Shown: positions 1 to 64,000 of the stretch, piece by piece
How the letters are laid out: each line of letters begins with the position of its first letter
How positions within the stretch are numbered: the first letter of the stretch is position 1
From: Adineta vaga
Taxonomy: Eukaryota > Animalia > Rotifera
Direction of reading: 5' to 3'
Assembly (NCBI GenBank): GCA_021613535.1
Contig: CP075493.1
Location: 4,774,001 to 4,838,000, forward strand
DNA length: 64,000 nucleotides
Notes under the pieces: model-generated
What the model saw: the letters and a program-made list of their open reading frames with translations, nothing else
Told to the model about the DNA's origin: nothing
The model's database searches: none
Made by a program: the position numbers and the translations under genes

Positions 1-609
1 AAAGGTGTCACTAGAAATTCGAATAATTTTTATTATCTCATGAGAAGAATTGTACCTATTTAAAAACACTTTTTAAAAATAAATCAAAATGTATTACTAT
101 ACCTATCACCATCAAGGTTTTATTTCAATTGAGAAAATAGAAGAGAAGGTGTATAGGTTTGAACAAAAGACATGTAATCGAACTTCAACAATAATTCATA
201 CAATTTTCTACTAAATAAATATGTAATTTTTGAATAAATTTAAAGAAAATGGTTGTCGTTTTATCAAAGGACAACATATTTGAACGGTAAATTACGTTAT
301 ACCTGATTTTAAATACATATAGATGTACTCTTCCGCAGTAATCTGTTATTTTATACAATAATCTTTTATTCCATTTAATTCCGTGTTTACATTTATACAA
401 CTAATTTATTCATGAAAAGGAACATCAGACAAGAAAACCGAATTTATCATATCTTCATTCCATCGGTGATAGTTTCTTTCATGTGTAAATTGAAAATGCA
501 TGCACTTTTCCCTAATGATCATATCATGACTAATGTATGTATTACATTGAAATTGTTTTAATTTATAGGTTTATTTGACGAAGGATAGTCATGTTTACTC
601 GAGGAAATC

Positions 610-2160
610 TTAATCATTCCGTCTTAGACGCTTCGATGTTGATGCTGTGTTTTGATCTAAAGAAAGATTCGTTCTTATAGAAGATTAATATTTCAAAAAT
701 GTATACCTGTAGCGATTTTTGAATAAGGTCGTTTCGGAGGTTTAACTACGACGAAACAGTAAATGACAAGTCATTTAAAACAATTCATTCTTACGAGATC
801 TGATAAAATCCGACAAACAGAATGTATCCCAGAGTATTTCCCTATTACGTTGTAGTACACATAATAATCGTGGTGAATGTGAAACATGTACTGATGGGTG
901 CACATGACTAGTCTCATCGTCACTAAGTTCATGAACTTTTCTTGGATCTTTCAATGATTTATTCCATTTTGTGATCATTGCTAAATTTAATCTAAATATC
1001 ATTCAATAAAATGAAACTTATTGATACAATCATTTTGTTTTACGTACTCTAAATCCTCATTGGCCTTGAATTGATAGTTATTCAAGTGAATTTCAATTGG
1101 ATTGACTGTTTCAGTATCTGAAGTGTAATTTTCCGGTAAAAAGCTTTTATGACCATGTTTATACCATACTCGCATGGCATCTTTAACTTCTTCGTGTACA
1201 ACATATACAAGAAGTGTAGTATCATTTCGTTGATAGATTGAAGGAATCTAATAGAAAACCAATTTTTTGGTTGTATGAGACATAAATTATCAACTTACTC
1301 GAAGTCTAGGTAACACACGAGACATCTTTTTACTTTCATCTTTTACACCTTGTACACGAGAAATTTGTCCGTGCGGTTTAGTTGAATCAATATGAAACTG
1401 ATCGGTCCGATAAATATTTTTTTGCATTGGTTTTACGTCTAACGAGAAAAACAATCGACTTGATAGAATATTTCTAGTAGTTGATAACAATTCTATAATT
1501 ATACAAAAATAACATACAGTAAAGATGAGCGTATTAATTCACCTCAAAATGATTACCGTTATTTTTTTGAGATGACTCATTATTGAAATCTTGCACAATA
1601 TCATCATCTTTCGCGATGTTGCTTTCTGATAAATCTGCGTGAATAAATGATTGCAGTTCGTGTGAAAATGGCATATTCGAAATATTATGTAATGCTAAAT
1701 GGGCGCCGTTGCTTGACGAACTATCATCCATAGCATGAGATGTACGCTGATCGATCGAAATCTCTAGAACTGAAATGAAATATTGACATATCTGTTCTTG
1801 AATGCAAGAAAGATTCGTACCAGGCTGAGACTGAAGATCTGTATTTATTGTCAAATCTTTTGTGATAAACAAATGAATACTAGACGAGACACTTTCTAAA
1901 TCTCGAACACCTACTGACGATCTCATTTGAAATGGACTGATTCCTTGTTGTAGTTGATTATCAAGATCAACAAATGTCATTGTAATCGGATTATAATAGA
2001 TGATTCGATATGAGTTAGGTAAATCCATAGAAAATAAACGACATAAACATGCACGTATTTCTTTTGAATTTTTTAAGTCATTCAGTTGTCGAGTAGTTAT
2101 AGTTATGGTAGTACGTCCATACGTTACCAATGTATCTAACGAACTATTCGAAATCTCCAT
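610..2160 (-). CDS. Multi-exon uncharacterised protein: N-terminal PB1/ubiquitin-like segment, divergent Rel-homology (RHD)-like domain, C-terminal basic NLS-like tail
   Basis: Spliced translation gives KPMQKNIYRTD...LPRLR-IP...LLVYVV...KHGHKSFL...NLAMITK...SPRLLCVLQ...CLSDFIRS, which follows the RHD motif order. It ends in KPPKRPYSK...SKRLRRND*. GT-AG introns of 45-65 nt link ORFs 1534-2160, 1290-1490 and 775-1002. Stop TAA at 610-612. Confidence 0.6.
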
Positions 2161-3132
2161 CTATGTTTTGATTTTTTTGATGTATCAAATGTTTCAATAA
2201 GTACAATAAGCATTATATAATATTGGTCAATTATGAGTAAGGAGAAATATCCAAGTTGATGCGAAATTTCCAAATGAAAAATAAAAACGGTAGTTTACTC
2301 GTGTACTTTTTTGTCGTTCTGCTCTTCCTAGAAAGAACGTAACTTTGATAAAAAAAAGAAGAGTAAATACACGCAAGACGCAAGCTAATGTTTCGACGCC
2401 TATGAATGACTTCATGAAATCTTATGCTCTATTGTCATTACTGAATACATTCATATCTAATCAGTTGGTTTGATTCATCTATGAAACATTTTGAACATTG
2501 TTATTCATTGAAACATAGATTCTACATAGCAAAAATAGTAAATAATGCTCGATCAATCTTAGATTGTTAATTATATATTGATGAATTTTTTAAATCAAAT
2601 TGAATCGAATATGAAAATTTCTATTTATAATATCGCATCGTTTTAGTGAAGAAATTCCCCTATTGATTATCAAACGTGTTCATGTGATTTCTCTTTTAGT
2701 TTGTGATAATTAATTTTCTTATGATTATCGATCAAATCTTCTTTTATTCAATGGGCAAAAGAACCATGTCATCATGCAAATGAACTAGCCAAACCATCTT
2801 ATTATCAACAGAATATGACTGCAATCGATCATCAATTCGAACTATTGAAAAGAAGATATCTATCTTTAAAATCATATGATGTAAATATGCATGAAAACGA
2901 AGACAACTTTGCACTTGAATGTGATGAAGGTTAACGTGAAATGTTGTAATGATATACTTGATATGTAATCACTAGTAATCGTTTTGAAAATATAAAGGAT
3001 ACGATTGCTATATAAAATGTTGCTCGATGACAAGAAATAATAGTAGAATGAAATGATTTATTCAAAAACTAATAAAAAACGTAAAGAAAAGTAAAAAAGA
3101 AACCCTAAAATCAATTATGTGAAGTAAAAAGG

Positions 3133-6100
3133 TTAAAAACGCTGTGCAGATCGTGGTGAAAAACCAGTTGGACTACCCATCATTTGATTATCATCAACAA
3201 ACATCATGAAACCTAGAATTAGAATTTGAAAACACATTTAATAATAACAATAATGATTAACCTTCGACACCACCTGATCCACGATTCGGTGGTACTAAAT
3301 TTGGTGGAAAACCAGGCATTTCTCCTCCGTGACCTCCTCGTGCTAAATCACCCATCATTGCCATAAATAATGGAGGTGGTATGAATGTAGCAGCACCAAA
3401 GTCAGGTTCCTAAGATAAAATATAGAAATCAAATTTTAACCGTCAAATTCTTCATTCATACTCGATGTCCATTAGTTTGTTTGTGTTGTTGTTCTTGATA
3501 TTGACTTGTTCCATTTTTCTGTTGTTGTTGTTGTTGTTGATGATGATTTTTAGAATCATGTGATGGTCGTACAGATGGACCGCCATTTGGTCCACCGAAG
3601 AATGGTAGACCAGCAGCTAACATGAATGGAAAAGGTATGAAACCATCATCTTCATCTTGATCAGTTTCATCTTCGCCATCATCATCAATTCGACGTAATT
3701 CTTCTGCAACACGTTTTTCAACAATAGGAGCTAAATGTTTGAGAACTGTAGCAACAATTTTTTCTTCATCATCGGAAGCTCGTTCTTTCTTTGCTCGTTG
3801 TTCGTCTTGTTTCGATGATGAAATATCACTTGCTACAGAACTGTCTTCAAGTAATTTTTTCTTAAGTCGAATAGAATTTGTGTCATGACGTTTGGTTCTT
3901 CTTCGATGTTCGTCTTTATGATCAGAATGTCCATTAGAATAATTTGAATGAAGATTAGGAGATGATGAGTAGATTCGAGCTTGTTCTTGACGTAATCGTA
4001 TCGCAGTATCTTTTGGAGTTTCAATAGGTGTGATAGGTTTTTGTTGTTGTTGTTGTTTTGAATCTAGATCATGTGATGATATACCATTTAAATGCGATTT
4101 TGTCAATGAATCGATGATTCCATTTCGTTGAGATTGTGATTCTAATATATTCAAAAGAGAAAACGAAGAGAATATTTAATTTTATCTAGATAGGTTAGAT
4201 TAAATGCAAACCTGATTGTAATTTTGTAAGTAGAATTTTATCTTTTTGGATGTATGGTGGAACAGGACGTTCAGGATGAATTAATACTAAACGTTGAAGA
4301 GGACCATCAGCAACTTCGAAAACATCACCATCATCAATATGATAATATCTTAGGAGAGAACGTATATTATCATCTTCTTGTAGTATGTCCAACTTTTGTC
4401 GTCTTGGTGGTGCTGATGTTGGTAGATTTGATTGACGAGGTATTGCAGCATGACCATTAAGAGATTTGTTTGCACCATTTTGATGAAGAGAATTTGATTG
4501 ATTTGGAATTGATGAGTGCGTCTCTTGTTTCTGAATTGGTGAATGGGATAGAGAAGGATTTTGTTGTTGTTTTTGGAATCGTGGTGCTGATGATAATGGT
4601 GATGACAATGTTGGAAGAGGATTGTTTTGTTCTGGAACATATGATGTTGAAGGTAGTTCACTGGGTTTTTGTGATTCTTTGAGTACGGGCGATACAGATG
4701 TTTTTTGTGGGGATGATCGTGGTTTTTGTTCTTGTTCTTGCTCTTGCTGATGATGATGATGTATGGAAGAAGTAGATGATTCACTTGATTCATTTTTCGG
4801 TTCAGATTTTAAGAGGGAACTTTGTGATGAAGATGAAGAAGAAGAAGAAGATGATGATGATGATAATGATGAGGATGAGGATTTATCACTAGTTTGAGAA
4901 AGATCTTCATCGGGACCAGGTGATTCTGATTTCGTCTTATCATCTCTATCATGATTTCTACTATTAGCAATTGTTTTAAAGAAACCTGGTAGAAGAAAAT
5001 GGGAATCATGTTCATCATCTGACGATGTAATTACTGCTTTGACAAGTGAATCTACTTTATCAGCATCTAATGGTTTCGTGCCATTCTATACAAATTTAAA
5101 AGTTAATATAGATTTCAAAAAATAATCTTATACATACTTCAGTTAAATATTTATACGCCATAATAGCATAAGGTCGACCAATATTCATCTTTTGAAAAAG
5201 TTGATCAAATGCCGCTGGTTGAATAGTCGCTGGTTTATCATTGCCATTATCTGTGGCATATAATTCAAAACCAAGTCGAACGAGATCTTGAATAATTGAT
5301 GGTAGTTGATTTGTTCGAACGACATAATCAATAAGACCAGCCCATGTATCAAGAAATTGATCTAATGTTAATGTATCACGTTTGTTATCAGGTAAGGGTA
5401 CTTGATCATGAACATGATCCCAAAATGTTTTAGCGGCTCGATTTAATCGTGCTTCTAAATCATCACCATCGGATCCTTCTTTACCTGCTGCTGTTGCATG
5501 AAACTATTACATAACAAGATAGTATTTTGTTTCGAGAAAAGAAAGCTCGTTTCTCTCGATTTTATTCTACTTACTAATAAATAAAATTCGACGTCTTCCC
5601 ATGTGACATATTCTTTATTTTCAATATCTATAGAAAGAAATAAAATCATCATTGTCATCAAAAGTAATGAAAATGATTTACCAAGATTAACATTGAAGAA
5701 ATATTTTGCTTTTTCAAGTTGAAAATCTGTCAGATGGTGAGCATCACCTTTTTCAATTGGAAAAACTACATTATGATTGATTGAATCAGGAGATGTTCGA
5801 ATTGATTCAGTGAGTTTAGAAGTGGACGTTGTTGATACTGACTTACGTTTGGTCATATTATTTGTGGTAGGCGACGATGGTGATGATGGTGGTGTTGTTT
5901 CATCCTTTTGTTCAATTTCATTATGAATCGAACTAGAGGAAGCTTCTTCCTCCTCTGTTTTAACATTTTTAGCACTAATTGAAATGGAGGACATAGATGT
6001 AGACCTTGATTCCTCCTTTTGTTTCATTGTTTTAATTGTTTTTTCTCCATTTTTTCTCTTGGTCTTGCTATCTGATGACTCGTTCTTTGTTGGGGACATT

Positions 6101-6324
6101 CGATCGGACTTTTTATTTTCATTAAAAGATTCTACTGATGATAAGGCGTCTGTTTTTCCAATTTGAATTGAATCATTAACTTTCTTTTTAATTTTCTCAC
6201 CTTGATAACCATTCGATGGTAACTTCTTTGTTTCTTCATCATTTTCTTTCTGCTGTTGCTGTTGCTGCTTCTTCTTTTTTTTATGATCATCATTTCTTAT
6301 CTTTGTATTAAATTTACTATCCAT
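3133..6324 (-). CDS. Calexcitin/sarcoplasmic Ca-binding (SCP) EF-hand-like domain flanked by long low-complexity regions
   Basis: LTDFQLEKAKYFFNVNLDIENKEYVTWEDVE...FWDHVHDQV...TLTLDQFLDTW...FELY...AIMAYKYLTENG...SHFLLPG matches the SCP/calexcitin pattern. The N-terminus is K/E/S/T-rich and the C-terminus is H/Q/S/P-rich. The last exon ends ...SPRSAQRF* at 3133. Confidence 0.7.
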
Positions 6325-6786
6325 TCGTTCAAAATTTGTTTCAGAAATAGTGGACCTGGAAGTAATTATTGTATTGGGCCTTGATATATTGTGCTTTTTC
6401 TTTCTCCAAGTCTGTCACTGTCACAACTAGATATAATGGTATGTGATGAGTGAAGGTATATAATGGTAATAAAGCTATAATATTGGAACGATGAATTATC
6501 AATAGAGACACTTACCTTCAAGTCTCATACAGCGAAACAAGAACAAAAATTGAGCCGTTGTTACGTACGATTGTATGAAAGTCATGCATGAGTGAAATGT
6601 TTCTCCTTCTCTTTTCTTTCCCTTCGATTATTCGAACATGCACATATGTATTCAAGGCGACATGCCATCTGCAACATTTTGTTCTTGACTTGAAATATTT
6701 ATTCACAAAAAAAATGAAAAAAATGATAGATAATGTATAACAAAATGAAACAACTCAAATTTAATGAAAAAAAAAAGTATTTATCA

Positions 6787-8020
6787 TTATCGTCGCATAT
6801 ATACCAGACTGAAGAGAAGTGCACCACCAAGAACTGTTGCTACACCCATGTACGCCATTGATTTCCAAGACTGTTCATTCGTTTGTAGATCAGACGATAG
6901 TCGAACATTAGTTTCATCATTGAGAGAGATTGTTTCATTTTTAGTTGATGATTGACATTGATCAATAGATAATGAAGTAGGACAAGAAGACGATGAAGGA
7001 GAAAGTGATGGTAGTGTCTAAAAGAAATATTTGAAAAGAATGTGTTTTTTTTATCATTTATTTGAGGGTAGTTATTTCGTTTTGTCTACGTCACATTCTT
7101 CTATTAACTCTGCTATTTCCTAGAATTTAGTTTTATGTATATTTTTTCATACTCACTAGTTCAGTTTCTTGAGCAAGAAGAAATTGAACAATCGTCTCAT
7201 GTTTCAAATGTCGAGCAATATCAAGAGCTGTTAAACCATTATTTGTAGTTGATTTAAGGTCAGCACCAGAACGTATCAAAGCTTCAACGGAACCTAAATG
7301 ACCATGTTGAGTTGCCATAATCAAAGGACACCATCCTTTTGCATCACGTCGATCAATTTTCGCACCATATTCAACTAATAGATATATTAAGGGTGGTGAA
7401 CAACCAAAACGAGCAGCTAACATCAATGGGGTCATGCTTTTTTCGTCTGTTAGTTCAGACGTGGGTTCAATTTGTGCACCGTGTTCAAGTAAAAATCGAC
7501 ATATGGCGAGTTGTTCTTCATTACCATTTGTCGTTGCACTTTTCGAATGTGACGACATACAACAAGCCATCAATGGAGTCATCTGATCTAAACTTTTACC
7601 ATTTACATCAGCAAGAAGTTCTAAGACAAATAATGTCACAAGTGATAAATGACATGAATATGCTGCATGTATCAATGCTGTCCATCCTCCAGATTTAAAA
7701 CAACGTTCAATTGATATAGGACATGATGATTGACAATAGATTTGTCGTAATGTATCTTTATCACATATATCAATGGCAGTTTTAATACGTTGTTCAATTG
7801 AATCTTCTTTATTTGTCGTTGTTGAAGATGATGCAGAACGATGTAATAAAGATTCAGATAATTTATTTGCTAAAATACGCGAACGAGCACGTCGAGCATC
7901 ACGTTCTTCTTCATTATCATCTTCGTCATCATTGTTCGGTTTCGAATGATATGGTTGATGATGAAGACCATTCATATGATGAACATGTGTTGGTGGTCGT
8001 CGAGCCATACTGGTCAACAT
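6787..8020 (-). CDS. Ankyrin-repeat protein with C-terminal tail anchor, ASZ1/GASZ-like
   Basis: Ankyrin motifs GWTALIHAA, MTPLMACC, MTPLMLAA, GWCPLIMA and GLTALDIA. The segment EEQLAICRFLLEHGA resembles ASZ1. The final exon encodes a hydrophobic tail WKSMAYMGVATVLGGALLFSLVYMRR*, followed by TAA TGA TAA. Confidence 0.7.
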
Positions 8021-8576
8021 TATTTATTTATTTTCTTGATTTCGAAAAAAATAATGATGAAAGAAATTAATTTTTTACAATGTGTGCAACTCAACTCGTT
8101 TTTTTTCTTCCTGACTGACGTTTCGTTGACTCATCATTAGCCTTGTTATTGGTAGTCACATAGTAAAAAATACTTTTTTGATAGATGTCCTTAGATGACT
8201 TACTTGATATGAAATGATCTTAATTAAAAAAATAGTCGTTGCTAAGTAAACGATTTTGTTTGTTTTTCCTAACTACATATTTTTTATGTTATGACGAAAT
8301 ACATATGAATCATTGGATTAGAATTTCGTAAGACAAACAAGAAAGTTATACATATGTGTGTAGGCGATTAAAATACTTCGTATATTGAAGAAATTTAATT
8401 TTCTCTTATTATCGACTACGATAATAATAAAGCAAGACACGATGACCGTGTATTCTCTGTATAAGTATTTTATCATCGTAATGTCGTCAAAATAGCTATA
8501 TGTATGGATCATCTCTCGATGTAATCATATATCTTTTCTTCTATTACCAAAAGATTTCATATCGAGATCTATGTAT

Positions 8577-8600
8577 ATACATACATACATACATACATAC
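8577..8600. repeat. (ATAC)n microsatellite
   Basis: atacatacatacatacatacatac seen directly. Confidence 0.9.
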
Positions 8601-8753
8601 TAAAATCTAGGTCTGGTTCTATTCTCTCGAAAGATGAAGGAGAAAGTGAGAGCGAGAGAGGGAGAGAGAAAAAAACGAGAGAGATCTTAGGATATGTGAA
8701 GATGTAAACATCAGTTCACTTTTCAAAAAATCTACCGAAGATTAGACATAAGA

Positions 8754-10424
8754 ATGATGCGAAATAAACTCTATCTATTACTTGCAATAGTATCTGTTTT
8801 TGTTATTTGTTTGGCTTCGGCTGAAGAAACCGAACGAAAAGGTAAGTTTGGATAATTGATTCGACGATCGTATTAGAGAATAAAACTCCTTTATTATATA
8901 GCTGATAAAGTCAAAAATGTAAAGAAAACAACATTTAATGAAGATAAATATGATGCTCATGATGAAGATAGATATGGACGTGACGATGATGATGATGAAA
9001 TTGATGATAGCTATTCACCAAAATCATCTTACGCACATAATCGATTTCTATCCTATGATCCAACAGAAACTACCTCTCGTGGACGTTCACGTTGGCCATC
9101 AACATTAGGAATAGGTTTATCACAATCTTTACCAACATTACCATTTACAATTGGAGAATTTCCTGATGAAGATGAATGGACTTCATCTAGCTATGGAAGG
9201 TATTTATTTTTAGAACTATATCTTCGGTTTTTCTCAAAGAAATCATCTCATGTATTCATAGTGCTTTTCCATCACCTTTACAAACAACTTCATATAGTAC
9301 ACAAAGAATGTCACCAAATGGTCCAGCATGTAGTTCATTGATTGATCCACAATATCCAGTCTTTTCGGACACATGTGGTGCTGTTCCACAAGCTCGTTAT
9401 AGTTTACCAAATGCATTTGGTCATCGTGATAAATGGCAAATTGCTCAACTTTTAAATATTTTAGCTAGTACAGAAGTAGATCCAACTTGTACACGTTCAA
9501 CTCGTCTTCTCTTATGTCCAATCCTCTTCCCATCATGTCCAACACGTCATCAACCTGAACCTGTTCTTCCGTGTCAAGCATATTGCCGAGGTTTGTTATA
9601 AAAAATTATCATTTTCTCGTTTTAAAGTAATCTTTTTTCTTCCATGATTATTTAGCCGTCAAAGCTCGTTGTTCAACACCTTTACTCGAAAGTCTTCCTT
9701 GTGAAATACTTCCACTTACATCTGAATTTTGTCCAAGTATGAAAATTTCTTTATCAATCGTTCTATGTTTATGTGGGTTTTTTTCTCTTTATTTAAGTGA
9801 ATCAAGGATATGGTCCATTAGCACCTTCACGAAATTTTCCTCATAACATGCAATCACCATGTATGGACATCTTCAAGCCCTTATCTTGCTCTTTAATTGT
9901 ATATCTCTCTACTTTATTTAGTACCAATGACTGGTGGACATCCATCATCACGACAACTTTCAGCTTTACAAACACTTTTATCCTCACCAGCTTTTCAAGC
10001 AGCTTTATCAGGTCAAAGTTATCCAGGAGGTTTTGCTCCACAAAATCTTCATGCTGCATTAGGTGCTCAAGCTTTTCCATCATCGTTTCAAGGACAAAAT
10101 CTTCAGCCAGTTCAAACGTTCGCACCAGCACCAGCACCAGCACCAGCACCAGCACCAGCACCCGTCCCAGTTGCAACACCACCACCTCCTCCAGCTGTAC
10201 CTGCAGCACCACAAATGAATCACTACAACAATATGCAATTTCCAATGGATACTATTTCAGCAATGCTTGGTGAACTTCCATCTCGCTCATATGGTAACGA
10301 ATATCGACAAGCATCACGATATGCACCAGCAACACGTTCATCAAGTGAAACACGTCCTACAACTGATTTACGTAGTTCATCGAATACACGTTCTTCAGGT
10401 GCTTCATCCATGGTTCGAGCTTAG
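8754..10424 (+). CDS. Secreted protein with a Frizzled-type cysteine-rich domain (FZ/CRD) and Pro/Ala-rich tail
   Basis: Signal peptide MMRNKLYLLLAIVSVFVICLASA. CRD cysteine pattern C...TCGAV..LPNAFGH..TCT..LLLCPILFPSC..VLPCQAYCRAVKARC..LPCEILP..FCP. No TM segment seen. Multi-exon, stop at 10424. Confidence 0.8.
10122..10162 (+). repeat. (GCACCA)n coding repeat (Ala-Pro)n
   Basis: About 7 tandem GCACCA units encoding APAPAPAPAPAPAP. Confidence 0.9.
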
Positions 10425-10883
10425 ATTTCTTTATCATGCTCTTTTTATTGTTTTACTGGAAAGAACACACCTAGTATATGGTTGTTTTATTTGTTTTGTT
10501 TTAAATAAACATTCGATTTATATTGATCATATATATAGAGTTATTGAAATTATTACTAAAATTAGATAGAACTTATGTTCTTTTATGATTTCATTGATTT
10601 ATTAAATTCGATGATCAATTTGACCGCTGCAACCAGTTTATGATTATGATCGTGACGAACTGTCACAATTTATAACGTTATACATATTCTCTGGCTTTGC
10701 TTCTCTATTATCGTCATTATTTAGTTTTTAGGCTCTAAACCATATGGATGATTTATATCTATGATATATTTATTCTATGAGAATATTTTTTAAAACAGAA
10801 ATTCAAAACAATTAAAGTTTGATCATTTAAGCCATATCACACTCATTGTTCGAAAATACCATATACAATTACAATTGATTTGT

Positions 10884-13800
10884 TTATGACTGTTCATCAC
10901 TACTTTCCGATAGTTTGACTGCCTTGACGACCGGTAACTCACTGAAAGAACGACACTTATAATGAATAATGATAATATACAATAGTGCGTACCTATAAAT
11001 GAAATCACAATCTTCATGAATTCGCTTCTGTCTCGAATTTCGTGCATCCATAGTTTGTTCACCTACAGGAATCAATATTTCAATATTACCCGCATTTTCA
11101 GAGCCTAAAAATAGTCAATGGATATTTTTTTTTGGAAATGAATGAGTTTATCTACCTTCATAATATTCGTTGCTTGTCCATGATTCAACATTACCGTAAT
11201 TATCGATTTTAGTTAATGGACCCGGAGTTTCTTTACTCTCAATTAATCGGCATCGCATTTTAAATCGACAGAATTTATCGAGGAGAGATTCTGAATTCAT
11301 AATAGTTTGCCAAGTTTCATTAGAGCCTATATGAAAGAATTATTTACAAATACAAGAAGTTTAAATATGTAGTGAGGACTTTACCAGGTAAATGTCCGAA
11401 TCTATGTCGAGCTGATATTTCCGATGATGTTCGTTTAACGATTTCGAAGGAAATGCTATTCAAAGAACATCATGTGAACATAGAAAAATTTTAAAATTCA
11501 AATAATCTAGATTAGTCTTTCGAGATTGTTCGTATAATACGTACTCAGACGTTATATTTTGAATCCGAAAATAATATGGATTCACTTTATCTTTTGACTT
11601 GATAAAGTAAATAGGACTCAGATAATTTCCATTGATTAATGATATTTCAAACCATTTGTCTCCTACGGCAAGTTCACAACGAAGATTGTCTGGAAGCTAA
11701 AAACAAGTCTTTTTATTAACTGAAAGCATTTGACTATACAAACTTGTGCACGAAGCCGCATCCGACATCGATTGTTGTAATCAAACATTATATGATTTTC
11801 AGAAGGGCTGATAAATGTGATTTTGATAGCATTAATTGTTGATTGTATACCAGATGCTAAAAAATACGAATGAGAAATGATACAGATAATTGATAAGCAT
11901 CTTCTTACATTCTTTTAATACGTTTGAATAAAATATAGGTACGCTCAGCAAACGTTCATCATTTTGTTTAATACAAATAGCAAGTCTTGCTTCCGATAAG
12001 TTATATTCCTCTTTTAAGACTTTCATACTAGATAATTTCGTATCCTTTTTCATGCCTAATTATAAAATAAATAGAAAAAAATCAAATTTTTGCATAAGAT
12101 GAAAATTAGTTGCTAGTAATAAATACAAATAGTCATCAACAACTTATTTAAATATGTATATACCTGATGGATATGATTCTACTCTGAAAGTTCCTTCATG
12201 TTTTAAATCATTGAAACATTTTTTACGATATCGTACATCGTTCAGTCTAAAATAATATATCAAACATTTGATGAACATATATGTATGTATTGTAAGGATT
12301 AATATTTACTCAATTGTTTGGATATTATCATCGCATGGTGGAATTTGTCGACATACAGTGTCAGTATTCGTTTTTCCTTTGCCACAGATTGAATGGATGC
12401 TCTTAAAAATACCATTTGAAGATTCCGATACCATATTCAGTTCCATCGATAGATTCTGAAGTTTATTAAGACCACGCTTAAATATAAGAGTTGATACGTT
12501 AAACAGTGAACTATAGGTTTAGGTTTTATACTTACCAACATTACCACCGGATATTCACCGCGCTCATCTTTCAATTCAATATCTCTATCTGTTTTTGGAT
12601 CCAGTTTTTCTTGAAGTGGAAAAAGTAAACGCACTGCATCTGATGCATCTGACAAAGATAAATTTAATTTATATCATAAGGTGAAAGATCAAAAACGTAT
12701 CATTACTATTCTGAGGTGTTGTCGAATTTCTATCTATTGCTAATTGTTGCGATGGTTGAGGCATAATCGATCTGCTCATTTTCTTTATACGTTCTGGTGC
12801 GCTTTCTATACAAAAAAAGAATTCGTATCATTACAAAAGTTAATTCTTCTTATCATACTAGGTGTTACGGATGGATTAGCGATAATCGTAGATGACGCTA
12901 AAAAACATAAGGATGATGGACTTCAATGAAATCTACTTTTTCATATCTACCTTGATTATTTATGATATGTGTGACATTTGCTCTGACAGGAATTTTCCTA
13001 GATATTTCATGAGGTTGTGTTGCAGTTGCAGTATTTTGAGTTTTTTCCCTTATTATCTGATCTATTGCGTCAGGACCATTAGGTGACCGACTCTTTGTAT
13101 CTGCATAAAAAACTAAATAATTGAAAGTCGTTCTTACAATAAATTGTTTATTACTCAAGTTATTCGTTGTCGTTATATGTTGAATATCACTCCTAGTATT
13201 ACGAATCATATTTGAATCAATCAATGGCGTTGTGTCAGGCATGCTTGTTTGATGATCTACAGCTAAATAAAAATATCGAATGAAGTAAGTGATTTGATTC
13301 CTTACTATTGTTCGATGTTGATGTTGATGTTGTTTGACCTATTGCACATCTATTTTGATTGCTAGATAAAATCAATTTTATGAGATCTTGCAGATTCTGA
13401 TTAATTGTTGTGTTAGATTGCTCTAACTTCAGAAGTATTTCCTCATGTTTCGCAGTCTTCTGTTTAAGTTCTTCTAAAGATTTCTGAAGTGTGCACAACA
13501 GTGAGTCTAAACAAAGGTCAGCATAGGGTTCAAGTTAACTCACTTACTTTCTACTTACTAGTAGCACTATCTGCTGTTAACATCGAAATATCTAGACATA
13601 GAGTTCATTAGAAAAATTCAAATATTTATTTCCTATTACTATTGATTTACCCTCAAATAATGGTGTAGATGTTTCTAAATCGTGATCATATTCATTTCCA
13701 AGCTCAGTACCAACTGCAGCATCTGTGCTTGGTATCGGCAATGGCGTATTTAACGATTCTATGATTGGAAGAAAACAAAAAATTCAAAATACTCAGCCAT

Positions 13801-13922
13801 CCTATAACTTTGTTTTACTTGACAATCAGAAATAAATATTGAAATGAAATAAATAAATATAAAACGATAAAATTACTCACATAACGATTGAATCTTTGAT
13901 TTGAAAAGCAGAACTGATCCAT
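10884..13922 (-). CDS. Many-exon uncharacterised protein with an N-terminal coiled coil and a divergent RHD-like central domain
   Basis: Exons joined by short GT-AG introns. Coiled coil LQKSLEELKQKTAKHEEILLKLEQ. RHD-like order EYPVVML...SIHSICGK...NDVRYRKK...YNLSEARLAICIK...IFYSNVLKE. The start at 13922 (MDQFCFSNQRFNRY) is tentative. Confidence 0.5.
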
Positions 13923-14465
13923 TACCTTGAATAGCCTAGGTTTATATATAAAATTTTTTGGAATTTCCAAAAAAATCCGTAAATATTTATGGAATTTTTT
14001 TTCCATGTATAAAATGGATACAAGGTGTCCAATCATTTACTATGCATTATTTTTACATCAACATTTTTTCAAATTTTCTAAACGAAACATTTTTGTTCTC
14101 AACATGAAATTTCAAGGTAAACATTTTTCAAATGCATACGATACAGATCTTATGCGGATAGGTGGCAGTATTGAATGATCGAAACTGCTTTGCAAGTCGC
14201 TTTCTTGAAGAACCTTTCATGCGATCAAAGGGAAAAAAAAAGAGTACATAAAGCACCTGATGATTGTTTGTTAGAAGCAGTTTATCATGACGACATACTC
14301 TTATTCAAGGATATTTATAACGAAAGAACAATTTCATCTTTTCTCATTTCGACAAAAGTAACTTTGATTTTTGATATATGTGATGAATACTCATGGATTA
14401 TTAAAAGAAAATATTCAACTCCAAATCCAACTGAATACACTGTGTTATCTGTTACAGAATGTTGA

Positions 14466-15690
14466 CATTGTGGTACATTAAATATGATTGAATAACATGA
14501 ATATGAATTACGAGGTTGTTACGTTTTGTTGCTCCATTCATATGTTATTATTCGTCAAAATCTTCACATGATTTGTATGTTTTCTGTTATGGTCATAATT
14601 AATCTCAAGTTTTATATAGATCTACTCGTCTTTCTGGTGCTATTCCACTATCACGTTACATGTTTGGAGTTTTCTTTAGTTGACATACCATTGGATGTGA
14701 TTGTCACATATATGAATTGGCATATGAAATTTTATAAATCACCGGAAACTGAACGAAATCAAGCTGGACAACTATCTGGATGAACTGGTTATACATTTAA
14801 TAAACAGTTTTTTCTTTATCCACAAAACTTTTCTTCAATGGTGTGAACAAGGTTGAATGAATAATATACCTTATAAAAATCCAACTTTTTCGCTTAATTA
14901 TATATTTTCTATACGGATCCTAAACAACATTGATCGATTCTTTTAAATCGTTGGGGTGGTCTTGGTAATCATCGATATCAAATTGTTTTTTCCGGTGATG
15001 TTTATCCATCGTGGGATACGCTTTCATTTCAAACAGGTTTTTACAGCTACAGGAGTCAATAATGGTGGACACATGACCGAAACCTACGCTTGAAATGTTT
15101 ACACGATGGGTTTCATGAGGAATATTTTCATCCATATTTCGTATAGATTTTTCCAAGACTGCTGTAAATGATCGACGACCATGTGTGTATCAAAATAATA
15201 TTGTTCGATTTATTCGCCTTCGCCAAGCACTGGTTTCCTATCTCTATACAACCACACGACGTACTTATAATACAGGTTTATCCATGGTTTTGCCTCTTTA
15301 TTATTATCCAGATAATGAACAAGCTTATACACAGCTGACCAATTTGGTTTCCACCAAATGATAAATCGGTTAAATTTCTTAATGATGATCTTTCTACCAC
15401 ATTCAAACAATCATTTACTCTAGATGAAGTATCAGTTTATGCTAAAATTGGTTCAATTATTCCACTTTTATCAGAATCAATATCGAATCGAGATTGACTT
15501 GGTCGTGCACAGAAAATAATAAACTCACTTCTATTCTATACTCTTATTGGTGAATCATCGCAAGGTTATGGTACTTTCTATAAAGATGATGGTACATCAA
15601 TAGTTTATGAGCCTTCATTTTCTTCAATGACGCTATTATTCGATTTGAATATACGATATCTGATAGCAACACTATACATTTTAGTATGTC
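14466..15690 (+). pseudogene. Degraded glycoside hydrolase family 31 (bacterial-type alpha-glucosidase/xylosidase-like) pseudogene
   Basis: Fragments in shifting frames with stops and deletions: DLYVFCYGHN*, SGAIPLSRYMFGVFFS*, DIPLDVIVTYMNWH, RWGGLGNHRYQIVFSGDVYPSWDTLSFQ (14949-15050), LEMFTRWVS*GIFSSIFR, IRLRQAL..YLYTTTRRTYNTGLSMVLPLYYYP, VYAKIGSIIP, GTFYKDDGTS. Confidence 0.85.
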
Positions 15691-15761
15691 CACCTCTTGT
15701 TGTAGTTGTTTATTATTACAAATGACTATTTTTCTTTTTGAACAATTTATTATAAACATAA

Positions 15762-16650
15762 TTAAGCAGAAAAAATAGTCGTTTGATGAATTAAACTTTC
15801 AATATATCTTTCTTGTTGAATCAATTGATTTTTACTTCGTTTTTTTGTTAATCTAATCAATTCATCAAATTCTTGTTTTATCTCCTGATAATTCACTAAT
15901 GACTGAAGTTGATTTAATGATAGATAACATTTTTCTAAATGATATTCTCCATTTTCACCATCAAGAATCATTTGAACGAAGATTTGTAATTGTTCGATAA
16001 ATTGATAACATTCATTAGTTTGAATGTTTTTTTCATCAAACCAATGTACACGTTTATGATTATTAGAACGTAATGTTAATGTGTCTACTTCAGATTTTTC
16101 GCCGCGACCAAAACTATATAAATGACCCACATTAGAAATAACTGAAGGATTAGCTAAAATCAAATTATAGTCTAAAATCAAATCGAAGAGGAAGGAGAGA
16201 GCGAACAAACTAACCTTGTTTCCGCTCGATAGATTTTCCTCGTTTTAATAATTTATTCAATTTTCGTCGCCATTTACTATCTGTCTGCGATGATTGAGAC
16301 TCATTCGAATTCATACTATATGTCAATTTCTGTTGCTTTGTCGGTGTAGACCAAGTCATGATTGCATTAGAATTCTCATCATCATCATCATCATCTTGAA
16401 AGAATATTCGAGATTCAAGTGGATTATCAGCAAATGGTGACGGTGGTGGAATTGGGAAATAAATTACTCCTTGAGGACCATAACATGTTGTTAGATCTAA
16501 ATAGAGAAGAAATTCTTTATTTTCTTGTTTGTAGACAAACTAATTCACAAGAGATGATAATTAACATATACTTGAAGAAAAAATAATAATAATAAAATGA
16601 TACATACCAATTACATCTGGTTCATCGTCATTATTCCTAGTTGGTTTCAT
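15762..16650 (-). CDS. Uncharacterised 3-exon protein
   Basis: MKPTRNNDDEPDVI / DLTTCYGPQGVIYFPIPPPSPF...KSIERKQ / DYNLILANPS...KRVHWFDE...TTIFSA* joined by GT-AG introns. It contains an RVxW (PP1-docking-like) motif. No family recognised. Confidence 0.55.
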
Positions 16651-17375
16651 TTGTCCTTCGTATATCAGAAGAAATGAAAAGAAAAAGATTGAAAGAATAT
16701 ATAGAAATATATATTGACATAGATATTCGATCAAAGAATAACAAATGGTTACCTGTACGTGTAACATTGATCACGGCTCGATAGAGAACAAGTAGTTATG
16801 ACGGTGTCAATGTAAGTGATGAAGGTGAAGAGATGTCATATTTGAAACGATATTTCTTCTTTATTGATACATCAAGGTATTATTGTATTTTGTATGAAAA
16901 TTTATAGACTTTTATTTTTCTTGAAGCAATGCATTTTAATTCTTTTCAAAAACAATCGAACAAATGATTCATTGGGTGAATCATTATTTCTTAGAATTTC
17001 TCCAAATGTTTGCCAAAATCAAATCAAAATGAGACATCATATTATGTGAACAATATTTAATTGTGAAAATAAACTTTGAAAATTTTCTAATAAAAAAACC
17101 ATCAAAACTATAATGTTCAACAAGATCTTTGTTTCGAGTTTGAAAATCACTTATGCTATATCTAGCTTCATTGCAAGATAATAATAATCCAAATAAGATT
17201 GATTATAGCTAGAGTTTTCTCATCTTTTCAATACTGTATTATTTTAAAATTTGAATAATATTTCTCTATCCTGTATCAACATAAGATAAAATTGACCATC
17301 TCTGATTTTATTTTAAATCTTTTCGTTTTCATCTCCACTTTCTCCTTCTTTTATTTACAAATAAAAATCTTTTCA

Positions 17376-19764
17376 TCACATTGGATCCGGACTAGCAGCA
17401 CTGTCACTAATATTATTAGCATTTGTCGTTGCCGTATGTTGATCAATGAAAGTTTTGATGTATGAACTAACGCGTTGACCCAACGATTCATTCTAAGAAA
17501 ACAAATCGATTCTTCGAATAAAAATATTATCTTTACATACATTTAATGTCCAAGCGATATCGATGTCACCATCTGGTTCAATAGAAACTCGTAATTGTTT
17601 ATTATCAATATGAAGAAGATTGTCCGATATCAATATAATTCGATGTTTTAATTCGTTACTTCCACCATTTAATTCTCGTTCGAGTAATTGAACTAATGAA
17701 ACAAGTTGAATAGATCGAATGCTAGTTGATGATGGAAAACGTGAATGAAATTGAACTAAATGATGAGCAAGTCCTAATTCATTCATAGCTGTTGATGGTC
17801 GAACAAGACGAAGACGCTAAATTGAAACTATTATTCATTGCATATCATCGATTTGTTACTTACTCCGTCTTTGATGATTAATGTTCCTTGCATTTGTTTG
17901 GTGCGTTTTGCAGTTCGACCAACATCAGCAGTCTCTTCTATCATAGTGCCATAGAAAAGATATTATTCATTTAAAAGACAATTTGTAAAATCTTACCTTT
18001 CAATTGTTGAACAAGTCCTGGTTCGATATCAACTGGTACACCATGTGGAGTTTCAATGACGATTGTTTCACCATTTGCTGGTTTGAAACAAGGAATTTCT
18101 ATATGAATTATATAATTAGTTATCATTTGAATAATTCATTTTGGACTAATTACTTAATTCATCAATGATACGTCCACGAAGAAAATCCATTACTAAATCT
18201 TCTCCATGAACTAGAACAACATTACTTGGTTGACATTGACGAATAATATTGGTAATGCCTTTCGCATCAGCATGCGCAGAAAAAGACATGTAATGAACTT
18301 GCATTTTAGCTTCTATTTCTTTTCCATCAAAAATAAAACGACGTTGACCAAGTAATAATTTCGAACCAACAGTATTTGCAACACAATAACCCGGAATAAT
18401 AATCTAATGATCAAAATATCTTTGAAAAAATCAATGAAAAAAAACTCAGTAAACAAACCATATTCTTTTCATCAGGTGCCCATTTTTTAAATAAATGAAG
18501 TGAATAACCTGCATGAAGCATACCAGGTGATGCAAAGACAATCATTGCGCCAGGTTGTTCAACATACGATCGATCCCATGGCTAAATATCAAACTATAGA
18601 AGATATTCATGAAAGAAGCAAATATCTACTTTAATATGTTTAAAATCAAAAATATTCTTTTGATGAAATGTTGATTGAATTTTTTCATTTGTCCATGATA
18701 CAAATAATGAATAGTAAGTATTGACTTTTTCTGACAGACCCGATGCAAAATAGATTGGTACATTTAAATTCATTCGTTCTAAATATGTTTCTAATAAAAT
18801 ACATAATTCTTGTGCACGTCCAACTGCAAAGACAGGAACAAGAACTTTGCCACCATGTCGAACACAATCGACAACTTTAGCCATAAAATCACGTTCACGT
18901 GCACGACGAGAATCACGAACAGTTGATCCATAAGTTGATTCAGTGATTAAAATATCTGGTCGACAACGATCAATATGTGCGGAACCAAGATGACGATCTG
19001 CGGTTGTATTAAAATCACCTGTATAAACAAGTGTTTGTTGACCAACACGAATATGAAACATAGCAGCACCCAAAACATGACCAGCATAATATGGTTTTAT
19101 TTCAAAATCTGTATCAACCTATGTAGAAGAATGATTCATAATGATTTTGAAGAGAAAAATTAATGAAAATTTACTTTAACTGTCTGTCCTAAACTAACAG
19201 GAATGACTTTTTTCATACAATTTTTAATATCTTCTGTTGTATACGGTCCTTGTTGTGTTGTTTTATCTGTTGTTACTTTACGAAAATCTTCCTATAGTTA
19301 AAAACGAATTAATTCATGATGAATAAAACATTGTACTCATACGAGAAGAAGAGGACAAACAGCTTTTGTTGGATAGGTCATATATATGGGTCCATTATAA
19401 CCAACAACTTCGGTCATATAAGGTAATGCTCCACAATGATCTAAATGGAAGTGACTAAAATGAAAAGAAAGAAAGAGAAGTTTAGGAATTTAAATTAAAA
19501 CATAGTATTACCTAACGATCACACAATGAATGTATGGTGTAAGTGGACCATCTTTACAAATGACGGAAAAATCTGGAAATCGACGCTATAATAATATTCA
19601 AGTGTGGTATGCTTAAAACAAAAGGATCAATGACTTACATCATCATGAAAGCCCATATGTAGACCACAATCAAGCATTATATTTTTACCACCCATCGTAA
19701 TAAGTATACAACTTCGACCAACATCTTGACCAGCTCCTAATGGTAAAATACGTATCTCGGACAT
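17376..19764 (-). CDS. INTS11: Integrator complex subunit 11 (CPSF3L), MBL/beta-CASP endonuclease
   Basis: [21 protein letters not shown]...[84 protein letters not shown]. About 10 short introns. Confidence 0.95.
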
Positions 19765-20155
19765 CTAGAATAATATCACTATAGCTTTTTCTCTACATCA
19801 ATCACGAAAACCACCTTGATATCACCTTCTCTGACCTATAGTGATAAAACGATGAGGTATCTTTTTTTGCTTTAAATATGTATGATACATTGACAACATT
19901 CAACTCTTGCTGTTTATTAAACAAGGTAACCTGATTTCGATGCAATTCTTTGTCTAATGTTTGTTAAATATTTCATTGAGTTTTAGAGAAAATTTAAAGG
20001 AAAAACTAAACTAAACAAACAAACAAACCATACTGCTATATGGGAATCGCCATGGGACAAGGCTAGAATCTATTTATTTTAAAGGGATTTCAAAGAAAAA
20101 AGAAAACGAAATAAACAAATATGAAAAGTGATAGAATAAGTCTATGTTATGGGTT

Positions 20156-20526
20156 CTACATATTCCAAATGTTACGGAGTTTGACCAACGTAGGACGTTC
20201 ATCAATCGCTTCAACACCCTACAATCAAAAAAGTAATAGTTTGCTACAATTAGATTATAAAATCAAAAATCATACTCGAGGATAATATTCATTTCCCGTA
20301 ATACGTCGATCTCTTAAATACATGTAATAATCTCGATCATCTTTCATCATATTTTTGGGACCACGTGCCTAATCAAAAAATAGAATGAATAATAATTAAA
20401 CATCAAGATTGAACTTACTTTGCCATTGAGAAAAAAATAATTGCTAATATACATAGCAGGTGCAGCAACAAGAAGCAGTGGTCCTGCAGTAAGAACAAGT
20501 GATGGTAAAATTTCGAACCAAACCAT
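20156..20526 (-). CDS. NDUFA1: NADH:ubiquinone oxidoreductase subunit A1 (MWFE)
   Basis: Three small exons absent from the ORF track: MVWFEILPSLVLTAGPLLLVAAPAMYISNYFFLNGK / ARGPK...MYLRDRRITGNEYYPR / GVEAIDERP...NM*. These match the MWFEILP...RDRRI.G...Y..G.E.ID signature. Confidence 0.9.
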
Positions 20527-20946
20527 CTCTATCTGAAAAGAAACACAACATAGAAAACATATAGATAACTGATAATCGTAGAAGGATATTGAACAAAATA
20601 GTAAAACAGAATGTTGTTTATTGATTATCTTTTAGAAAATAATTGTACTATCACAATATCCTATAAATATAAATAACTGACTATTAAACAACATTACGAG
20701 AAAAACTAGATAGAATGTTGACTAGTTCTATCAGATGTATACATATATAAGATTTATCATAAACACAATATATCTGATCGAAGATCGATAAAATGAATAG
20801 TTTGAAAACTTGATATGTCGAAGATACTTCTTTGTGTTATCTATAGTAATGAGATAATCGAAATGGAACATTCTATATCTGACATAAGATGAATGGATTA
20901 AAACTGGATGAATAAGACACAAAAGAAGAAAAGAGAAACAACTAGA

Positions 20947-22111
20947 TTAGAACAGTCTTTGTCGTTTATCCTGATTGGTAGAACTATGATTAGGAGATGG
21001 GAGAGTTCGTTTGAGTGATGATGAAGGGGATGAAAATAATTGTTTGATAACTCCACTCGCTTTTCGTGGTGTAATCGGTGGTTGTTCCTGCTGTTCAGAC
21101 AGAGAAGTTGCTGACTTTTGTTTAGGTGAATCAACAAATAGACGTCGACGACCTTCTGAAAAATAAATAGAACCATAGATAGATAATTGGTCAATTTCTC
21201 TTTCGAAAATATACTTTCATGTGATTGTGATGATATAAATGGTCTTGATGGTACTGGTTGAGATGCTGATCGAATTTCATCTGACTTAGGTGAATATTTT
21301 TGTGCTTCTCGTACAAAACGTCTTAAAACATAATTACAACGTGATACACGATTGACTACTTGAGATAGATGAAGAGTGGTTGGTTTAGCTGATTGATTTT
21401 CAAGAACGGGAACATTGTACACTTTATAAAACAAATAATATAAAAAGAAATCATCATTTCGCTTTCTACACGTCATCGAAAACGAATCGTCTCCCCTCTA
21501 ACAAAAATCTATCCTCCATGAACGATGATGTTAAGTCAATCGTATCACTTTTAATAAAAAAAATAGTCTTACTATTCTAATATAAAACTTACAGGGAGTT
21601 GTTGATCGAAGTCGAAGAGATAGGCGTTGAATTTCACGTGCCATTATATCAGATGGAAACATATCATTTCTAATTTCATCTTCTTTAACTGGCGTTTCTT
21701 CTACAGCTTCACGTTTTTCTCCGGTGATTTCTTGCACTGTTGAATTTGTAGTTGGAGCATTAAAGTCAAATGAACGTTTTTTTATTGGAATAAATTTTAC
21801 TGGTGTATTTTCTACATTTGCTATAGGTGATGGAGATGGACTAAAACGAGATATTATTGGTCAGATAGAATGAAATCATTTTATCTGCAAAATATTTACT
21901 TTGTAACTGGTAAAGGTTTAAAACTGAGTGTACGATTAAAAATTGATGTTGTTGTTGTTGTTGTTGCTTTTTTAACATTGATCATTTTACGATTTTTTGT
22001 TAATTCATGTTGTAATGTAGAAACATTTCGTTGAGAATAAGATCGACGAGATTTTGTTGAAGAAGATGTCGGTCGATCCGAGACTAAATCTATCTCGAAT
22101 CGATCAGTCAT
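20947..22111 (-). CDS. Uncharacterised S/T/P-rich, probably nuclear protein with CDK-type SP/TP sites and RRLF motifs
   Basis: Four exons. The last exon reads EGRRRLFVDSPKQK...ITPRKAS...KRTLPSP...DKRQRLF*, with the stop at 20947. Confidence 0.55.
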
Positions 22112-22370
22112 TTTTGTCTGAAAGTTTGTCTTCTGATATCTGATAGAATATATTTATTTACAGCTGTTTTTCAAGTCAGACGAAAGAAAAAATACGTTAA
22201 CAGAAGACTCAATTCATATCCATCTGTTGGACAAACTTTCTTAACAAATCATATTAACATTATGACAGATGTCGTCAGCGAACAATGCAGATCTACATAT
22301 GCCGCATCAATTACATTTATTTAGAAAACAAGCAATTAAATCATATAAAAAAAAGGTATGAAAGTACTTT

Positions 22371-23348
22371 TTATTCCGGAAGTTGTTTACGTAAGCCAGC
22401 AGGAGGTGTACCTTTCAAAGTAGGTCTAATCATTAGTTTATCAGTTAACCAAGCGGGACCTCGTGACAATGGAAACATAACATAACTTGATTGCCATCCG
22501 GGTCGATACCGAATTTGTGGAGCACTATTCATGACTGCATGTTTGAGTGCTTGCACAACTTTAGCAGGATTTTCTGCTTTTTTCATAAATATATTATGCG
22601 TAACTTGATTAACTTGATTCTCAAGTTCATCTTTACCCCAACGATCTTTAACATCATCTGATAGAGTATTCCATAGATTACGTAGTGATTTATCATGTCC
22701 TTCAACAATATTCGTTTTCATAAAACCTGGTTCAATAATACTAACACGTAAATTCCATACTGCCATTTCACGACGAAGACAATCCGAAAAAGATTCCAAT
22801 GCATATTTTGATGCTGCATAAGCTCCCATACCTGGTTTAGTTAAATATCCAGCAACAGAACAAATATTTACGACACGAGAATCTCGTTTTGCTATTAATA
22901 ATGGTAGAAATTTTTTCGTCATGGCTACATGTCCAAAAAAATTGACATCCATCATTCGACGCATAAATTCCAATGATACCCAATCGATATATCCACCTGC
23001 ACCAATACCAGCATTGTTAACCAATGCATGAAGTACTTGTGTTTTCTTACTGATCATTTCATAAGCAGCATCGATATCTACTTGACGAGTAACATCCAAT
23101 TGAAAAACTGTTGCACGAGGTGACAGAATCTTTGTTAATGATTCTTCACTACTAGAACTAAATACACCAGCTAACACATTAAAACCTTGTTTATCTAATT
23201 CAATTGCTAATCCATTACCAAAACCTGTATCACATCCACTAATCAAAACATATTTACCATTTGGACTAATATCAGGTGTTGGAAAGAAATGTTGATATAG
23301 TCGATACGATACATAGAAAAATATAATTAAACCTATGAGGAAGCACAT
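22371..23348 (-). CDS. Short-chain dehydrogenase/reductase, retinol dehydrogenase/17beta-HSD6-like
   Basis: Intronless 325 aa with an N-terminal TM, ISGCDTGFG cofactor motif, LVNNAG, YAASK catalytic motif and IIEPG. Confidence 0.92.
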   Translation of the reverse strand: MCFLIGLIIFFYVSYRLYQHFFPTPDISPNGKYVLISGCDTGFGNGLAIELDKQGFNVLAGVFSSSSEESLTKILSPRATVFQLDVTRQVDIDAAYEMISKKTQVLHALVNNAGIGAGGYIDWVSLEFMRRMMDVNFFGHVAMTKKFLPLLIAKRDSRVVNICSVAGYLTKPGMGAYAASKYALESFSDCLRREMAVWNLRVSIIEPGFMKTNIVEGHDKSLRNLWNTLSDDVKDRWGKDELENQVNQVTHNIFMKKAENPAKVVQALKHAVMNSAPQIRYRPGWQSSYVMFPLSRGPAWLTDKLMIRPTLKGTPPAGLRKQLPE

Positions 23349-23533
23349 CCTTGTTATATTGTATTACAACAAAATATATGTGCGAGAGAAGGCAAAGTGT
23401 GTCGTTTTATATCTATGATAATATGTGAAACTTGAAGTTGACGTGATGAAGAAAAAGAAGAAAAAAAAACAGTGACATAGTTTTATATTATCTTTTGCCT
23501 TTCTTCGTTTTTGTAAGTACTTTTCGTTCGCAC

Positions 23534-23542
23534 TGACGTGAC
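23534..23542. promoter_or_regulatory. TGACGTGA(C) CRE/E-box-like motif upstream of the SDR gene
   Basis: The same 8-9-mer recurs within about 200 nt upstream of start codons at 23439, 35596, 38567 and 58894. Confidence 0.35.
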
Positions 23543-23717
23543 ATGACAAAATCCGTATAAATATTGTTCTATTTACATCATTGATTATTGGAATTAATTC
23601 CTATATCTATCTATTTCATATTTATTTGTGATACATAACAAAACGAAACATTTACATAAAAATTCGATTATCTATTTCATATTAAAAGGTTCTTTAGACC
23701 AAGTTTGACTTGATTGA

Positions 23718-26700
23718 CTAAACTATAATATCGTCTCTTGGATGTTGCAACATAAGAAAAATATGTTCTAGTGATGTTAATTGTACTGTATAATTTGGTG
23801 CAATAATATTTTGTTTTACAAGATCTTCTAAAATCTTGAATAAATTTGATAAACTACCTTTTGGATAGATATATTCATTGCTATTATCTATACTCTTCTC
23901 CAATGGGATATTCAATGATGATTGTAATGGTGTTAATCGAATACGATAATCAGTACCATATTTTTGTTTTAAATGTCGAGATGAACCTAAACATCTAGCA
24001 TTACCATGAACAAGTATTGTTAAACGATCACACAATTGTTCACATTCAAGCATTGAATGAGAAGCAAATACAATCGATGTATCAACTGGTCGATGTTGCA
24101 ATATAAGACGAATATGATTGCGTAACAATGGATCAACTTTAGCTGTTGGTTCATCGAGTAATAAAAGTGTTGGAGATCCAATTAAACATAGAGCTAAATG
24201 AAGACGACGACGAGTTCCACCACTTAAATGTGAAACTAGACGATGACGATATTTTTCTAATTGAAATTGAGTTAAAATTAAATTATTTAATGATGCTGGA
24301 TTAAGACCATGAAGACGACAAATATAATTGATCGATTGTACAACGGTTAAAGCCGAGAAAGTAATATCATCTTGAGGACAGTAACCAATCGATCCTTGAT
24401 TACTTTTAAAAACATGACCACCAGTTGGTTGTAATTCTCCTACCAACATTCGAAATGTTGTAGTTTTACCTAAAGAAAAGCGTCTCAGAATCATCCTTCT
24501 ATAAGTTCCAACTTACCACTTCCATTGAAACCTAGAAGACCAAAACATTGCCGATAAGGTACTGTAAATGTTAATCGATTGACTGCTGGAACAGATGATC
24601 CAGGATAACGTTTCGAAAGATTATCAACTACAAGTGCTTCATTTTGTTTATCTTCATCACTCATTTTTTCTATTCGATTTCGTTCTTCTGCAACATCACT
24701 ATCTTCTTCTTGTTGATTCACAATTCCTTTTGTTCGACGACCAAGAAATGGTATTTTCCATGTATCAATCACAATTAATAGAAGAAAATAAATAATGAAT
24801 TGAGCAACCAATATTGATGTATGAATTAAAATTTTATGTGGATAACGTTCATGTGAAAACGCATCATTTTGTTGTAGAAATGAATCATCATATGGACATG
24901 AATATGATCGAAGAACAGTTACAATCAAGGTAAATACATTAACATTAGGAAAAATAAGTAAAAGTAACCATCGTATTGCATGAATGATTGTTAAGACTAG
25001 TGGATATCCACGAAACAATTCGATTAATACAATAAAAGCATACAAAACATGAGCAATTTGAAGAAGAAAGATAATGATTGTAGCACCTAGGATAGGAGCG
25101 TTGAAAAATTTTGAAAGTAGATAAATAAATGGTAAATTCGCTATGAAGAATAGTGGTGTAAGAGCGAAAAAACGTCCATTAAATGTTGCTGAATGAACGA
25201 AACGTGCAATGAGAATAAGAATTCCCAGCCAAAGAAGGCAGAGAAATAAATCACTAAGAAATGTAATACTCCAATGAATTGGTGACCGAAGGCCATGAAT
25301 TAATGAATATGAATGAACACCTGAGACATAATCTTGAATAACTAATGCCGCTGAAATAAGTAAAATTAAAGATAATAAAACAATCGATAAATGTAATGAC
25401 GGTGGAAGTGTATAGAAACAAAAATACGTCGCATCCTGTTTCAATAATGATAAAGCTACCGTATCAAATAATGGATTTCGTTCTTCATTACTAATAAAAC
25501 GCATGGGTGTGTATGTTTGATTAGAAAATAAGGCATAAATTGGCACACATGATGTAATTATGTTTGATAGTAGTGGTGATGATACATAACATTCCATATG
25601 ATTCGAAGATGATATTCGAACACCAACAATTTTTTTACGATGGCGATAATCTGATTGCCATATATGTGTGTCTATACAACAAAAAAAAATGATTATTCAA
25701 TTAATCGTGAAAAAAAATCAAAACTGCAAACATACCTAAGAGATATCGTTGAAAATCTGACGGTGAATAAAGTGAGGGCGTGAATAATACATCATAGTTT
25801 TTCAATGGTATTTTATATTTCAATTCAGATGATGTTGAAATAATATAACGCGTATGATCCATAGGTAACATAGATGATGGATTAAACGATGGCATATACG
25901 ATGGTGCCAAAGCATAAGCCAAATAGAGTAATAAGATAATTGGTAATAGACGAGCTCGTCTCAGAAAAACTTGTCCTCGTCGAACTAGTACACCGAATGT
26001 TTGATGGAACCATAGTTCATTTCGTTGTGTATTCGTTCGTGCTTCGAATAATTTATTTATCTGTTGTTTCACCGTGTTTTCTTCTAAAAAATGCAAATAA
26101 ACAATCAAATGATTGGTTAAAGAAAATCAATGATATTTTTACCTTCTGATAGAGTATCTGTTGATGAAGTTAATTTAATGAAAATATCATCTAATGTAAT
26201 ATTCTGTAATGAATGTTTTATATTATCTTGTTCTAATCGTTCAAGTAAATCAATAAGTTGCTTTCGATCAGGTATTTGAATAAGATTTGTTGTCCTATCT
26301 AGAATCCATTCATTTCGTATATATGAAGGTATTTGATCAACATGAAGACGATCACCCGATGGACCGAATTGTCGTTTTAATTCAAGAACAGTTCCTTGTG
26401 CTCGAATTTTACCAGAATCAAGTATAATAACTGAATCACAAAGTTCTTCCACTTCATCTAATAAATGTGATGATACTAATAAAGTACGATTTGTTTTAAT
26501 TTCACGAAGCCATGTCCAAAGTACACGACGAGCAACTGGATCCAATGATGACGATGGTTCATCTTAAAGAAAAAAAAGAATGTTTCAATTGATTACCACA
26601 TAGTCATTCTAATAATTGAATTTACCTAAAATAATAACATTTGCTTGTCCTACAAATGCACATAAGATTGATAATTTACGTTGCATTCCCCCGGATAATG

Positions 26701-28555
26701 TATGACATAATCGTTGACTATAATCACTCATTTCCATCATTTTAAGTAATTCATGAATTTGATTATCATCAACACGATTCTGTTTTGATCGAACACGTGC
26801 ATAAAATTCTAATTGTTCTCTCACTGTTAAATGTGAAAAAAGCATATCTTGTTGTGGACAATAACCAATACATGTTTGTAATTGATTTAAATTTTCATAT
26901 AAATCTTTATCATGAATTTCAATTGTACCACAATCACATGATAGTAAACCACACATCATTTCCATTGTCGTCGTCTTTCCTGCACCATTATGACCAATAA
27001 GACCATATATAATAGATTTTTCTAATTTAAATGAAACATGATCAACAGCTAATTGTTGTTCGCCACCTATTTGACCGTAAGTTTTCGTTAAATTATTAAT
27101 TCGGACAGTTGTATTCGCATCTGGTAATGTTTCTACCATTTGCATTGCAACACTTTCTCGTCTTTTCTGATGTTTTACTCGATTTCGTCGAATATAATCC
27201 AAAGGCCATGTCCATGGACGAGAAATACCATATTTTCCTGGACGAATTTGTTCAAGATAATATGCTAAAAGCCACATCAAACTTGTACCAATTAACATAC
27301 TAAACCAAATATAAATAATTTCACTAGTAAAATACGTTGAACGACCAAGACTCGTATTAATTCGAAAGAGAATCATTACTAAACGTTTAATAGAATAGAA
27401 TGGTAACCATGCTGAAGCAATTAAATGAAGAACGAATGGTAATCGTATGAATGATGAACATGCTAATATGAATGAAATACCATAAATAATCCATGACCAA
27501 AGAACTGCTTTTAAATTACTACTAAAAAAATGAGCAACTAAGACAGATCTTGAAAAAACTTGTATTGCCCATAAGAGAATTGTTGGAATAATTAACCAAA
27601 TTGAAACATATTGTAAATAAATACCACCATCGAAAGAAACTTTTAAGATTATGATTAGTAATATGTTGATGATTAATTGTACAGCAAAAATTCGTAGAAA
27701 CCAAGCAAGACTATTCAATATTGGACGTATTGAAATTAGACGAAGAAGTTCTGTCATGCCTTGATGTTTTTCTTCGATTAATTCATGAAATAATAGATTA
27801 AAACCATATAAAATACATCCATCAATAAGAATAAGTATAACAATTAAAACAAAGTTTGGTGCTAAATCAAAAAGAGTATCCGAAAAGTACGATGAACATG
27901 GCCATGTATAAATAGCTAAATGTTGTTGTTGTCGAGTTGGTGAAGATAAAAGAGATTGAAGAGTAAAATAAACTTTCAAAAATGCATTTGTTTCATCCAA
28001 ATTTTTATCGATACATAACGTTGCAGATGGATGAAGAATTTGTCGTGAATTATCTTCAGCTTCTAATTTACTTGTATTTCGACACCAACCTAAATTAGCA
28101 TATGAACATCGATAAGAAAGAATATCTCCTTGTGATGTTTTATTCAATATAAAATGATCATTATGTCGATTCGTTTGTGATGATAGCATAAAATGTACTC
28201 GGGAACATAGCTGTTTCAAACGGTTATATACGTTTTCATCAACGATTTCGATAAGTGCATCCGATGGTGGACATCGATATGTTGATGTGTAATTAAATAC
28301 ATGAACAGAACCAAGTTGTGTAGTATTTTCCGATGGTTTAAGTGTAATATGAGCAGGTTTAGTTTCGACAGATGGTGATAATTGACTATTGGTTGGTGAA
28401 GGTGTATGCATCCATCGAAGAAGAATTAAGAATAGAAGACATATTATTGGAATAATTAATTCAAAGATAACTTTTGGACAACAGCGACATGCACGACGAC
28501 GCCATGCGTAACGAAGAGATTTTTGAATTAGTAATCGAAGATGATAAAGGAGCAT
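23718..28555 (-). CDS. ABC transporter subfamily A (full transporter, TMD-NBD-TMD-NBD)
   Basis: NBD1: GHNGAGKTT, GYCPQ, LSGGMQRKL, IILDEP, SSHLLDE. NBD2: GFNGSGKTT, GYCPQ, LSGGTRRRL, LLLDEPT, ASHSMLECE. ABCA motifs PGKYGISRPW and TLDDIF/SLEHIF. Four short introns. Confidence 0.93.
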
Positions 28556-28965
28556 TTTCAAAACTTTCGATTGTTGTAACCAAATGGGTAATTACTTTCT
28601 TCCTTTCTTCTTCTTTGCATCGATTGCCTAATGAAGAAGGAAAAGGAAGAAGAATATAGGGAAATATGATATATTCTTTCATGGTAAATGAATTAACGAA
28701 TGAACATAAACTTTACTGTGAGGGCAGCACATATCGATGTCTATTCTAAAAGCGTGTGTACATTTTCTAATAAGAAAAATTAGATGCAGAAATAGTGCAA
28801 GCATACACATTATATTATACTATGAGATTTGATAGAACGATATTCAAATCTTATTTTATATTATTATACATCTTATTTATAGAATCTGTTCTTTTCTAAG
28901 TACAGAAAAATCATTTATTTATGACAAAAATTGAAAAAATATACTATAAGAAGAAAAGAATTGAA

Positions 28966-30357
28966 TTACATGAAATTTTGTCTACTTAAATATCGATGAA
29001 ATTCTTTAATTAATGATACTGAACAAGGTTCATCAATGGGTGTTACAATACATGCATTATCAAACCATTTAAAACCTTTTTCAACTAACTCTCTTCCTTC
29101 ATCCATTGTTTTCGAATAAGTAATCAAACGGCATGCACTATTAATAGAATTAGCATCATATTTATCATATATTGTTGGTTTGTCTATATTGGCTAATGGT
29201 ATATATGTTAAATCTCGTAATGGACATTCTCGTGGTATATACATAAGTTTACCGGGTTTACGTGGAATAACAAGATCAGTAATAACTCTATCTTCATGTT
29301 CTTGTTCTGTTGATAGAAGAGATATTGGTAATGAGATACTTGCTCGAAAATCTAATCGAGCAAATGAATCATTTTCATAATGTTCAAATGATAAAAGATC
29401 AATAAGATGTGTAATGGAGCCACCAGGTGCACGTGCTGCTATTTCACATAATACAAAATCATTATTAGATGTTCGATTTTCATCAAGATTTTCATATAAT
29501 TCTAAATGAAATATTAAACAATCAGTGGGTGTTGGTAAAATATCTAGAAGACGTTGTGCTGCATTGTTTAAACGATTAAATAATGGATCTGATCGTGGTA
29601 CTGATGAATTTCCGTAAGCCATTCCATTTTTAGCAAATTCAAAACATGTATGAAGATATGCAAATGGCCATACATGAGTAATTTGACCATTTATAGCGAT
29701 ACCATTGACATGATACATACGTCCACGCATAAATCCTTCGACCATTAATTCACCAACTAAATCCATTCGTTGATTAACGTCAATACAGGAGAAAAGTTTT
29801 GATGAAAGAAATGATTGTAATTCATCTTCATTGGAAATTAAATGTAGACCAGCAACAGCACAACCAAGAGTAGGTTTTACAATGACTGGGTAACCATGTT
29901 TTTCAATAAAACAAATAAGATCAATAGGTGCTAATAAACGAGTAAATGATGGAACAGGAAAACCACCTTCTGAAGCAAGTTCTTTCATATGAACTTTTTC
30001 ACGATAAGCTTTTACTTGATTAGCAGATAGACCAGTTTTTATATTTAAAATAGTACGCAAATGTGCAGCTCGTATAATTAAATCTTCGTTTTTTGTATAA
30101 ATATGAGTAAATGTATATTGTCGATGCATATGAAATGCCCATAATTCAAGTACACCATCCGTAGTTGGATGTGGAACTTCTTTATAAGCTTTTACTCGTG
30201 AAGACGATTTATCTTTTTCAGATAATGCATCTGTACTTGTAAAAATATATAAATCAACATTATTATCATCATCATCGAGAAAATCTGTCCATGAATGTTC
30301 AGCAATAATAGAAGTTATTTGACCATCATCCAAAATTAAAATACGTTTTTCAGCCAT
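28966..30357 (-). CDS. ATP-grasp carboxylate-amine ligase (NikS-like / L-amino-acid ligase-like), candidate horizontal acquisition
   Basis: Intronless CDS from MAEKRILILDDG. Motifs YREKVHMKE, GYPVIVKPTLG, MVEGFMRGRMYHVNG, IFHLEL, LCEIAARAPGG. Confidence 0.8.
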   Translation of the reverse strand: MAEKRILILDDGQITSIIAEHSWTDFLDDDDNNVDLYIFTSTDALSEKDKSSSRVKAYKEVPHPTTDGVLELWAFHMHRQYTFTHIYTKNEDLIIRAAHLRTILNIKTGLSANQVKAYREKVHMKELASEGGFPVPSFTRLLAPIDLICFIEKHGYPVIVKPTLGCAVAGLHLISNEDELQSFLSSKLFSCIDVNQRMDLVGELMVEGFMRGRMYHVNGIAINGQITHVWPFAYLHTCFEFAKNGMAYGNSSVPRSDPLFNRLNNAAQRLLDILPTPTDCLIFHLELYENLDENRTSNNDFVLCEIAARAPGGSITHLIDLLSFEHYENDSFARLDFRASISLPISLLSTEQEHEDRVITDLVIPRKPGKLMYIPRECPLRDLTYIPLANIDKPTIYDKYDANSINSACRLITYSKTMDEGRELVEKGFKWFDNACIVTPIDEPCSVSLIKEFHRYLSRQNFM

Positions 30358-30993
30358 ATCGTTTTCTTTGTACGATAAACTTAAAAGAAATCGAATAGAA
30401 TGAGTATATTTGTTCGTTTCAATAAGAAAAATAGCATAGAGTATGAAAAACAATACTTACGTAATGTCTATTTTCAAATAAATAGTAACTTTCTTTACAC
30501 GAACAGTCGAATTCACGTGCACGTTTGAAATGAAAAGAAAAACAACAATTTATACAACGAATCGATAGTTATGTGAACGAATCAGCGGACTAGAAACAAA
30601 TATCACAATAACATATAGCTAGACTGTTGTTAAATATACTGAATATCATTGTTGTCTTTCTCTTCTACATATTCCCTGGATAGATATATAATCATCCTAT
30701 GCTATTAAGTATACTATCGAAACGTAACACAATGTTATAATAATAATTTGGTCTCGCCTCTTTCTATTTCTATTTGAGCGTTTAACCTTGAAATTGCATG
30801 ATTGATATATTCTTTTAACAAAATTAGATGTTTGTTCTCTATTATATGACTTTGACCGACATAGTATCAAGAAAAAAAAGATCGTGAGAAAACAATAGTA
30901 ATAATTTTCACTTTGTTTTTCGCATAGCTTTATTCTGTGAAAGATTAAAGAATGAATATCAAAATTGATGAATTAAAAGGAAGAAAGATAATG

Positions 30994-32444
30994 TCATTTG
31001 ATAGGTTCACGTACATGTATGTGTAATTGATGATGTTGATGATGATGATGAACATTAAGTTGAGGTTCAAATCCTAGACGATTGAAAACTTTTCTTTTAA
31101 TTGCAAATAAATCATCTTGCATTAATTTAAAACACATAGCAGTAAGAACTAGTCCGAAGAGAAGATATAATGCACATAAAATTGATTTGCCATTTTTATT
31201 TTCAGTTAAAGTGCCTTTGCCAGGTACTAGATCGCCGAGACCAATGGTCGTAAATGTAATAAATGAAAAATAAGCACCATCAACATAGGACCAACCTTCC
31301 CAATGAGAAAATAATACTGCACCTGCTATGATATATAAGGCAAGTACGCCAAGTGTAGCTGCGATTGGTACATGTTGTACATATTCAGTTTGATTCTAAA
31401 AAAAACCAATAAATACATTCTTCTTTTTTTTTGTGTAAATAAAATTCGTATTTAAACAAACTTGATGATATAATTTTGAACGTCGTCGTTTAAGCACTCG
31501 TTGAATAAAATTAATAGTTAAAGAATAATATTTAATAAAGAAAAAAGCTAATAAATCGCCTGTATTTGTTAAACACATAATCATAATAGGTATTCCAAAC
31601 ATTGCATAGATACATGTCATAATTTTGCCTAAAATTGATTTCGGTGCTATATGTCCATAGCCAACTGTTGTTATAACTGTTGCTGAATATAACATAGCTG
31701 TTGAAAATGTCCATTTTTGATTATATGAAGCTTCTGCTCGTGCATCATGTTTATCAGATAATTTTTCCTGTTCAGCTTGCATTCTTGCTAATTCATCATC
31801 AATTAATTTATCGAATCGTTCACTATCAACATGTACACGCCATCCAGTATCATCATAACCATCTTGACGAGACATCATACCACGCCAAAGTGCATAACGT
31901 AATTCAAAGGATGCATTCAACATCCAATTAAATTCATCTGTAGCTATGAAACGAATATTACGAATACCACGAGAATGTTCCAATTTGATTTGTTCATTTT
32001 TACGTAGTTCATGTTTTGATTCAATTGTATAGAAAATAAAACCACCAAGAGCAACATAAACGAAAACCAATAAGGATAGACCAAGTTGAGAGAAAAAGAA
32101 ATGAGAAAAAATATGGCAAAAATCATTTCGAAATTGTTTCCATGAACAGCATTGACAACAATAATTCACAATTATGTTATGATAAGAAGTAGTCGACGGA
32201 GGTATTACAGTATCTAATTGTTCTATTATAGGTATTGGAATATCACCGTTTTCGTCAAATGAAACTAAAGGTGCTAGACTTGATTGCGTTGGTAAAGATG
32301 GTAGAGTGTGCGTTTCATTAGCCTTAGATGACAACTAAAAATAGAAAGAAATTTTAGTTGAAAAAAATAGTTTAGTAATAATCTCACAGGTGTTCTAATT
32401 ACAGTTCTATAGTTGGAATAACTACGGCGAGCTGCATAATTCAT
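30994..32444 (-). CDS. Two-pore-domain (K2P/TWiK family) potassium channel
   Basis: M1 YVALGGFIFYTIE, pore 1 WTFSTAMLYSATVITTVGYGHIAP, M2 YAMFGIP, pore 2 WEGWSYVDGAYFSFITFTTIGLGDLVPG, M4 YLLFGLVLTAMCFKLMQD. Confidence 0.93.
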
Positions 32445-33637
32445 ATTTATTTTATTCTTCACTCACATACAACTTCTCAATATGACACAATACTTTTCTG
32501 CTTCTTTCTTCCTCTTTTAGCATTATTGATTTCCCCTAAGGTATAGATCGATCAATCTATCACAGATCTGATTGCATATCTCTACCTGTTTGTCATTGTT
32601 ATTATTATCATCAATAATACTGATTCCAATACGATTGATAGATGCTTTCCACATAATTATTTGTTCACAAATTCAAGTATGCTACACGTATGAATGAACG
32701 ACAAACAGTGTATTGACACGTTCAATTGTTGTCTCTCTTTCCTAAGTAGCGCTTTCCGACCATGAGTAGTAGGAAACGACGACAAACGGCATGTTTGCAC
32801 TTCCGGCTATACCATTGCGTTATGTTACTTATGTCAACTACGGATCGCATGTGTGTGTAAATTGTTGGTAGTACGGATCGTTATCGTTTATATTGTAATG
32901 AATAAATACAGACAAAAACACCTGTTCTTCTTTTAATAATTAACAGATTACCTTTCCATAAGATGAAGAAATGATATGTTTGAACTTTCTCGGTGTTCTT
33001 TATTAGTTTTAATGAAAATAAAACAATGATTAGACGACATACTATCTTTCCATATATGTTTTTTTGACAAATTTTGTTGCTATTTCGTTTACATGCAATG
33101 GTAATTAAGTTATATGTTTTTATATTTCGATAGTAAAAAACACAAGGACAAGAAAAAAAATCAACAACATAATACTCATCACGTTCTTCATGCTTTTTCT
33201 CGCATGGAATGCGCTGTTACTGAAATGTAATTGAATTCTTCAAATGAAAGATTATTGATTCAACTTTTTTTCCTATGTTATTAAATTTATTTCATAATTC
33301 ATCATTTTTGCTGATCAGAAGTTGTAACAAGACCATGTTCAACTATTCTTTTACTTTAATTCAATAATATGACTCACTCGATAGATGTATTTTGTTGTTT
33401 GTTAATGCTAGAACTCGTCAACAACGACGAGCTATATGCGTACAAATTTTGGACATTAAACCATTCTTGCTATCAACTATATATATATGGATTTTACTTT
33501 TCTTATTGTACGCTTATCTATATTACATGCGTTCTTTTTCTTCGTACTTAATTTCATCGCTTTCTCTTTCTTTCGTTTTCCTGTCATTTGAATCATTGTC
33601 AGTGAAGTGAAGCGTTACGAAATAAAATCGAAAAAAA

Positions 33638-34198
33638 ATGACGGCGCATCTGATCATAGCAATCTGTGGTGCATTTACTTTTCTCATTCCATTAATTCAA
33701 CTTTCTATAGGATTCAATTATATTGTTAAAGATGGAACCGATGCTGGTACTGTATGTCGTGCAGCATCTGACTTACCATTACTTTTGGCTATTGGTGGTA
33801 TATTTTCACTGTTCTTCTTAGGTTCAGCTTATGGTTTTTTAAAAATGATTTCATCAGTCGATAAACAACTAAGTGATGTTGCTGGTAAAGCACCGAAAAT
33901 TCTTATTGGTATGGTTAGTTTTATGTTCGGTTCTATTACATTGATCTTTTTTATACTAATTCAAATGCGAGTATATGGATCGTATTCCAATGGTGTTGAA
34001 TTTGATAATCAATTAGCAACAAATTATTGTCGAGCAACTGTAATGCGTGGTGCTTTAGCAATGATTATTCTTACGTATATAACTGTAATTATTTTTATTG
34101 GTATAGTTGTCTTTGTTTTGGTTAAAACTCAAATTAAATGGCAAGAAAAGAAACAAACAGATATGGAAATGATGACAACCACAACCACAAATCATTGA
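33638..34198 (+). CDS. Four-TM membrane protein, TMEM272-like
   Basis: Four hydrophobic helices with the pattern IG..Y...C.....P..L..GG and VYG......YC. Confidence 0.6.
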   Translation: MTAHLIIAICGAFTFLIPLIQLSIGFNYIVKDGTDAGTVCRAASDLPLLLAIGGIFSLFFLGSAYGFLKMISSVDKQLSDVAGKAPKILIGMVSFMFGSITLIFFILIQMRVYGSYSNGVEFDNQLATNYCRATVMRGALAMIILTYITVIIFIGIVVFVLVKTQIKWQEKKQTDMEMMTTTTTNH

Positions 34199-34401
34199 TA
34201 TGCAAAAACAGATTTCTAATTTTTTTTCATTATAATTCTCAAATAAATCACTATAGATCATGAGTGTTTCCTTATATATGTCTAATATTCATACGACCTC
34301 AGGTATTGTTCATCATCAAATCGGTTGTGTTTCGTTTACATTAAATTTTTATTGTTTTTTTATACTAATGCCATCGAAAATAATATATCTATATAAGAAT
34401 A

Positions 34402-35482
34402 TCATATTTTTGGGGAAGTAAGACTATATGAAACTGGACTTGCTGATCTTTTTTTATATCGAACCCATAAAATAATACCCACAACAATTGCCAACAGACA
34501 TTCTACAGCCAATACAACAATAAGTGCAATTGTACCTGCACCAAGTTTGTTATTTTTATCGGATGGTTTCTGTGGACGTTTCGAAGCTAATTGATTAAGT
34601 ATTACACCAAGTCGACGACCACCTTCAGCTAATCGTTGTTCAATTACAGATATACTACGATTGTAATAAATTTCACCTAATGTGAAATTAGCCGAAGCAT
34701 TCATCGTATTATTATATTCATCAACATAGATTTGTGAACAAACAACTTTGACATTATTTTGTATCCATACATCAATATTATTATCATCTTTTCCTGGTGT
34801 TTGTTCAAGCATTAATTTATGAATATAATCATAATAGAGAGATGTATTGGAATGAAAATCACGTCGAAGACGAGTTGTTAACAAACCACTATCCCATAAT
34901 GAATGAAGATTTGTTAGATATGATCCTCCCATATAATGACCTATACAAGAATATATATTTTCTTATTTTTTAACTGCAAATCTCTACTTAACCTTTAACA
35001 CTATTTCCACCACGATCACTAACAAAACCTGTATGCAATGGTTGATGAATATCTCCAGTAAAATGTATTAAAAAATACAATGCTTCTTTTTGTTGAATTT
35101 CATCCCATTCAGTTTCTAATCGTTTCGTATAATTTCGTATTGCACCTGCAACACATACTTCATTGACACAATCTCTTTCTGGTTTATATTCACAATTCCA
35201 ATCAGGTACATTAATATAATGTAATGGTCGAGACCATTGCCAGTTTCCATAACCAGTTGGATTTGCGTCTGAATAGAGTATATCATCTGCCCAAGACGCC
35301 ATCGCACTTAAATTTCTCTGCCAATGCCATGGAATAAGAGGATCAACCCATTTTGAACCTTCAGTACTCAATTGACTTTGAGCAAGACGTACGATTATAC
35401 TATGACCAACAGGTCCCCAACCATGTACAACCAAGTATATTTTCACGAAGAAAACTAAGAACAACCATGATCCTGTGGACAT
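34402..35482 (-). CDS. S1/P1 family Zn nuclease with signal peptide and C-terminal TM anchor
   Basis: WGPVGH mature N-terminus, WADDI, LHYIN, FLIHFTGDIHQPLH, DRGGN, NLHSLWDSG, RLAEGGRRLG. TM IALIVVLAVECLLAIVVGIILW followed by RYKKR. One intron at about 34941-34991. Confidence 0.92.
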
Positions 35483-36351
35483 TTTTTTTGTCTAATCTTG
35501 TTCTTTATCACAATGACAAGAAAACAAAAGTGTATTTAAATGATAAAATAACAAAATAAGAATAACAAAATGAAAGGTAGAGAAAAGAAGATATATCACG
35601 TCATCTTAACATTTTGTTTGAAAAAAAATATTTGAATAACTTATCTATAGATTCAGAATAGATACGATCAATAAAAATAACGACGTTATATATCTGATAA
35701 GTCAATAATTAATCTTCTAAACTTCGAATAATTCTTTTTTTTTTATCAAACTTGATAATAGAATAATACCAATTGCAGTATCGATGGAGTGTCCATACCT
35801 TCAATCTATCTATCAGTAAGTGTTATTTACAGTCATATTTAATCTATATAAAGATCTTTTACAATTCACTCGTACTTTTTTTAGATGATTTATGATTATA
35901 AAAATATGTGATCTTTTTCTTGACGATTTTTTACAGTATTTTATTTTGATCGACAAACTATGTAATTGCAACAATAAGAATGATTTCTATAAAGCAAAAT
36001 AATATCTGTTCTATAAAATGAAAACAACGACATTTTATTCAATACATATATTACGTTGTCAATATTCAATCCTCTTTCAAACATGAATACATATCGCAGA
36101 TCTATTTATATTGAATAGTTACATGAATATGCTTCTATTAATCACTCTCTAGACGAAATATCAATGGACTTTTTCTTTTTCTTTTCTGTTCTTTTCCCTT
36201 CTGTGGACATACATAAAAATACACGCGTACTTTCATTGCTTCAAGGCTGCTGTCGACTTCTGACTAAAAGTTGAAAAAAAAAGTAGGCGAATAACGATTA
36301 TAATATAATCATTTTTCTGTTTTTCTCTGTTCGAAACGAGAGAAGAAAAAT

Positions 36352-38334
36352 ATGTTTGAAATACATCTATCGGGTGAAAATCTTTCATCTTCATCTGTTT
36401 TACCATCCTCAGATACCAATAATGATATTCATGTTATTTTAAGTACGAATCGTACAGCAAAAATTATTTCATCTCTTTGGACTTCTATATTTACTGATGA
36501 TCGTTTACGTTGCCTTTCATTAATTAATCTTCAATTATATCAAAGTGATGCTCGTGTTATTGCAGAATATTTACGTGAACAGAATTATTTGATTGAATTT
36601 ACATTAGATGCTGTTTCTCAATCTGTTTATTCATTTGATCATATACTTAATGAAGGATTACAAAAGAATCGAAGTATACAAAGATTAACTTTATCAAATT
36701 TAGAAAATGTCGATGCAGCAACTATTGCTAGTCTTATACAACATAATGATAGGATTAAATTTTTATCTTTAACACATAATAATATTTCACCTGATGGAGG
36801 TGCACTTATTGCTGATGCACTTCGATCAAATTCAACTTTAATTTCACTCGATTTAAGTCATAACCGAATGGGTAAAAAAGGAGAAATAGAATTTACAAAT
36901 ATACTTCATAGTTCACATCCAAGTTTAACACAAATTCATTTGAATGATAACGATACAAATGATGAAAGTCTACCGATAACAGGTCAATGTTCTGATACAA
37001 CATCATCACCAGAAAGAGAACCCATGATAATAGAAACTAAACCAATGATTACCGATGAAGAATCAACACAAGTGAAAAGCAAATATCAGTTTCTTTCAAC
37101 GCTTCTTGTTACATTTCTATTCTTTCTTTGGGGAATACCAAATCAATTGAATGATGTTTTAATTCGACAATTCTCGAAAGCATTCGTTCTATCTCGTTTT
37201 GAAGCAGGTCTCGTTCAATCAGCATTCTATATTGGATATTTTACTTGGGCTTTACCAGCTGCGTATGTTATTCGTCGTTGGGGTTATAAAACAGGTATTC
37301 TTCTTGGTTTAACTCTGTTCGGATTGGGTGCATGTCTTTTCTGGCCAGCAGCTCTTATTGGACAATATACACCTTTTTTAATTGCACTTTTTATTATTGC
37401 AACTGGTTTAGCTTTTCTTGAAACAGCAGCAAATCCATTCATTGCAAATGTTGCTGGACCAGCACATTCATCCGAAAAACGACTCAATATTGCTCAAGCA
37501 TTTAATCCATTAGGTGCGATTACAGGTGCATTAGTTGGAACATTATTTATCTTTTCTGGTATTGAATTAAACGACGAAGAAATAAAAAAATTACAATCAA
37601 ATAAAACGTATGATGCTTATTTAAAACAAGAAACATTACGCGTTGTCAAACCTTACGTAATTCTGGGTGGCATAACATTCGTATGGGGTTTATTGATTGC
37701 TTTAGTACCATTTCCAGCGAATACAAAAACGACAAAAGAAAAAGCGAATGAAAATAATTCACTTTGTCGACCATTATTTCTATCATCAATTATTGCACAA
37801 TTTGCCTATGTTGGAGCACAAGTTGGTACTTGGTCATATATTATACAATATGCTCAAGATTATGTGAAAGTTGAAGAAAAATTAGGTGGTTATTTATTAA
37901 CAGGAACATTAGTTATGTTTGCAGTTGGTCGTCTAATATCGGCCTTACTTATGCATTTTGGATTTTCACCACCGATACTTCTAGCTTTTTTTTCATTGAT
38001 TAATGTTTTACTTATTGCTATTGCAATTCTTGTACCAAACTCGATTGGCTTTGGTGCATTATTTTTTACATCATTCTTTATGTCATTGATGTTTCCAACG
38101 ATATTTGCCTTGGGAATCAAAGGTATGAGTGGACATACAGCAAAATTAGCTGGTTGTCTTATTGTTATGGCAATTATTGGTGGAGCTGTTATGACACCAT
38201 TGATGGGTTTAATTGCAGTCAAAACTGGACGTCTTTCTTTGGCATATACAGTTCCAGGTGGAGCATATCTGTTGATTGCAATCTATGCACTTTTGGCTTA
38301 TGTATTGACAACAGAACGAAATACGAACTCTTAG
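36352..38334 (+). CDS. Fusion protein: N-terminal RNI-like leucine-rich repeats plus L-fucose:H+ symporter FucP-family MFS permease
   Basis: Single intronless 660-aa ORF. Residues ~50-200 carry 28-aa LRRs (IKFLSLTHNNISPDGGALIADALRSNSTLISLDLSHNRMG). Residues ~245-655 carry FucP motifs: LFFLWG..NQLNDVLIRQF, LVQSAFYIGYF, GYKTGILLGL, FLETAANP, RLNIAQAFNPLG, AQFAYVGAQVGTWS, FMSLMFPTIFALG, VMAIIGGA. Confidence 0.9.
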   Translation: MFEIHLSGENLSSSSVLPSSDTNNDIHVILSTNRTAKIISSLWTSIFTDDRLRCLSLINLQLYQSDARVIAEYLREQNYLIEFTLDAVSQSVYSFDHILNEGLQKNRSIQRLTLSNLENVDAATIASLIQHNDRIKFLSLTHNNISPDGGALIADALRSNSTLISLDLSHNRMGKKGEIEFTNILHSSHPSLTQIHLNDNDTNDESLPITGQCSDTTSSPEREPMIIETKPMITDEESTQVKSKYQFLSTLLVTFLFFLWGIPNQLNDVLIRQFSKAFVLSRFEAGLVQSAFYIGYFTWALPAAYVIRRWGYKTGILLGLTLFGLGACLFWPAALIGQYTPFLIALFIIATGLAFLETAANPFIANVAGPAHSSEKRLNIAQAFNPLGAITGALVGTLFIFSGIELNDEEIKKLQSNKTYDAYLKQETLRVVKPYVILGGITFVWGLLIALVPFPANTKTTKEKANENNSLCRPLFLSSIIAQFAYVGAQVGTWSYIIQYAQDYVKVEEKLGGYLLTGTLVMFAVGRLISALLMHFGFSPPILLAFFSLINVLLIAIAILVPNSIGFGALFFTSFFMSLMFPTIFALGIKGMSGHTAKLAGCLIVMAIIGGAVMTPLMGLIAVKTGRLSLAYTVPGGAYLLIAIYALLAYVLTTERNTNS

Positions 38335-38566
38335 ATAATGTATAATGTGATTCTGTCTCTCTTTTTGTGTTTTTCTCATGAATGAAAATGAATATAGTAC
38401 AAACAAAAGCTGTTTTTTTTAATAACAGACAAAAAGTTAAATTGATAGAAGTGAAGTGACATCTATGTTCAATGTCTACTATACACAGATGTGATGAATG
38501 ATTTTCCGATTGGTTCGTTATTGAAACATTTTCACCTTACCGTCTTTCTGTATGTCTATCTGGTCT

Positions 38567-38575
38567 GTCACGTCA
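38567..38575 (+). promoter_or_regulatory. GTCACGTCA motif about 100 nt upstream of the SLC25A11 start
   Basis: Recurrent upstream motif (see findings). Confidence 0.35.
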
Positions 38576-38673
38576 CTGTCTCGTGGACCTAGTGCACTAT
38601 GAAATGAATAAGTGAATTATGACCTTTTTTCTTATAAGTTTTAGCAATTATAGTGAAAAAAAAAGAGCAGATC

Positions 38674-39891
38674 ATGGTATCGAAATCTCCACAAACTAAT
38701 ATGCCTATGTCAGTTAAATTTTTAATCGGTGGTATGGCTGGGTATGTTTCAACGATTTATTTCAATTATGTTCTATGCATTTCTTTTCTCTTCTAGAATG
38801 TCTGCAACTATGATTGTTAATCCGTTGGATCTAGTCAAAAATCGTATGCAAATGAGTGGTGCCGAAGGTGCAACTAGAGAATATCGATCAACTTTTCATG
38901 CTATAACCACTATTATTCGTAATGAAGGTATTCGTGGTTTATATGCCAGGTAAATTTTTGAGTAAAATGAACCATCAAATTCGTTTGTAGTCTTTCAGCT
39001 GGTTTATTTCGTCAAGCAACGTATACAACTACTCGCTTAGGTGTATATCAAATATTATTAGAACGATATCGTGAGGTTGATGGTCGTCCACCAAAACTCT
39101 CTGTTAATCTTCTTCTGGGCATTATAAGTGGTGGTTTAGGTGCATTCGTTGGTACTCCAGCAGAAGTAGCTTTAGTACGTACGTCACTTGATGGACGATT
39201 ACCGATACATGAAAGAAGAAATTATAAACACGTATTTGATGCTCTGATACGTATTACACATGAAGAAGGTGTCTTGAGATTGTGGCGTGGTGCTATTCCA
39301 ACAGTAGTGCGAGCAATGATTGTCAATGCTGCTCAAATGCCGACATATTCACAAACTAAACAAATGCTAATCTCTGCTGATATAATGCAGCAAGGTTTAT
39401 CTCTACATGTTGCCGCATCATTAGTTGCTGCATTGGTGACAACAACTGTTTCATTACCGATAGATATTATCAAAACACGTTATCAAAATATGAAAGTAAT
39501 ACAAGGCAAACCCGAATACAGTGGAATAGTGGTAAGTTATTCATATCTATGTAAAACAATCATGTTTGGTGAATAGAACAGTTTTATTCAACTTTAATAG
39601 TTCGTAATGACAGATTAATCATTTCTCTTTCCATCTGTCGTTCAGTGATGTGACAGTTGTTAACTTTCTTTTGATTTAATTGCTTGAATATATCTCTGAA
39701 CGTTTATATTTTAGGATGTATTTCAACGAATTCTCCATAAAGAAGGCATACTCAGTTTTTGGAAAGGATTCACTCCTTATTTTTCTCGTCTTGGTCCGCA
39801 TACAATTCTCACCTTCATATTTGTTGAACAGTTTAATGTTCAATATCAAACATACATTTTAAAAAATCAATCTTATTCATCCACTTTATAG
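38674..39891 (+). CDS. SLC25A11: Mitochondrial 2-oxoglutarate/malate carrier
   Basis: VKFLIGGMAG/MSATMIVNPLDLVKNRMQMSG, SLSAGLFRQATYTTTRLG, GTPAEVALVR..LDGRLP...RRNY, LWRGAIPTVVRAMIVNAAQ, LPIDIIKTRYQNM, FWKGFTPYFSRLGPHTILTFIFVEQ. Three introns of about 55, 41 and 183 nt. Confidence 0.93.
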
Positions 39892-39925
39892 AAACATAAT
39901 AAAGTATCGATTATTTATTTTAGAT

Positions 39926-40948
39926 ATGTCATTTGAAGATTTCGCTTCGACATGTACACGTACATTTAGTCAAACACCTATACGTCTTATTCGTATGTCA
40001 TCATCTTTAACTGCTTATGCTGGTTCAATTGATCAACCTTATCGTCATCTTGTTCTTTTATGTCAACCACATTTTACATCGAAATCAATTTCAATTGCAT
40101 TTTATTTGAATGGTACATCTTATTTTGAATATTTAAATGAAAAAACAATTCGACAACGTTTAAGATTATTAAATAATACACGTGATAAATCTGTTCATCT
40201 TGATGATTTAGAAATTATTTTAACACGTTTGAAAACTATGTTAACAATGGATGGAAGTAAACAAGATCAGAATGAATTACATGCAAAACTTTTATCAGCA
40301 ACTCAATTATCAATCGAAATTCATCAAGATAATTTAAAATTTAAATTTCGTTGCGATGAACGACCTGAATTATATGAACAACATTATGTTCGTCAGTTAT
40401 TAATTCAAGTTAAAGAACTATCTGAAAGACAAACCTATCTATGTGAATTGCTAGAACATAAAGATCAATTGCCACAATTCAATGCTCATCTTTTTCTTAA
40501 TACACCAATGACACTTGTTGATGATCAAGAAGGTTTGTGAAGAAAATGTTTATTCCTTTTGTTTTTTTTGGATAAAAGTTTTTCTTTTTTTCAAGATGAT
40601 GATGAAGATGATGAAATTCTATCATCGTCAACAACAGGACATTTATGGAAATCTGCTTTTGGTTCTCGAGGTGGTGCACAATTTCTTGATGTTTGTCTCT
40701 TGAAAAGAGCGTATATGAAAACTTTAGAAGAGATGAGTGATGAAGAAGATGAAGAGAATCAAACAGTTTTATCTGTTATCGATACACTTCTTGATAAAAT
40801 CGACGAACAGGAAGATGAAGACAACATTGGTTTAGCACAACGTCTTGGAAAACGTTCATTAACAACGTCAACAGTGAATTTACATAATGATTTTTCACAA
40901 ACAAAACGATTACGAAGCAATATTTCAAATGCACATATCTCTGTTTAA
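39926..40948 (+). CDS. Divergent XLF/Cernunnos (NHEJ1)-like protein
   Basis: YFEYLNEKTIRQRLRLLN and FKFRCDERPELYEQHYVRQLLIQVKELSERQTYLCELLEHKD..QFNAHLFL align by eye with the XLF motifs W.E.V....V.QRAKELN and WNFHC....LVSQHLIRPL...S..L......L..LL..KD...PFE...FL. Acidic/basic C-terminal tail. One intron at about 40533-40595. Confidence 0.6.
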
Positions 40949-41193
40949 ATAATATGTATATCTTCTTTTTTTGTTCATATCAATTCTTGTAAATATCAAT
41001 TATAATAAACGAATGAATTGCAAATAGGCTGTGCTATAAAGATATTATCTTTTCATTTGCTTTTATTATCATGATATCTCTCTTAGATTTGAAGTGTTAT
41101 TCTTATCTAAGAAGAAGAAAAAAGTAAAGGATAGGTTGTTACATATAATACATTCAACACAGACACTAAAGAATTGAGGAAAAAAAAAGAGCA

Positions 41194-42126
41194 ATGGTTT
41201 TAGAAATTGTCGATGCTCATCATCATCTTTGGTCATTATCATCATCGAATCCAGTTAAATATCATTGGCTTCGAGCGGCATCAGAAGGTGGAGCATCATG
41301 GCATCCAGCTGGTGATATTGAGCAATTAAAACAAAATTATTTACTTGAAAATTATCTTCAAGATGCAAACAATTCTTCGTGTCGTTTAATCAAATCAGTC
41401 CATGTTCAAGCTGAAGCGACTGATGCTCTTGAAGAAGTAAAATATCTTGAACAAGTTGCGAATGAAAATTCAAATGGATTTCCACATGGAATTGTAGCAC
41501 ATGCAAATTTAGCTTCACCAGATTTACCAAAATTACTTGAAACTTATACACGTGATTATCCACGTGTGAAAGGTATTCGACAATTATTGAATTGGTCAAC
41601 GAAGGATGCTCGTTTATCGATGACAGATCGAGGAGATTATTTAACTGATAAAACATGGCTTGAAGGTTTTCAATTACTTGTTTCACATTCCTTATCATTT
41701 GATATGCATGTTTATCCATCTCAAATGATCGATGCTGCTAAAGTCGCACGACACTATCCAAATTCTATTCTTATTCTTGATCATTGTGGTTTACCAGTCG
41801 ATGGTCAAAAAGATTTTGACGAATGGAAAGAAGGTATGAAACATATGGCTGAACAAACCAATGTTATTTGTAAATTAAGTGGATTAGTTATGTTTAATCA
41901 TGCTTGGTCAAAAGAAGTCTTATCACCATACATTGCCGAATGTCTTCGTTTATTTACACCAAAACGTTGTATGTTTGGATCAAATTTTCCTGTCGATAGA
42001 TTAAATATTTCCTATGAAGAACTTGTTAATGTCTATCGAGATATTGCAGAAAATGATGCAGAATTATCCAAAGATGAATTGGATTTAATCTTCAAACAAA
42101 ATGCAATTAAAACTTATCGTTTATAA
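41194..42126 (+). CDS. Amidohydrolase_2 / COG3618 family, L-fucono-1,5-lactonase-like; candidate horizontal acquisition
   Basis: Intronless 310 aa. IVDAHHHLW, SVHVQAE, GIVAHANL, VKGIRQLL, LSFDM, ILDHCGLP, NVICKLSG, RCMFGSNFPV, IFKQNAIKTYRL. Confidence 0.85.
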   Translation: MVLEIVDAHHHLWSLSSSNPVKYHWLRAASEGGASWHPAGDIEQLKQNYLLENYLQDANNSSCRLIKSVHVQAEATDALEEVKYLEQVANENSNGFPHGIVAHANLASPDLPKLLETYTRDYPRVKGIRQLLNWSTKDARLSMTDRGDYLTDKTWLEGFQLLVSHSLSFDMHVYPSQMIDAAKVARHYPNSILILDHCGLPVDGQKDFDEWKEGMKHMAEQTNVICKLSGLVMFNHAWSKEVLSPYIAECLRLFTPKRCMFGSNFPVDRLNISYEELVNVYRDIAENDAELSKDELDLIFKQNAIKTYRL

Positions 42127-42218
42127 ACATTTTTTTGTCATAACATTTTCTTCAGACAGTAGTAGAATATGAAATATTATTTATTCATTTATCAAAGAAA
42201 GTGAAAAGTTAAGAAAAA

Positions 42219-43710
42219 CTAACGTGGTAGAAGATCATCAAGATCGGCAATAGAAAAAGCATAAACTGCCCATACAGCAGCTGCTAAATCAACATCAGTT
42301 GAATTAAGTACATTCATTGTATCACCATTCGAATGATGATATGCAAAATAATCCCAATTATCATTCAGAAGTGATGCACCGGGAACACCACGTTGCATCC
42401 ATGGACTGATATCTTCACCTCCACCACCACTAACAACTTGTGTAGCATTGATTGACACTAATTGATTGGAGATCGTTTGTATGATCTAATAGAGAGGAGA
42501 AAATAGTTTCGTTATCATCTATTAAATGTTATCTTACTTGTTGTGCTTGAGGTTTACCTTGAAATTGAAGACCTTGAGGATGAAAGACACCTAGATCGGA
42601 TTCCATAACAATACTCATTGTTGATATTTCATTGGTATGAGCTTTGAAATATTGATCGGCACCAACACCACCAAATTCTTCACATGACCAAAGAACACAA
42701 CGAACAGTACGTTTTGCTCGAACATCTAATGCACGAAGTAGAGATAGAACTGTCCAAGAGATCATTGCACCACCACCATCATCCATCGCTCCTTCATAAA
42801 GAAAAGAATTTAAAATAATATAAATAGAAATCACTTCTTTAATTTTACCTTGACCAACATCCCAACTGTCAAGATGACCGCTGACAAGAACAGTTTCATT
42901 TGGTTTACTGGAACCTTTGATTTCCGCTACGAGATTATAACCGATGACATCAGGTAGCGTTTGTGCTTCCATATAGAGAAATATTTCTATCGATTGATTT
43001 CGTTGTTGAAAACGATCCAACATATCTGTATGTTCGACGGAAAGTGATCCAGCTGGAATCTTTGGATATGATAAATCATAGGCCATCACACCAGTATGTG
43101 GTGAATCAATCGAACGTGATGCAGCTGATCGACTAAGAGAAGCAACTGCACCACATTTCGCTGCACTCGATGCTCCACCAACACGATAACCAACTACGGG
43201 ACCATAGCAAGCAACGGGTTTCGTTTTCCAATCACATTGTGGATTAAAAACAACGATTTTATTTCGTGCTTCAGCACATCTTGCATTCAATTCATCGAAG
43301 GATCGAACAACAAGAACTGGTGCACGAATACCTTGTGGTCCTGTACCAACAGAATTACCGAGACCAAGCATTGATAATTTTGTATTTCGTGGTTGTAATA
43401 ATTGAGCACGTTCTTCACCACGTACCCAATGAGGTATACGAACTTCTTCTGCATGAACATTATCTAAACCTTCAGCAGTCATGGTATTTTTTACCCAATT
43501 GACTGCATTTGTTAAAGATTCATTACCGCATAAACGGGGACCAATGGTATCGACTAAGGCAGCTAAACGATTGTAAGTAACACCACGAAAAGCACCTTGT
43601 GTAACTAATTCAATTAAACGATCTGATACAGCATTGGATGAATGATTCTCAGTAAGAATTGAACGACTTGTTACACTTATTATTGAAAGTAGAATGAGCA
43701 GCCAATGCAT
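42219..43710 (-). CDS. CPQ: Carboxypeptidase Q (plasma glutamate carboxypeptidase, M28 family)
   Basis: Signal peptide, LVDTIGPRLCG, HWVRGEE, LGLGNSVGT, SPHTG, SGHLDSWDVGQ/GAMDDGGG, EEFGGVG, MESDLG, YHHSNGDTM. Two introns, the first in frame and stop-free. Confidence 0.93.
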
Positions 43711-44880
43711 ATTTTTATCACCACAACAAATATGTCTCACGACGAAATGGCCAAAAAAAAGAGAATTAGACTCACTTTTTGATAAACAATATTTGTTTTA
43801 TATTCTATATTTTACCTTTTCTTTATCAAAGGTAATAGAATGATTAAAGTTATTGTCGACTATCAGTTAACTTTACTCGTAGTTATTATTTATGGCCATA
43901 ATGCAACTATCTGTATGCAGATTGGTTACAGATTTCCGGAAGAAATAATGTTCGGATTCTTTTAGTTAACGATTACAATTATTCGCATTATATTGTGTAA
44001 TAATAAAAATCAGTGTGATTTAAAATTGCACTTTATCTATAGATTCATTCTGGTGATGAGAGAAATTTCATCGATATTAATTTACGTTGTTTATCTTGAT
44101 CTATCGAATTGGCTTGCTCGACAATATCAATAGTTACAGCAGTTAAGTGAAACTGTGTATGAGCAAATATACATCTTGCAATCATGATGATTAACTATCC
44201 AGACAAATCAAATGCATCATTTTGATGGACACACTTAGTTACTACCACATTTATTACCATACAAATGTAACAGTTTTCCTCTGTATGTACTAAAATTCGA
44301 AGAACTCTCTTACTAGTGACAATGTAACGGTTTTCAAATAACCATATGATTGTATTCACGTAGATAGGTGCATTCTGATATCGTATTACAGCACACATCA
44401 TTCACGTAAATGTTCAAAACTATTTATCCCTACCTGATGGTTAAAATAATATTCCAAAATTTTGCTCAGCTAGCAAAGATCTATATTATTCAAATCAAAT
44501 GCGATAATGAAAGAACTCAACAACTCTACTAATTTTAACATTTGCGGAACTAATTCAAACACGAAATGCTTGTCAAGTATACCATGAAATTTGCTTCTGT
44601 ACTACCAAACAAAACTAGATAGTACCTGTTCATGCTGAAGCTACTGAAACTTCAATTTCAAGATGCGAATAAATTCTGTGAGAATATTATTTCCCGAAAA
44701 AAAACCTTCCTAATCCAAATATGTTATCGCTAAAAAGAGATTTCATATAACAATCAAATCTCATTTATTATAATAATGAAGATATACGGCTAAACATCTG
44801 TTCTACAAATTAATTATTTTGATCTTTTTTTACTACTGAACACCATATAAATTGTCTAAAAAATCCACATAGAAATGATT

Positions 44881-47800
44881 TCAAAATTTTCTTTCGTCTT
44901 CCTGAAGATATAAAACAAATCCGCTTTTCTTTCCGGCTAGTTTTCGAAGATATTCAACACTTTTGTCTCCGATCTGATTGCTGTCGAGGTAGAGTGCTGT
45001 GACTGTCTGAATGAAATAAAAGAGATGAAGATGATCGAAAGATGAGTGAAAGCAGAGTGAGAGAGAGAGAGGAAGATGTTGTCTCACTGCGTTCTTTTGT
45101 AGTCCTTCAGCCAATGCTTGTGCACCTTTGTCTCCGATCTGATTGTTGTGGAGATAGAGTGTAGTGAGTGTCTGAATGAAATAAAAGAGATGAAGATGAT
45201 AGAAGGATGAGTGAAACCAGAGAGAGAGAAAGATGTTGTATTTTTGGGATGTTCGGATAGACTTGTATCGGATTATATTATTCGAAGGTTCATTATGGAT
45301 TTAGAGAAATGTAGTTGTCGTTTAAATCTGGGAAATCATAATGAAGATTAGATTTTTCAACTAGAAAAAAGGTGAATGAATTCGAAAGTAATATGATGGA
45401 GATGAATTTTGTCTACTTTTGTTTTCTATGTGTGTTGTCTTTTTATGTTTTCCGATGCCTTTTAGATCGAGAATGCGGAAATCTTGCTGGTGGATACTGC
45501 TTAGGTGATGTTAAGGAGAAAGGGAAAGGGCCAAAGTTGTGTTTTTGTAAAGTTTTTTGAGGAAATATTATTGAGCAAGAAGAGCAACTGAGATATCTTT
45601 GAACATTCAAGTTTGCATGAAGTGCTTTGTTCTTTAGCTGCTTAGAGAAATGTCTGGAAAAATCATAAATGAATTGTTTTTCTAGGATGATTATTCGATA
45701 GGAAATAAGAAAGGGAATGACTCAGTGCAGACTAGGAAAACTGATAGGTTTAGTGGTAGGTAGCTATATGCAGATACATTGGAAGCTAGTATAGACGAGA
45801 TTTGAATTTTGTTTTACAATGAGAACCTGCGATATTTGAAAACTAGGAAGAGTACAAGATCCGTCTGTTATTTTTATAGTAAAAAAAGATAATGAAAGTA
45901 TGACTAAGCGTATGATCTGGGTGGGATTATTTGATATTATCGGTAGCTAAAATGAATGCCAGCTTCGTGCACTTAAATATCAAGAAAGTTAGAAAAATTA
46001 GTTGTCATCGCAGTAATTCGATTGAAGAAGAAAAGTACCATCTGGTTTCTTTGTAATTGAAACTGAGATAGAACTGTTAAGTTTCCGTACTGGATAACAT
46101 CAAATAAATTAATTAGAATTTAGCGTTAGATTTGCTACAAGGATAAATAGATATTCAAGGTGCTTTTTAAGAGATAGATCTCGTTCAATGATTTGAAATA
46201 GTTGTTTTAATAAAAAGTATTACTAATGGAGAAATTGCTTAGAAGCGAATGATTTCTTCAAAAAGAATTTTTTCGTCGAAACGATATGAGCGGAATTGGG
46301 TTGATTGATCAGTTTGAATAATTTAGTTACAATATCAATTTTGGAGTTCAGATGAAAAAGTTTTCTTTTATTTCCAGTCTCAAGATCATAATAAAATCCG
46401 AGTAGTTGTTTGCGGGGAGTAAATGCTACAATTGTTACTGTTTTGTTATATCTTTTCTTTACATGTATCTACTATTTCAACATATTCCTTTTCTATGGAT
46501 TATTCTACAATAACATTGTAATATAGTTCTCTTTTTCTAAAAACATATTCGTCTATGAAAATGTTCGCGATGTTCCTTGTACTTCGTAATACTATTGCAT
46601 GGATATAGCTATTATTGATATTGTCAGAATTAGATTGTCAGGTGTCTCGGTTCTAACACCAACTGAATACATCTTATACAGTTATGTCAAAGTAAAAGAA
46701 TGGTAACTTAGTATCTTACCAATTACCAAGATGCTCTGACGGTAATGAAAAAGAAGTGCAAGGTCCATCAAAATATTGGATGATCTGACTGCGAACTAGC
46801 TTTTGTTTAACACACAAGAAAACTTTTTTGGGAATGCCATGACCTTATTATGGAAGTACTATAGCTATAGTAAGGAATTTATGGTTTCACTTCAGTTTTT
46901 AAGATGTCAATTTTTTTTTGATCTTTCACTAGTTTCCAAATCTTTGCAGGACTATAGCTAATGCAATGAAGTATTCTTTGACATGGAAACAAAAAGGCAG
47001 ATACACACTCGTACTTTAGTATAGTGCTATGTATCCTGCATTGAATCATATAAAGTGGTAAAAGGGATAGACTGCGATTTATTCCTGCTTTCTTTACATA
47101 CCTTGTATATTAATCAAATCATTCAGGGTTTTAATCGCACTATTAATATACTACATCTGCGATCATTCTGCTTCTAAATAGATTGTCTCATCAAACAAGG
47201 TCTTTTAGGGCTTTGTGAAATGTCATAACAGCCATACGAACGTATGTTTGCTAAATTTATTCTTTTGACATGCAGAGCGTAGCTTCGTCTTGTAGCTTCT
47301 AAAAAACTACTTTTCCTGGGAATATCTCTCATTTTTCGACAGTTAAGTGATGAGAATCAAAATGGAAAAATATTACCGACCTTATTATCTCGTAGTAAAT
47401 AATATGCAACGATTTCCATATCGTCATCCGTCCAGTTAGAAGAATGTAAAAAAATAGTAGACTCGTCTTTGTTCTCGTTGATCTTTTGTTCAAGTCTTGG
47501 ATTTTTGTACGTTGGAGTTTTCGATAAAAACGTTGTTTTTTTAATCTCTAAATAAATGGCAAGAACAATGAAACAAATCTTATGCAATTTATGACTGACA
47601 GCGAGTCTTTCTAGTGTTGCATTTATTTCCAAATGAGTAGCAAAGCTTCTTATCATTATCATCACCTAACATAATGTCAAAGTTGACAGAAAACAACGAG
47701 TTTGAAAGATTAAAATAAGACACACGCGCTCTCCATCTTTTCCAGTAACATATAGACAATCAATAACTTTATCTGGTGATATACTGTGAAATTTCTTCAT

Positions 47801-48760
47801 TTTTTATATAATATTTCAAGAAATTATTTCTTCGTTTTCTATAATTTATGTAAGCTCTATGTCTACTTATACTATTATTTTCTATTTATAAGACACAAAA
47901 ATAGCTAACCTCATTTACCAAGTCACTGAATAGTTATATCTGATCTGCTCATTATTGAAAGAAAATAACTTACCAACTGATGTTGTTGATGCACCACTTG
48001 TGGATATTGTCAGTTTTTGAAAAGACGACGTATCAACATTCAATGCTGATGCTGAAGTAAATGGTGGAGCGATCAGTTGATAAGGCGGTGTCTCTTCTTG
48101 TAATCGGATAATGTGTAAATCATCGGCCGGATTGCATTTATCAATAACTCGTAAGAATGTACCTGGCATTAATAAAATTTCTTTTTCACCTTTGTATTGT
48201 GAATGTGACTGAATGGATTTCCCATTGATACAATCGATCATAAATAATGTACGGACACCTGTACGACCAACAAATTTCTCTGCAACTTTCATTGTTTCTG
48301 CACATGAACTAAAACCCCACCAAATAAAATCATCTTTATAAAGTGCTGCAATGTCACCACGAACTCCACGCCAAATTGTTGTTCTCAACGATGGTAATTT
48401 ATGTAGCGCGGTTAAGAATAATTTCAGATAAGAGAACCATAGTCGAAGTTCTTGTCGTTTCGCGGAACGAAGTTTTCCATTTAAAACTGTGTAAACGCTC
48501 TGCTCTGTTTCCGACCATTCCAATGTGTAAAGACGAATGGAAGCTGACTCATCAGGAGTCAGTCCATCTGATGGATTACGCGAGTCGCGTTTGGCTACCC
48601 ATACCATAGCGTCGACATCAAAAATAGGTGGCTGAACTTCAGCAGTCGCCACTTCCAACGATACTAAATCTTTTGTTTCGTAGCCTCTGATCGGTGTCAA
48701 CGTTCTTGTCGGCTCTTCAGCCGCATCTGTAAAACGAGCGAATAGATTGTCGTGTGCCAT
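44881..48760 (-). CDS. NAD+:arginine-type ADP-ribosyltransferase (R-S-E) domain followed by NLRC3-like LRR exons
   Basis: Exon 1: ESASIRLYT, IWRGV (R), WGFSSC (S), KSIQSHSQYKGEKEILL (ExE). Exon 2 (~47379-47550) ends DDDMEIVAYYLLRDNK. The 84-nt exon 45088-45171 encodes TLTTLYLHNNQIGDKGAQALAEGLQKNA. The final LRR exon is 44881-45007. Joining across the 2.2-kb intron is inferred. Confidence 0.8.
44960..45240 (-). repeat. Tandem ~164-nt LRR exon+intron duplication (about 1.7 copies)
   Basis: ctttgtctccgatctgattg and ctgaatgaaataaaagagatgaagatgat each occur twice, about 164 nt apart. Confidence 0.85.
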
Positions 48761-49120
48761 TCATATACGTCTGTGTGAAAAATTCAAAAGTGAAAGTTGT
48801 TGTGCCGATAACAAACCGATGCGTGTTTATTATTATATGTGAAAGAAAAGATAAGTTCTGATAAGATTGTCTTTTTTCTAGTGAAATATGATACTTCTGT
48901 AGCAAATGAAATGAAAAGGGAAGATATTATTGTGTTTTTCGGTGACAAATATAAAATAGTGTAAAATATGGAACAGAACCAATCTACTTGGTTTTTTCCT
49001 CTACGTTCAGTAATTGATAAGATAGTGTGTAAGGTTGGTCGTGACAGCAAAATCAAAATCTATTGTATTCAATTACTGAACTCTTCTACAATGATATAGA
49101 TTAAAATTTGTTTTTCTTTT

Positions 49121-50202
49121 ATGTTTTCGAATTCAATTCTGCAATTATGTGTTCTCATTGTTTTATGGTATTCTGTCAGTTCATTAGCAAATATTATCGG
49201 TAAACGCCTTTTAACTGTTTTTCCACATCCAATTACAGTTACACTTGCTCAACTTTTTCATGGTTGGGCTTATTCTGTACCATTACTTCGTTTAATGAAT
49301 ATTTCACCACCAACTTATTTATATTCAACACGAATTTATTACATAACTATCATAGTTCCGTTAGCAATTGGAAAATTACTTTCACAATTAACTTCACAAA
49401 TAAGTTTACGATTAGTACCTGTTTCTTATACACATACAGTCAAAGCTTTAATGCCTTTATTCACTGTAATATTATCAAGAGTTATAATTGGCGAAGCACA
49501 ATCATTCATAGTAAGATCATTTTTCTTGAATGAAATTCAAATTATGACGTACAATTACGATATGAATTTATTCTAGATTTATTTCTCATTAATTCCGATT
49601 ATAGTGGGTGTTATTATTGCATCAATGAGTGAATTATCTTTTGATACAACTGGTTTTATCAGTGCTTTATTCAGTACAGGGTTACTTGCAGTTCAAAATG
49701 TTTATTCGAAAAAAACATTGAAACATATTGATATACATCATTTAGCACTTCTTTCTATTCTTTCGAAAATAGCTTGGTGTCTTCTAGTACCTTTTTGGTT
49801 TCTATTGGATGGTCCACAGATTGATGTTCAAGGAGAAGTAACTAATAATCATCATCATCATCATTCCTGTTGAATATCTATCTCTTTTCTTCTAATTCAT
49901 TATAGTTTACAACGAAAGTGATCTTCTATATGTTGATAGATGGTTTCTGTAATTTTATATATAATGTTCTAGCATTTACTATGATATCTCGTCTTTCACC
50001 ATTGAGCTATGTCATTGCTGGTAGTTCGAAACGTCTTGTTGTTATTATTATTTCTATTCTTGTTCTTCACAATTCTGTGACAAAAATGAATCTCTTTGGA
50101 ATTGGTTTAGCATTGATCGGTGTTCTACTATACAATAAAATAAAATATGATGAGAAAAAACAAACAGTACTATTGCAAATACCAATATCACCACTTCCTT
50201 GA
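49121..50202 (+). CDS. Solute carrier family 35 member E1-like (triose-phosphate/nucleotide-sugar transporter family)
   Basis: LWYSVSS..NIIGK, FPHPITVT, ISLRLVPVSYTHTVKALMPLFTV, SLIPIIVGVIIASMSELSF, QNVYSKK, LSPLSYVIA..SKR, GVLLYNKIK. Three exons. Confidence 0.88.
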
Positions 50203-50958
50203 CAGAAATAATGAAGTTTTTCAATAGACTTTTGCAATAGAAGGAATATTTTCATAAACATATCGAATATTGAACTATAAATCTCAATGAATTTCTTTTT
50301 TGATTAATTTACCACTATACACTATAAATGTCACCTTTAAAACAATGTTCGTTACGGTCTATAGTATAGGCACTGCCAAGGTGTCTGTCACGGTCAATAG
50401 TAGAACATTATCAAGATGTCTATCACGATCTCTTAAGGTGAACGATCGTTTACTTCAACAGTTATTGAAGTTCGTGTCTCGTCAATGACAAAAAAAGAAC
50501 AAATAACTTTTCTACAATAATAAGAATATGTAGAGCAAGATGAGAGATGAGATATAGAATCGAATTTTGTTTGATTGCTAAAAGATGATAATGATATTAC
50601 ATGACCATTTTAATAATAGATATATCTTGGTCATTTGTCATCTAGACTAGAAACCTTGATACTATTTCTTATCTTGTCAAGTTATGTTATATTACCGGTT
50701 AATATTAACGACAATATTTACATTTCAACTATATTATCATTCGTATCTGTGTATTAGTCGGCGTTCTGCTTGACTGACTCTTTTTTTCTTGTTTTTTTTT
50801 CCTATCACATTATAATTAATGATTTTTTTGCTTCTATTTCACGTTCTCTTTCGTTCGGTGTCTCTCTGTCTATCTCTTGTAGTGGTAAGCATGAACCAAA
50901 CACCTAATTGATGTGTTTACTTGAGTAGCGAAGGAGGTCGTTTTAGAAAGAAATTGTT

Positions 50959-51558
50959 ATGGGTATCGGTAGTTCTAGAAAATGGTACGCGCACCACCAC
51001 GAGGAGAAACCAACATCATTTGGTTCACATCGTAGTCCAAGTGGGGAAAAACAACGAGGAAGTCTTTTTCGACGTCGAAGATCTATTACAACTGCATCAA
51101 CTGCTTTACCAACAATGGTACAACCAATGGGTCGACGAGGTTTGTATGGCTCATATAGTGCTATGAGACCAATACCACCTGCTTATCCACCAATGCAACC
51201 AATGTCTCCGTCATTTTTACCCATGCATTATAACAATTATTCTCCTCCTTCGTATATGCCAGCTCAACAGATGATGATGCCAGCACAACGAGCGGCACCC
51301 GCAATGCCTGCATCTTACATGGCATTACCTTCGCCGTCGATGTCAACACCCTATATGCAACAACAACAACCACCTATTCAACAGGCACCTATACAAGCTG
51401 GCTACAGTAATGGCCCTCTACAACCGCAATTACCAGCAAGTATGTCTGGAGGAACCGGTTCCTATCCACTATCATATCCAGCACCACCTGGGCGACTTCT
51501 CACTGATTGGACCGGTGGTGGTAAAATTTCACCTGGTTTTCTTGGACCTCCGATCTAA
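50959..51558 (+). CDS. Pro/Met/Gln-rich low-complexity protein with N-terminal myristoylation-like motif
   Basis: Starts MGIGSS (MGxxxS). Disordered P/M/Y-rich body. Ends LLTDWTGGGKISPGFLGPPI*. Confidence 0.6.
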   Translation: MGIGSSRKWYAHHHEEKPTSFGSHRSPSGEKQRGSLFRRRRSITTASTALPTMVQPMGRRGLYGSYSAMRPIPPAYPPMQPMSPSFLPMHYNNYSPPSYMPAQQMMMPAQRAAPAMPASYMALPSPSMSTPYMQQQQPPIQQAPIQAGYSNGPLQPQLPASMSGGTGSYPLSYPAPPGRLLTDWTGGGKISPGFLGPPI

Positions 51559-52545
51559 ATTTTCTTAAATTTATTTATTTATTTTTATTTCATTCCTTTT
51601 GTAGTATAATATTCTTGTCTTTTCATATGTCTACTTCATTATCACTTCATTTTCTTATACTTTCGTCTACGTTTCTTCTCTTCTTTTCCTTCTTTTTGGT
51701 CATATTTATAGCGATACGTTACAAGATATCTATTCAATCATATGTATTAGTTACTCATCATTTACGCCACATTATAAACAAAACTGAACGAATGTCATGG
51801 TCTTCATTGATAATCAATGATTTTTCATAGTGGTACTTTTATACAATAGATGAAATCTAATTGACAATGATCGTTGTCAACGAGAAGAAAGTTATGGTTG
51901 TATTTTGTCTATTCATTTATTTCTATTCTGTCTCTCTCCCTTTTTTTGTAGATTACTATCTATTTATGTTTTATATTTCTATACAGTTGACTTAAAGTGA
52001 TCAAATAAATTATGTCAACTCATATTAAACATGATGATTTTGTACCTGAAATCAATATAAGAATTATAATAAAAGTCATTCATCAGCAAACTCCTTCTTT
52101 ATTCGTCATGTATACATTTAAAACTATCGATAATTAATTAAGAAAAATAACAATAAGTATATCCTTCTATGATCGATAGATGCCAGTGAATAGCACAGGC
52201 CACAAATATCCAACATAACCTTGTTGTTCTTTTTACCTTCAACTTTTGATATGATTTTCAATGAGCATGATTCCTTTTCTTTGTATATTAATAATGACAT
52301 CATACATGTATATGCGTGGTTGAGCGTTTATGACATAACGTCAGAATGTTGCCGAGCGAATAAATATTATTTATTATTCGATGTTGTAAAACGAATAAAT
52401 AGTGAGTCATTTAGTTTTTGCTGTATACCAAGGTGATCGTTGACGTATGAAAAGAAGAAAGAAGGAAAGAAAAGGTGTTTTATATTTATCCACTTCATTT
52501 CATCCCGTTCGTCATCGTACAAATCGAAATACACAAAAAAAATCC

Positions 52546-55406
52546 ATGCCGAATCGTCATGCCGATGAAGACATTCAAATAACTACTACACAGAACAGTG
52601 ACAGTGGTATTCGTCGATACAATTCACATTCACATTTAAATCCTACTAATATGCTTGACCATATAAAGACAAAAGTAAGACGAAAATGTACGTCCAATAA
52701 AAATCCTTCAGACGCAATTACGATTACCGTTGATGACACTTCCATAGAAAGCAATACGAATAGTATAGATTCAAAAATAAATGAAGAACAAAACTTCTTA
52801 AAACCACCCAATACAGGTTTAACAAAAGCTCGATCACAACCAAATATTTCCTTAGAAATATTAACCGATGATGATTTCAATACTCGTGATGAAGACAAAA
52901 ACAACAATAAAAAACGTATGTTATTGTGATAATGATATAGTTATTATACGAAATATGTATGATATTATTTTTAGATCTGTCAAATGAAAATATTACGATT
53001 GTTTCTGATCAATTCGACAAAGATGAAGATAGTAGTCCAACACATCCACGTGAAAAACTTCAAACAAAATCATTGGATACTGAAAAACAGAAAAAGAAAA
53101 CAAAATCAAAGTCTCGTAAAGAATCCAAAGTTGCATCTGAATTAGTTAATGAATCTGATACGAAAAAGAAACGAGAAAAAACTCGACGTACAGTGAAATC
53201 TTCATCAAAAACACAGGAAAGAAACAAAACGAAAGAAGATAAACTTGACAAGATGGAAACACTTCCTTATCTTGCTGTACGTAATCTTTGTGTCTATGTA
53301 ATTAGGTTTTTAATAACCAAAACCTATCGTTCACAATTCTTAATTAGGAAGTTAATTACTTGTCACACTATTTCAGTCCTATTTTTCACTAAGAAATTCC
53401 ATTGATTGAAATCATTAGCTAAAACATATTGTTCTCTAATTTTAGGGGTTTCAAGTACGTGATGATGATTTCAAGCATATTTTTGATGAACTACCATCAG
53501 ATGAACAATTGATTGTTTGTATGTATAGAATTAATATAGAATTAATTCAATTTCAATTTCTCTTTTTGTCGTGTAGCTTATCCATGTATATGGAGAAAAG
53601 ATATGTTTATGCATGGACGAATGTTTCTTTCAATGAATTATTTATGTTTTTATACATGTTTTTTCAAATCAGAAGAAAGAGTAAGTCCTATAAATTATAT
53701 CTATTTTTTCAATCTGGAAAATTGATCTACTTAGATATACATAGTTCTGAAAGATATTGTAAGTGTGGAACGAGACAAATCTGCGAATACACTTTCGAAT
53801 GCAATTAAATTACAAACAAATAAAGATGATGAATATGTATTTGCAAGTTTTGTACCAAGAGAACGTATATTCATTGCCATATTTCGTTTATGGCAAAATG
53901 CACTGCTCGAAGACGTAAGATTTCATTTATGAAGATTTTTTTTTACAGAAAAAATCATTTTTTCTTTAGCCATTGGATTATGAAGAAATACGTACTTCTA
54001 TCTTTGCAGATCAACTAAGTGGTGATGAATCAAATGATGAGAGTGAACAATCTATTAGATTATTAAATCAGACGAAAAATTCTTTAGAAGTAAAATAGAA
54101 AGCAAATGAAAGATTATTTTAATTGTATGTTTTTCTCTTACAATAGTCTCCTCAATCTGAAATCATTTCATCGAAAAGATCCAGTCAATCTTCACCTATG
54201 TTTACACTCGCAGATGATACAGAACAAATCAATTATATATCAAAATGTCCATGTGAATCTCATTTAAGTCGATTAATAATCGATAAAACATTGCCATGTC
54301 ATGTTGATAAATTATACGAATTAATCTTTGAAGATAATGTTTTTTCACGTGCCCATCGTGACTCACAAAAATTAACAGGTAGAAAATAACTATTCAATGT
54401 TTTCTAGTCTTCATTGTATTTGTTTAGATTTTACGATGGATGAATGGCGTATGAATAATGATATCGGTAAACAAATACGTAATGTAACATATAAAACAAT
54501 TACTCAATCAATTCTCGGAACTAATACGATTAGTTGTAACGAAAAACAGGTCAATTTTACTTGTTCTTTCTTTGTTTGGTATATTGAAATGTAATTCTTT
54601 TAGATCATGGATACAGAAGTTCCTCATTCGTTGTATGTTATCAATACAGAAGTGCATAATGAAGGTGTGAAATATACTGATGCATTTTTTGTTGCAACAC
54701 GTTATTGTATGTTTCAACGTAATGCGAAACATTCTCATTTAAAGATAACAGCAGAAATCAAATACCTTAAAAGTGTTAATTTAGTTGTTAAATGTAAGAG
54801 AGAAAAGAATCTTTGTGGTTTTTTCGAAGAAATATTTTGATATTTTTAGCATTTATTGAAAAGAATTGTCATGCATCCATTGATGAAGGATTGAACAGTT
54901 TAGGTAAGAAAAATAAAGGTTTTAAACAGTAATCTTAGAGAAGAAAAGACTTCATTTCGTTTGTAGTTCGAAGATTAGAAAGTCAAATTTCAACTGAAAA
55001 TGATCGTAAAGCCAGTCCAAGACCACCATCCACCGTACTGAAAGAGCGTAAACAAAGAAAGAAAGCAGCAGAAGAAGGCGTAACTCCTACGGAACAGAAT
55101 GTCGGGTCTATATCACAATCTACTAATTCACCTAATCATCAACAACTCAGCAAAGAATCGATGACAAATTCTCGAAATAGAAATCTAATCAATATTATTC
55201 TTTTTATTGGTATTTTTCTCTTATTTCTTCATGTTTATTTATGCTATAAATTATATTCAATTGATCAAGCATTACAAAATCCTCAAGCTGCTTGTTTGAA
55301 AAAGTGTAAAAAAAGTATGTTCTTTCATAAATATGAATTCATGTTTTCTTTTCATTTTTCTATTTTTTTCATTCTAGATTGTATGGTCAATCGAATGTAT
55401 ACATAG
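52546..55406 (+). CDS. GRAM + VASt domain ER-anchored sterol transfer protein (GRAMD1/Aster-like)
   Basis: GRAM: FKHIFDELPSDEQLI..YPC..KD..MHGRMFLSMNYLCFY...YVFASFVPRE...IFRLWQNALLE. VASt: LPCHVDKLYELIFED...VHNEGVKYTDAFFVATRYC. C-terminal TM ILFIGIFLLFLHVYLCYKL. About 10 introns. Confidence 0.88.
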
Positions 55407-55546
55407 GTAGATTTGTATCCTTCGGTTTTTTTTTCTCTTGAAATGATTGATTTATAAATAAATCTCGTTGCTAAGCACATATTATCAACTTTCATCCTTT
55501 TTTGTTTCTTTCTTATCAATGAACACTTAAGAAAACAGATGAAAAT

Positions 55547-56259
55547 ATGAATCGTCGAAAATCGAAATTATCTATCATTCAATGGTTATACAATAGTATT
55601 GCTATCATTTTTGGAATAATTCCACAATCACGACGAATTTCAAAAATAAAAAGATGTAATAATAATCTTCGTCGATCAAATAAAACTTTCAAAGTACATC
55701 CAAAACAAAGATTTTTACGATCGAAAGGAAACCTTGTATATTCAGACACATCGAAAGTAATATGCATATTTAATCCAATGAAACAATTTTTACTCGGATT
55801 GTTTAGATATCAATTCTAAATAATAATAATTATAATCGTAATTTTGAATCAGAAGACAATCAATATCGAATTCTATGCCTGCAAGTAGAAAATGATCAAG
55901 TTGTGGAACAGATTCAAAATCTTTCGAAGAAAATTCGAATAATTGATTTTGAAGAACTAATGAAATTTATTCAATTAACAACAATGAAAAAAGCTTCGGA
56001 AGATGTATCAACTATGACAACTAATGATTTGAATTGTTGTCAACAAACATCATGTTTTAGTTTGATGACACAGTCTGAAAATACACGTCGTTTAAAGGCA
56101 TTAGAATTTATTCGATTATTTATGGAAAAGAATAAGGAAGAGTTTTGTCATTATTTAATCAATGAAGAACGTCTTTGTCAACGGAAGACATTAGCAATCT
56201 ATCAAATGATAAAAGAATTTCTAAAAATTTTATATCATTCAGAATCTGAACAGAAATAA
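55547..56259 (+). CDS. Uncharacterised two-exon protein
   Basis: ORFs 55547-55756 and 55808-56259 join in frame through a GT-AG intron. No family recognised. Confidence 0.5.
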
Positions 56260-56474
56260 AATATTTTGTATACTAGTGTGAAATTTTAGATTAGTCTTAT
56301 ACCATTTCTAATAAAATAACATGGGAGACAGAGATTTATTTACAAATAGTCGAGAAAAAAAAGAGATGTGTACTCTAATAGAGTACGAAAAAAAAGTCTT
56401 TATCTGTGCTTAGGGACTGATAGAACAAACGAAAAGTGTGTTCTAACACGTCCATATAACGTCCTTATATAGTT

Positions 56475-57753
56475 ATGTCTTCATCGCCGACTGACAATAA
56501 CATTAGTGGTCATGTAAAATCAGGTTGGGAAAGTGTACGCTCAGTTTTTGAGCGACATTTAACCGATGGACTTAATATTGGAGCGAGCGTATGTATTTAT
56601 TATCAAGGTGAATATGTGATAATTTTGTCTGGTGGTTGGAAGGATGCGAAGGTAAAAAAACAAGCATATACATCAGATACCCTTCAACTTGTTGTTTTCC
56701 GTAACAAAAGGAACAGCAGCGGCAGCGTTAGCATTATGTGTAGAAAAAGGTTGATTAGATTACCAAGTATCTGTAGCTCGATATTGGCTTGAGTTTAGTG
56801 TCAATGGAAAGCAGGTATGTAGATTAAATAGATCATTGTTTTCATATGCATTTGAAACCAATGATTACATCAAAGGACATATTAGATCGAATGATTTCTC
56901 TATTGGCTGCTCAAAAACCTCATTGGGAACCCGGATCAGTACATGGCTATCATACTTATACGTTTTGATTTCTAGCTGGTGAACTTATTCGTCGAGTTGA
57001 TTCACAACTTCGCTCTTGTGGACAGTTTGTTCGCGATGAACTGGACAAGGAATTCTATATTGGCGTGTCGCATAGCAAGATTAAAGCATGTATTGCTCCT
57101 CTCATTCGAAAAGAAGTAAGAATGCGTTTTTTAAAATGGTACTCCAAAACTAGAAGACATATATATATATATACAAAGTAACGATCATATATGAATAAAT
57201 CTTCTTTGATTTTCTTCTTGCAGATCGACAGAAGTTTTTCTAGTTTTCGTTCAATAAATCCAATTACGGAAAAGACGATTACATGCAGTGGTACTTTTCC
57301 TTTGAATGCACCTAATAGTGATGAAGATATTTTCAATGATCCACGAATGCATCAAGCTGAAATATCAGCTGTCAGTGGCATTACTAATGTTCATATATTA
57401 GCACGAATCTATGCTCGACTCATTGCCGATGTAAAAGAAGACAATGAAACAAAAAATTGTCTTCTTAGCAAGAAAACTCTAGCATTAGCAACCGAAAATG
57501 TTACACCCAATGGTGACTTTTCTCACGTGATGAGTGGAGATGGGTTTGGTCATAAAGGTAAGTTTTTGTGTGACGCTTGATTCTTCAGATTTTTCTTTTC
57601 TTTTTTTTCTTAGGTGTGGGTGGTAGTCTAGCTTTTGCGTTAACTTCACGACAAATTGCTTTTGCTCATGTGTGCAATCAAATTGATTTAAGTACATTAA
57701 TTACGGATGTACGAAGTACTCGATTTTTTACAGCAATCGAAACTATTCTCTAA
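56475..57753 (+). pseudogene. Beta-lactamase-family (class C-like serine hydrolase/EstB-like) pseudogene
   Basis: GHVKSGWESVRSVFE, GASVCIYYQGEYV, then a frameshift at the catalytic S-V-T-K (~56698). Nonsense stops in VEKG*LDY and HGYHTYTF*FLAGELIRR. PHWEPG, AEISAVSGITN..LARIYA and FGHKGVGGS are retained. Retains introns. Confidence 0.85.
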
Positions 57754-57935
57754 GAGAAAAATAACTTCTAGTTCTTCGAACGATCATATGGATACAAAAA
57801 TATAATTATTAGCTATTCAACATCATTGTCTTCATTTTATATATATATATATAAATCTGTATTATTGAAATCAAGTATAGAAAAATAGTTCGAAAGATTT
57901 ATTGTTCAAAATATCACCAAAAAAAGAACATTAAA

Positions 57936-58837
57936 TTATTCTTCATTACTCGATTTATCTCGATAAAGCATAATATCCCATGGTGGATTATTTGGATTTC
58001 CTAATTTAACTTCAATTCGTTCTCCTTCTAATAAATGTGCTCGACCATCCAATACATCAAGAGCCTTACGTGCTGTATGTAATGTAATTGCTACAGGATG
58101 TTTTTCTGGTGAATTTGCCCATTCCTCAAGTGACATCCATTGACAAGCAGCTATTTCAAGTGGATCATAATTGATTTTTTGATCTTCCTCATCTTCATTG
58201 AGTGTCATTAAACAACAGAAATAAATATCACCATGTCCAAAACGAAATACATTCTTATAGGTAAAACAAAGAACGCCACGAAAATGAGCACGAATACCTG
58301 TCTCTTCAAATACTTCACGTTCAACACCATTTTCAATTGATTCACCTAAATAATTCAAACAAATCGATAGTGTTATAGACGAAAATCTTATAGATAACCT
58401 ATATCGAGACAACCACCGGGTAATTTGAAATAATCTTTAACATAAGCAAAACGTTCTTGTATCAATAAGACTTCACGTTTTTTATTTATGACAAGACCAC
58501 CAACACCAATCGTAGACATGGCATAGCTTGGTAATTGATTAGGATCCTTTTCATCAAGCCAATGTGTTAACATAACATAATCCTTTTTAGCATGATGAAG
58601 AACAAAGCCAAGTTTTTGTGCGACAGGAATCAATTCTGTTCGATCATGTGGTATAGAAAGCCAGATACCTCGTCGTTTTGCTTGACGCCACGCTACTATA
58701 GATTTTTCTAGTTGTTGTTCAAATAAAGCTGGAGTTTTCGCAAGAAGTTTTCTATCGACAGTAACACCAGAATAGATATCATCATGTCCAGTTAATAAAA
58801 TGATTTCTTCCTTATTCTCACTTTCATCTGTGTTCAT
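57936..58837 (-). CDS. NUDT6: Nudix hydrolase 6-like
   Basis: DIYSGVTV, WRQAKRRGIWL, GFVLHHA, LPSYA..IGVGGLV, KLPGGCLDI/GESIENGVEREVFEETGI (Nudix box), FGHGDIYF, EIAACQWM. One intron. Confidence 0.85.
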
Positions 58838-59393
58838 TTTCAGAGAATTCTTTTGATCAGTCACAAAAATAAAACACTAGACTTTGGCGTTGCGTCACGT
58901 CATTACCGTCACTATAAATATACATACAGATACAGTACACTCTACAGTGGTTAGAAATGACAACCAATAAGAATGGATCGGCAAAAACACAGCGCGACAA
59001 ATTGGTGAAACCGTATATGAACAACAAATATTGATTCTGAGAACAATATAACAAGAGAGTGAATTGGTTATACCAGCATACAAAACTGGTAATTATTATT
59101 CTGATCATTGAAGATACATTACAGATAGATAAGAATGGTCTACTTTTACATCTCATCTGCATTACAAATATTTTCGTTATCGTTTCATTTCAGTAATCGA
59201 TTTTATTAATTGTAGAAAAGAAAACAATTAAGATTTTTTTTTATTAACAATTGATTAAACTACTTTACATACTTGAGAGAACATCTAAAATACACACAAC
59301 AAACAAAAAAGGTTTTGTTTAATGCATTCTCAATTGCATCCTTAATAATTATCTCCTTTCCTGTAAAAATTCGTGTCAATTGTTGACATAGAA

Positions 59394-62337
59394 TTATAAA
59401 TCTTGCAACATCGCCATACGTTTCGAAGTTGTACCGGATCGTGCTTTTTGTATTGTAGAATATTTATTATCACCAACAGCTAAACCTTCTTCATAGGCTT
59501 TATCTAGTAATGTTTGACGTTCTTCAATCTTTTTCGATTGAATGACATTTTTGAGATCTTGTAATTGTAATGCTAATTGAGTTTGTTTTGATTGTTTTTC
59601 GATTAATTGAGCTCTAAACATATCAATCAACATCTTATAGTAGAATAACATTCCTTTGTTGTACCTCTCATTTGATTCTTGAACTCTCGTAATCGGTCGA
59701 TACTATGAAGATAATAAACGATACGGATCAAGCTAATGAATAGAAGTCATGTTTACCGGTGGTGGAGATATAGTTGTTGTTCTCGATTGGGCATGTGCTG
59801 TTGCATTAGCAAGTGCTAATGATTGATTGAGTTGTGTGATTGCTAAAAGTTTTTCTCGTGCTGCTGCTTCTGCAACACGCCATTTCGCTACTTCTAATTT
59901 TAAATCATCAGCTTCTTTACGGCTAGAAAATAGAAAAAGAAGATCAGTTAAATGTTCTAGATAAATAGTAACGTATTTGTTAGTTCCCATATCCTTTTAT
60001 TTTGTTTTCACTAACCGATTTTCAATAGTAGATGAAAGAAGATGAAATTCATTATAATGAGATGGATGAAAATAAGAACTGTTTATTTTTTGAAAATAGA
60101 GTAAAAAATAACTTTAGGAACAAATGAATATCTTACTTTTTAACTGAATCGTTCACTAATGATGATATAACTTGTTCACATTCATTGATTTGTCGAGCAT
60201 ATGATCGTTTTTCTTCTTCATTCTTTTATGAGATAAATTTGTAAAGAATTCAACAATAAGTCATTAAACTTACTCGATTCATTTCATATTTACATCGTTC
60301 AAGTTGACTTTCAATTTCAAGTGCTTTAGCAGCTTGTAAACGAGCTTCTTCACTACTTAAATGTGCTTTACGTGCTAACAATTCAGCTGCTTCTTGATAT
60401 TTAGGCTAGAAAGATACATAGAACTCAATTAAGATCACGTTGAATAACAATAATGAACGAACCAATGTTTCATGAATTTCTTTCATTTGTTGTTGATACT
60501 CTATAAATTCACGTGTAATTTCATCACGACGTTTCTCCGCTTGAAATCTTAGTTCACGTTCTCGAGTAATAATTCGCATCTTTTCCTAGAAAACAAAAGT
60601 TAGATCAAGATTTCATTCAAACGAATTTCTTTATCGAAAGATAGAAACCATAGATCTCTTGAATACTTATATGGTAGCGAAGAAGAATGTCAATTATTTT
60701 TCTCTTAATAATTTCTTACATCTATATCGATTTCCAAGGTGGATTTAAAAATTAATTAAAAATGTCCCCGAAAGTTTATTGTACTGAGATGAATATTGAG
60801 AAGAGAAAATCTTGTGACTTTACTTTCTGTTGTTGTTCTTCGAAATATCTCATCTGTTGTATTTCGATCGATTGTTCTTGTCGACGTCTCATATACAATT
60901 CATGATTACCCATAGCTAAATCAAGTATCTAAATACGAATTTGTTATTATCCTTCATTTTGTTTTTCAAAGAAAGAGAAAAGCTTTCAATATACTTCTTT
61001 GCTTATTGAAGATTTCGCAGCATAAAACGCAAATGTTGCATTTTTATCACTGGTGAGATTTAAAATAACCTAGAATAGAACAATTGCTTTTTTCTGTATT
61101 CAAATAAACAAGAGTAATTCTTGATTTACTTTTTATCATGTGCTGTCACAGATCTAATATCTATCCATGAGAAGAAGACTTCTGGTCGTAGTTTATTTTT
61201 CTTATAAAAACGAATTCCTAATGAATCAATTCCAAGCCAAAGTTCTGCAGCAAGGAGTGGTTGATCTGACGTTTGTTGTTGTTGCTGCTGCTGCTGTTGT
61301 TGTTGTTGTTGTTGTTGTGAAAAGGATTTATTTCCACTTTGCATTTTAGATATTTCAAAAAATGCTAAACCAAACATATCTAAATCTTGCGCATGTTTTA
61401 AATAGGATATTTCTGCTTCTTCTCGTGTTAATGATGCATGTGTCCGCCATAAAGCAATAATACGACTTAACCAATCTGAACGAGATAATTCGATCTTTTG
61501 AAAACAAGATAATGGTAAGAGAGCTTCATTTTCAAAATTCACTGATTCAGTAGATGAAGAAGATACAGCTTGCTCATAATCACCGAAACTAGAAAAGGAA
61601 GTTAAAGAATAAATAAAAGATTTCTTCCTTCTTATTACTTTAGCTTGAAGTGAAAGTGAAGCGAGATGAGCAGCAGTTTCTGGTGGACAATAAATATTCA
61701 TATTAAGAATATCTTGTTTAACTTGAAGATAGAAAAGACGTCGTGTGATATCTTGTATAAGTTCATGTGTAATATCTTCGGGATAGAATTTAACCAGAAG
61801 ATACAATTCAATTGTGCCTTTAATCGATTGTAAAGCGGCACTTGTAATGGATGATGGAAGACTTAATGTTGATGTTGATGGAGATATTGGTGGTGAACGA
61901 AGTAGATGAGGTTTATAAATATCTGTTGTATTCGGTGAATCAGGTGTTTTCAATAAGATCGAATTAGGTGAGATTTGAATTGGTTGAGATAGAATCTAAA
62001 GCAAGATAGTTCTCTTTTTATGTTCACAAAATTAATCAAAAGCATACAGTACGACTTAAATGAAGCCAATTCCATTCATTTGTTATTTTATCAACATATT
62101 TCAACCCGAAATACCAATGTTCACGAAGACCCAGTGTTTGACAAATCAATGAAAATATTGTATTACCCTTAGCGGATGCCTAAAATAAGTTTGGATTTAA
62201 TGAAGAATAAGAAATAACAGATCGATATGTTCATTAAAAAAACTTACCTCAATAGTAAACTGTAGTTCCGCATCTAATGTAAAGATTTTACAAAAGTATT
62301 CATCAGATTTTTTCTTTCTACTACTAAACACCGGCAT
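59394..62337 (-). CDS. Merlin/NF2-like FERM protein (ERM family)
   Basis: KIFTLDAELQF, LGLREHWYFGLKY, VKFYPED...LIQDITRRLFYLQVK..IL...YCPPETA, YLKHAQDLDMFG, LWLGIDSLG, FSWIDIR, GNHELYMRRR. Coiled coil with AEAAAREKLL. C-terminus KYSTIQKARSGTTSKRMAMLQDL*. The N-terminal extension and tail favour Merlin over moesin. Confidence 0.85.
61273..61318 (-). repeat. CAA/CAG poly-glutamine tract inside the FERM domain
   Basis: Encodes a run of about 15 Gln. Confidence 0.9.
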
Positions 62338-62736
62338 GGAGCGAGAGAGAAAAAAAAATGGTTTCGAATGATTTTTTTCTAATAATATCTAAAAAAAGGA
62401 TGACAACAACATTCTTTACTATTGTCTTATTCTTATCTATATTTCATTGTAGTATATTGAAGTGAGTCGTTTATTTAAACATTGATATTACCTACATAAC
62501 AGTTAATCTTTCATTTTCTGCCTATACGTACGGAAGACTCATTTTTTCGTATGTTTTTTTCTCTCTTCTGTACGTGTATATATGTCTTTTCTTCATTCAT
62601 TAACGTTTTTCGACAATCTCAGAGCGCGTGCGTGACATTATCGACGAGGAACAGAACCAATCGTTCTCTCTTTTCTTTTCGTATTTCGTTTCTGCTACGC
62701 AAGAAACCACATGCCAGACATACCTTTGCCTATTTT

Positions 62737-62760
62737 TTCTTCTTCTTCTTCTTCTTCTTC
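62737..62760. repeat. (TTC)n microsatellite
   Basis: About 8 tandem TTC units. Confidence 0.9.
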
Positions 62761-63771
62761 TTTTTCTTTTTATTTCTCATACCTATACGTTGACTTGTCG
62801 CACATTGATGTAGATTTGTTTGTCACGAATATAACTTCATCAGTTGTTTTTATTATTATTATTAACATTAAAATATATCTTTTTGTAGAATTTGACGTAA
62901 AAATCATTTAGAAGAAATACGTCAATAGCAAAGATTATTGACATAGATTTACATAGTTTACTCTTGAAAAAGAAAATTTATTCAAAATACTCAACATGAT
63001 GTGTGCAATCGACGAAGTTTCAATAGAATTTATCTTTTCTTTTTCTTCTGCCCACATTGAATACCAAACATAAATAACATTCAATTATAGACAATGACGT
63101 ATTTGAAAAAATTCTGACATCACTCTCTTTTCTTGTTCGATTAGTATTCGTAAAACTATTCGACGATTTCAAATATAAATATCAAACTCTCTATACATTC
63201 GTGAGTTTTTTATTACCATTCCAATTCATGACTAATTTCAACTTTACTGATATCTTATCTATCATTCATAATCATAGAGAAACACGAAGTTTTTCGTTTT
63301 TGTTAATATCATCATATATTGATTTTTCTTTTCTATTCTATTTGCATGTTTATTACTAGTGTAAGAGCAATTATCACTTAATGATGCGATGTGCACTTAA
63401 ATCATTGAAAAATCAAGATTTTTTTTATCAGTTTCTATATCAAACTTTATCAAAAGAGAGGTAAAAAATAGCAAGTGATACTTTTATCTCACATTTTCAT
63501 CTATAACGAAAAGTACTTTGGTCTGTTTGAAACACAGAAAATTCCATCTTCAGGTAAAAATAATCGAATAAGAAACTGACGTTGTTTTATAAGCTATACA
63601 TTATGTTGAAAGCTCGTCTATGACATAGAAAATATCCTTATTATCGAAGTAAATAGTCTTATATTTAAAAATAGGATGAAAAGTACGATGCATTTTTTTG
63701 TATTTTACTTGCATCAATCACAATCGCTTTTAAAATGTTAGTTGTCAATATTGATTAGAAGTCATCATAAC

Positions 63772-63805
63772 TGTTTGTTTGTTTGTTTGTTTGTTTGTTT
63801 GTTTG
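63772..63805. repeat. (TTTG)n microsatellite
   Basis: About 8 tandem TTTG units. Confidence 0.9.
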
Positions 63806-64000
63806 CTATGAATAATGAATGAATCATAGATGATTGTATTCATGGTCTTGTAATATTTTTTTCTAAATAAAAGATGGTCTGTAATGATTGAACTATCTTG
63901 GCATTGATTTGTTTCTTCGTACATCTTTGATAAAACAATATACATGACACACTCTGTCTCGGAACACTTTTCACAATTACTGAACTTCTTTTTTTCACAT

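What the first reader, a model, noticed from the sequence alone, without database searches (positions are those of the whole stretch)
36352..38334. Chimeric LRR-FucP gene: eukaryotic NLR-type leucine-rich repeats fused to a bacterial-type L-fucose permease
Seen: one uninterrupted, intron-free 660-aa ORF with RNI/NLRC3-like 28-aa LRRs, an acidic linker, and a complete 12-TM MFS domain with FucP motifs. Established: FucP/FHS symporters of this type are typical of bacteria and fungi and normally have no large soluble domain, and MFS N-termini are cytosolic. Inference: a foreign sugar transporter has acquired a cytosolic LRR module. It could be a regulated transporter or a 'transceptor' that senses fucose or other bacterial/algal sugars. 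I know of no described protein with this architecture.
Basis: partly seen in the sequence, partly recalled or inferred. Interest (0 to 1): 0.85.

Follow-up and report, generated by a model that had tools for sequence, protein, structure and literature searches.

The report
Rotifer fucose transporter fused to LRR
A bdelloid rotifer gene joins a sugar (L-fucose) transporter taken from soil bacteria to an animal-type leucine-rich-repeat protein-binding domain; the hybrid is transcribed, is kept in every bdelloid genome sampled, and has a domain combination that I found in no other organism and no paper.

Summary
Window 36352-38334 (+) is one intronless 660-aa ORF. Residues 1-200 form a ribonuclease-inhibitor-type LRR solenoid. 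Residues 205-241 are a disordered acidic linker. Residues 242-660 are a 12-helix MFS domain that passes NCBIfam's FucP equivalog cut-off and keeps both FucP carboxylates (D268, E357).

RNA-like contigs cover 36250-38399, and one contig bridges the LRR/MFS junction. A poly(A) end lies at 38408.

The same fused, intronless gene occurs in Adineta ricciae, A. steineri, five Rotaria species, Didymodactylos carnosus and dozens of environmental contigs. In an ML tree the transporter halves form one clade nested inside Acidobacteriota FucPs (53-59% identity). This points to one ancient bacterial transfer and a fusion before the bdelloid radiation. The LRR half is as constrained as the transporter half (dN/dS 0.09 versus 0.08).

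Most likely function: a proton-coupled fucose importer whose cytosolic LRR, plus a conserved acidic Pro-hydrophobic linker motif, mediates trafficking or regulation. This is inferred, not shown. A sensor ("transceptor") role is not excluded; several lineages, including Rotaria, have lost the proton-site Asp.

It is not an NLR, because there is no NACHT domain. The scan had already noted this stretch as s1-489810.

The parts
36250..36351 (+). 5' untranslated leader. It is the minimum extent seen in RNA-like contigs and contains no upstream ATG.
   Evidence: X1 record 1 covers 36250-36613, with zero X1 depth upstream of about 36202; no ATG in 36250-36351.
36352..36951 (+). Residues 1-200: cytosolic ribonuclease-inhibitor-type LRR domain of about 7 repeats with a period near 28 aa.
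   Evidence: Searches support the fold. It is conserved full-length in about 38 orthologues. dN/dS is 0.09 against A. ricciae.
36964..37074 (+). Residues 205-241: acidic, disordered linker.
   Evidence: pLDDT is 31-37. Mean identity among orthologues is 23% and length varies from 17 to 44 aa.
37012..37029 (+). Residues 221-226 (E-R-E-P-M-I): a conserved short linear motif of acidic, Pro and two hydrophobic residues. It resembles an acidic di-leucine [DE]xxxL[LI] sorting signal.
   Evidence: The core motif is in 29 of 40 orthologue linkers against 3.4 expected (maximum 9) in 500 shuffles. The reading as a sorting signal is inference from my own knowledge.
37075..38331 (+). Residues 242-660: 12-TM MFS domain of the FHS family, FucP type, of acidobacterial origin.
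   Evidence: for family membership. for the helices. for nesting in Acidobacteriota.
37153..37155 (+). Codon for D268, equivalent to E. coli FucP Asp46, the putative H+ site.
   Evidence: Alignment. The role of D46 is from PMC4882079. The residue is kept in Adineta and replaced in Rotaria and other lineages.
37420..37422 (+). Codon for E357, equivalent to E. coli FucP Glu135.
   Evidence: Alignment. The residue is invariant in all 56 and 125 aligned sequences except one distant Q.
38332..38408 (+). Stop codon and short 3' UTR ending at a poly(A) site.
   Evidence: the X5 contig ends at 38408 followed by A12, and X1 coverage ends at 38399.

Best explanation
This is a real, expressed, bdelloid-wide chimeric gene. 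SHOWN: an acidobacterial-type L-fucose:H+ symporter gene (FucP, FHS family of the MFS) entered the bdelloid lineage once. It became joined in frame to a eukaryote-type RI-like LRR domain, and it has been inherited vertically as an intronless fused gene ever since. Both halves are under strong purifying selection, and the gene is transcribed as one mRNA. INFERRED: the protein sits in a rotifer membrane with the topology of E. coli FucP, with the N-terminus, and therefore the LRR, in the cytosol. In Adineta it carries L-fucose or a close 6-deoxyhexose inward with a proton. This would occur across the gut/apical membrane or out of acidic digestive or endolysosomal compartments. The LRR solenoid and the conserved acidic Pro-hydrophobic-hydrophobic motif in the flexible linker would act as protein-interaction handles. 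Through them host machinery would sort, anchor or regulate a transporter that, being bacterial, arrived without eukaryotic trafficking or regulatory signals. The imported fucose probably feeds catabolism. A conserved COG3618 L-fuconolactonase-like gene lies 3 kb downstream.
For: The ORF and its domains are confirmed.

Transcription: contigs of run X1 are absent from both intergenic flanks and cover 36250-38399. One contig spans 36613-37619. A poly(A) end is at 38408, and the neighbouring gene is spliced in run X6.

Conservation: about 47 clusters of 597-696 aa share the same architecture. Named sources are A. ricciae, A. steineri, Rotaria sp. Silwood-1 and Silwood-2, R. sordida, R. socialis, R. 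magnacalcarata and D. carnosus. All three orthologues checked (A. ricciae, Rotaria sp. Silwood-1, D. carnosus) are intronless. Synteny (S1/P1 nuclease | LRR-FucP | Mito_carr | XLF | Amidohydro_2 | M28) is identical in A. ricciae.

Origin: the closest non-rotifer proteins are Acidobacteriaceae/Terriglobia FucPs at 53-59% identity. In the tree, the fusions form one clade (SH-aLRT 96) inside a clade of Acidobacteriota plus a few Bacteroidota (SH-aLRT 100). D. carnosus is sister to the rest, as in the species tree (PMC7943196). Composition is fully host-like: GC 29-35% against 52-60% in the bacterial homologues.

Selection: dN/dS against A. ricciae is 0.09 for the LRR, 0.21 for the linker and 0.08 for the MFS. 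Allelic or strain SNPs are 12 synonymous to 3 conservative.

Function: the gene passes the FucP equivalog cut-off and keeps D268 and E357. The linker motif is enriched. The Amidohydro_2 neighbour's only PDB match is the 4DLF family, at E = 3e-14.
Against: No transport, localisation or binding data exist. Substrate is inferred from family membership alone, at 40-45% identity to E. coli FucP. Contig data cannot exclude a minor internal-start, permease-only isoform; run X5 covers only 37561-38408. The sorting-signal reading of the linker motif rests on resemblance. Orthologues are phylogenetically non-independent, so the shuffle test overstates its significance. The origin of the LRR half could not be traced. 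The best paralogues in the same genome are only 26-38% identical. A eukaryotic source is inferred from the fold class and from the nearest hits. dS is close to 1, so dN/dS values are approximate.
Confidence: 0.62

Rival explanations
1. Transceptor. The FucP domain acts mainly as a fucose (microbial or algal sugar) receptor. Its conformational change is read out by partners bound to the cytosolic LRR, by analogy with the yeast transporter-like sensors. Transport would be secondary or lost.
For: A large, strongly constrained cytosolic protein-interaction domain has been added to a transporter that normally has none. The proton-site Asp (E. coli D46) has been replaced by Gly, Asn or Ser at least 4 separate times inside the fused clade (7 of 31 rows) against 1 of 53 bacterial relatives. 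The substrate-site Glu stays invariant. This pattern is expected if binding matters more than H+-coupled accumulation.
Against: The window's own protein, and all Adineta orthologues, keep both carboxylates and pass the FucP equivalog threshold. Loss of the Asp is equally compatible with a switch to facilitated diffusion. No signalling partner or output is known.
Confidence: 0.17
2. Cis-autoregulation. The LRR docks on the cytosolic face of its own MFS domain as a plug or gate, released by a signal or a partner.
For: A 17-44 aa flexible linker would allow this. Both domains co-evolve in one polypeptide.
Against: The full-length AlphaFold model has two confident domains but pTM of only 0.61, which indicates no confident inter-domain packing. 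Nothing else bears on it.
Confidence: 0.1
3. Only the permease is made. Translation or transcription starts at an internal Met (M225 or M232), and the LRR-coding part is a leader or a decaying relic.
For: In-frame Mets exist at residues 225 and 232. Run X5 covers only the 3' third of the gene.
Against: The LRR half has dN/dS 0.09. It keeps an open frame and the same M-x-E-I start in about 40 orthologues across the whole bdelloid radiation. RNA-like contigs cover it in runs X1 and X6. An untranslated region would not stay open and constrained at third-position-only variation.
Confidence: 0.03
4. Artefact. The ORF is an assembly chimera, bacterial contamination, or an ordinary animal MFSD4-type gene.
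For: None found.
Against: The gene lies in a chromosome-scale contig between intron-bearing animal genes. Independent DNA and RNA contigs cross the junction. The same fusion and synteny occur in other species' assemblies. Composition is host-like. The gene is nested in bacterial FucP.
Confidence: 0.01

Closest known systems
E. coli L-fucose:H+ symporter FucP (PDB 3O7Q; FHS family, TIGR00885) and its Acidobacteriota orthologues
   Same: The whole 12-TM domain aligns over residues 240-647 at E = 4.6e-86. It scores above the equivalog cut-off and keeps the Asp46 and Glu135 equivalents. Identity to Acidobacteriaceae FucPs is 53-59%.
   Different: Bacterial FucPs are 420-475 aa with no soluble domain. 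This protein carries a 200-aa LRR plus a linker at the N-terminus, lies in an animal genome, is AT-rich and has eukaryotic mRNA ends.
Ribonuclease-inhibitor-like LRR domains (RNH1, LRRC34, the LRRs of NOD2 and NLRPs, tropomodulin/leiomodin LRR = PF27087)
   Same: The repeat period, motif (LxxLxLxxNxI...G...L..AL..N..L) and fold match. TMq is up to 0.79, and sequence E-values go down to 3e-18. Precomputed Pfam hits to PF27087 appear in the orthologues.
   Different: There are only about 7 repeats. No NACHT, PYD, CARD or tropomodulin actin-binding parts are present. The domain is covalently attached to a membrane transporter.
Yeast transporter-like nutrient sensors and transceptors (Snf3/Rgt2, Gap1, Pho84; review PMC3824880 listed)
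   Same: The concept is shared: an MFS sugar-transporter fold bearing an extra cytosolic module that could couple substrate occupancy to signalling.
   Different: There is no homology of the extension. Yeast uses disordered C-terminal tails, whereas this protein has a folded N-terminal LRR. No functional evidence exists here.
Other horizontally acquired, domesticated bacterial genes of bdelloid rotifers (for example PMC11912409, listed)
   Same: The gene is bacterial in origin, fully ameliorated in composition, conserved across bdelloids and expressed.
   Different: Here the foreign gene is fused in frame to a host-type domain to give a new architecture. I found no described precedent for a transporter of this kind.

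Membership tests
FucP / FHS family of MFS (TIGR00885 equivalog) | Whole-protein score above the curated equivalog cut-off | tested here: met
   355.1 bits against a cut-off of 280.4, residues 251-646. The stricter E. coli-centred model NF007524 is not reached (311 against 427).
FucP / FHS family of MFS (TIGR00885 equivalog) | 12 transmembrane helices in two six-helix bundles | tested here: met
   The AlphaFold model shows 12 long helices between residues 242 and 659 at pLDDT mostly 83-98, with a central loop at 452-473.
FucP / FHS family of MFS (TIGR00885 equivalog) | The two cavity carboxylates, Asp46 (H+ site) and Glu135 | tested here: met
   D268 and E357 align to D46 and E135 of 3O7Q. The role of D46 is from PMC4882079. 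Rotaria orthologues lack the Asp.
FucP / FHS family of MFS (TIGR00885 equivalog) | Phylogenetic placement among bona fide FucPs | tested here: met
   Nested in a clade of Acidobacteriota and Bacteroidota FucPs with SH-aLRT 100.
FucP / FHS family of MFS (TIGR00885 equivalog) | H+-coupled L-fucose transport | not testable with these tools
   Needs an uptake assay.
Ribonuclease-inhibitor-like LRR (Pfam LRR_6 class) | Repeats of about 28 aa with alternating beta-strand and alpha-helix and the RI-type consensus | tested here: met
   Strand starts are at residues 2, 26, 52, 82, 111, 137, 165 and 194. LRR_6 scores 24.5 bits against 23.4. The consensus is visible in the alignment.
Ribonuclease-inhibitor-like LRR (Pfam LRR_6 class) | Curved solenoid fold superposable on RI or NLR LRRs | tested here: met
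   Foldseek gives probability 1.00, TMq 0.79 to 1DFJ and 0.73-0.76 to NLRP LRRs.
NLR (NOD-like receptor) family | Central NACHT/NB-ARC nucleotide-binding domain | tested here: not met
   No such domain appears in the Pfam scan of the whole protein at E <= 0.1. The 660 aa are fully accounted for by the LRR, linker and MFS. The protein is not an NLR.
Tropomodulin/leiomodin LRR (PF27087) | Match to the family model, and actin pointed-end capping context | tested here: inconclusive
   Precomputed PF27087 hits, some weak or faint, are on the orthologues. My Pfam copy did not report it. Tropomodulin 1IO0 scores only E = 7e-4, against 3e-18 for LRRC34.
Horizontally transferred gene domesticated in an animal | Nested within a donor clade, integrated beside native intron-bearing genes, with host-like composition and expression | tested here: met
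Horizontally transferred gene domesticated in an animal | Absent from other animals, including non-bdelloid rotifers | tested here: inconclusive
   No named non-bdelloid animal appears among the best 150 or 120 hits. Genomes of monogononts, seisonids and acanthocephalans were not searched directly.
Nutrient transceptor | Substrate-dependent signalling independent of transport | not testable with these tools
   The only data are circumstantial: the extra cytosolic domain and recurrent loss of the H+ Asp.

The most novel reading that the evidence does not exclude
The LRR-FucP is a new kind of animal nutrient or microbe sensor built from a stolen bacterial transporter. The FucP domain binds fucose, a signature sugar of bacterial, algal and fungal glycans that bdelloids eat. 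The RI-type LRR transmits occupancy to cytosolic partners. Lineages such as Rotaria have dropped proton coupling altogether and work as pure receptors or facilitators.
Probability: 0.17. Interest if true: 0.85.

Novelty: new variant of a known kind. Interest (0 to 1): 0.62.

Why it matters
Horizontal transfer into bdelloids is well known. How a bacterial membrane protein becomes a working part of an animal cell is much less clear. This gene is a clean, datable example. There was one transfer from soil Acidobacteria, organisms that share the moss and peat habitat. That was followed by an in-frame fusion to a host-type protein-interaction domain, and the product has been kept intact through the whole bdelloid radiation.

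It offers a tractable test of two alternatives. Added eukaryotic modules may supply sorting and regulation to foreign transporters. Or a transporter may have been turned into a receptor.

An MFS sugar transporter with an N-terminal LRR solenoid appears to be a new domain architecture. The natural D-to-G replacements at the proton site in Rotaria provide ready-made variants for asking what the protein does. With the conserved lactonase-like neighbour, the gene also hints that bdelloids assembled a fucose-utilisation capacity from foreign genes.

Tried and rejected
- Complex prediction, LRR (1-205) against MFS (242-660): no answer, ipSAE 0.00 in two runs, and controls were not run. This is neither support for nor evidence against docking.
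- Literature: searches for bdelloid + fucose permease, rotifer + fucose + HGT + transporter, LRR + MFS fusion, and bdelloid + major facilitator found nothing on this gene.
- ESM Atlas feature search returned only plain bacterial FucP clusters, with no LRR+MFS cluster of 50 or more members.
- 'No-LRR' close relatives P0237, P0234 and P0242 looked like possible unfused intermediates. P0237 is simply cut by the end of its contig and has the same Mito_carr/XLF neighbours. All three fall inside the fusion clade.
- A contig in runs X5 and X8 that matches the window only from 37613 onward suggested a truncated second copy. Its other part maps to C4:10306308, and the two loci share only a 21-nt chance similarity. 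It is a mapping or graph artefact.
- Co-transfer of fucP with the neighbouring Amidohydro_2 gene is not supported. Acidobacterial loci do carry an Amidohydro_2 gene next to fucP, but it is only 25-31% identical. The rotifer gene's best bacterial relatives (about 40%) are labelled Alphaproteobacteria.
- dN/dS for the A. vaga-Rotaria and A. vaga-Didymodactylos pairs gave inconsistent dS values (0.5-1.5), a sign of saturation or composition effects. I use only the A. vaga-A. ricciae pair, and with caution.
The genome has four enolase-superfamily matches, but I did not establish that any is an L-fuconate dehydratase, so I dropped this.
- The intron-bearing second FucP paralogue (L002) was used as exon 1 only.
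Full report
**1. The observation**

The ORF listing finds one uninterrupted ORF at 36352..38334 on the + strand. It is 660 aa with an ATG start. Base composition across it (GC 29-37%) is the same as the surroundings.

NCBIfam places residues 251-646 in TIGR00885, the fucP equivalog, at 355.1 bits against a curated cut-off of 280.4. Pfam gives MFS_1 (2.7e-22) and a marginal LRR_6 (24.5 bits against 23.4) at residues 159-177.

A phmmer search of PDB sequences gives E. coli FucP 3O7Q at 4.6e-86 over residues 240-647. For residues 31-212 it gives a long list of ribonuclease-inhibitor-class LRR proteins: LRRC34 at 3e-18, RI, NOD2, NLRP5, NLRX1, RanGAP and tropomodulin.

AlphaFold2 with a 56-sequence alignment gives three parts:
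- a confident LRR solenoid at residues 1-200, with 8 strands and 7 helices at a spacing of 26-30 residues;
- a disordered linker at 205-241 (pLDDT 31-37);
- 12 long helices between 242 and 659.

The LRR folded alone has pLDDT 90.5 and pTM 0.89. It superposes on ribonuclease inhibitor at TMq 0.79 and on NLRP and NOD2 LRRs. The one correction is that nothing beyond the repeat class links it to NLRs, since there is no NACHT domain.

**2. It is a real, transcribed gene, not a chimera**

The window is part of a 100.8-Mb genome in 6 contigs.

Contigs of four public runs were laid on 35500-39000:
- Run X1 has no coverage of either intergenic flank. It covers 36250-38399 without a gap. One 1007-nt contig spans 36613-37619, right across the LRR/linker/MFS junction.
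- Run X5 ends at 38408 followed by a run of A, which marks a poly(A) site.
- Run X6, labelled as a different organism, covers parts of both halves and shows a GT..AG splice in the next gene downstream.
- Run X8, a DNA run from 2013, covers everything and has a contig across 36536-37133.

These are Logan contigs, so they cannot give transcript ends or levels. They do show that the LRR-coding part is in RNA and is contiguous with the permease part. There is no ATG in 36250-36351, so 36352 is the first start codon of that RNA. Of the 15 allelic or strain differences inside the ORF, 12 are synonymous and 3 are conservative.

**3. The fusion is shared by all sampled bdelloids**

An exhaustive phmmer search of 1.84 billion representatives found two full-length matches: a 667-aa protein 70% identical from end to end, and a 616-aa protein 40% identical covering both domains. 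Their sources are Rotaria sp. Silwood-1 and Didymodactylos carnosus.

Word-indexed searches with each half found about 47 clusters of 597-696 aa with the same architecture. Named sources include Adineta ricciae, A. steineri, Rotaria sp. Silwood-2, R. sordida and R. socialis, plus a fragment from R. magnacalcarata. Many soil and freshwater metagenome contigs also carry it.

The genes of A. ricciae, Rotaria sp. Silwood-1 and D. carnosus are each a single exon. In A. ricciae the whole neighbourhood matches the window: S1/P1 nuclease (-), LRR-FucP, mitochondrial carrier, XLF-like, Amidohydro_2, M28 peptidase (-). An environmental contig at 64% identity shows the same downstream genes.

The D. carnosus proteins have a shorter, divergent but homologous N-terminal LRR (pairwise E = 1e-6 and 4e-8). 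D. carnosus is sister to the other sequenced bdelloids (PMC7943196). The fusion therefore predates the radiation of the sampled bdelloids.

The genome is almost certainly Adineta vaga or a very close relative.

**4. Origin of the two halves**

The best non-rotifer relatives of the MFS half in 185,579 species genomes are almost all Acidobacteriaceae/Terriglobia, at 53-59% identity.

I built a maximum-likelihood tree of 125 sequences (IQ-TREE, LG+C20 PMSF, quick search, SH-aLRT support). Its main features are:
- All fusion proteins form one clade (support 96).
- Didymodactylos is sister to the rest within that clade.
- The clade is nested inside an 88-sequence clade (support 100) that otherwise holds Acidobacteriota and a few Bacteroidota.
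- Proteobacterial, Verrucomicrobial and other FucPs lie outside.

This indicates a single transfer from an acidobacterium-like donor, followed by vertical descent. The gene is now fully host-like in composition: GC 34.6% and GC3 17%, against GC 52-60% and GC3 58-81% in the bacterial homologues.

A second FucP-like gene in the same genome (C3:6365077-6366333) is only 35% identical. It has an intron and no LRR, and it branches elsewhere.

The LRR half has no close free-standing relative. The best matches in the same genome are 26-38% identical. Outside the fusions the nearest proteins are eukaryotic RI-like LRR proteins such as TCTE1 and a fish giant LRR protein. No bacterial FucP in any search carried an LRR. 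A host origin of the LRR is therefore likely but not demonstrated.

**5. Selection and functional residues**

Between the window and A. ricciae, Nei-Gojobori dN/dS is 0.09 for the LRR, 0.21 for the linker and 0.08 for the MFS domain, at dS near 1. The LRR is as constrained as the transporter, so it is translated and functional.

The E. coli FucP carboxylates Asp46 and Glu135 correspond to D268 and E357. Asp46 is the putative proton-binding residue of FucP (PMC4882079). E357 is invariant.

D268 is kept in Adineta. It is replaced by Gly, Asn or Ser in the Rotaria clade, in two environmental lineages and in one D. carnosus paralogue. That is 7 of 31 fusion-clade rows against 1 of 53 bacterial relatives, with at least 4 changes inside the rotifer clade.

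The linker is otherwise only 23% conserved and varies from 17 to 44 aa. It nonetheless carries an acidic, Pro, hydrophobic, hydrophobic motif, which is E-R-E-P-M-I in the window (residues 221-226). The motif occurs in 29 of 40 orthologues against 3.4 expected from shuffling. From my own knowledge, this resembles acidic di-leucine [DE]xxxL[LI] signals with Pro at -1, as found in endolysosomal membrane proteins. That reading is a lead, not a test.

**6. How it most likely works**

Shown: a FucP-type transporter domain with intact key residues, a cytosol-type LRR domain, a flexible linker with a conserved motif, one mRNA, and strong constraint on both halves.

Inferred from the known FucP topology (both termini cytoplasmic): the LRR faces the cytosol. 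The most economical reading is a proton-coupled fucose or 6-deoxyhexose importer. A proton symporter makes sense at an acidified gut surface or in digestive or endolysosomal membranes, where it would move sugar into the cytosol. In this reading the LRR and linker motif supply the sorting, anchoring or regulatory contacts that a bacterial protein lacks.

The conserved neighbour at 41194-42126 fits a catabolic fate for the sugar:
- It is an Amidohydro_2 protein whose only PDB relative is the 4DLF/4DLM/4DNM/4DO7 family (E = 3e-14). From memory, that family is the COG3618 L-fucono-1,5-lactonase.
- It is bdelloid-wide, and its nearest bacterial relatives are about 40% identical.
- Homologues at 25-31% identity sit next to fucP in several bacterial loci.
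- The genome also has GH29 fucosidase genes.

The main rival is a transceptor role. It is made more plausible by the recurrent loss of the proton-site Asp with retention of everything else.

**7. Comparison and novelty**

The MFS half is a member of the FucP/FHS family by every sequence and fold criterion I could test. The N-terminal half is an RI-like LRR and not an NLR.

The combination was not found outside bdelloids in searches of 1.84 and 5.8 billion proteins, or in the ESM Atlas clusters. It was not found in the literature searched. Public records call these proteins 'unnamed protein product' or generic MFS proteins.

I rate it a new variant of known kinds: a horizontally acquired bdelloid gene and a FucP transporter, with a new architecture. 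It is not categorically new.

**8. Limits**

- All expression evidence is from assembled contigs, not reads.
- The tree is a quick search.
- Non-bdelloid rotifer genomes were not searched directly.
- Substrate, localisation and LRR partners are unknown.
- The complex prediction gave no answer.

Noticed in passing
window 41194-42126 (+): An intronless 310-aa Amidohydro_2 ORF lies 3 kb downstream on the same strand. Its only PDB relative is the 4DLF/4DNM family (E = 3e-14), which from memory is the COG3618 L-fucono-1,5-lactonase. It is conserved in Adineta, Rotaria and Didymodactylos, and often sits on the same contig as the LRR-FucP. The nearest bacterial relatives are about 40% identical and are labelled Alphaproteobacteria. 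It is therefore probably a separate ancient transfer rather than a co-transfer.
   Followed up: partly
window 37153-37155 (D268) and orthologues P0001, P0209, P0211, P0215, P0235, P0236, P0003: The equivalent of the FucP proton-site Asp46 is replaced by Gly, Asn or Ser in Rotaria and other lineages, with at least 4 independent changes. In the acidobacterial relatives it is almost never replaced. The Glu135 equivalent is invariant. This suggests repeated loss of H+ coupling after the fusion.
   Followed up: partly
window 37012-37029 (residues 221-226, E-R-E-P-M-I): A short acidic, Pro, hydrophobic, hydrophobic motif is the only conserved element of the otherwise variable, disordered linker. It is found in 29 of 40 orthologues against 3.4 expected by shuffling. 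It resembles an acidic di-leucine sorting signal.
   Followed up: partly
window 35582-36195 (+), intron 35816-35884: Run X5 has low-depth contigs in the 870-bp divergent intergenic region upstream of the gene. They include a GT..AG joint that skips 69 nt on the + strand. This could be a long spliced 5' leader, an upstream non-coding RNA, or DNA carry-over. It does not add coding sequence, because the frame closes 16 codons upstream of the ATG.
   Followed up: no
G000:C3:6365077-6366333 (-) = L002: A second FucP-like gene in the same genome is 35% identical, has at least one intron and no LRR. In the tree it groups with long unnamed sequences away from the acidobacterial clade, so it probably has a different origin. 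Only its first exon was used.
   Followed up: partly
window 36188: Contigs of both a DNA run (X8) and run X5 diverge from the window at 36188 into the same unlike sequence. This is probably an indel or a divergent haplotype in the promoter region.
   Followed up: no
window 34988-35482 (-), 38657-39900 (+), 39926-40540 (+), 42529-43740 (-): The neighbours are ordinary animal-type genes: S1/P1 nuclease, a mitochondrial carrier with introns (splice 38740/38796 seen in RNA), an XLF-like protein and an M28 peptidase. Their order is conserved in A. ricciae.
   Followed up: partly
window 36352-36966 versus 37075-38331: Third-position GC is twice as high in the transporter half (17%) as in the LRR half (8%) and the XLF exon (9%). 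The Amidohydro_2 ORF is intermediate-high at 15%. This may be a faint compositional trace of foreign origin or an amino-acid and codon effect.
   Followed up: no
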